Shown here one piece after another: positions 1-64,000 of a stretch of DNA of 64,000 nucleotides (position 1 is the first letter of the stretch; each line of letters starts with the position of its first letter). The position numbers and the translations under genes were made by a program. This stretch comes from Eledone cirrhosa (lineage: Eukaryota), in the NCBI GenBank assembly GCA_964016885.1, contig OZ024753.1, positions 3,844,001-3,908,000 on the forward strand. Reading direction: 5' to 3'. The notes beneath the pieces were generated by a model. The model did not search any database. It worked only from the letters and a program-made list of their open reading frames with translations, and was not told the origin of the DNA.

Positions 1-1805
1 AGCTGCGTATCATTGCGTCTCTTCCAATAATCACTTCCTAAATATCCCATTCACCGTGTCTCTCCCACATGGCATAGTTATAATTTTCTATTCATCTACT
101 CGATCCCATTTGCCTTGAACCAACGGAGACAACCTGGAGTACTGAGAGAGGGCTCATAATGTTTGCAAAGGACAGTACAACGCTTCTAGTGCTGGTGTCA
201 CTATAAAATACATCAAAACACACTTGAAAGAGAACGTACGATAGGTAAGAATTTGAAGTCTAATGTCCTTGCCACGATAACATGTAGCTAGTACAATCTA
301 TATATATTTCACAACACTTCTAAACGCATAGTAACACTACCAGCTTGGAAGGCAGATTTAACATGAGGAGGATGATGATGATTATGTCGGTGATAAATAT
401 TACGATGATGACAATGAAGATGATATTCCTAATAATGATATTGATCATAAAGACGAGGATGATTATCATCATCATGACGATGTATTTTAATCCTATCTAT
501 TTCTTATTCTCTGTTTAACCTTCTTTCCTATAAAACTCATAAACTTTTGGAAAAGAAATCTCATCTGCTTCATAATTCAATAAATCAATATTTTCTTTCT
601 TCCAATCACCTATGTGTTCAAATATTTCGATAGTTCAAAGTTTTTCTCCTAATAACTGCAGAAGATGTCTCATAAGCCCGCTGATGCGATAATTCGATAG
701 TTCAAAGTTTCCATCTCTCAATAATTGACGTTTTCATTCACTCGAATAGAATAATGAAAAAATTTAATCTTATTAAATATTATTAATTCGAATCTAAACT
801 GTAGATCCGACAGCGATGGATCGATAATAAATATTTAGTAAATTAAAACTAAATTTGTAATTAAAGTTGAAATTAATTTGAAAAAAGAAATCTGTAACTG
901 GGCAACATCGATCTTAACTTCAACTGTAGATCGAATGAATAGAAGAAGAAAAAGAGAAAACATCCTTTAAAATGTTAAATTATATAAGAGAAAGACTGAG
1001 TAATTTAGAAGAAAACGGTGAGATCGACATTGTATTCCCCATGATAATAATCGAACTACATCCTCTACCACCTCACCGTCCTCTTCATCCCCTCTTCATC
1101 ATCATCACCACGATAATAATCCAGCTCCCCTATTTCTACTCCCTTATTTCTTCTCCCCTTCTGCTCCAGTCTCCTTCTCAAACTCCTCTTCTACTCCATC
1201 ATCATATTGATTATCGCCGTAATTAAGTACCTGCAGCATGTGGTCTTCTTGTGTTCAGAGTTTAGGATGATTATATCAGATAAGATCCAATGCAATAGAT
1301 AACAATTTTTCGTTTCGCGATAAATCGTTCGTTTTCTAAAAAATTAAAATGTTACGACGTTCTTTATTATTTTGGGACTGGGGAATGATATAACTCATCC
1401 AAAGCGTTCTAACAGATGAACCACGCAATCGGTGAAAAATCAAGATTTGCCATCAATAGAGGGCTAGTGAAAACTATGGTCGAAGATGTCCTGAGAGCAA
1501 TTCTGGGTGTCAATGAAAGTCTGAGTAACCGGTTCTGGAATATTTTCGGGTAGGGTATAAGGATATTTTATGAAACATCTTATATTGTGCCACCTCACCT
1601 ATATAACATTTGTATTGTGTCCAATATGTTAATAAAAGAAATCACTACCTCTACTACTACTACTACTAATAATAATAATACAACCATTACAATAACAAAT
1701 GCTGCTACTACTACTAATACTACTGGTAAACAACTTTACATTGTTAATTCCAGTTTTTTACCTTTCGAAAATAAACACCACGGAAGTCATTTGTGCCTTT
1801 CATCC

Positions 1806-2019
1806 TTGGCACTATCGGTAGAGCATCATACAGCAAGCTTTGTAGCACATAGTTATTGCCCTTTATGTTCTGAGTTCTAACACTACCGAGGTTAGCTTTG
1901 CCTTTCATCCTTACAGAATCGCTAAAATAAAGCATCAGTAATGCACTGGAATCGATTTAATCAACTTCCCCTCCTCTCCCCCAAATTTCTGGTCTTGTAC
2001 CTATAGTAGAAATCATTAT
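1806..2019 (+). mobile_element. tRNA-derived SINE, main family of this window (5'-eroded copy)
   Basis: TTGGCACTATCGGTAGAG head, B-box-like TCTGAGTTCTAAC, core GCTTTGCCTTTCATCCTTAC..AAAATAAAG and tail GGTCTTGTACCTATAGTAGAAATCATT; matches the copies at 2708, 18995, 26930 and 35062. Confidence 0.85.
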
Positions 2020-2707
2020 CTAATACTACTGATTATTGCTGGCGCTGTTGATGTTGCTATTGTTGCTGATGTTACATTTGCCACCGCTACCGCCGTCTTC
2101 ATCACTGCGTGAAGTGACTTCACTCGTACAATATTCACAATACTGTGAATACCACATGTTTCCAGATTTCTGTGACCTCAATGGTTAAGAGAGTTCTTTA
2201 TTGAGAAATTAGAACTGACATTTAAAACTAGCTGACACAACATATCCGCTGGCTATTTACATACCAACCATAATATATATACACACTTTTTTCTTTTTTT
2301 TTTTTTCTCTAATGAAAATATTTTCGGATCTTTAATGGAAAGTCACTTTTCTAACCCGTTAGAGACGCTTTGGTCTGTCCTTCGGCAAGACCCTTAACAT
2401 ATTATATTACTCTTCTCTAAGAGCTGTCCAAAATAGAACTAATTGATTTCATTATATGCCACCTCGTACTCAAGACCAACAACAACAGTACCACTACCAT
2501 TAGCACTACTACTACTAGCACCACTAACCTTAGCATCACTCCACCCCCGCATGAAAAGAAAATCACCAGCAATAACAAGAGTACCATCACAAATATGATG
2601 ACTCCGCCATCTACAACCACTCCACCTATTCCTCTTTCTACTGCTACCATGACGAGGCTTGACGACACCAGTATTCATCATAGCCACGATCATTATCTTC
2701 ATCTTCA

Positions 2708-2894
2708 AAGGGCGGTGGATTGGCAGTATCGGTAGAGGGTCGGACGCCATGCTTTCCAGCATAGTTACGTCCCTTTACGATCTGAATTCAAATCCCGCCG
2801 AGGTTGACTTTGCCTTTTATCTTTACGGGGTCGATAAAATAAAGTACCAGTAATGCACTGTGTAATTGCTGGCCTTGTGCCTAAATTAGAAACA
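2708..2894 (+). mobile_element. tRNA-derived SINE with 16-bp target-site duplication
   Basis: Starts GGGCGGTGGATTGGCAGTATCGG (A-box-like), has TCTGAATTCAAATCCC (B-box-like) and core GACTTTGCCTTTTATCTTTACGGGGTCGATAAAATAAAGTACCAG; flanked by ATTATCTTCATCTTCA at 2692-2707 and 2895-2910. Confidence 0.92.
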
Positions 2895-3099
2895 ATTATC
2901 TTCATCTTCATGTTCTATATCTATTAGTATGTATATCACATCGAAACCGGATTATGTAAACTCATCAGTTAAAATATATTTAGACGCGAAAAAAAAGCTG
3001 CCAGAGTCGTTTGTGAGGAATCGAACGTGGCATCTCTTGAATAGCGTGCGAGTGTGTTAATATCTACATTGAGAAGTAACTGATATTCTCTTTAATCTT

Positions 3100-3950
3100 T
3101 TCAGAGGACTGTACAGTCTGGGGCTAGAATGTAAACGAAATTATTAGGCTTGATATGGTATGTATGTTGCAGTTCCCCTGGGTTGTTCAGAACAAAATAC
3201 TACATCTGGCCTAGGGAATGTTTGAAGTGATGAAAAAGATAAACCTGGTGAAGTTACATTCCCACGAGAAGAATAGTGCGGCGACGCATTTGAATGAAAG
3301 ATTGCCAAGTATCAAACACGTTTCCAGAAGTGTAAGGAGAAATGTTGGCAGGCATGGCTGTTTCTATTTGAGGTGGGTTGTAGGGGCTACCCGGCCCGGA
3401 TCATTCCGTTGGAGAATTCCCACAGTGATTGAAATGACATGTAGAGAGAAGAAGGCTACAGTTTGCAGGATGAGGTAGGTAGCAGAAAGGGCATTTTGTT
3501 GGCTTTAAAGCAGGAGAAAGGAGATAGGTTGGAAGCCATGAGTGAAAGATGAATAGTAATTTGTTCACTTCTGACTAAACAGCGATGATAATTGGGTACT
3601 TCTAATGATATAAACTCTCATGGCCAAGGCTATGTTCACCGAGGGGAATAAATGTGAGGCACCTTCTTGAAGATGTAATTATGCATACGGAATCCCATTT
3701 CGGTCATATATTCGCAATCATAATACCTTTGATCATCACCCAAGGTTCGTGGCCAAAATAACTATTGGTTGGCATGAATACCGAATTGAAGATAACGAGT
3801 TTGACTTCTACACCTTTCTCCCGTCTTCTGATGACCGAATGCTAAAACAGGCGCATTACTGCATCAGACCCTACACATCTTGCACATAATTCCGCCTCAC
3901 GTCTTCCAACGTTCGCGAACAGAGGCCCGACATACGTGAATTTCTCTTTC
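3100..3950 (-). mobile_element. Decayed CR1/L2/Jockey-group LINE 3' fragment
   Basis: Locally higher GC. Minus-strand reading gives only fragmentary resemblance to post-RT motifs of CR1-group ORF2 (R.VA.LSL.Y-like and F..LQSF-like). No open frame. Confidence 0.35.
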
Positions 3951-4330
3951 TATTGGCCGGAATTTGCGGACAACGTGGCATTACTTAACATTTCTATTTA
4001 AGAAATAAATTGTTTACATTTTACACAAAACGATAGAGTGCTTTAAATACTATGATACTTTAAATACACATTCTAATACATTCAAACACAAACAAACTCT
4101 CATTTAAGAATGGGCATGAGAAGTGTGCGTGAGAATGTGTGAAGACAAGGATATTAAAACATTTCACTCGAAGTGCAAAGTTAAATACTAATTAGAACTA
4201 TGACAGTGTTGCCCCTGTGGAAAAAAAATCAATCGCTCAGTAGAACTCAATAAGTAAAGCTGAGTGTATTCATGGTATTGAAAATCGCTTTACTAAAAAT
4301 TCTAGGTAAACAAGTATTCTAATATTCGCA

Positions 4331-5361
<1,031 letters not shown>

Positions 5362-6324
5362 CATAATCCATATAATCCAAAGCATCTGATCGTTACAACG
5401 CCTGAAAGCTAAATATGCTTCATGACAGACAAATTACAATTTAGCCAGAATGATATAATGCTTCGAACGTTAATTCGACATATTTCAAATGAAATATTTG
5501 AATCAACAATTTCCTCCTCTCTCTCTAAAGTGCATTAATGATATGACTAACTGAACAACTCGCTAAGCATTATTCGCCTCTCTTCTTTTTGATTATTTAT
5601 TTTCAAAGTTGTTTGGGAAATAAAACAAGACAAACAGTCGAAGAAATAATACAAACATAAACAAATTCTGCAACCACAAAGAACAAAGTGATTGATCATT
5701 CGCTTCATGTGCTGGAACGAAGAAATAAAATAATAGAAAATTATAGGATCCCAGTTATGCGTTAATGTTGTCATTTGGCAATAGGGAAGAAGCAATTAGA
5801 GATGAGAGACAAAGAAGTGTGTGTTTAGTTAATTAGAGGATATGATCGAATCCCTTGATTACCAAGCTGGATGTTACCTTATTAATATGAGTTGATCTGT
5901 GAAACCCTAATCACGATGCGTTTCATCGATTATGAACTTGTTTTAGGTTCAGTTGCCCATGGGCATTTGAAATATTTTCTTAGCTTGTAATGGTGTAGAG
6001 TAATTGTTAAGGTTTGATTCTCGTGGGTCAAAATTGAGAGCCGGTTTCAATTCGTTTAAACCACTAACACTCTTAAGGGATGTAGAATAATCTCTCCACT
6101 TCACTACATTTTACATTAGCATTATCTCCGAATAATTTATTGATATTTTTCTTTTGTATTGGATGAGAATGGCTGATCAGTGTATAGTCTCACTTTGTAG
6201 AAAATCTACGAGTCGGTTTCGATTACTGTTAAAACCTTGTAGGCTAAACATATTTCGTTCAGACTGTGATGGATGTGGAAGTAATGGTACAGATGTATAT
6301 AAGTCATTCTCGCTACAAAACATT

Positions 6325-6460
6325 GGGCTGGCGAAAATATTACAGCGTGGATTGAAAAACCTGGTCTCATTCATTCTGGTTTCTCGCATTCTGAGTTCAA
6401 ATTCCACAGAGGTAAACGTTGTCCTGTATTCTTCCTAAGTCGGTAATTTGGATTACTAGT
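6325..6460 (+). mobile_element. Old degenerate copy of the main SINE
   Basis: CATTCTGAGTTCAAATTCCACAGAGGTAAACGTTGTCCT resembles the B-box/core junction of the main SINE. Confidence 0.5.
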
Positions 6461-6734
6461 CTAAGAATTGATTGAAAAGATTCCAAAGGTCATTTGCTTA
6501 ACGAGTGAGAGGGGGTCAAATAGGTCCATGGAAAAAAATGTTTTCACAGGTCTTTTCATTGCTGATAATATCTAGCGGTCCCAACTCCTGGCAGAACTAG
6601 CAACGTGAAATAAAGTGTCTCGTTCAAGAACACAACGCATTGCCAAATGCGGGAAACGAATTCGGAACCTCACGATTGCGAATCAAATTTTCTAACCACA
6701 AAGCCACGTGCATTGACGAGTCTAAAGCAGGAAT

Positions 6735-6870
6735 TGGTGGTGAATTTAGAGTATCAGACACATTGCATTGAGTTATTTGTCTCTGTTCCTTGCAATCTGA
6801 GTTCAATTTTCGCAGAGGTCATGTCACCTTTGCTTTGTACTCCTGCAGAGGCGATAAGTTGAGTACATTT
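6735..6870 (+). mobile_element. Old degenerate copy of the main SINE
   Basis: TCTGAGTTCAATTTTCGCAGAGGTC...CCTTTGCTTTGTACTCC..GGCGATAAG..GAGTAC matches the SINE B-box and core. Confidence 0.5.
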
Positions 6871-7814
6871 CTAAAACAGGGAATTGTTAAATCATCGAAA
6901 GAATTTCATTACAGTATTTAATCTGTGTCTTTGCTTTCTGTGTTGAAATATAATTGAGATCTACTTGGCTTTGGTGTCAGATTTAATTTGATACTCGGTT
7001 TAACAACAATATTTGGACCTTGTTCAAGATACTACCCCCGCGTTTATCCTGTTTTACATATCACAGTTAGTAGATAACCCTGCCAATTGAATGCCGTACC
7101 ATATTCATATTTCTGTTTTCAGAAAAAGTTGTTAGTCCTTCGGACAAGACATTTCTTTTATTGAAAGATCGCATGTTTTACGAAGTATGACTCTTCACAG
7201 AGCGCAACGTATCTGATTTTGAGGGAGGGAAGGGAGACAGTAGGAGTTTAAGGGTTACGAGATCGGCCCCAGTATTTGAATGGTGTTCACATAACTACAG
7301 CGTAAGAAATGAAAGAAGAATTTAATCTCGATAGGATGACAACTCATTGGTCAGTGCCAGAAGAAATACTACAAGGCATATTCTAACTGACGTAACGCTA
7401 TCTATGAAGAAATGATAAATAGTTGGCCTGTATATTCAAGATTAATTCTTCATACAACAGAAAGCTACAAAAGGCAGTTAGATATCATATGACGTGGAGA
7501 TTCATGCTTCATATATTTATCTCTCCAGACACCCGATATAAGCGTTAGTATATATAATTAGCTCTTTCCATTGGCTGAAGTGTTAGAGTTTCATACACTA
7601 GGCCTATGTTTAAGCTGCTTGTAATATGAGTTCATATCACCCCGTGGGCAACCTTGCTTTGCATTCATTTCGAGGACCGATATATATCAAAACAGACGCT
7701 ATATGAATGGATATACAATTCCCCGCTCGGTTTTTCATTTTTCATACGATTTTGGGTAATTTTAGTACAATACACTCAGTTGCATATAACCTTGATTTTT
7801 AGTTTATTATATAT

Positions 7815-7858
7815 AAAAGATAGAGATAGAGAGAGAAAGAGAAAAAGAGAGAGAGAGA

Positions 7859-7913
<55 letters not shown>
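7815..7913. repeat. (AG)n microsatellite
   Basis: Directly visible. Confidence 0.95.
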
Positions 7914-7918
<5 letters not shown>

Positions 7919-8042
7919 GGCTAACACCAACTTTCGATTCTGGATGTATGTAAAGTAAATTTATCATCTGTAGAATTTGAACTCAAGACAAACTTGCCCA
8001 TTATATAAATGTTTATAAAATAAAGAAGAAGTCAGCTATTTT

Positions 8043-8222
8043 GTGGAAGGAATTAATCGATTAAATATATTACATTACTGGTATATTATTTAATCAATGC
8101 TGAAGGGATGGAAAACAAAATTCACCTCGGTGGGGTTTAAATTCAGAATATTAAAGACAGTAACTTGATATTACAATGTATTATGTTCCCAACCCTACCA
8201 ATTATACTGTAACACCACCGCT
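8043..8222 (-). mobile_element. Degenerate main-family SINE
   Basis: TTACTGGTATATTATTTAATCAATGCTGAAGGGATGGAAAACAAAATTCACCTCGGTGGGGTTTAAATTCAGAA is the reverse complement of the SINE core and B-box. Confidence 0.7.
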
Positions 8223-9774
8223 ATAGAATGTTATCTTTACTCTATCAGAACTTTGTATGAAATCGAAAGAAAACAATATTTCTGCATCTTCTAAATAAAC
8301 ATCAACATTAGTTGTTGCGGTATTTTATTGCTTTAATATTATCATACAATCATTGCCTTGGTTTTTATATCTGTTACAGTACATACTATATTCACATTGT
8401 TATTGCCTCACGAGAAAAAAGAAAACATTATTCTCCATCACTAAATATATAAGGATTTTGGTCCTAGACGAAAAATAATCAATAATTAAAAAAAAAATAC
8501 ATTATTCAAAATAAAGCGATTTTGTGCAAATCCAAAGATCAAATGAATTTGATCAGATTCTGGCATTAATGAGATCAAATTTTGCTCCAGTCAATTTACT
8601 TTGTAGTTCCAGAAATATTTTCTTTTTATTCATATCAGCCATTGAACTGAGGCCTTACTTCAATGTTTGAATGCCTCACTGCCAAAAGTTTAGCAAATCA
8701 TATCGTGTCAGGAACATATTTTATATTATAATCTTGGTACATTAATACCAGAATGCGTTTATCTCTCTCTCTCGAACAGACAAGAAACAGGACATATGTG
8801 AACAGAGACATCGAATGTCAAGATTCCTTAACCTCTTTGTAAATCCCTCCTTATTTGAAGTGATATTGGTTTCAAGACATGGCATAGTATCAAAGTATCA
8901 CAGATCTTCGTCATATTGAAATCTCATGACTCAGTGGGGTGGGAGCGTTGTATCGTTAAATAGAATTGAAAGATGTAGGCAGTCTGTATATTCTATAGTG
9001 ATTTGACTGCGCTCATCCCAAACCACACACACACACACACACATTTATATATATATAATATATATATATATATTATATATATTGTAAGTGTGTAGTAACT
9101 AGAGTTAGAAGCGGATCGCCGTTCCAAGCACTCGATGGGGTTATACATTCTGCACGTTTTGGGTTGTATTCCAGAGAGAAGCCGACTATTTTGTGCAGTG
9201 TGTAAATAAAAGTAAGGAACAAATTCAATGATGCAACACACATATACAAACATACATACATATCTATATACACTTTATTGACATATTACAATCGTTTCAA
9301 AAGCTCAGAGTACCATCTTAATGACCTGGATCCCATTCTTTCTCGACATCTCTTCAGATATAAAAGTTTATAATTAATATGGGATAGACAAGTAAGGTGT
9401 AGAAACACATTTTATTTGTCTGGCATGGTTCAACAGGAAAGGGATTTATTTAAAAATAGGTTAACATCTTGCACAAGCACCATTATTTATATACAGAGAT
9501 GTGTCTATATATTTGAATCTGAGCATTGACTCGAGATTTCAGCTTAATACCTTAATTTAACGCATTAAAATAAATATTTATTATCTAAATATGCATGCGT
9601 GATCCCGTACCTCCTGAGAGAGCCGTTGGGGCACTGTAATGATATATGGCATTTTGAAGGCATTTTCTATAGCTGGCGCTGCTGACCCCGGCCTCCAGGT
9701 TTGAACTCAGCATAGTTCTTCCAGAGTAGGAGAGAAAGTGAGTGACAAAATGGAAGTGAGAACGTGATGTCAAG

Positions 9775-9939
9775 GAAGAAACGATCCCAATACATGACGG
9801 CTACATTTTTTATCGACCTCGAACGGATGAACGGCAAAGTTGACCTCGGCGGGATTAGAATTAAGAGACAACAGAGCGGAAATGAATACCACGAAGTATT
9901 GTATCCGACGTTCTAACGTCTCTGCCAATTCACCGCCTT
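9775..9939 (-). mobile_element. Main-family SINE (related subfamily)
   Basis: TTTTATCGACCTCGAACGGATGAACGGCAAAGTTGACCTCGGCGGGATT...CTGCCAATTCACCGCCT is the reverse complement of head plus core. Confidence 0.85.
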
Positions 9940-10019
9940 TTATTACCCATATACAATCTCTAATATGAAATAAACTTTAAGACAGAAGATACATAAGATA
10001 CATAATCACATTTCTCTAA

Positions 10020-12049
10020 CACCGGAATAGAGTTGTTGAACAACCATCACAATAGCCACCTGCGCCAGTGTGACGTCATGAGATCTTAACATAATTATGT
10101 GGGTGTCTTGATATGTTGTTAGCTAACGCGACCATAAACAACACAGTTACTAGTAATATAATATGTAATATTATATATTTCGTATATTGTAATTCACTAA
10201 TTACATTTGCCAGGTTGTTATTCTAACATACTATATATATATAGTTTAATTTGCTTATGTTAAATGATTTGTTTTATATATGTTTCAGGTTAAATTTAAA
10301 TTATAAAATAAAGAGTAATACCTAAAGAAAATTATAAAAGTGCAATAAAGTATGAAATTGTTAAAAAGTGGATTAAACAGATTTATTGATACTGGCTTTT
10401 CTCACCCTGAATAAAGGGTAAGTTGTGTTTTAAGCACGAATTTTCATTAGTATGATTAGTGTTCTTTTATATGATTTAAATATGTATTTCCCTTTCCAAT
10501 ATTTATTTTGTATTGCATATCAAATTTATTTTCCAAGACAAGTATTCTGAGGAGATGGATGCTGAGGACTTGGATTACCTTCCTGAGGTACCAGAACAAG
10601 TTCCTCACTTCCCACCTCAAAAAGAAGTCAATGACTTGTTCAGGGATATGGGGATGATCAAGTCCAATGCAGAGCTATTCGTCTCCAGGATGAAGCAGTG
10701 GAACTTGGTCAAGGAGGAAGTGCAGGTGACAAGTCAGAGAAGTCGACACGAACCTTTCTCAGGCTTTTACACTCTTAGGGATGGCCTCTGCTTCTGCCAT
10801 GACGTGCCTGGACTGTTTGACATTATTGGGGTGCCGTTTGTGCCCAAGGAGTGGCGGCTATTCATAGACAGCTCCACTACAAGTTTGAAGGCTGTCCTCC
10901 TCCATAATGGAAACAAGTTCCCAACACTGCCCCTAGCTCATTCATCTGCCCGAAGGAAGATTACTACAGTGTGAAAGTCCTCTTGGAAGCTCTGCAATAC
11001 AACCAGTACAACTGGGAAATCATTGGAAACTTCAGGATGGTGGCTTTCCTGCTTGGCCTCCAAGGAGGCTTTATCAAATTCCAATGCTTCCTCTGCCTTT
11101 GGGACAGCAGAACCACATCTGGCCACTACAAAAAAAAAAGAACTGGGAGCAGCGAAGAGAATTTGTAGTTGGGACCCGGAACGTCATGTGGGAGCCATTG
11201 GTTGATCCTAGGATTGTGCTCATACCGTCACTGCACATTAAGCTGGGGTTGATAAAGCAGTTTGTGAATGCTCTCAACCAAGAATCAGCCACTTTTAAGT
11301 ACCTTCTTGAGTTTTTCCCCAAGTTATCTGAGGCCAAAATCAAAGGTGGAATTTTTGTTGGACCTCAGATAAAGAAGGTGTTTGAGTCTACCGAGTTCTC
11401 CAATAAGCTCAATAGGATTGAGAGAACAGCATGGAACTGTTTCAAGGCAGTTGTTAAGGGCTTCCTTGGCAACTACAGAGCTGAAAACTACCAGCAACTG
11501 GTGCAGGATCTGATAAAGGCTTTTGGCGCCATGGGATGCAGGATGTCGCTTAAACTCCATATGCTGGACGCTCACCTGGAAAAATTCAAGGACAATATGG
11601 GCACCTACTCAGAAGAACAAGGCGAACGATTCCACCAAGATGTGAAAGATATAGAGCGGAGGTACTAGGGCCACTACAATGAAAAAATGATGGGGGACTA
11701 TATCTGAGGGCTAGTGCGGGAATGCGACCTGGACTACAACCGTAAATCCAGGAAATCCATTCATTTCTGACGTGTATAAGTTGCTTTATAAGTGTTATTT
11801 GTTTTTACTTGTTTGCTTTTGATACGCTTGTGTAATAAAATAAATATATACTCTGTTGATTTAATTTTATGAACTGATAAATTTTTAAAAAAAGGTGTTT
11901 TTTTTAAATATGAAAATTTCGAAATATCAAACTCCTGACCACAAACCCAAACTTCTGATGAAATAATAGTGATTTTTTTAATAATAATGGGATAAACAAA
12001 CTATGAAATGACACTTAGAACCGAGGAACCAAAAATATGTTACACGGTG
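10020..12049 (+). mobile_element. CMC-superfamily DNA transposon, Chapaev3-like, ~2030 bp, internally deleted and non-autonomous
   Basis: Termini 5'-CACCG (10020) and CGGTG-3' (12049), flanked by TAA (10017-10019) and TTA (12050-12052). CAC..GTG ends with TWA flanks are characteristic of Chapaev3. Encloses the transposase pseudogene below. Confidence 0.75.
10538..11770 (+). pseudogene. Chapaev3-type DDE transposase pseudogene (2 frameshifts, 2 premature stops)
   Basis: Joined ORFs 10513-10974, 10971-11168 and 11084-11668 give WRLFIDSS..SLKAVLLHNGN, CFLCLWDSR, LHIKLGLIKQFV, KIKGGIFVGPQI, MSLKLHMLDAHL and SEEQGERFHQD. The frame continues RRY*GHYNEKMMGDYI*GLVRE...IHF* to 11770. Frameshifts lie near 10950 and in the A-run at about 11130-11139. 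The N-terminal Cys-rich domain is not visible. Confidence 0.88.
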
Positions 12050-12289
12050 TTATGTGACATTAAGAGGTGAATTTACATTTCTAATATATACACAGATTTC
12101 TATATATTAATAAGGAAATTTGAGAGAGTCCTGTACCATTTCCTTTTAATTGTATGTCTAGATGAAACATGTGTAAGACTTCTAAAATGTTACACACACA
12201 AACACACACACACACAATATAAAGATGAGGTTTGTTTGCATAATTGCGAACGAATCGAATGTTATTACTCAGATTATATATATATATAT

Positions 12290-13010
12290 ATACTTTGCCA
12301 CAAGCATGGTGTCCCATTATGAGGTCTGTGTTTGTGTGGGGGCTGGATATATTCACTCGTGGATGAGAGGTTGACACACTGATGGATAAGAGCATCTCAT
12401 GTACTCAACAGATATCCACACCATCTCTTGTAATGGAGTCAGGTATATTCATACGCATAACCATGCATATTTGAGCCAGTAGAGAAATGAAGCTCTCTAC
12501 ATCCTTTCTATATAATGCCTTTAAAGTTAACAAGCAATCATGTCTGTCTAGATCACAAATTAGTCTTTTCGTAGGCCTGGTGCTAGTCGCTTTCTCTACT
12601 TAAATCAACGTGTTAACTGGTTTCTCACCCAATAGTCTAAACACTATTCAGCAATTAATCCTTGCTCTGTCAGTCCTCAGTTGTGTAACGCCCCTTCTGC
12701 ACTTTGTATTTTCCATGTTGCGTTTTCCTCAAGCTTCCAAGGCAGCTCGACTCTCTTCTCAAGTTACCATATCATCCTCATCACTGAAAATCTATGGCGA
12801 GGTACAGTTTCGAGATTGGAGGACAGTACAGTTTTGTAGCAATCCATCCTACTTGGATATCTAGCAGGTTTCCTATTCACCAAATATTGGATTGATGGTA
12901 AGTCTGGTCGTCTCCTGAGGACAACATCCTCTGTGGTCGGATTTTGCTGTTGCTTCTCTGTCTATCCTCTCAGTCTTTTGAGCCCATTCTAGGAATAAAT
13001 CTCTTAAGTG
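12290..13010 (-). mobile_element. Decayed non-LTR retrotransposon fragment (probably R4/Dong-like, downstream of RT)
   Basis: Unique-looking sequence with locally higher GC and only scattered minus-strand residues resembling R4/Dong ORF segments; many stops. Weak. Confidence 0.3.
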
Positions 13011-14096
13011 CATTCTCCAAATCCTTGCTCTATATACCGATATATCACTTTAAATATTTCAATATTCTTTACAACTTCTCAAGGGAAAACTTATAGTGAA
13101 TACTACTTTGAGTCTTCCGAACAGTTGCTCTTATATTATTTTGTATTTTCAGTCAGTTCACTATTCCTAAAGCACTTCCAAAGAGCCAACACGAGACGCT
13201 GCTTTGTCTAACAATAATTATTAAAGCTGATGTCTTTGCTACCGCTGGAGGAAATGGCGATGGCGATCACACTAGTAGCGTTGATACTGGTAGTGGTGAT
13301 ATAACAGTGGGTTGTGGTAATGTTGATGAGTATGTTGTCATTGCTCGGTATGTTATTCTTGGTTCTGTCTTCACATTTGATGTTATTCGTTGCTGTTTCC
13401 CTTTGTGTGGTAATTCTTGGCGTCTTTGTTCTGCTCAACTATGATTATAACAGCAATGGCTGTGGCGGTGTTGACTGATAAAGAATTGAATTTTGTTATC
13501 TGTCGAAATAGTGAAGGTAAGGATCTCAGTCGCAACCCCCACACCATACACGATGACTTATTACAATTTTGTCTTGTAAGCCGGCTAAAAAACATGATGA
13601 AAGCTTAGGGATTTCATATTATTTCTTCATAACATTTTTGTTGAAACATTTTCTGAAGATCTAAGTCCCCAATAGGGCGTGAAATGAACATCCTGATCAG
13701 CGTCTTGTGATTGCTCTCGGTTTTGTTACAAAAGGAAATACTATAATAGGAAAAATATATTCCTAAAAGGGCAAACTAACAATAATTGTTTTCTAACATC
13801 CGGAAATCTAGAGGTACATGACATGCAATGGAGGAAAAAAATAAAATAAAATAAAAATAATAATAGTAATAACAACAAAACAACAACAATTAAACAAATA
13901 TTAAAGTTGTAAAAAAAAAAAAAAAGATCTAATTTGGGGAAATTTATAGTTCCGTGGTTGTCCAGTTCTGAAAATATTCTTCGACAACAGATCCTAACAG
14001 AGAAAACTACAATTTTTCCATGTGACTAAAACATCACAACATCATTTCAGCCACACAGAAAATAACTTAACAATTGAACATTATATTTTATAATCA

Positions 14097-14127
<31 letters not shown>

Positions 14128-14489
14128 CCATATGTAAGGTGTGTCTGGTATGCATGTAATTAATACACACATATGCGTGTCTGCTTGTATGTGCGTGTTT
14201 GTGTGTATGCGGACGTTATATGTAACATTCTCCGCTAAGTTAATTTGCGTGTTAATTAAATGGGGAAAAATCAAGGAAATGTCACATTATTCAAAGTACA
14301 TCTAGACATGCGGCTATATTTAAAACAAGAAAATGACTATGTCTGATGTTAGGTGTTGCAGTTTATGTTTTCCTTCTTGTTCATCTTTCCGGAATATAAA
14401 AGTCAATGGAGAAGAAGAAGAAGAAGAAGAAAACAAAATGCACAACACGCAAAAATAAAATATTACTGAGACTTCCGACTCCTCCTCTT

Positions 14490-15600
14490 CATCATTATCA
14501 ACATCATTATCAATATCATCATCAAAATCATCACTATCTTCCTCATCACCAACATCATCACCATCATCAGTAGCATCTTCACCTGCAGTAACAGCAGCAG
14601 CTGCGCAGCCAGCAGTAGCAGAACCCTCAGCAACTTCGTCATCAATACCATCATAACCATCGGTACTGGAGTCATCATCATCATCATAGTCATAACTAAG
14701 ATCACAGACAGCATTATCATCATAGCCATCAGTATAGCAATCAAGCTTCTGATCACCATCATCGTCATAATTAAGGTGATAATGATCATGATCATCATCA
14801 TCGCTATCACCATCACCACCTTACTCGCCGTGACCATCGCCATCATCATCGCCGCCATCACCATCATCATAATACTCATCATTATCATCATCAGCACCAC
14901 CACTAACACCATTTACATCATCATCATCATCAGCGCTGCCAGCCAACACCTTTAACACTGTACACCATCCTACCCCACCTGCTCAATTAACAACCTCCTT
15001 CCCTCATCATCATCAACATCATCCTCATTATCATCCTCCTCTCCTCCTCGTTATCATCATCCTCACTATCATCACCATCATCATTATCATCATCACTATC
15101 ACCATCACCATCCCCATCATCACCATCACCATCATCACCACCATCATTATTATCATCACTATCATCACCATTATCATCATCATCACTATCATCACCCTCA
15201 TCATCACTATCATCACCCTCATCATCACTATCATCACCACCATCATTATCATCATCATCATCATCACCCTCATCATCATCATCAACACCATCATCACCAC
15301 CATCATCATTATCATCACCATCATTATCATCATCATCACTATCATCATCACTATCATCATCACTATCATCACCACCATCATCACTATCATCACCACCACC
15401 ATCATTATCATCATCACTATCATCACCACCATCATCACCATCATCATCATCATCATCACTATCACCACCATCATCATCACCATCATTATCATCATCACTA
15501 TCATCATCACCATCACTATCATCATCACTATCATCACCACCACCATCATTATCATCATCATCACTATCATCATCACCCCCCCCCCCCTCATCCCCACCAC
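14490..15600. repeat. (CAT/CAC)n trinucleotide low-complexity tract
   Basis: Directly visible; explains the Met/Val/Ile-rich minus-strand ORFs. Confidence 0.95.
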
Positions 15601-15799
15601 CGCCGCCATCAGCCTCATTAGCATCACAATCATCTTAGGCAACAATAATAATGAAAAGTAAACAAGTGTGTACGACTTGTTAGAGGAGATGTTCAGACAC
15701 GTTGGAGCCTCACAACATATTTTACCATTGTTCTTCATTTCTTTCTACATTCACTCCATTTGAAGTGGAGACAAGAAACTTATTTGTTGCCTTATCCAG

Positions 15800-16537
15800 T
15801 ATTTCTCTCTCTCTCTCTCACCCAGCCACTCACTCACTCACTCACTCTCTACCACTACATCTATCTCTCACCCACCCACTCACTCATTCTCTACCTCTAG
15901 CTCTCTCTCTCTCTCTCTCTCCCACTCACTCATTCTCTAGCTCTCTCTATCTATCTCTCCCACTCACTCATTTTCTACCTCTACCTCTCTCTCCCACTCA
16001 CTCATTCTCTACCTCTAGCTCTCTATCTATGTATAATGTGTATATATACATATATATATATACACAGATATATATACACACACACACATATATATATACA
16101 CAGATATATATACACACACACACACATATATATACACAGATATATATACACACACATATATATACACAGATATATATACACACACACACATATATATACA
16201 CAGATATATATACACACACACACATATATATACACAGATATATATACACACACATATATATACACAGATATATATACACACACATATATATACACAGATA
16301 TATATACACACACATATATACACAGATATATATACACACATATATATACACAGATATATATACACACATATATATACACAGATATATATACACACACACA
16401 CACATATATATACACAGATATATATACACACACACACACACATATATATACACAGATATATATACACACACACACACACATATATATACACAGATATATA
16501 TACACACACACACACATATATATACACAGATATATAT

Positions 16538-16591
<54 letters not shown>

Positions 16592-16620
16592 GTGTGTGTG
16601 TGTATGTATGTGCATGTATG
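15800..16620. repeat. CT-rich repeat followed by a TATATACACAGATATATATACACACA-type minisatellite
   Basis: Recurring ACAGAT-anchored unit of about 26-34 bp at 16060-16550. Confidence 0.95.
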
Positions 16621-17518
16621 GGAGATAGAGAAAGCAATAAAGCACACACACAAACATATATACGTTATTAATTTTATATTATTTGCTCGACGGCTAAGCT
16701 TGACGCGTCTCGAGAGCATATGCATATCTCGTAATATATATATATATATGTAGATATATATATATATATATATATATATAGATATATATATATGATAATT
16801 TTATTTCACCCTCTAGCACAGCTGATACATAGAAGGCCCTATGCATATGTACATACACACATATGTACATACATACATTATACACACACATATATATATA
16901 CATACGCATAATACGTATATACATACATTATACATATGTACACACACACGCACACACTCATATATATATATGTACACATTATATATAGATTATACATATA
17001 CACACATACATTATGCATACATACATTATATGTACATACATACATTATATGTACATACATAATATATATATATATATACATTATATATATATATATCTAA
17101 AGAGAGAGAGACATAGATAGTAATTCATATAGCTATCAACACCTAATTATTATATCCTCACACATCCTCATCCATGAATATGAAGTGAGAAATTATACAG
17201 TCTCATGATACTAATAAACACCGAACGTTTTTAATTACAAATGTTGATGAGTTAGTTTGAACATAAAGATGGAATACACTACGTTCTTCATTTCATGTAT
17301 GTATACATACATAACGGAATTTCAGGCATACACCCATCATACACAAAAACACGTAGAAACGTAAATTGACAGACACATGCTCACACATTCACACGTTTTT
17401 ATGTACTTTTGCATGCACATATTCAAACTGAGAATTAATAATATATATTAATATTAAGAACAAATTCATGCACATAGTTATTATTATTACTATTATTATT
17501 ACTCATATATATATATAT

Positions 17519-18257
17519 ATAAACATAACGATTTACATATACATAAAGTCACAGATATATATATGCCAACCGTTCACGACGTGGCTCACTGAAGAATTAA
17601 TAAATTAAATAATCAGAGCAATATATCATAAATCATGTCCTTAGAATTCTTAGATAAAATATATACAATTTCCTCTCCTAATTAGCATAATTAACCATAT
17701 AAAAATTCAATTAGACCAGGCTATAAGAATAAAGGCTCCTATGAAGAAATATTTGATAAATAACCGAAAGCAGCCTCTTCGCGGTTGACCACAATAGAAT
17801 ATTTACCCATCATTTCAACAGCATGTAGAAACTGACCAAATATACCATCAACCATACACAATTAGGTATAAATTTAAAGTTAGAAAAATGTGAACATACC
17901 GTAATTATATCCCTACCATGGTTTCGTTCGTATTTTGAAATATCCTATTAAGGATAAATCTCAAGTATCGAACTCATCAGGAGACAAACTCAATAGGACA
18001 GTTAATTTTCCAAAGCGATCCCGCCCGAAATAGATTTTAAAAATGGCTAAGAATCGTGACGTGGCAGAGATCAAGTTAGAAATAATGTGATTAGTTGCTT
18101 ATGGCGAGTAGGCTGGTTGCTAGAAAGTGCAGCCCAATATCACCCAAATTGCATCTCAACCCAACGGGAGATTAATAAACAAAGATTTACATATATATAA
18201 AGTCACAGATATATATGTGGAAACCGTTCACGATGTGGCTCAATGAAGAATTAATAA
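17519..18257 (-). mobile_element. Retrozyme / non-autonomous Penelope-like unit: ~654-bp monomer with ~80-bp terminal direct repeat and an internal hammerhead
   Basis: Direct repeat GATTTACATAT.ATAAAGTCACAGATATATAT..AACCGTTCACGA.GTGGCTCA.TGAAGAATTAATAA at 17519-17603 and 18175-18257. Hammerhead at 17908-17986(-). The 3' end on the minus strand runs into (TA)n. No ORF. Confidence 0.65.
17908..17986 (-). ncRNA. Type I hammerhead ribozyme, complete core
   Basis: Minus strand: TGTCTC-CTGATGA-GTTCG[extended hairpin]CGAAC-GAA-ACCATGGT-A-GGGATA. Stem I TGTCTC/GGGATA (two G-U), stem II GTTCG/CGAAC, palindromic stem III ACCATGGT, GUA cleavage triplet. Confidence 0.85.
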
Positions 18258-18455
18258 TCCCCTTCCACCGTTTTTCCTCCCCCCCCCTTGTTTCTAAATG
18301 TCTCTCCACCACTCCCCCACACACCCTGGGAACTCTCTTCCCACCCACTTTTCTCCTGAAGATGGGCTTATGCCCGAACCCCCCCCCCCACTCAAGAGCG
18401 TGAAGCTAATAAACCTTTGTTTGTACTGCCTCTGATTTTGTTCCCGTCCCAGTTT

Positions 18456-18459
<4 letters not shown>
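18258..18459 (+). mobile_element. Penelope-like pLTR-type fragment with a damaged hammerhead motif
   Basis: C/T-rich stretch, then CTGAAGA-T-GGGC-TTAT-GCCC-GAAC (18356-18379; GAAA altered and followed by poly-C), AATAAA at 18408-18413, ending at (TA)n. Confidence 0.55.
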
Positions 18460-18494
<35 letters not shown>

Positions 18495-18994
18495 GGATTG
18501 AGTATATGTGTATGCATACTAGAGAGAGAGAGAGAGACGGGGAGAGATGATATAGGGTATTCTATAACAAAATATCTACTCAATGATATTCTATTTAAGA
18601 GTTAAATTGTCATAAGTAGTCGTAGATACTTCTTCTTTATTTCTTTTCTTCGCCCATTTATTCTTGAAACGGTCGCGGTGGTAGACTCCTCAAGTCGTCC
18701 TACACACAAGCTACTCGTAGGTTGTCTGTTAATTCCTAGCATCACTTAAATATGAGCCATGCAATCACATCTACTAGTTTACTTTTAGCTCAAGCACCTT
18801 TCTGATTATTTTTTCTTGTATGAAGTGAGACATACTTTTGAATGAATGCTACTTTTTTGTTATTCTTTCAGGAATCGCAATATTCTCTTTTTAACAGTCA
18901 CCAATAACTAACAATGGGATTCCAGCGGAGACGTTCCACAACCTCCGCATGCCCATAGCAAGTTTCTTCTCTTTTGATATTTTCCTGCTCCTTA

Positions 18995-19200
18995 GGACGG
19001 TGGATTGGCAGAACCGCTAGAACGTTGGACAACACGCTTTATGGCATATTGTTCAAATCTGAGTTCAAATCCCGCCGAGTTTAACTTTGCCTTTCATCCT
19101 TACGGTGTCGATAAAATATAGTACCAATCACGCACTGGGTTCAATTTAATAGACTTTCCCTCCCAAAAAATTCTTGGTCTGTTGCCTAAATCAGAAACCA
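18995..19200 (+). mobile_element. Main-family SINE (first of a tandem pair)
   Basis: GGACGGTGGATTGGCAGAACCG head, TCTGAGTTCAAATCCCGCCGAG, core AACTTTGCCTTTCATCCTTACGGTGTCGATAAAAT. Confidence 0.9.
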
Positions 19201-19203
19201 TTT

Positions 19204-19422
19204 GATTGGCACTCTCGCTAGAGGGTCCGACGCCATGCTTTGCAGCATTGAGTTATAGACTTTCACGTTCTGGGTTCAAATCTGGCCGAGGTTAACTTTG
19301 GCTTTCAATCTTACGGGTTCGACAAAATAAAGCACCAGTAATGCATTGGGGTCGTTGTAATCAAATTTCCTTTCGCCCCAAAATTGCTGACCTTGTGCCT
19401 AAATCAGAATTCATTATTATTA
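19204..19422 (+). mobile_element. Main-family SINE (second of a tandem pair)
   Basis: GATTGGCACTCTCGCTAGAGGGTCCGACGCCATGC head, TCTGGGTTCAAATC, core, and tail CCTTGTGCCTAAATCAGAATTCATTATT. Confidence 0.9.
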
Positions 19423-20176
19423 TATTCTATTTTCGAATTCGTTACGGGATCTGAAAAAAACTACAACTGATCAAACACAACATATGCATTGAACTTTCAA
19501 TGTGACTTCACCGTCACATCATTTCAAAGGCACAATATGTTTTTTTGTGCATCACATTTATTTAAAAAAAACATATGGTGAGTCCCATTATAGTGCCATC
19601 ACCTAAACCAACTAACCATAATCTCATACAGTAATTTTTGATGGTACAGCTCAATAATTTCATCCATGAGCATAGGATAGATAGCTGGCTTGCAAACTGG
19701 TTAATTTTTAATGTCATTAGATTTGAATCATTCCAAGTGCTGTCACTTCGTATAATAGAACGTTCTCACAATAGCTGCCGGAACTTCAACTCCTCTCATT
19801 GTCAAAATCAATTCCAGATCGTTTAATCTCTCACTCAGTTCTCCGTTAACTTCATTCGCTTTGAGTTCATATGCACGAATGGGTTTTGTCTTTATAAAAC
19901 TCTTGATCTAATTTGCTCTAACAATGTGATGGTCTGTTAAGAATTTTGCACGTCTCAACGCATGCAACCTGGCTACATGTTGCATGTCATAATGACGAAC
20001 AATTAAGATGTCAGTCAAGTGCAAGTGAATACATCCAAACTTCTTAAATATACAGAGACACAGACATACACGCATGTATGAATATATTTATAAATAAATA
20101 TATGTATGTGTGTGTCTGTGTGTACGTGTGCCTGAGTATATATATTTATTTATATATGTATGTGTATATATATATG

Positions 20177-20207
<31 letters not shown>

Positions 20208-20245
20208 CCCATATATATGTATATAGATGTATGTATATATGTATA

Positions 20246-20279
<34 letters not shown>

Positions 20280-20353
20280 ATATATATATGTATAATATAT
20301 ATATATATATATATACCCATATATATGTATATAGATGTATGTATATATGTATA

Positions 20354-20412
<59 letters not shown>

Positions 20413-20449
20413 ATAGATATATATATAAGTATGTATATATATATATATG

Positions 20450-20480
<31 letters not shown>

Positions 20481-20528
20481 GAAAAGTGTCAGGACCCCGA
20501 CGGCTGAGTTCCGGCCGTTTCGAACTAT

Positions 20529-20561
<33 letters not shown>

Positions 20562-20563
20562 CA

Positions 20564-20758
20564 TAACTAAGTAGGTGTGGTAAAGAGCCAGATGGACCAT
20601 AACGCACCAGAGTACTCAATAGTTAGGGTAGTAGAGTGGGTAATAGGAACATGTTTAAACCCGACGGCAGAGCTCAAGCGGTCTCGACGGCTATTTCTGG
20701 GGTCCAGAAATAGCCGTGGAAACAGCTTGAGCTCTACCGCCGGGGTTAAACATTTTCC

Positions 20759-20761
<3 letters not shown>
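20564..20761. mobile_element. (TA)n-embedded fold-back element, family A (hammerhead 3'-half palindrome)
   Basis: Inverted repeat 20643-20700 / 20704-20761 with 3-nt loop GGT; homologous along its length to 33398-33602; (TA)n on both sides. An extra fragment lies at 20481-20526. Confidence 0.75.
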
Positions 20762-20789
<28 letters not shown>

Positions 20790-21269
20790 ATAATAATAAA
20801 ATTGAAGACTAAAATCCAAAGAGGGCTCGATAAGGAAAATATATATCAAATATATAAGAACCGTACGTGTAAGTGTCTGTGGATAAAGAATAAGGTGAAA
20901 CAAATAACAAATAGGTTGCGTTACAGAATCTATGGAGTAGAGCTTCGTGAATATAGAAACAATAACGTTATATTAGTCAATCAATATTCAACAGAAAATT
21001 GCTCAAATGTTAACAAAGGAGTAACCTCGAAAATATATATAATTTTACAAAAATAGCTGACAATCAACGCAGTGACATTTGCAGTTGCATCATGCGTCGG
21101 GATTGTCAGATTTCAATGAAAGTAACAACATACGATATGCTTGCGAATTCGGCTTTTCGTGTTGACATGAATACACCCACAGATTGATAAATATGAATAC
21201 GTACTCACACACTCTTTCATAAACACACCCTCATACACATGCACTGGTGTGTTTGTGCATCTCTCTCTA

Positions 21270-21357
<88 letters not shown>

Positions 21358-21603
21358 GGGTGTGTTTTCTTCACATATCTATATAGCTAAAGAACAGGCG
21401 CCTGTTATGTGTGATTCATATTTAATGTTTCTCAAATGTATTCACTATTATATATATATACATATATATTCAAATATATATGTGTGTAAATACATATATA
21501 CATAAGCACATACATTATATACATATACACACACACCTATATACACACACACACATATACACACATATCCACAGACATGCACACACATACAGACACACAC
21601 ATA

Positions 21604-21653
<50 letters not shown>

Positions 21654-22310
21654 TGTGTGTGTGTTTGTGTGTGCGACGTCGAATTGGAATTGTAAATATT
21701 TAATTCACCATGTCACATCTATATCACTAGACATGTGAATGATAGCTACACCATCGGGATATTATAATCATACCTTATAACATATATAGTTAGAATTATA
21801 TTTATTATTCATAAATATATTGCATATGCCTTAATTATGTATCACCCAATGTTAGTTCTACTTCAAACAATCTACCTATACATCTAACCTAGTATATAGA
21901 TATCTAGATAGACACTACTTACGAACTATATATAGTGAGAGAAAGTTAGAGATAGATAGACAGATAGAATAATAGATAACAATTTGATAAATACTAAACA
22001 AACATGGGTTTATGCATTCTTATCTATGTATATTCCGCATAAATGCTATTCCTATTTAAAATTTCTAAATAGAAAAACACAACCACACTCATATAATTGC
22101 GACACGCTTCCGTTTATCCCGTTGGTATATTAGCATGTATGAGTGAAATTATTTGAAGTTAACTGGACGCTAATGAGATATTCTTCAATAAATGAACAGT
22201 ATTTCATTCCCGAATTGTCTATTGAAACTGACATATATCTATTGAATACTTTAGCAATAACCCCTGTCTTAATATTCGTTAAATATACGTACATATACAT
22301 ACATGTAAAA

Positions 22311-22541
22311 ACGCGTGGTTTTGTGGTTAGAGCGTTGATCTAGGACGTCACTCGGGCCAAGCTGTTTGGACATTGCTTTCCCATAATCAACATCGGTGAC
22401 ATGGAGAGGGGGAAACTGGCATATATGGGCAATTGCTGATCTTCCGCACAAAGACATACACACGCCTTGCCTAGACTTGTGTCTCAGAGGGGAACTTTCC
22501 ATGTGTAAAATCATGGGCTTTCGTGATCAAAGGGGCCCTAC
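22311..22541 (+). mobile_element. Second tRNA-derived SINE family, internally deleted
   Basis: A-box-like GTGGTTAGAGCGTT at the start and a GC-richer body ending CTTGTGTCTCAGAGGGGAACTTTCC..ATGGGCTTTCGTGATCAAAGGGG; unrelated to the main SINE. Confidence 0.5.
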
Positions 22542-22654
22542 GATATTTACTTTTATATATATTATTAGTACTTAGCTGTATACAAATATAGCTGTTGCTT
22601 TCAAAATGTTTATTCATAAACTTACCGTATATGTTTATATATACACATTTCACA

Positions 22655-23012
22655 TATCTATATATTATATATAATATATATATATAATATATATAATATA
22701 ATATATATATATATATAATACATCTATATAATATATATATATATGTAATATATCTATATAATATATATATATATCTATAATATATCTATAATATATCTAT
22801 AATATATCTATAATATATCTATAATATATCTATAATATATATATATATATATAATATACATATAATATATATATAATATATCTATAATATATATATATAT
22901 ATATATATAATATATCTATAATATATATATATATATATATATAATATATCTATAATATATATATATATATATATATAATATATCTATAATATATATATAT
23001 ATATATATATAA
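22655..23012. repeat. (TA)n / ATATCTATA-type microsatellite
   Basis: Directly visible. Confidence 0.95.
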
Positions 23013-23460
23013 TTAAATAGACCTATTAAGGGAAATAAACAACAACATCTTATCTAAACTTTTAAACTGGACAAACACAAAGAGTCTAAATAAATTAAAA
23101 AACGAAATGCATTCAAGTAACAAAACATGATTTAAACGAATTAAATTTTTTTTTCTTAAATAACTAAATCATGAGAAACACAACACAAAGAATAAACATT
23201 TGTGAACATGAATAAATAAGTTACCCATCTTAATAGCCACGTGCTTCTGAGGCTGACAAGAATTCAATCATGTCAGTTTTATAGTAAACGAGACGAACAC
23301 ACATAGAGACTTATTCATTTGTAAGTTAGATTAGATTTTTGTACAATACTAAATTTCTTTTAAATATGATACTATAAATTGTACGTTTAGTTATTCGTGA
23401 AGTGATAGACCTAAACCAGAGTAACATTGATGAGCAACAACTGTTATATATATATAAAAA

Positions 23461-23622
23461 ATGTGGGACCCCGACGGCTGAGCTCCGGCCGTTTCAACAG
23501 CTAGATCCGAACTTAGACGTTGGGGCCGGGCATTTTTCATATTACCTACTCTACAACCCCAAGTATCGAGTACTCTAGTAAGTAATGGTCTGACTGGTTT
23601 TTACCGTCTCCATTCTTATATA
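23461..23622. mobile_element. Family A fold-back element, diverged copy
   Basis: GGGACCCCGACGGCTGAGCTCCGGCCGTTTC followed by TATTACCTACTCTACAACCCCAAGTATCGAGTACTCT, the reverse complement of the family A long arm at 20600-20645. Confidence 0.65.
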
Positions 23623-24323
23623 ATATAATACACTTAGAAAAATTTAATAAATAGAAGACAAGTCAAAGAAATAAAAACAGGCAAAGCGGAACAATTTTTT
23701 GATGGGGAAATATTAAAATAAAATTACATACGAAAGACACCGAACTCTAGGGACTTCAGACATTGTACAGTTAGGCTGCCTACCAACAGTACTGCTGGTG
23801 TACGCAGGTTACAGTGTCTGACAAGCCAAATAATCACTTGCCGTGGAGTAAAAGTGAAGACAAAACAATAACGTATAGCAATTAAGTTATATGTACACAT
23901 AGAATTTTATATGACAACGGGGAAAAGGTAATTTTCATTTAATCGCACGAAAGACTCGTGAGACCGAAAGAACAGAAAGCAAACAAAAATGAAAGGAACA
24001 GAAAGCAAAGAAAAAAAAGAACAATGAAAGAAACAGACGAAAAGAAAGTAAGATACCGTGTTAGAAAATGTAAACCCTAAGAGTTATTGGTGTGGTGGTA
24101 AAGAGAGAAAACTTTCATCACATATTATATACAGCAAGTGAAATCAAGGCAAAACGAAACCTTTGTTTTAAGGGGAAAACGTTTTGAAAATAAAGATTCA
24201 AATGAAAGAAGAAAATCTGCTGTTGAGCTGGAATTTAGCGGTTTCGACCGTTCCCATCGTTACTGCTGGTCCACCCAGGGTCACAGAGTCTGACACAAGC
24301 CGTATGTATGTATGTATGTCCGT

Positions 24324-24745
24324 CCGGGAGAGATGACCCCTTAGCCTTTGTCAAGGCAGAATTCTAGGAGAAGGAAAACTCTGATATAACACCTGCAACT
24401 CTGATGGTATCCAATGATGTTGACTTGTTCTTCTTTTTGGTAAATATCATCTTGGTTAAGAGAGTGGGACTGGCTTTGTGCAGTGCCTTTGTTCACTATA
24501 AAAGCTTCACGGCACAGGCATTGCTTTATATCTGGAGATCTCACTGCTCTTGTCGTCACATGGTACCATGGGCCCATGGTACCATGGCACTATGTGTCAA
24601 TAATTGTCACAAGTGTAGTGTTTGTACCAGAGTTTTCAAGTCGCTGGCTGGACTAAAAAGGCACACTCGTTCAGTGCATCGGTAGGGGTTCTCCTACATG
24701 GATATAAAGTAGTGGCCGTACTCGAAAACGAGTTGGCAGCCACCA
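24324..24745 (+). mobile_element. Short bipartite RTE-derived retroposon, copy 1 (5'-truncated)
   Basis: Closely similar to 31073-31622. Contains TCTAGGAGAAGGAAAACTCTGA (RTE 5'-UTR-like) and encodes [22 protein letters not shown] (C2H2 finger typical of RTE ORF C-termini). Ends GGCAGCCACC before a microsatellite. Confidence 0.85.
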
Positions 24746-24812
24746 TGTATGTATGTGGTGTGTCTGTGTGTGTGTGTGCGTGTATGTATGGATGTGTGTG
24801 TATGTGTGTGTG

Positions 24813-24850
<38 letters not shown>

Positions 24851-26929
24851 CATGTTTATATAAGCACACATGATGTGTGCTTATATAATTTATGTCAGAA
24901 TATTACATATATATGTTATAAACTAAACACGAATAACGTAGGAATACGACGTATTTCGACGCTCACCAATAATATTAAAATGCGTAGGAATAGTAAAAAA
25001 AAGTTACAAAGAAATGAAAGTGAATATTATCATTCAAAAGTATTAACTAGGGAACACAGAACACATCGCAACTCATTACTAAATAATTTAAAAGAACAGA
25101 ATACCTTTGATGTCCCGATTGCACACGCCAATCTAACAGAGATTCAGAAACATGGTTTCCTGATTAGCATATCATAATTATTCCCTAAGCTGGAGATAAT
25201 GTAAAAAAAAAAATCTATGTATGTTACTAAATTAAACACAGCAGAAATCTCGGCAGAAAAGAAAGTGATGTATTTACGATACACGGACCCTATGTTTTTA
25301 ACAATTTCCCCACATTTTGTGTCGTGAAAGGGTCGTGCGAAAAAAACAAAACTCTATCCGCTCGATAAATGTCAGAGTATCTATCGTTGATAATTGCTAT
25401 GCGATTCGATATAACATTTCTCTTTTGAAACTTAGCGCCCTCTCGTTAATCGTAATATATATGCAACTGTGAAAAGCTACTATTACCCCCCCCCCCCCCC
25501 CTATATATATATATATGTAAGAATACGTTTACAAAGAACATGATTCTACCTATTTTGAAATAACTTGCTATGCTAACAGCACTCTTGTTAATATTTAATC
25601 AACTCTTATTGGCAACATGGAGGAAAAATGAATCACAGAAACATTTCAAAGGAATTGAAACATATAATCCGTTGATATGCAACTAGACACGCGATCCAAC
25701 TCAGCAAAGTGTGTAATTGGAATAGAGGAAGGTCAGCAAACCTCAATCTCAACGTGACAGCGACTCTAGATTAATTTTCTGCAGTCTGAAACTCCAACTC
25801 ATTATATTTCCAATGTAGGTAAAGAAAGTTGGCGTAAAAGACCATGAAATCCTAACGTAGCTCAAGTGTCAAGAATATCTTCAGTTTGTCACGCTCTTGC
25901 TTTATATCCATTGAGCAAAATACTATAACGATCCAAAATAGGTTTGTGTTACAAATTATTATGAAATGATGGTCACGTTGAAAATCTTACAGCAGGAAAT
26001 TTTATCATCAGAATTTTGATATCGACTATTATTCAAAACAATCCGTGTACATTAAATCCTATGAAAGTATTCCAGGATTGGAGCGCGTTGAAACATGTGA
26101 CGCCAGAAACCTTTTCTCATATGGTAATAATTTACAGTATTTGGGTCTTAATTAATCTTATGGATAGTTTAGAACATTCGGTATTAGCCTTTTTCAGAAA
26201 CGTATCAGCAATTCTTTTGCTGCAATTCATATATGACCTTCCTTCTCCAATTATTTTCTGACACTCTATTTAGAAAAATTTATTTCAAAGCCCAGATGTA
26301 GTATGTATGCTAATCATGTGTCGTCTTTGAACATTCTTCAGTTGGCCAGAGAACTACAATTCTCTGTCTAAACATTCCTCTCGGTAATCTCGGTGCATCA
26401 CCGAATTGTACATCGTTAGTTAATATTACATGGATCATAACCATAATCTACTTGCTATATATTGCCTTTAGCATTGCAGAATCGGCTCAGTCCAAAATAT
26501 ATTATTTTAGTGAAAAACATTATTTTAGGTGCGATTTGAAGTTTGCATGCTATAATAATTTATTTGATAATGTAAACATGTATAATTAAATAAATACATA
26601 AGGACCTCAAAAGTGTGAAATATTTACATAGAGCTGAATGTTGGACGGATAAACGCCTTGTAAAACTCATATCCATCTATAACAAGACTGAAAATCTGTA
26701 AAAATACGTTACACTTCCACAAATACCTAAATTTAGGAGACTTGAAATCTACTGTTAAACCCACAGAAGTTGAAAATACGGTAAGCACTTTGATATAATG
26801 TTCACACTGTCAAGTAAAGTAAAGCTGTATGCCTCAGCTTCATCTACTTTTGGCGTTTAGAGAAAACAGTCATAAGAATGGTTTAAGGACAATGATGAAC
26901 AGATATCTTTCCTCATTTGTATGAATAAT

Positions 26930-27113
26930 TGTTTCTATTTTAGGTACAAGGCCAGCAATTTCCCAGTACATTACTGGTACTTTATTTTATCGACCCCGTA
27001 AGGATGAAAGGCAAAGTTAACCTCGGCGGGATTTGAACTCAGATCATAAAGGGACGTAACTCTATGCTCAAAGCATAGTGTCCGACTCTCTACCGATACT
27101 GCCAATCCAGCAC
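26930..27113 (-). mobile_element. Main-family SINE with 16-bp TSD
   Basis: Reverse complement of the copy at 2708; CATTTGTATGAATAAT at 26914-26929 and 27114-27129. Confidence 0.92.
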
Positions 27114-27459
27114 CATTTGTATGAATAATGAAGCCTATAAAGCCGTACAACCTGCTGCAGGGGACAAATCTATTCATGCAAATATGAGTTATACAGACAT
27201 CGAATATTCAATGGGAACTTTTTTTGTAATAAAGATAAATCTAGGAATTAAATGGCATGTAAAGCAGCACAGGCCCCTAAGGATAACAATAATACAAAAT
27301 ACATTTACTTTAATATAGTGAAGTCTTTGGCCTCAATGAATATTATATTGCACTCATGCAGTCTAGAGATAGTAGGATACTTCACGGAGACACAGCATAA
27401 AAACACGCTGAGTAGAGCACTACTCTAAATACTAAAGAGCTTCTCAACATGTCTATTAT

Positions 27460-29110
27460 TCAGCTATTACCTCAACTTCTGTTTATCACAGAAACAAAGA
27501 TAGCATTCCTCAAAATAGGAGAAATACAAAGTTCTCTGAAAAAACTGAACTGTGGTAAATCGCCTGGAATATATGGGTTTACTGCAGACATTCGAAAAAC
27601 TGACGGAAATTATAATGCCATTATGCTTGAAAAAGTGATTAGACAATTGTTGTCTACAGAAAGAGTTTCTTAAAATATGATCGATTCAACCCCGTTTCAC
27701 TCGTTAAAAGTGGTCGATATGATGTGTGGGTAAATTTCTATGGAATTTCTCGATCTGTTGTTGGTAAATTCTTAACACGCCAGATTTGAGGTCATCTTAT
27801 GGAACTTATTTCACCAATGCCCATATCAAAATTTTAATTTGGCTCTCGCCACAACAGACGTACAATGGACATGGTTTTTACAACCTGATAGCTTTAGAAA
27901 TATACAGAGCAAGAGTTGGTTTTGTATCATGGATTCATAGAATTCACAAACGCTTTTCATGCTAACAATTGCTCAGCATTATGATCAAGGTTGAAAAAGT
28001 GTAGATGTTCTAATAAATGTGTAAATAGTGTTAAGAGTGTGCATGATAGAATGAAAGCATGCCTAAATTTTGGCAGCATACTATCATTCCCTTTTTCATT
28101 CGAAAATTGTGTGAAACAAGGAAAACTTGATGCCCCTATCTTATTTGAAATTTCATTTGCTGCTGTGCGTCGTACGATATAACTATATTGGAAAACTTCG
28201 TTCTATAACGACTGATCTTCTAGTAAGAGATCGTTTTTGATGCCGATGATGCAACCTTAGTATGCCATACAAAACTGGTTTTCAATCGCTTGTTCTATCA
28301 TTTGATGCCAACATTGATACATTTGGTCTTCCTATAAATATGAAGAAGACAAAGGTTATGTATCGGCCAGCTCCTGAGAGGCCGCAGTTCTATTCGTGAA
28401 GGACAACACACAAAGTGTGGTTTACATGTTCGTAAACCTTGACAGTACCCTCTCTAGATTGGGCTCACTAGATTTGGCTCTCTAGATTGGGCTCACTAAA
28501 ACAGCGAGCTCGCTTGGAATCTGCATGGAAATAAACTGATACAACTATTACGGTGTACCCGGGTTTTGTCTTGACACATCCCCGTAACTGCATTTAAACC
28601 TTGTTTACATATTTGTAACATTTAAACTCACTGGAAATATTTCATAACAAAATGCCACAGAAACATCCTGGTAATATCTCAGTCCAGATGCAGTTGGTAT
28701 TAAGAGAGCAAACAAAAGATCGCTGGATTCTTAGCCGCCTACGATTGTTAGGGTACCTTGTACGTCTTTATAAAAGCCACTTACCTAAGTAATATTTCTA
28801 ATGGGAAGAAAATCCAGGAAAGCCACCGTACCACAAAGAAAGGAAACGATACAAAGATTCCTTAAAAGAGATATTGATGAAAGTAAAACAAAATGTAACA
28901 AGTGGAAAGAGATAACGTATGAGAAGACGGTTTGGAGTTGCACGATGAAGCAGAGTGTTGATAAAATTGAGGTAAAATATAACAGATAGGCTGAACAAAA
29001 TATGGCTTCTCAAAAACAGGACATATCCTCACTTACTTTTCCCTTGTTCACATATCAATAAGGTATGTCTATTAATTGCTGGTCAGAAATCCTATTTAAA
29101 GTCAAAGAAT
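27460..29110 (+). pseudogene. Decayed RTE-clade LINE ORF (reverse transcriptase and C-terminus)
   Basis: Motifs in the expected order across broken frames: EIQSSLKKLNCGKSPGIYG, R..RRTMDMVF, FIEFTNAF, VKQGKLDAPILF, ADDA, GLPINMKKTKVMY, and C-terminal KWKEITYEKTVW. Many stops and frameshifts. Confidence 0.8.
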
Positions 29111-29814
29111 ATAAATCTATTCGTATATAAATTGAACACAGATTTTATGTCAGGTTTGCCACCAATGATGTAAGTCATCCACGGACCTTAAGAAACATTG
29201 TAACATCCACAGAGATGGGGATAGTTCAGTGAATAACACTTTACCATCAATATATTTGAGATTCAATTAGAAAACATCTAAAAAAAAAAGGCGTTCGATC
29301 CATATCTGGATTTAAAAAGCATATACGGGCTCACTGTAGAGAATTTTCGAATTAAAAGAAAATGAATAAATAAATAAATAAAATGAATAATCGTGATGAA
29401 TATTTCTCGTTCATTGATATATTGATATATTGTTTACATATTAGCAGTCCGTGTTTATATGTGAAAGTTTTTGGGTTAGTGGCGCTGCTAAATTTGATAA
29501 ATCGTAAGAAATTCTTCGTTACGTTTATACATTTAATGCGGATCGATAAGAGCAAATACTAATTGAAACCTTCGATCACTAAGCCGCCTATATTTGTGTG
29601 TCTTCTACTTAGATTACAAGGAAGGTAATTATTTCCTGTTGACACAGTAATTTGATATTCTTAATCTGTTCCACAAATAATCTTAATCCTACACAATGCA
29701 GATATCGATATAGTTTTGATTAAAACAGCTATTTTTCTTAAGAAGAGAACAAATATATAGTTAATCATATGCCCTTCCCACACATATGTTTTTCACATAT
29801 ACGTACATACCTGC

Positions 29815-29855
<41 letters not shown>

Positions 29856-30091
29856 TACATAGATACGCACATATATATATATATATATACATATGCATAC
29901 AGGCTTATGTATATGTATATATATATATACATACAGGCTTATGTATATGTATATATATATATATATTTATACACACATACATATACATACACATATGCAT
30001 ACAGGCTTATGTATTGTGTGTATATATATATATATATATATATTTATACACACATACATATACATACACATATGCATACAGGCTTATGTAT

Positions 30092-30136
<45 letters not shown>
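29815..30136. repeat. (TA/CA)n with a repeated CATACAGGCTTATGTA unit
   Basis: The unit ATACAGGCTTATGTA recurs four times between 29895 and 30092 within the microsatellite. Confidence 0.9.
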
Positions 30137-30141
<5 letters not shown>

Positions 30142-30440
30142 TACTTGGGGAGGTCATATTTGCGTAATATTGCCAGAATTAATAACAGAACACACACACT
30201 GTTTGGTTGGTTTTCGCTTCTCGCTGTCTTTTATATCTGCGATCTAACTTACTCGGTCCTCAATGTTGCCATTGACTGACCGACGGTCAAAAATAATACA
30301 GATACAATATAGACACAAACACATATATATAGTTTACATAATTTACATAAATCTTTCGTTGCACATCTGCAACATCGTCAGTGGTGTTATATTCTTTGTT
30401 CCTCCTGTTGTGTTGTATGTCTACGCCATTTTTTATTCAG
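30137..30440 (-). mobile_element. Family B hammerhead-bearing element (single arm)
   Basis: Homologous to 35012-35520. Minus strand 30343-30388 reads CCA-CTGACGA-T-GTTGCA-GATG-TGCAAC-GAAA-GATTT; the stem I 3' side is disrupted by a TTTACATAA duplication. Abuts (TA)n. Confidence 0.7.
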
Positions 30441-30603
30441 TCTGTATATATATATATTTATTTATTTATTTGCTTGTTTGTTTATCTTATTTTATTTTGT
30501 CTTCTTTGCGCATGCGTTTGCGTGTGTGTATAGTGTTATGTGTGCTGTGTGACTAGTGTGTATAGTGTTGTATATAAGAGACTAGTGTGTATAGTGTTGT
30601 ATA

Positions 30604-30879
30604 TAAGAGAGTGGGACTGGCTTTGTGCAGTGCCTTTGCTCACTATAAAAGCTTCACGGCACAGGCATTGCTTTATATCTGGAGATCTCTCTGTACTTGT
30701 CGTTACATGGTACCATGGGCCCAGCACTGTGTGTCAATAATTGTCACGAGTGTAGTGTTTGTACCAGAGTTTTCAAGTCGCTGGCTGGACTAAAAAGCCA
30801 CACTCGTTCAGCGCATCGGTAGGGGTTCTCCTACATGTAAATAAAGTAGTGGCCGTACTCGAAAACAAGTTGGCAGCCA
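30604..30879 (+). mobile_element. Short bipartite RTE-derived retroposon, copy 2 (5'-truncated)
   Basis: Same body and 3' end as 31073-31622; preceded by a 29-bp tandem duplication GACTAGTGTGTATAGTGTTGTATATAAGA. Confidence 0.85.
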
Positions 30880-31072
30880 ATATGTATATATGTATGTGTA
30901 TATATATATATGTATGTGTATGTATATATGTGTGTGTATGTGTATGTATATATATGTGTATGTATATATGTGTATATGTGTATATGTGTGTATGTGTGTA
31001 TATATATATTTATATGTATGCGTATGGATGTGGGTGTGTATATATATATACACACATACCTGTATCTATGCA

Positions 31073-31622
31073 TGGTCGGGTCGTTGGCGACTAAACTGGC
31101 AACCCCACCAAGGTTTCTTGGTCAGGAGGGTGACTTTGGACATCCTGCAGGACTAAAAACAAAACCTGTCAAAGGGCAAAGGAGCTCTTAAGAGTCAATG
31201 GCCATCCAAAATCACCGGCAGAGATGACCCCTTAGCCTTTGTCAAGGCAGAATTCTAGGAGAAGGAAAACTCCTATATAACACCTGCAACCCTGATGGTA
31301 TCCAATGATGTTGACTTGTTCTTCTTTTTGGTAAATATCATCTTGTTTAAGAAAGTGGGACTGGCTTTGTGCAGTGCCTTTGCTCACTATAAAAGCTTCA
31401 CGGCACAGGCATTGCTTTATATCTGGAGATCTCTCTGCACTTGTCACATGGTACCATGGGCCCAGCACTATGTGTCAATAATTGTCACAGGTGTAGTGTT
31501 TGTACCAGAGTTTTCAAGTCGCTGGCTGGACTAAAAAGTCACACTCGTTCAGCGCAACGGTAGGGGTTCTCCTACATGGATATAAAGTAGTGGCCGTACT
31601 CGAAAACGAGTTGGCAGCCACC
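31073..31622 (+). mobile_element. Short bipartite RTE-derived retroposon, copy 3 (longest, ~550 bp)
   Basis: The 5' part (GGTCGTTGGCGACTAAACTGGCAACCCCACC...CTAGGAGAAGGAAAACTC) resembles RTE 5' UTRs. The 3' part is a zinc-finger remnant plus the hairpin ACTCG-AAAA-CGAGT. No RT; flanked by microsatellite. Confidence 0.85.
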
Positions 31623-31645
31623 ATATATGTATATATATATGTTTG

Positions 31646-31714
<69 letters not shown>

Positions 31715-31769
31715 ATGCATATATATATATATATATATATATATTTGTATGCATATATATATTTGTATG

Positions 31770-31810
<41 letters not shown>

Positions 31811-31815
31811 ATGTA

Positions 31816-31930
<115 letters not shown>

Positions 31931-32233
31931 ATATATATATATATATATATGTATATTTATATATATATGTATGTATATATATATATATGTATGTATATTT
32001 ATATATATATGTATGTATATATATATATATATATGTAGATAAATCTACCAAGAGTTTACGGTAGTGTCCAATTCGTATGAAGAACTCAATGTATTCCGGA
32101 TATCATGGAAAGAAGAGATGTAGTGAAAAATCACTTTCGGTGAAAGATAAACGGTATACAGAGTCAAGATAAAATATTAAACAAATAATGAATAAACAAT
32201 GAGACAGTTCCTTATATTAAACAAAAAAAGTTC

Positions 32234-32381
32234 ATTATTTAACGATCGTTTCTAGGATATATATGTGTTAGAATTGGCATGCATATTCAACAGATCTATG
32301 TACAAAATTATACAAAATTATACAAACTATCAAGATTAAATATACATACCAACACATATATACGCCGTCTTCAGAAATAAA
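32234..32381 (-). ncRNA. Type I hammerhead ribozyme, mirror copy in the left arm
   Basis: Reverse complement of 32381-32528. Confidence 0.8.
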
Positions 32382-32528
32382 TTATTTCTGAAGACGGCGT
32401 ATATATGTGTTGGTATGTATATTTAATCTTGATAGTTTGTATAATTTTGTATAATTTTGTACATAGATCTGTTGAATATGCATGCCAATTCTAACACATA
32501 TATATCCTAGAAACGATCGTTAAATAAT
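32381..32528 (+). ncRNA. Type I hammerhead ribozyme with long stem II
   Basis: ATTATTT-CTGAAGA-[CGGCGTATATATGTGTTGG...CTAACACATATATATCCTA]-GAA-ACGATCGT-T-AAATAAT: 7-bp stem I, long stem II, palindromic stem III, GUU triplet. Confidence 0.8.
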
Positions 32529-32584
32529 GAACTTTTTTTGTTTAATATTCTGAACTGTCTCATTGTTTATTCATTATTTGTTTA

Positions 32585-32669
<85 letters not shown>

Positions 32670-32678
32670 ATTTATATT

Positions 32679-32713
<35 letters not shown>

Positions 32714-32794
32714 ATATATATGTCTGTATGCATATATTTATATATATATATATGTCTGTATGCATATATTTATATATATATATACATGTCTGTA

Positions 32795-32833
<39 letters not shown>

Positions 32834-33103
32834 GTATGCATATATATATATATATATATATAACTGTATGTATATATATATATATAACTGTATGTATATA
32901 TATATATATATATAACTATGTATATATATATATATATATCTGTATGCATATATATATATATCTTTATGCATATATATATATATATACAAGGCTAATTGTT
33001 GGCTACTGAAGACTTTTGATGTATTGAAGGCCTCTTTGTTTATCTTTATAAAAAATTATAAAAAATTATAAAAATTATAAATACATATATATATATATTT
33101 CTA

Positions 33104-33139
<36 letters not shown>

Positions 33140-33354
33140 TAAACGGAATAGAAAATGCTGACAAATTGTTCACAGTTGAAAAATGGTTTAATTAGGAATA
33201 AAAGAGTATTAGTGATTGTACGGGTTAGTATTCAGTTGTGGTTTTAAGTTTTTAAGTTTTTACCGGTTGCGCATTTCTAAATGCTTTTCAAAAATAATTT
33301 TGAGATAGAGTGTCCGTGCTGTTTGCTCTGATCTGTATATATATATATATATAA

Positions 33355-33397
<43 letters not shown>

Positions 33398-33399
<2 letters not shown>

Positions 33400-33597
33400 C
33401 TAAGGAAATGTGGTAAGGAACCAGGTGGATCATAACGCACCAAAGTACTCAATACTTAGGGTAGTAGAGTGGGTAATAGGAACGAGCAGGACCCCGACGG
33501 CTGAGCTCAAGCCGTTTCGATGGCAAATTCTGGACATAATGAGCCCAGAATTAGCCGTCGAAACGGCTTGAGCTCAGCCGTCGGGGTCCTACTCGTT

Positions 33598-33602
<5 letters not shown>
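33398..33602. mobile_element. Family A fold-back element (best-preserved copy)
   Basis: Inverted repeat 33476-33533 / 33545-33602 with 11-nt loop. Each arm carries GAA-ACGGCT-TGAGCTC-AGCCGT-C-GGGGTCC (hammerhead GAAA box, stem III, GUC site), but no CTGANGA box is present. (TA)n on both sides. Confidence 0.8.
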
Positions 33603-33633
<31 letters not shown>

Positions 33634-33635
33634 TA

Positions 33636-33671
<36 letters not shown>

Positions 33672-35061
33672 TGTGCGTTTGTGTGAGTGACTGTTTACAT
33701 AATAAGAATTTAATTTAATCTTATTGGGTTATTGGATAGCATTAGTTAATCGTTTATCCTCCAAATATAAACATTGACGATAAAATGTATCATCAAGCAG
33801 ATTAACCTACCATGGATTAAGCCGCTCAAATCTGACTTTCTGAAATCTCCTGCTTGAAAATTAATATCGGCGAAGAATTTAACGTCTTAAAATCTCTCGA
33901 GTTAATGAAATTTGAACGACTTTTTTATGTTAAAATATGCACGAATAAATCTAGTTTGCTTCTACGTGATCAGTGAACTTGCTAGAAATAGATGCTAAAT
34001 AGTATTTCTGGCCCAAACACGGATGAGGTGTTACGAACCCTGCTGTGCAATCACATGATTTCGTGCACTTTACAATTTACTAAAGACTCTAATTGAGCAA
34101 GTCCTATTGAGATAAAATTGTTAAACGGAGACCATATTATTTGTAGATATAGGCTGAACATTTATTTAATTATAGTACCATTCCTATTTTAATCTCTCTC
34201 AAGTGACACTTATCGGTATAAACTTCAGGATTTCTCTTACACAGACCATTTAGTTGTGAAAACGTAAATTTCTCAGTTTGTAGTGTTGTTACCATATTCT
34301 GTAATCCTGATATAGCTCCAAATTAAATACCTTCAAAGCTACTCATTATTGCAACGCGCCTATGTTCTATTCGAGGTTCGATTAAAAGAAAATATAAATA
34401 ATTTCGTATTCGGAAGACAACGCTGGTCTCGTTCGGTTATGTCTCTTTGCAAAGTAGATTGAATTTCATCTATGATAATTAATGACGTTAGGGTCGTATC
34501 AAATGTACGCGTGGCGATTCGTTTCATTAGTACATGGTAGAAAGTTTGTGCGAACGCTTCGTAGAAAAATATATTCAATAGAAAAGAGAAACAATGAAAT
34601 ACTAGATATACTAGCAAAATAAACTTTCCAGTGTACGGTGTTGTTGCTATCGGATATGAAGAATCACGAGAACAAGTTTCGGAGAGAGAGATAAATGCAT
34701 ATACGTCTGTGTTTATATGGTCAGTCAAGCTGCTACAATCATCTGATCTTATTAAATAAAGATCTACAACTATTTCTGTCCATTCAGGGCTATATATCTT
34801 CGTATGGTATTGTTCAGTTTCTCGGTTTTAATCTGTGTGTGCGTGTGTATATATATATACACACACGCACATATATATATATATATATATTTTAAATAAA
34901 TATACATATATATATATACATATAAATATATACATATATATATATTTACATACATATACATACATATACATACATATACATACATATAAATATATACCCA
35001 TATATACATATATTGTTATACTTGGGGAGGGTCATATTGTTGTAATATTGACAGAAATAAT

Positions 35062-35274
35062 GATTTCTAGTATAGACACAAGACCAGTAATTTGGGGGAG
35101 GGGAAAGTAGATTAAATCGACCCCAGTACATTACTGGTGCTTTATTTTATTGACCTCGTAAGGATGAAAGGCAAAGTTAACATCGGCGAGATTTGAACTC
35201 AGACCGTAAAGGGCTGTAACTCTATGCTGCAAAGCATGATGTCCGACTCTACCGATACTGCCAATCCACCGCCC
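35062..35274 (-). mobile_element. Full-length main-family SINE with 19-bp TSD, inserted into the family B arm
   Basis: TAATATTGACAGAAATAAT at 35043-35061 and 35275-35293; the minus strand starts GGGCGGTGGATTGGCAGTATCGG. Confidence 0.93.
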
Positions 35275-35428
35275 TAATATTGACAGAAATAATAACAGAA
35301 CACATTCACTGTTTGTTTGGTTTCCGCTTCTGTATCTTTTATATCTCCATAGTTAATTTGTTTGGCAATCAATGTTTATCATTGATTGACCAGCGGTTAA
35401 AAATACAGATATAAATATATATATAGTC

Positions 35429-35472
35429 TATCAAAGTCCTTTCGTTGCACATCTGCAACATCATCAGTGGTA
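35429..35472 (-). ncRNA. Minimal type I hammerhead ribozyme
   Basis: Minus strand: TACCA-CTGATGA-T-GTTGCA-GATG-TGCAAC-GAAA-GGAC-TT-TGATA. Perfect 6-bp stem II, 1-bp stem III, stem I with one mismatch. Confidence 0.7.
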
Positions 35473-35924
35473 CTTTTATTTTTCCGCCTGTTGTATTGTA
35501 TGTCTACGCCATTTTTATTTTAAATAAATTAAAATTAAAATATTGCAGATGTGCCACGAAAGAACTTTGATAGACTATATATATATATATATATTTATAG
35601 CTGTATATTTAACCGCTAGTCAATCAATGATAAACATTGATTGCCAAATAAATTAACTATGGAGATATAAATGATACAGAAGCGAAAACCAACCAAATAG
35701 CGAGTTTGTTCGGTTATAATTTCTGGCAATATTACAACAATATGACTCTCACCAAGTATATATTTGTTTCGACACACGATTTCATATAAAAAACTTTGCA
35801 AAATAAATTCATCGCCATATACATATAAATATGTACAAACACATATATATATACACACACACACACATATATATATACACACACACACACATATATATAT
35901 ACACACACACACACATATATATAT

Positions 35925-35995
<71 letters not shown>

Positions 35996-36194
35996 CACAC
36001 ACACACATATATATATACACACACACATATATATATATATATATTTATAACGCCGATGAATTAGTTTTGCGAGGTTTTTTATATGAAATCGTGTGTCGAA
36101 ACAAATATTGTTATACTGGAAAACCAACCAAACAGTGAGTGTGTTCTGATATTAATTCTGGCAATATTACACAAATATGACCCTCCCCAAGTAT

Positions 36195-36243
<49 letters not shown>

Positions 36244-38083
36244 TATATATATATATGATTTTTGCTGAATTTGTAGCAGAAGATATGCACCCTCTTTTCA
36301 ATACTCTATTGACATAATTAGTTCTCTTCTGCATAAAACTCATTCGCCATCAATTTTATTCTTTCACTGCCTTGAATCTTATCCACACAAGGAATATGTG
36401 ACTAAATTAGTTTCATATGCGTAACGTATGTGATTAAATGTGGTTAACTCTCCAATAAGATACTTTTGCCTTTCTTATATTTCTTATTGATTTTGAGATA
36501 ATTTTGTATAGAATGACAAACACTTTTCATCTTTCTATATTCTTATTTTTGTACAGCAAAATGTCAGAGTTGTTAGAATGTTGGAACGTTTTGTAAGATT
36601 CTTTTGCTCTCTATGTTGAATATCGCCTTTTGTCCTTGAAAGCACGGCGAATTTATAATATCCTCTTTCCTCCTCTCCTTCTCCTCCAAATTTGGCTCCA
36701 TTAAAAAGGATTTTCAACGAAAATTCTTGTAGATTTGTAACGAGGAAACGAAACATACATACCACGCTGAAAATGTAGTAGTCGGAAAGCCTTAAAACTT
36801 CACGAAAATTATTTATTATCAGCTCAAATTCTGTACACTTTTGATAGATAGTAACAACTTTGGCATCGGAATCTGGCGGAAATGGACAAACAGAAGTGAC
36901 CGATTGCAATGCAATTGTTTTGCATGCAGCCAACATAGTTGCTAACAAATTTCTCATGCAATTAAGATAGATAAATGTTAAAGACACCAACAATAGCTGC
37001 GTTCTCGTAATACTGTTGCAGACTGATATGATTATACTTTGATTTGGACGGCAAAGCTACGTTTCGAGAACCAAATCTCAATTTGTTGATTCGTTTTAGT
37101 CGTGAGGTGTATATTTAATGAGTTTTACAAGTGTTCTATCCTTTAAGACAACATATCAGCTTCGTTTCAAGTATCTTGCCTCTCATTATTTTATGTGTCT
37201 TTTCTCAAACTGATTAATATGGCATTGGTAGGCACATCCTAAACCAATGACACATCAAGGCAATGTTGAAGGATGTGCATTGCTGTAATGTATTTCTGAT
37301 GATCTCGTGAGGCTCTTCACTTATATAACATTACAAATCACACACGAGAGTCCATGCTTTTCGCATTATTCTTATAAAGATCATTGGTACTTGTAAACAT
37401 TACTTTAGTTTTATAATTTGAACTGACTTTACTAGCTATTTCCATTACATATAAGTATTCTTCATCAAAACACTGACTTTACAAAAAAGGTAAACATGCC
37501 TGTACATGTTTTAATAGATACATGTCAACCTCTTTCATGTATTTAAATCTATAACCATTTAATAATTATTCCCTCTCCCTCACTAAATCATGTTGAAGTG
37601 CATTTTACAAAATATAACATTTAAATGTATTCGTGCAGAATTGATTAATTTTCATAAACCTGATCGTTATACTATTTTAAAGTGATGTCAATTTAAGGAT
37701 TATTCAGCTGAATCAACCAAGCTTTGCTAAAAGAGATTCTATTAGACATCTGTCCCTGTTGAATACTAACATATTTCTTTCACATCCATCAGCATTTAAA
37801 TGCTGGAAACAATTGCATAATATTCTTTTTATCAGTGACCTGGTTCCACTCTCTCTCTCTTCACTTATTATCTTCAGTGACAGGTATTACTGCTTATAAA
37901 TAGTTAACTAATCGGAAGACTTTTTTCACATTTTTCTTGCTAGAAATTCTCTGCTGTTCTAAATTCCTTGACGGCTTTTTCCATTTCCCTTCTTCATATT
38001 CTTATTTGTATGTAATACAACATTTCCCCTCCCTCACCTTTGCTACGCAGACACCAGTGACATGTAACCTAAATATCTGTAGC

Positions 38084-38295
38084 ATAGTGGATCGGCAGAG
38101 GTTGTAGGGAGTTGAATAAAATTCAATTGCGCTAGTTGTTCTGGCGGTTTACATTCTGCTTTTAAATCGGACTGTGCTCAATAATGACTTTCATCATTTC
38201 GGATTAGATAAAATATACTACCCATCAAGTATTGAGGGTGATTTAATCACCTTACATCCTCTCCTAAGTATACTGGTCTTGTGCCTACATTATAA
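38084..38295 (+). mobile_element. Old degenerate main-family SINE
   Basis: GTGGATCGGCAGAG head, GACTTTCATCATTTCGGATTAGATAAAAT core, CTGGTCTTGTGCCTACATT tail. Confidence 0.65.
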
Positions 38296-53140: not shown

Positions 53141-54124
53141 TTAAGGATTCCTTATTGCGTCAAGATGCAGTTATTTTACTCTGTTGCCTTATTTATAAAT
53201 ACAACATGTACACAACATTTTCATGCGTATGAATAGAACACATGTATAAATTATATGTATCGACGAGAAGTTCGAATGGCGCCTACAAATCACATCTGAA
53301 CTGATAGCATTGCCAAATGTTAAAGCGTACGTTCCAAATCTGGCTTGACCCATTACTGACATTAAGAGACACTGTAAACAGCAGAACTATATGTACTAAA
53401 AGCTCTGCACGCACCAAGTGGTAATACGAAGGAACCAATAACATCCATAGAATTTTAAGAGTACTTCTCAATCAATTCTTTTTGCGATAATTTACATTCG
53501 AAGACTTTTGCTGATTTTAAGAAAACGTGTGCCTGGAATCTTTATTAGAAAATGTAAAGAAATGTTGATAGGATTTCTAAATAGGAGAAAGGAAATAGAT
53601 ACCACCCTGCATTTCGTATAGTAACGTTTGTTGAAATCTTATCTTAATAGTACCGCAGAAGTTACGTCGAAAGATCCTTGTACTCACTGTTTAAATCACA
53701 TTTAGTTTCCATTGCTATTATATTAATGTATAAATTGAAGAAACGTTTTTCAAAAAAGCAGCAACAAAGATATAAAAAAATGAAACGGAAAAGAAAACTG
53801 TTTATTGTAGTCCCATAGAAGCAAAAGTGTATTCGTGTATACTGCTTTTCTGCGTTGCAGAAGTGAGAAGAAATCTTATGTAAATGTTAAAATAGACGTT
53901 TTTATCAGACTGGCTGAGTACACAACAGTGATTTGTTGAGGAGATGATGTAGCGAAAAAAAGAAAAAAAATCAAAAAGAAGTAGGAAAAGAAAGAAGAAA
54001 TCAAAAAATCAAAACAATGACCTCTTCTTCGTAGAGATCTACAATCACAGCACTTAACCAAGTAACGATACCGTAGTCAGCCATCATTGAATTTGCAGAT
54101 AAGTGTTCACCAACAACTATTAGC

Positions 54125-54490
54125 ATATATATATATATACATATATTTATATATATGTGTGTGTGTGTGTATGTGTGTGTGTGTATGTGTATGTGTGTAT
54201 GTGTGTGTGTGTATGTGCGTGTGTGTATGTGTGTGTGTGTATGCGTGCGTGTGTATGCATGCGTGTGTGTATGCATGCGTGTGTGTATGCATGCGTGTGT
54301 GTGTATGCATGCGTGTGTGTGTATGCATGCGTGTGTGTGTATGCATGCGCGCGTGTGCGCGTGTGTGTGTGCGCGCGCATGTGTGTAGATAGATAAATAG
54401 ATGTGTGTGTGTGTGTGTGTGGACATATATAGATATATGCAAATGTATATACACACATATGCGTGTGCGCACGTGCCTGTGTAAATGTGT
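54125..54490. repeat. (TG)n / TGTATGCATGCG compound microsatellite
   Basis: Directly visible. Confidence 0.95.
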
Positions 54491-55832
54491 ATGTGTAAAG
54501 GAAGAGTTGCTTGCCGTCTATCATGTTTGGCGCCATTACTGACCTTTCAATGTGTTTCATTAATGTTTGAATGTTTGAACAGCTTCTTTTATAGAAACAT
54601 AGAACCGAAGATGAATAAAACATAGTCGCAATGATGATGATGATGATGACGCTGATAATGATAATAATAATAATAATAATAATAATGAATAATAATAATA
54701 ATATCATTAGTATTATTCCTAAATTTTTCTAAGCTCGTTTTCATACAGATTTAACATTATTTGATAACTACAGCTAGAAAGATTGGCTAAATATAATGTG
54801 ACGATTTTCTGATTAAGTGAATGTCGAGAAAAGATCTGCAATAGAAATATTATCGAAAGTCAACGTGGTTATATCGGAAAAACTATAATAATGTTAACAC
54901 TATTCCATGATATTTATGAAAATGTCACTGTATTAAACAATATTGAGTAAAATGGATTTATATTTAAGAAAATGTTATTACATTTCATAAAATATTTTAT
55001 CTCACAAAAGAAGAAATTCGATAAAATGAAATTTACATTTCATAACGCTTTCATAAAACGCCATTGAAATTAAGGAAATATTTTATAGAGGAAAATGTCA
55101 TTACATTTCATAACTGGCAAGTAACATCCGAGGCAAAATATTACCGGAATTACATTTAAAATAAAAGAGTAGCTGGATATCCGACAAATTATTCAATTAA
55201 AAGAAATGCCACCTGCTGCTTGGAAAATTGAAGTCGATAAAGGATACTTCATTCCAAAACTGGATTCTCGGAAAATAATCAACAAAGAAAAAATGCATAG
55301 CTCCATTGTAAATAAATACATAAATAACATGAAGACATAAAATCCGAAATAAGGAATACAATTTACGATATGGAAATAAGATCTTGAAAATCACATTTCT
55401 GCAAAGTTAAATAGATATATGAGATACTATCATTCAGTCTCAGAAAAGATTAAAATTTGTATCTTGTTAACAATATTAATAGAAATATTTATTCGGATAA
55501 AGGATTCATCTTCATAAACGATTATGATAAAATAAGCAACAGGATTAACAATTTCTCTTTCTAATTTCTGTTGTATTATTGCTCAAAAATAGATAAGATA
55601 TTTTATTATAGCAAATAACTTATACAGAAAATAGGGCAACCCTTGAAAAGCAAGACACGAAGAAAACTATTTAAGAATACCTTTCCAGTCTGTTGCTGAG
55701 AAAGTTTCAGTAGCTGTACGGAAACGTTATTTTCATTTTCTTGGAACATATACAAACCTGAAGTACAAAAACGGAGTATGCATACTAAAAGTGTATAGAC
55801 TGATAGAGATAGTGAGACGGAAAGTTGCACAT

Positions 55833-55885
<53 letters not shown>

Positions 55886-58439
55886 GATGGATATAGAGAG
55901 AGCATGAAAGAAGAGAGAGAATGAAAGAAGAAAGTGTGAGAAAGAGGAGATATAGAGACGGTAGGTTTGTCGAAGAGAAGAATTCCTGCCTTAGCGAATC
56001 TTATCATTCGACCATTTTGAATGCCATACATTTTTGAATGGCTCAGCTGAACGATCAGACAAGGTTACGGAACAGAAAAAAAACAAAAAACAAAAGCAAC
56101 GATGTTATAAAAAAAGATATAACATCACCAAAAAACAAGAAAAAATAATATACCATTAGCAGTAGCAGCAGTGCCAAGGAAAAGTAATAAGTGAGGACTT
56201 AACGAAAATTAAACTACCTCCACAAAACAACGAGTAACTTAGTCTATTATAGATGTCTTTGATCTTACCAGAGTTACACGTTAGGAATTATAATGCTAAT
56301 TAAATGTTCTGGTTTGGATAATACTTGGAATCTTCTTTGAAGAATAAGGATTAAATCGTCTGAAAATAGAATTTCGTTTGTCTTTCTACACGAAGGCAAT
56401 TTAACAAAAAATACTAAATAAAAACAATAAAAACACCAAGTAAAAGTAAGGAAATTATAAAAAATAAAAATAAATAACGAACAAACAGTACAAGGGAAAT
56501 AAAGTGATTTTCAGTAAGATATAGAAAGGTAAATAAATAAATGAAGGTGATTATTTGTGAGTGAAAAAGAACATATTTTACTATAAATATTTCATCGCTT
56601 ATAAATATGATGTAGTAATTCTGTGAATGTGTACTTGTAGGACAGTGAGCAAGACCCTATTGTGTGAATGAATATGAATGTGCTTGTGTGTGCTTTCGTG
56701 TATATTTTGTGCCCATACTTGACAAAAATATCTGAACAATATTGAATATAATTATGTAACATACACTCCTCAGCCATATATGCATACATTTACACATACA
56801 CATAAATACATAAATTGCTCAGAGACTGAAAATTCTAGAATTAACGGAAATGGGTGTGTGTGGAAAATCAAATCATGCTTCTCTCGGATACTGGATGATT
56901 GCATTAACCTGTCATTTGCCTTGGAGCAACTGCATTTCATATTCAAACATTTCTCAATTCCTCCCAAGTCAATCATTGTTTACACTTCTAGCTATATATT
57001 TAAAATCTAAAACGATGGAATTAGTAGATACTCGGTGATTGGTAGGGTGGTTAACACCTGGAACCTGTAAAATGAAGGGCTCGATTGAACTCAGAATCTC
57101 CGTCAATGATTTCCCAACTCCAAGGTTACATTTTCTTTAAAAAATGAGTCATAGTGATTGATTATTTTACAGTCATTTACATTGGGGGGGGGGACTACAT
57201 ATACATCGTCCAATGTTTGATATGTCAACCGCTGTTTGTGTGCCTGTGTATGTACACACATACCCACACCTACCTATATATATATATTTCCATACATACA
57301 CGCATCAACAGATATGTTGTTGATACAGTTGACGTTTACACGAAATTCATGCATACGTTTAGTATTAATCTCCTGATATGTTGTTTGTTCTTACTTCATT
57401 GATTTCAGGCCAGATATACTTCTAAGCACAGCATTAACATATTTGAATGACATATTCATCTTCATTGTAACGTTTATATTTTGTGTGTGAATTATATTCT
57501 GGGTCTCGAAATCCTTGCCTTATAATATATTCGGTATAACTTATAGCTATGTTAATTTCACGATTTGTTAAAATATAAATAAATCTATTGTTAAAACTCA
57601 ATGTTTTATTTTGTTTATGACGGAATGGGTTATCCTTCTCCCCAAACCCAATCATAAACGAAGCTTCGATATTTACATAATATATTCTAGTTTACAGTCC
57701 CAAAATAAAAAAAATTATTTCGATTATCCTATTATCCTGCCCAATTTGATTGGCGTATACATGGAATTTCAGAGAGAGAGAGAGATCCTTATATATATAT
57801 ATATATATATATTGAATGTTTAATATAGTTAAGAGAAATCGAAACGTATGGCAAAGAGCAGGATAGTGTTAAGTAATTCAAATTTCAAAATACAATTGAA
57901 GCTGCCCGAAACCATATAATAAAACACTTAAACATTTCTTCATCAAAACTCTATTGTGTTTTATTTTAATATATATATTCCAATCGCATGTTTTCTAGAT
58001 ATCAGCTGAGAATCTAAATAAAAAAATATTTCTATTACGAGAAGTTCTGTCTCCAAAATCCCATCTCAAAATGTCTCATAGAAATATGTATTTTTATTTT
58101 ATCATGTCTCTCTTGAAATGTAATTTATTACGACTTCAATACAATTCATATATCACGAATTGTTTTTCCTGCATACTCTCTGGTACATGTTGAGTATAGC
58201 TTATCTTTCAGATTTTTATTGTTTGATAAAATACAATGTTACAGTTAAAATTGTCGGTGGTGGTTTTATAATTAATTGCATATATATTTTCAATCGTAAT
58301 GCGATGCAGCTTGACGACACGTCCAGCAATTTCGATTCAGATAGCATCAACTGTCTATTGCCTAAAAGAAAGTTTTTTTATTCTTCTCCGAATTTTAAAC
58401 ACGCTTAGTTTAAAATCTAGCTTAGTTGATGCAGCATTA

Positions 58440-58555
58440 CCGGATGGTTTGGTGGTTTAATTACTGATCATTAGGTTGCTGGTTCGATCTCACTACGCGT
58501 TTTCTTGGGCAAGTTTTATTTAACATGGACTCGGAGTGACCCGTGGCTTGCGATA
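58440..58555 (+). mobile_element. Degenerate tRNA-derived SINE head (different family)
   Basis: B-box GGTTCGATCTC preceded by an A-box-like GGTGGTTTAA and followed by TCTTGGGCAAG. Confidence 0.5.
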
Positions 58556-58633
58556 GAAAAAAATTAGAAGCATGTTAAATCCTCAGCAACTCGTACCATG
58601 ATTTCATTCAGGTCCTGTTACGTTCAAAGAAAA

Positions 58634-62445
<3,812 letters not shown>

Positions 62446-63464
62446 GGGGGGGGCAGCATTAATAATGATTGATTTCATTTCAATTATGCCAATGTAAACC
62501 AAGGTTGTTCACTGATACAGACAACCTGATAATTCCGATCAAGTTTATTTGGTCCGATGATAAATAACATCATAGAAAATAGACGAAATATCCTATGCCA
62601 TTTTTCCATCTCTCATTTCCATCTTCATTAGGGATATAATATATTATCTGTATTATTTCGGTGACTTCTTCATACTTTCGTTTTGCTTTTAATCAAAACA
62701 CTTAATTAGGTCTCGTGGATAATCGAAATAATTTCTTCATTTCAACCCAACCACTCGTATTTTGTCCTAGAACTACATGGAATAATAAGGTCCCGTTTAA
62801 AGATTTACATTTGGACATTTCATCACGCTAGAATAGAAACTGGTGCCTTATATACAGCACATATCGAAGAGAAATGTAATCTTTCTCAGAAAAATGTACG
62901 TTAGTGTTCTACATTCCATGCGTAAAAACGTAACTTAAGCTATCAGGAAAAGAAACGTATAATCTATATTTACTTATAAGAGACTAGTAGTTCTATTGTA
63001 TCATAACTACTTTATCTTCCATTCGCTGTTTTTCTTGGTAACACTCATCAGTCTGAAAAAGTAAAGTATTTCTAATTCAAAGAAATCTTTCTTCAAAACC
63101 TTTTCTCTCAAAATAAAATGTATCTCAAATATCAAAGTTGCTATTTACTTTCCAGCTAAGCATTCTGAAACTTTTCAAAGATATATGATGCCAAACGTCT
63201 CGTAAAGCATCGACTAAATTCAACTATATATTTAGATTTGTTATCCGTACATTGTGCGTATTTATAATATATGACATCGATTCATTGTTGATATCTCCAT
63301 ATATTTTATTACTTTAAAATCTGTAAATTGTGAGAAAATATTTTTTATAGATAATACAACATTTTTCTATATAAATAGTTTACAAAATTTGTAATGTGAC
63401 ATTATAAAAGACTACTTGCAATTCACTGTTCTCACTTTATGTGTGTTATAAAGGGAGGTACAAA

Positions 63465-63730
63465 CTAGGTCATGGAAATTGAAGGCGTGATTATAGATGG
63501 AGAAGGATAGGTTGGGAAAAATCCGGAATTGACCGTGTAAGAAAAATAAGAAAGGAGTGTCATAGGAGCTACATGAGAAGAATGGTAAGCGGATTTTGCG
63601 AAGTGAGGAATTTGTCGGTTAAAACCTTTTGACTTCCATAAAATCAACTTTATGGAAGTCAAAAGGGTGAAATGCAACGTAATGAAACGTGATTTGAAAC
63701 TTAAGAGTTTCACGGAGTAAGATCGCAATG
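63465..63730 (-). mobile_element. Possible CR1/L2-group LINE ORF2 fragment (upstream of RT)
   Basis: ORF 63465-63728 segment LLSYFSYTVNSGFFPTYPSPSIITPSISM loosely resembles the pre-RT linker of CR1-group elements; locally higher GC. Confidence 0.3.
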
Positions 63731-63906
63731 CGTTTGGCTTGACATTCTAACAATTTGTTGTTATTCTTCGAATGAAATTTTTTATAGGTTTTATTATAGT
63801 TTTTGTATTTAACTAATGTTAGTAGAAACCTTAATAGAAAACAAAATCGAAGCAAGAAAATGAGATGGAATATGTAACCACCAATGCATTATTATTACCG
63901 TCCTCA

Positions 63907-64000
63907 GGGCGATGGATTGGTTTAATCGATAGAGCGTCGGACAACATTCTTCATGGCAGAGAATTAGGGCCTTTCAGTTCTGAGTTCAAATACCGCCGTG
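63907..64000 (+). mobile_element. Main-family SINE head, cut by the window end
   Basis: GGGCGATGGATTGG..GATAGAGCGTCGGAC...TCTGAGTTCAAATACCGCCG. Confidence 0.85.

Follow-up and report, generated by a model that had tools for sequence, protein, structure and literature searches.

The closest described systems to the element reported here are the non-LTR retrozymes and the PLEs. Retrozyme mobility in animals is still hypothetical, and published work proposes, rather than demonstrates, a role for PLEs: these are called a 'strong candidate' for mobilising retrozymes in PMC7229834, whilst in a 2026 preprint (bioRxiv 10.64898/2026.07.22.740005), which covers retrozyme units of 51–972 bp, their monomers and their relation to PLE pLTRs, the support consists of co-occurrence and of pLTR similarity in frogs. 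Retrozymes of coral, mussel and axolotl have been demonstrated to form abundant circles (PMC7229834), and the proposal that a circle is copied for more than one unit dates from 2014 (PMC4209133) and was made again in 2020 (PMC7229834). The insertions of PLEs are described as forming partial tandems, as having truncated copies next to them in inverted orientation and as favouring (TA)n (PMC8557442, with the same features in PMC3846280), and a full copy preceded by a 5′-truncated copy is an ordinary PLE partial tandem (PMC8557442). An anole PLE studied in vitro used uncleaved RNA as its main template, began reverse transcription internally and nicked AT-rich DNA, with hammerhead cleavage being dispensable for insertion (PMC11167929). 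An octopus annotation (PMC13282606) reports 31 recently active PLE families and leaves ribozymes unmentioned in its main text; its repeat library may include the family reported here, of which searches of open-access texts on cephalopod or octopus retrozymes, Penelope elements and hammerheads found no description.

The window analysed is the whole 64-kb (64,000 nt) stretch of Eledone cirrhosa DNA, in which positions 17519..18257 form a 739-nt stretch made up of one aged copy of an element (family A) plus an 83-nt partial second copy. The full unit (17519..18174, about 654–656 nt, non-coding, sense on the minus strand) stands out both in the alignment and in a read depth far above that of the single-copy flank. 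Its 3′-terminal 85 nt (17519..17603, minus strand) make up one terminal repeat, and the other is formed by the 5′-truncated 83 nt upstream of the unit (18175..18257, minus strand), a partial tandem resembling a pseudo-LTR. The initial annotation had read these ends as diverged direct repeats with a period of ~654, and the alignment bears this out: the two share 89.4% identity over 85 columns (E 1.6e-26), differ by six substitutions and two single-base gaps, and are offset by 654 in the ungapped part and by 656 at the outer end. The architecture is that of a partial-tandem pLTR, a full copy with a 5′-truncated copy before it. An ordinary TSD, already thought too short to account for such a repeat, was rejected as its explanation, as was an independent 80-bp repeat family, since read depth and contigs continue into the unit (for example an X4 contig covering 17590–17701).

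At this locus the 3′ end of family A sits directly on a (TA)7 microsatellite, the left target (17506..17519, no strand), an adjacency to (TA)n that had likewise been recorded correctly. Overlooked, however, was a second element in the opposite orientation, family B, of which the 3′-terminal about 200 nt (18258..18459, plus strand) adjoin the family A stretch head-to-head and run into (TA)16, the right target microsatellite (18460..18492, no strand). Read from left to right, the locus therefore consists of (TA)7, the family A unit plus 83 nt pointing left, the family B end pointing right and (TA)16; each outer end is a 3′ end in direct contact with (TA)n, and each inner end is a truncated 5′ end. 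Regional GC is under 50%, and no second copy of family A or family B was found elsewhere in the 64-kb window.

Outside the repeats, the unit contains a predicted type I hammerhead motif (17908..17986, minus strand), identified by descriptor and folding. The core comprises CUGAUGA (17980–17974) and GAAA (17925–17922), the cleavage triplet is GUA, and the predicted cut falls at 17914/17913, the very site that had been named beforehand. Helix I has 6 bp (17986–17981/17913–17908), helix II has 5 bp with G10.1–C11.1 and is extended by a long distal hairpin (17973–17926), and helix III has 2 bp with a palindromic CAUG loop. Across the 64 kb our own descriptor recognised a single complete type I motif; it found none when the 31,312-nt microsatellite-masked window was dinucleotide-shuffled 200 times, and none in 3000 shuffles of the unit. 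Rfam returned no match in the 64 kb at the gathering threshold, and 13 matches at E ≤ 10 within 17400–18500, none of them a hammerhead; the motif is missed probably because of its long helix II. The earlier description of a complete and intact hammerhead holds by descriptor and for the core, but not for the fold: the active fold of this copy, at −16.5 kcal/mol vs. −20.1 and −23.3 kcal/mol, lies 3.6–6.8 kcal/mol above the predicted minimum-energy fold, and formation of helix III is not predicted. The copy at this locus is likely inert, judging from its single ribozyme with no second copy, its 2-bp helix III and its drifted helix I. Folded as a circle, the whole unit does modestly better than shuffles (z −2.2, 15 shuffles). 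We also observed that the sequence upstream of helix I can pair with the catalytic core in a 13-bp, wobble-rich hairpin (17995–17966, minus strand), which, by burying the core, might represent a possible off-state of the ribozyme.

The absence of an ORF, also claimed initially, was confirmed: the longest stop-free frame in the family A stretch spans 46 codons, or 38 counted from an ATG, and Pfam gave no match in any of the six frames with stops read through as X. The six frames contain no RT or endonuclease homology and no RT-GIY-YIG ORF; sequence reading of the copy found no PBS, no PPT, no TG...CA ends and no 4–6-nt TSD, and no tRNA gene was found. As neither RT or endonuclease homology nor an autonomous partner was found, it is through architecture alone that this copy is tied to the PLEs. 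A 20-mer pattern had no match in metagenome contigs, an 18-mer pattern had none in viral contigs, and a text search of File S1 of PMC8557442, which may lack some sequences, gave none for four short motifs. A 16-mer from the hammerhead core matched 120 loci, but 0 of 133 BLAST matches reached 30 nt and these were dismissed as chance.

Other copies of the family were examined in four (X1, X2, X4 and X5) of seven listed sequencing runs, mapped on 17180–18455 at 80% likeness. X1 and X2 represent one sample of organism A, possibly the assembly's own source, X5 is a RAD-seq run of another organism A sample, and X4 is from organism B; the repeat zone 17471–17534 was excluded from the mapping, which hides the exact 3′ ends of other family A copies. 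In X1, the single-copy flank (17180–17470) showed no differences at a depth of 11.7, and the non-repeated part of the unit recruited 339 to 22,884 times the flank depth, a ratio that does not equal copy number. Family A is clearly abundant and multi-copy, and is also present in organism B (X4). The junction between the unit and the repeat (18174/18175) is crossed in other copies: 18 X1 contigs carry another letter at 18175, and 116 X5 reads lie over 18175 and 114 over 18180. Two extra bases follow 18174 in 97 of 117 X5 reads, which have five read starts and hence stem from few loci. As other copies cross the junction, head-to-tail continuity extends beyond this locus, and together with the non-coding and abundant nature of the family and its canonical type I hammerhead, it supports the retrozyme-type identity suggested in the initial annotation. 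No listed contig spans two ribozymes, a full dimer or a longer array, and the locus itself carries one ribozyme. Joints leading from 18255 back to 17603 were rejected as proof of a tandem array, as any monomer yields them.

The reads also show how far this copy has diverged from others of its family. Variant places number 305 in all, of which 40 are shown, and 30 of these 40 lie in family A. At 21 of the 30 the letter in the window is at odds with 85% or more of the depth in both X1 and X2, and 15 of these 21 fall in 571 non-repeated bases, giving a private divergence of at least 2.6%. Such a divergence predicts 4.4 differences between two 83-nt repeats, where six are seen (P 0.27), and the divergence of the terminal repeats fits decay after insertion from identical repeats. 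Within 17519..17603, four letters are private to this copy among the variant places listed, whilst at 17552, 17573 and 18180 both repeats agree against the other copies, the reads being split between the repeats. Three of the variant places shown lie in the hammerhead and none in its core. The U·G pair of helix I (17912) becomes U–A in other copies (97% of X1/X2 depth, 62/147 X5 reads), and the G·U pair of helix II (17939) becomes G–C (92–95%; 148/208), whilst the majority change at 17963 disrupts a distal pair of helix II if it is not matched by an unlisted change in the partner base.

Read depth was 6.9-, 6.9- and 3.4-fold higher 3′ of the cut than 5′ of it in X1, X2 and X4, respectively, whilst the ratio was 1.4 in the RAD run X5, which showed no gradient (rho −0.03). 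The profile is bumpy, not monotonic, and depends on subfamily likeness. From 17912 to 17939, depth drops ~4-fold in X1, 3.4-fold in X2 and 2.5-fold in X4 and rises in X5; after this drop near the cleavage site it recovers by 18070–18128. The gradient gives weak support to a fixed 3′ start with 5′ truncation; a fixed 3′ end, optionally with a tail of 30–40 nt, on AT-rich or (TA)n targets is what a PLE-mobilised element should show. Other family A copies further exhibit opposite-strand joints inside the element (17634/17885 and 17647/17880, head/tail sense not given), and, separately, internal deletions of 54–209 nt, each from one contig or a few reads, one of which (17789 to 17999) takes out the whole hammerhead.

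Family B, the head-to-head partner, is a second abundant family, its stretch at this locus being delimited by depth and loose ends, which place the left boundary to within a few bases. An AATAAA lies near its end. Loose ends at 18273 and 18294 show that other family B copies carry their own upstream sequence, and the loose-end consensus enters TA at an identical 3′ end. The stretch contains a minimal-hammerhead-like core (18356..18379, plus strand), identified from sequence and reads with helix I unconfirmed, and consisting of CUGAAGA, one unpaired base, a 4-bp helix II and GAA. This core is broken in the present copy; other copies complete it as GAAAC-GUC, and 778 X5 reads have a loose end behind 18378. 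No RT was seen in this stretch; that family B is a PLE we infer from the minimal hammerhead form, which has been described for PLEs (PMC4209133). No A/B junction was found among the rows listed for other copies, making the A/B junction a single case.

A third family (C), unrelated to family A, is also associated with (TA)n and was located by sequence comparison at 30137–30445 and 35015–36197, where the descriptor places minimal-hammerhead-like cores at 30381 and 35467 on the minus strand. All four of its 3′ ends fall at one position, three of them directly on (TA)n. Family C also forms a head-to-head pair (35275–35520/35540–35760), an inverted spacer pair (35760–35835/36032–36108) and a 77-nt partial tandem (35684–35760 vs. 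36119–36195), so that a terminal redundancy of ~80 nt is not unique to family A here. One family C copy is split by a SINE-like insert of ~213 nt (35043–35293), which has relatives near 1806, 2690, 9785, 18992, 19204 and 26925; the insertion carries a 19-nt target duplication (35043–35061/35275–35293).

Several other repeats share the window. Palindromic head-to-head insertions in (TA)n were found at 20490–20760, 23463–23599 and 33398–33602, with no hammerhead core by descriptor; this (TA)n-flanked family is possibly another PLE-type 3′ end. Four copies of a 450–550-nt repeat, 84–94% alike (24324–24816, 30604–31058, 31215–31805 and 45211–45754), include a frame with a C2H2 zinc finger, matched by Pfam zf-C2H2 at E 4.7e-5, short of the curated threshold, and are probably LINE 3′ ends. 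Two overlapping frames of 164 and 243 aa at 10480–11668 (plus strand) had no Pfam match at E 0.1, and presumably resemble a frameshifted transposase-type gene.

The family A copy is, in our view, probably a non-LTR retrozyme, that is, a non-autonomous PLE, inserted into (TA)n by the reverse transcriptase and endonuclease of a PLE. In the sequence of events we propose, a PLE endonuclease would nick the (TA)n target, and reverse transcription would begin internally, in AT-rich sequence that lies about 395 nt downstream of where the ribozyme cuts. Copying would then pass the cut site and run on for 344 nt more, finishing the unit and halting 83 nt into the next, which would leave the partial tandem. 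The other side of the break would prime on a family B RNA, of which the last 200 nt would be copied. The two copies would thereby lie head-to-head, each with its 3′ end in (TA)n, and the family A copy would afterwards decay by at least 2.6%. Unless the enzyme jumped between templates, a cleaved linear monomer would yield no more than the first 395 nt, so the template probably exceeded one unit in length. Either an uncleaved tandem transcript or a ligated circle would serve, at nearly even chances that lean slightly towards the transcript. The initial annotation had taken the 1.1-mer as the footprint of a circle copied just over once. Such an origin is possible, but the 1.1-mer is not diagnostic of it, because an uncleaved linear multimer gives the same product (PMC11167929), and comparable forms occur as ordinary PLE partial tandems and as the 77-nt version in family C. 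One locus cannot tell a circle from an uncleaved multimer, and repeated ends alone do not prove a circle; equally, since PLEs begin reverse transcription at one set position inside the RNA, finding the 3′ end fixed would not speak against a circle.

The alternative which survives best, and which we consider possible though a good deal short of probable, is that family A is an internally deleted, 'gutted' autonomous PLE amplified in trans, having retained its pLTR, hammerhead and RT start signal, the ribozyme being a passenger and circular RNA not being abundant. The insertion architecture would look alike, and the dispensability of HHR cleavage for PLE insertion in vitro (PMC11167929) would suit a passenger ribozyme. 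Depth over 17567–17738 is far above the rest, as if this part were common to a larger family, and 367 X5 reads stop at 17709 with mixed continuations. On the other hand, the six frames hold no ORF remnant, the junction between repeat and unit recurs in other copies, and the hammerhead is canonical, with a helix III and no extra base before helix II, whereas metazoan PLEs typically have the minimal form, although a short helix III does occur in some PLEs (PMC4209133).

A more specific version of the retrozyme reading, which we regard as unlikely, is that one PLE RNP carried both templates: a circular retrozyme RNA copied 1.13 times and the 3′ end of a PLE family would have been co-inserted at a (TA)n break. 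If true, this co-insertion would be direct physical evidence that PLE machinery mobilises retrozymes, and the abundance of the family would make it possible to learn from the genome how many turns of the circle were copied and which PLE was the helper.

We give little credence to the idea that a circular monomer served as the cDNA template, with start and end points falling at random round the circle. The copy does cross the cleavage site and exceed one unit, and the coral, mussel and axolotl circles (PMC7229834) provide a precedent, but the 3′ ends of family C nearby are fixed, and the uneven depth, higher on the 3′ side in three of four runs, argues weakly against permutation. Slightly less credible still is an origin at the DNA level, in which recombination or repair relocated part of a 655-bp satellite array, or a later deletion joined two separate insertions: a deletion could bring families A and B head-to-head, and retrozyme arrays grow by unequal crossover according to the discussion of the 2026 preprint, yet the outer 3′ ends on (TA)n with inner truncated 5′ ends form the inverted insertion pattern of PLEs, a pattern that family C repeats nearby. 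Finally, an LTR origin, either as a TRIM-like miniature element whose LTRs are 83 nt long or as an LTR retrozyme of the plant type, would explain a non-coding core between direct terminal repeats, but has almost no standing given a type I hammerhead outside the repeats and the missing TG...CA ends, PBS, PPT and 4–6-nt TSD.

For the non-LTR retrozyme reading that we favour, this single locus contributes one family and one suggestive junction, and no new mechanism. The abundance of the family means that its start site, run-through lengths and chimeric junctions make the questions of the helper and of circle or multimer testable from the assembly, and most worth following are the head-to-head junction of two families and circle vs. 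multimer across the genome.

Our analysis of family A is largely in agreement with what has been described for non-LTR retrozymes (PMC7229834 and the 2026 preprint): it is non-coding and abundant, has GC under 50%, has no LTR, PBS or PPT, carries a canonical type I hammerhead whose 2-bp helix III is closed by a palindromic tetraloop, shows the unit-to-unit junction in other copies, and has a length within the 51–972 bp of the preprint. It differs in that its unit is longer than the invertebrate retrozyme circles of 170–400 nt, in that its helix II is unusually long (48 nt, with an internal loop), and in that the motif has no Rfam match. The locus, being a monomer with one ribozyme and known from DNA alone, falls outside the 'active' class as the preprint draws it. 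With PLE insertions (PMC8557442, PMC3846280 and PMC11167929) it shares a truncated copy joined to a full copy, a head-to-head truncated copy, the (TA)n target, no clear TSD and a hammerhead; however, the endonuclease-bearing PLEs have an RT or GIY-YIG ORF, which family A lacks, and the inverted partner here belongs to a different family, whereas the PLE papers describe a copy of the same element. Similarly, MRC1 of Chlamydomonas (PMC8557442), once mistaken for an LTR element, is non-coding, with pLTRs and head-to-tail insertions, but MRC1-like elements have a known autonomous family with which their 3′ sequence is shared, and are mostly without canonical hammerheads. Plant LTR retrozymes (PMC7761336 and the 2026 preprint) resemble family A in their length of about 600–1000 nt, their hammerhead and their terminal repeats, yet possess a type III ribozyme in both LTRs, a PBS, a PPT and a 4-bp TSD, all absent from family A. 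In its sequence-level features, family A behaves like a candidate PLE-mobilised retrozyme.

Follow-up and report, generated by a model that had tools for sequence, protein, structure and literature searches.

A hammerhead ribozyme motif with a long stem II in a non-coding repeat of Eledone cirrhosa with Penelope-like insertion marks

The hammerhead motif carried on the minus strand of the 64,000-nt stretch of Eledone cirrhosa DNA analysed here (the window) very probably belongs to a non-coding repeat with the insertion marks of Penelope-like elements (PLEs). There it would cut transcripts made of several units, acting as a pair according to the folding predictions, and the single copy present at this locus is likely inert. 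The hammerhead likely serves the replication of the repeat itself, not a host gene. The features of the locus are collected in Table 1.

Table 1. Coordinates of the repeat, its neighbours and the parts of the hammerhead motif in the window
Feature	Position	Strand	Remarks
One 654-nt unit of the non-coding repeat family	17604..18257	minus	Longest stop-free frame, 46 codons
Repeat of the first 77 nt of the unit	17527..17603	minus	With 17620-17604, forms the 94-nt 'tail'
(AT)n tract	17504..17520		3' end of the element, target microsatellite
3' fragment of family B, another high-copy PLE-like family	18259..18460	plus	Joined head-to-head to the unit, no microsatellite between
(TA)n tract	18460..18492		3' end of the family B arm
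Type I hammerhead ribozyme motif	17908..17986	minus	Predicted cut (GUA) at 17914/17913
Stem I, 5' strand UGUCUC	17986-17981	minus	
Core CUGAUGA	17974..17980	minus	Position 7 is U, A or C across subfamilies
Extended stem II	17926..17973	minus	48 nt, at most 17 bp in three segments
GAAA	17925-17922	minus	
Palindrome ACCAUGGU	17915..17922	minus	2 bp intramolecular, 8 bp between two molecules
A17	17914	minus	
Stem I, 3' strand GGGAUA	17913-17908	minus	Stem I of 6 bp, two of them G-U

A re-reading of the letters places the core, the stems and the G-C pair that opens stem II (10.1-11.1) where the initial annotation had put them (17986-17908, minus strand), and the position of its predicted cut is likewise right. 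Downstream of stem II the minus strand reads GAAA, CCAUGG, UA and then the stem I partner GGGAUA, and CUGANGA, GAAA and UH surround a three-way junction with stem I open, the arrangement of a type I hammerhead. Stem II is formed by GUUCG/CGAAC, a 4x4 internal loop, UUGAGA/UUUCAA, a 2-nt bulge and UAUCCU/AGGAUA, and is capped by a UAAU loop. The A-rich internal loop is placed 5 bp from the core, at the usual position of loop 2. A strict descriptor gave one match in the window and at least one match in 1 of 200 block-wise shuffles, and genome-wide the hammerhead core pattern has 273 matches, the reversed control having 0; the motif is therefore more than a chance arrangement. Rfam returned no hammerhead at the gathering threshold, nor any at E values up to 10, probably as a consequence of the long stem II. 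Judged on its sequence, the hammerhead-ribozyme motif is genuine and its stem II unusually long; cleavage itself is predicted.

The letters that the initial annotation assigned to stem III are present, but within one molecule the palindrome closes just 2 bp around a CAUG loop, and no stable stem III was found for the monomer. The folding energy of the motif is unremarkable (z -1.37, with 16 of 200 shuffles folding equally well), and the active monomer fold has a probability of 7e-5. Two molecules folded as a double hammerhead reach -48.4 kcal/mol, 1.2 kcal/mol above the dimer optimum (-49.6) and 9.8 kcal/mol below two monomer optima (-38.6); the dimer fold is likewise favoured in known animal type I motifs. 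When the motif was folded within 200-730 nt of context stem II persisted (0.2-1.0), with a probability of at most 0.12 for stem I. On these models the window copy, the sole copy at its locus, is probably inert.

Pairing was examined in an alignment (A1) of 60 rows that holds the window copy, 56 anchored copies and 3 added diverged copies, two of the latter chosen via the core pattern; 19 of the 78 anchors lacked the motif, and two truncated rows and one duplicate were dropped. The stem cells pair in 82.2% of cases, compared with 78.5% in shuffles, a test inflated by the relatedness of the copies, and 31-50% when the partners are slid. Double changes occur in stem I, where one pair is C-G 34 times and U-A 21 times and another U-A 44 times and C-G 5 times, and in proximal stem II (U-A 33, C-G 25; G-C 30, A-U 8). 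Of five covariation measures, two are no better than the shuffles (both-side changes, 298/500; further pair types, 464/500), RNAalifold predicts zero consensus pairs on A1, only about 72% of the distal stem II cells pair, and 21 of 59 distinct copies lack the 10.1-11.1 pair.

A second comparison used 128 copies that had not been selected by their core and that contain seven subfamilies of at least 3 copies, up to 24% away from the window. Ten of the 11 core positions are constant across these subfamilies, against 180 variable columns among the 414 that flank them. The variable core position is number 7, which hammerhead catalysis leaves free. Compensatory stem changes are thus found together with a core that is constant against its flanks, as in a type I hammerhead, and covariation across subfamilies upholds the original call of a hammerhead. 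An intact identical core is present in 90 of the 128 copies; in the subfamily of the window 32 of 42 cores are intact (26.8 expected), a nearly neutral decay of single copies that makes the window copy nothing special. This copy differs by 3.3% from the commonest letters of its subfamily and its siblings by 4.2%. Stem II measures 46-51 nt in 75 of the 89 copies in which it could be measured, so that its 48-nt length is a family trait.

The direct repeat of 77 nt at a spacing of 654 nt defines the window copy as a 1.1-unit monomer, that is, one unit and the start of the next up to the (AT)n tract. Its 94-nt tail lies between the two preferred 3' ends of the family, 17621 and 17527. A search of the 3.0-Gb genome gave 4,777 candidates, the best 40 of which match most of the unit at 91-95% identity, and a 21-mer placed 45 nt downstream of the cut has at least 2,460 exact copies (control, 0). 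Contigs from public runs that cover 17536-18473 reach summed depths between thousands and hundreds of thousands, while the flank has a depth of about 12 or less; these are three runs of one sample, assembled as contigs, and bear on copy number alone. A covariance model built from A1 found one copy in the 64-kb window, and when run on 80 sources (the window, GIY-YIG loci and loci of families B and C) it scored strongly on known unit copies only. None of the 128 window reading frames of at least 62 codons reached the Pfam cut-off. A sigma-70 promoter scan was set aside as irrelevant to this genome.

Family B, whose fragment abuts the unit, has 3,416 candidates at 85-93% identity. Its arm in the window contains a degenerate minimal hammerhead, with CTGAAGA at 18356; other copies continue to GAAACG, a segment replaced here by a C-run, and the minimal hammerhead of this copy is therefore probably dead. 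Within the unit, the minus-strand stretch 17900-17721 shows a donor-like GGTATGT 13 nt past the cut, kept in most subfamilies, a CTAAC near 17883 and an acceptor-like TTATAG at 17721, and could possibly be an intron like those that PLEs keep; one contig joint skips 17665-17720, which does not match that intron model. Elsewhere in the window, two overlapping plus-strand frames of 164 and 243 aa (10480-11668), with no Pfam match, look like a frameshifted transposon-derived gene, and a single C2H2 zinc-finger-like match on the plus strand (24368-24682) scores 24.0 bits against a Pfam cut-off of 25.2. At 32301-32461 CTGAAGA occurs on both strands, near 32374 and 32388, in an inverted repeat with TACAAAATTA units; this is possibly a back-to-back insertion of another repeat, and a similar sequence is seen in locus L117. 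A short interspersed repeat (GGACCCCGACGGCTGAG...) with (TA)n flanks and internal inverted copies is found at 20492-20760 and 23466-23495 and is frequent in other loci too.

A trace of activity was sought in the 5' ends of the copies, which were mapped upstream of an anchor at +13 from the cut in 95 of 236 pattern matches of one large subfamily, with a longer stem III of 4-5 bp, and in 90 of 444 of the palindromic type to which the window copy belongs. The pairing probability of stem III was 0.9 and 0.07 in long-stem copies and 0.003 in two palindromic copies. In the long-stem-III subfamily, full-length rulers place 16 of the 52 ends within 265 nt at -1 to +13 (5.7% expected, P 2e-8); two of the 16 probably represent internal deletions or diverged copies, which leaves 14 by eye. 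A related full-length-ruler run gave 14 of 27. The palindromic type has 5 of 41 ends in this interval, a pile-up that is not significant (P 0.08), and the two groups differ with P 0.02 in one full-length-ruler run and P 0.053 in the other. These results agree with the junctions as read directly. The window unit as sole ruler, which misplaces the ends of diverged subfamilies, gave no pile-up at the cut, and neither did rulers that include truncated copies, aligned via their (TA)n flanks (3 of 95 and 4 of 90). The near-cut ends lie mostly at +3 to +8, where they would be compatible with trimming of a cleaved template to the nearest TA as well as with stalling at stem I. The pile-up in the long-stem-III subfamily is taken to indicate, indirectly, that the motif cleaves or folds in vivo. 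In most copies the sequence continues through an intact hammerhead, and cleavage would then be incomplete or the template circular. For the anole PLE, PMC11167929 describes RNA ends at the cut as absent, cleavage as requiring protein, and hammerhead mutants as without effect on insertion in vitro.

The same ends could be read without useful cleavage: the motif would fold and cut little, stem II would be a structure for PLE-protein binding or pausing, and the reverse transcriptase (RT) would stall at stem I. Of the 16 ends in the pile-up, nine map to +5 to +8, where stem I has its 3' edge, and just 3 to -1 or 0; an AT-rich stretch farther downstream also gathers ends (9 more at +15 to +44 by eye, in 78 copies), the pair adjacent to the core is U-U or A-A in large subfamilies, and minimal PLE hammerheads are reported to cleave poorly in vitro (PMC4209133). 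Such a reading nevertheless appears unlikely, since the unpaired core bases are constant between subfamilies except at position 7 and both groups have ends precisely at the first base past the cut. A U-U at 10.1-11.1 has, moreover, been reported for active hammerheads (PMC3088659, PMC7229834).

The link with PLEs comes from the way in which the copies are inserted. The 3' ends come from 78 copies located through the 21-mer, which make up most of the first 100 places listed (the tandem array left out): 54 end at 17621-17629, 11 at 17519-17531 and 2 at 17545-17555, a further 7 continue as the following unit and 4 stop at other positions, and at the two main sites the sequence runs into (AT)n. 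With the two arms of an insertion counted separately there were 202 5' ends, of which 110 border on an inverted arm from the family itself, 58 on a microsatellite and 34 on some other sequence. Dimers of the unit are present at L111 and L184, and a tandem array of 45 units has an inverted 5' arm and (AT)n at both ends, with 38 units matching the core pattern. This array (L218-L221, G000:C1:92,986,472-93,016,033) spans 29.6 kb, shows a higher-order periodicity and an A-A mismatch beside the core of its hammerheads, and may owe its length to unequal crossing over. The family combines partial tandems with inverted 5' arms, an optional tail and a microsatellite target, as expected of a non-autonomous PLE; partial tandems, inverted 5'-truncated arms, an optional tail and a microsatellite bias are the traits described for PLEs (PMC8557442), and in the anole PLE two internal start sites define the tail and both strands of AT-rich DNA are acted upon (PMC11167929). 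At the 5' junction of the window copy, two RNAs primed on both strands of one nick would explain the arrangement, independent insertion and recombination being the alternatives. At L254:2504-2952 a unit is joined head-to-head, through 25 nt, to the 3' end of an RT-GIY-YIG family (that of L106), a candidate composite insertion; it represents one of the 34 'other' 5' junctions, which were compared with three families only.

Frames with RT and GIY-YIG domains are present in the genome, with at least 150 scored matches listed (10,596 candidates) and frames of 938 and 1,096 codons, and their elements share the end structure of the unit. The RT-GIY-YIG frame of L106 has pseudo-LTRs (pLTRs) on both sides, each with a palindromic minimal hammerhead of the U3-A8 core, a variant known from PMC4209133, and another RT-GIY-YIG family has two 3' ends about 40 nt apart at (TA)n. 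Long RT-GIY-YIG frames with a CxxC-type linker before the endonuclease were noted at L106:3809-6622 (minus), L108:1275-4562 (plus), L114 and L115, and appear Neptune-like in the sense of PMC8557442.

Such elements raise the alternative that the unit is the pLTR of an autonomous PLE and that its copies are 5'-truncated stumps with local tandem duplications. Its end structure and the position of its hammerhead do parallel those elements, pLTR origins have been reported for Xenopus retrozymes (10.64898/2026.07.22.740005), and those looked at were 30 of the 150 listed GIY-YIG matches and a few long frames. Against this, the in-register upstream sequence is always the end of a previous unit and never an ORF, the 34 'other' 5' flanks have neither a common upstream sequence nor a PLE protein match, and the ORF-less layout is identical in the subfamily 24% away. 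No autonomous element with an RT-GIY-YIG ORF between pLTRs of this unit was found, and about 65 GIY-YIG/PLE loci, a small part of the 10,596 candidates, showed no homology between the unit and an autonomous PLE pLTR. L054/L117, where a GIY-YIG frame is followed after 1.2 kb by a copy of the unit at 78% identity, was considered as a parent and rejected, the unit being placed beyond the (TA)n end of the element and the link being seen in 0 of 29 other copies of it. That the unit is simply such a pLTR appears improbable. Since no autonomous element carrying the unit was found, the mobilising protein is one that we infer.

The initial annotation had further proposed that the motif could cut the host transcript if it lay in a minus-strand intron or lncRNA. 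Such cutting, with a regulatory effect, is highly improbable: the core and G10.1-C11.1 are intact, the motif would be part of any transcript across the locus and might find a partner in RNA from other copies, but this is an ordinary copy of a high-copy mobile repeat, alone in 64 kb and predicted to require a partner, no more diverged than its siblings, with a core whose intactness is the rule and near the neutral expectation in its own subfamily, and none of the surrounding frames reaches the Pfam cut-off.

For the favoured reading, a hammerhead of a PLE-mobilised repeat, the following course can be envisaged. Source loci with at least two units would be transcribed, and two hammerheads would pair through the palindromic stem III and cut after GUA, to release unit-length linear or circular RNA; cleavage is likely incomplete. 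A PLE RT-endonuclease acting in trans would nick (AT)n, and reverse transcription would begin at one of the two internal sites, each with an AT-rich end. The back-to-back arms would arise from priming on both strands, with two different RNAs occasionally involved as in the window.

Several known systems resemble the family. Animal non-LTR retrozymes (PMC7229834; bioRxiv 10.64898/2026.07.22.740005) are likewise non-coding units of low GC content with one type I hammerhead each, occur as monomers, dimers and long arrays, and are proposed to depend on PLEs; the same sources describe a weak stem III with a palindromic loop in axolotl HHR_Amex1 and, in HHR_Amex2, the U-U at the base of stem II that is seen here in one subfamily. 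The unit is longer, however (654 nt against 150-450 bp), as is stem II (46-59 nt against about 4 bp plus a loop; PMC7229834; 10.64898/2026.07.22.740005), and most copies are PLE-style insertions of 1-1.9 units with inverted arms and two fixed 3' ends. One hallmark of a non-LTR retrozyme, type I hammerheads in successive non-coding units of a tandem, is seen in the family, which by analogy would work like a PLE-dependent one, with unit-length linear or circular RNA as the predicted product. The hammerheads of PLE pLTRs (PMC4209133) share the type I topology, a small palindromic stem III, predicted cleavage as dimers, a larger-than-usual stem II and massive dispersed copies; in that source stem II has 6-8 bp and a bulged base follows A9, whereas here it has up to 17 bp with internal loops and no bulge, and no ORF is attached. 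Two RT start sites that define a tail, AT-rich or (TA)n targets, partial tandems, inverted 5'-truncated arms and cleavage with extension on both strands are also features of the endonuclease-bearing (EN+) PLEs Poseidon PAc of the anole (PMC11167929) and Neptune/Naiad (PMC8557442). The tail of those elements measures 30-40 nt, against about 94 nt here (PMC11167929, PMC8557442); in addition, the two start sites of the present family are found some 290 and 390 nt beyond the cut, both ending AT-rich like the target, and the family is non-coding. In some Naiads the half-cores are 35-50 nt apart (PMC8557442), so that long spacers had been noticed already, though not modelled.

Unrelated hammerhead-like motifs with long stem II spacers and a palindromic stem III near (TA)n were observed at L121, L126, L127, L035, L128 and L134, and a long stem II may be common in the genome. 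A literature search, supplements aside, returned no paper on the 654-nt family; variants with a long stem II may nonetheless be in print. A 2017 paper in RNA Biology is said to treat dimer-cleaving PLE hammerheads, and may be where such variants are found.

Hammerheads in PLE repeats and in retrozymes are already well described and the locus itself is ordinary; the architecture of stem II and the fossil signal in the 5' ends represent a modest extension of that known context. Since Rfam misses the hammerhead with the long stem II, descriptor-based counts are probably too low for motifs of this kind. The insertion structures point directly to the PLE machinery, where published arguments rest on co-occurrence and phylogeny. 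The family also offers a natural comparison between subfamilies predicted to cut alone and those predicted to cut only when paired, with a matching difference in their insertion starts, so that a few short RNAs would suffice to test cleavage in vivo. A wider reading, put forward tentatively, is that of a retrozyme bearing the marks of its mobiliser: PLE insertion on both strands including composites (the window, L254), 5' ends set by cleavage in the subfamily that folds alone, and a stem II of new architecture in which the internal loop would replace loop 2 and the distal hairpin would recruit the PLE protein. If true, it would provide direct genomic evidence on which enzyme moves animal retrozymes and on the cutting by PLE hammerheads in vivo.
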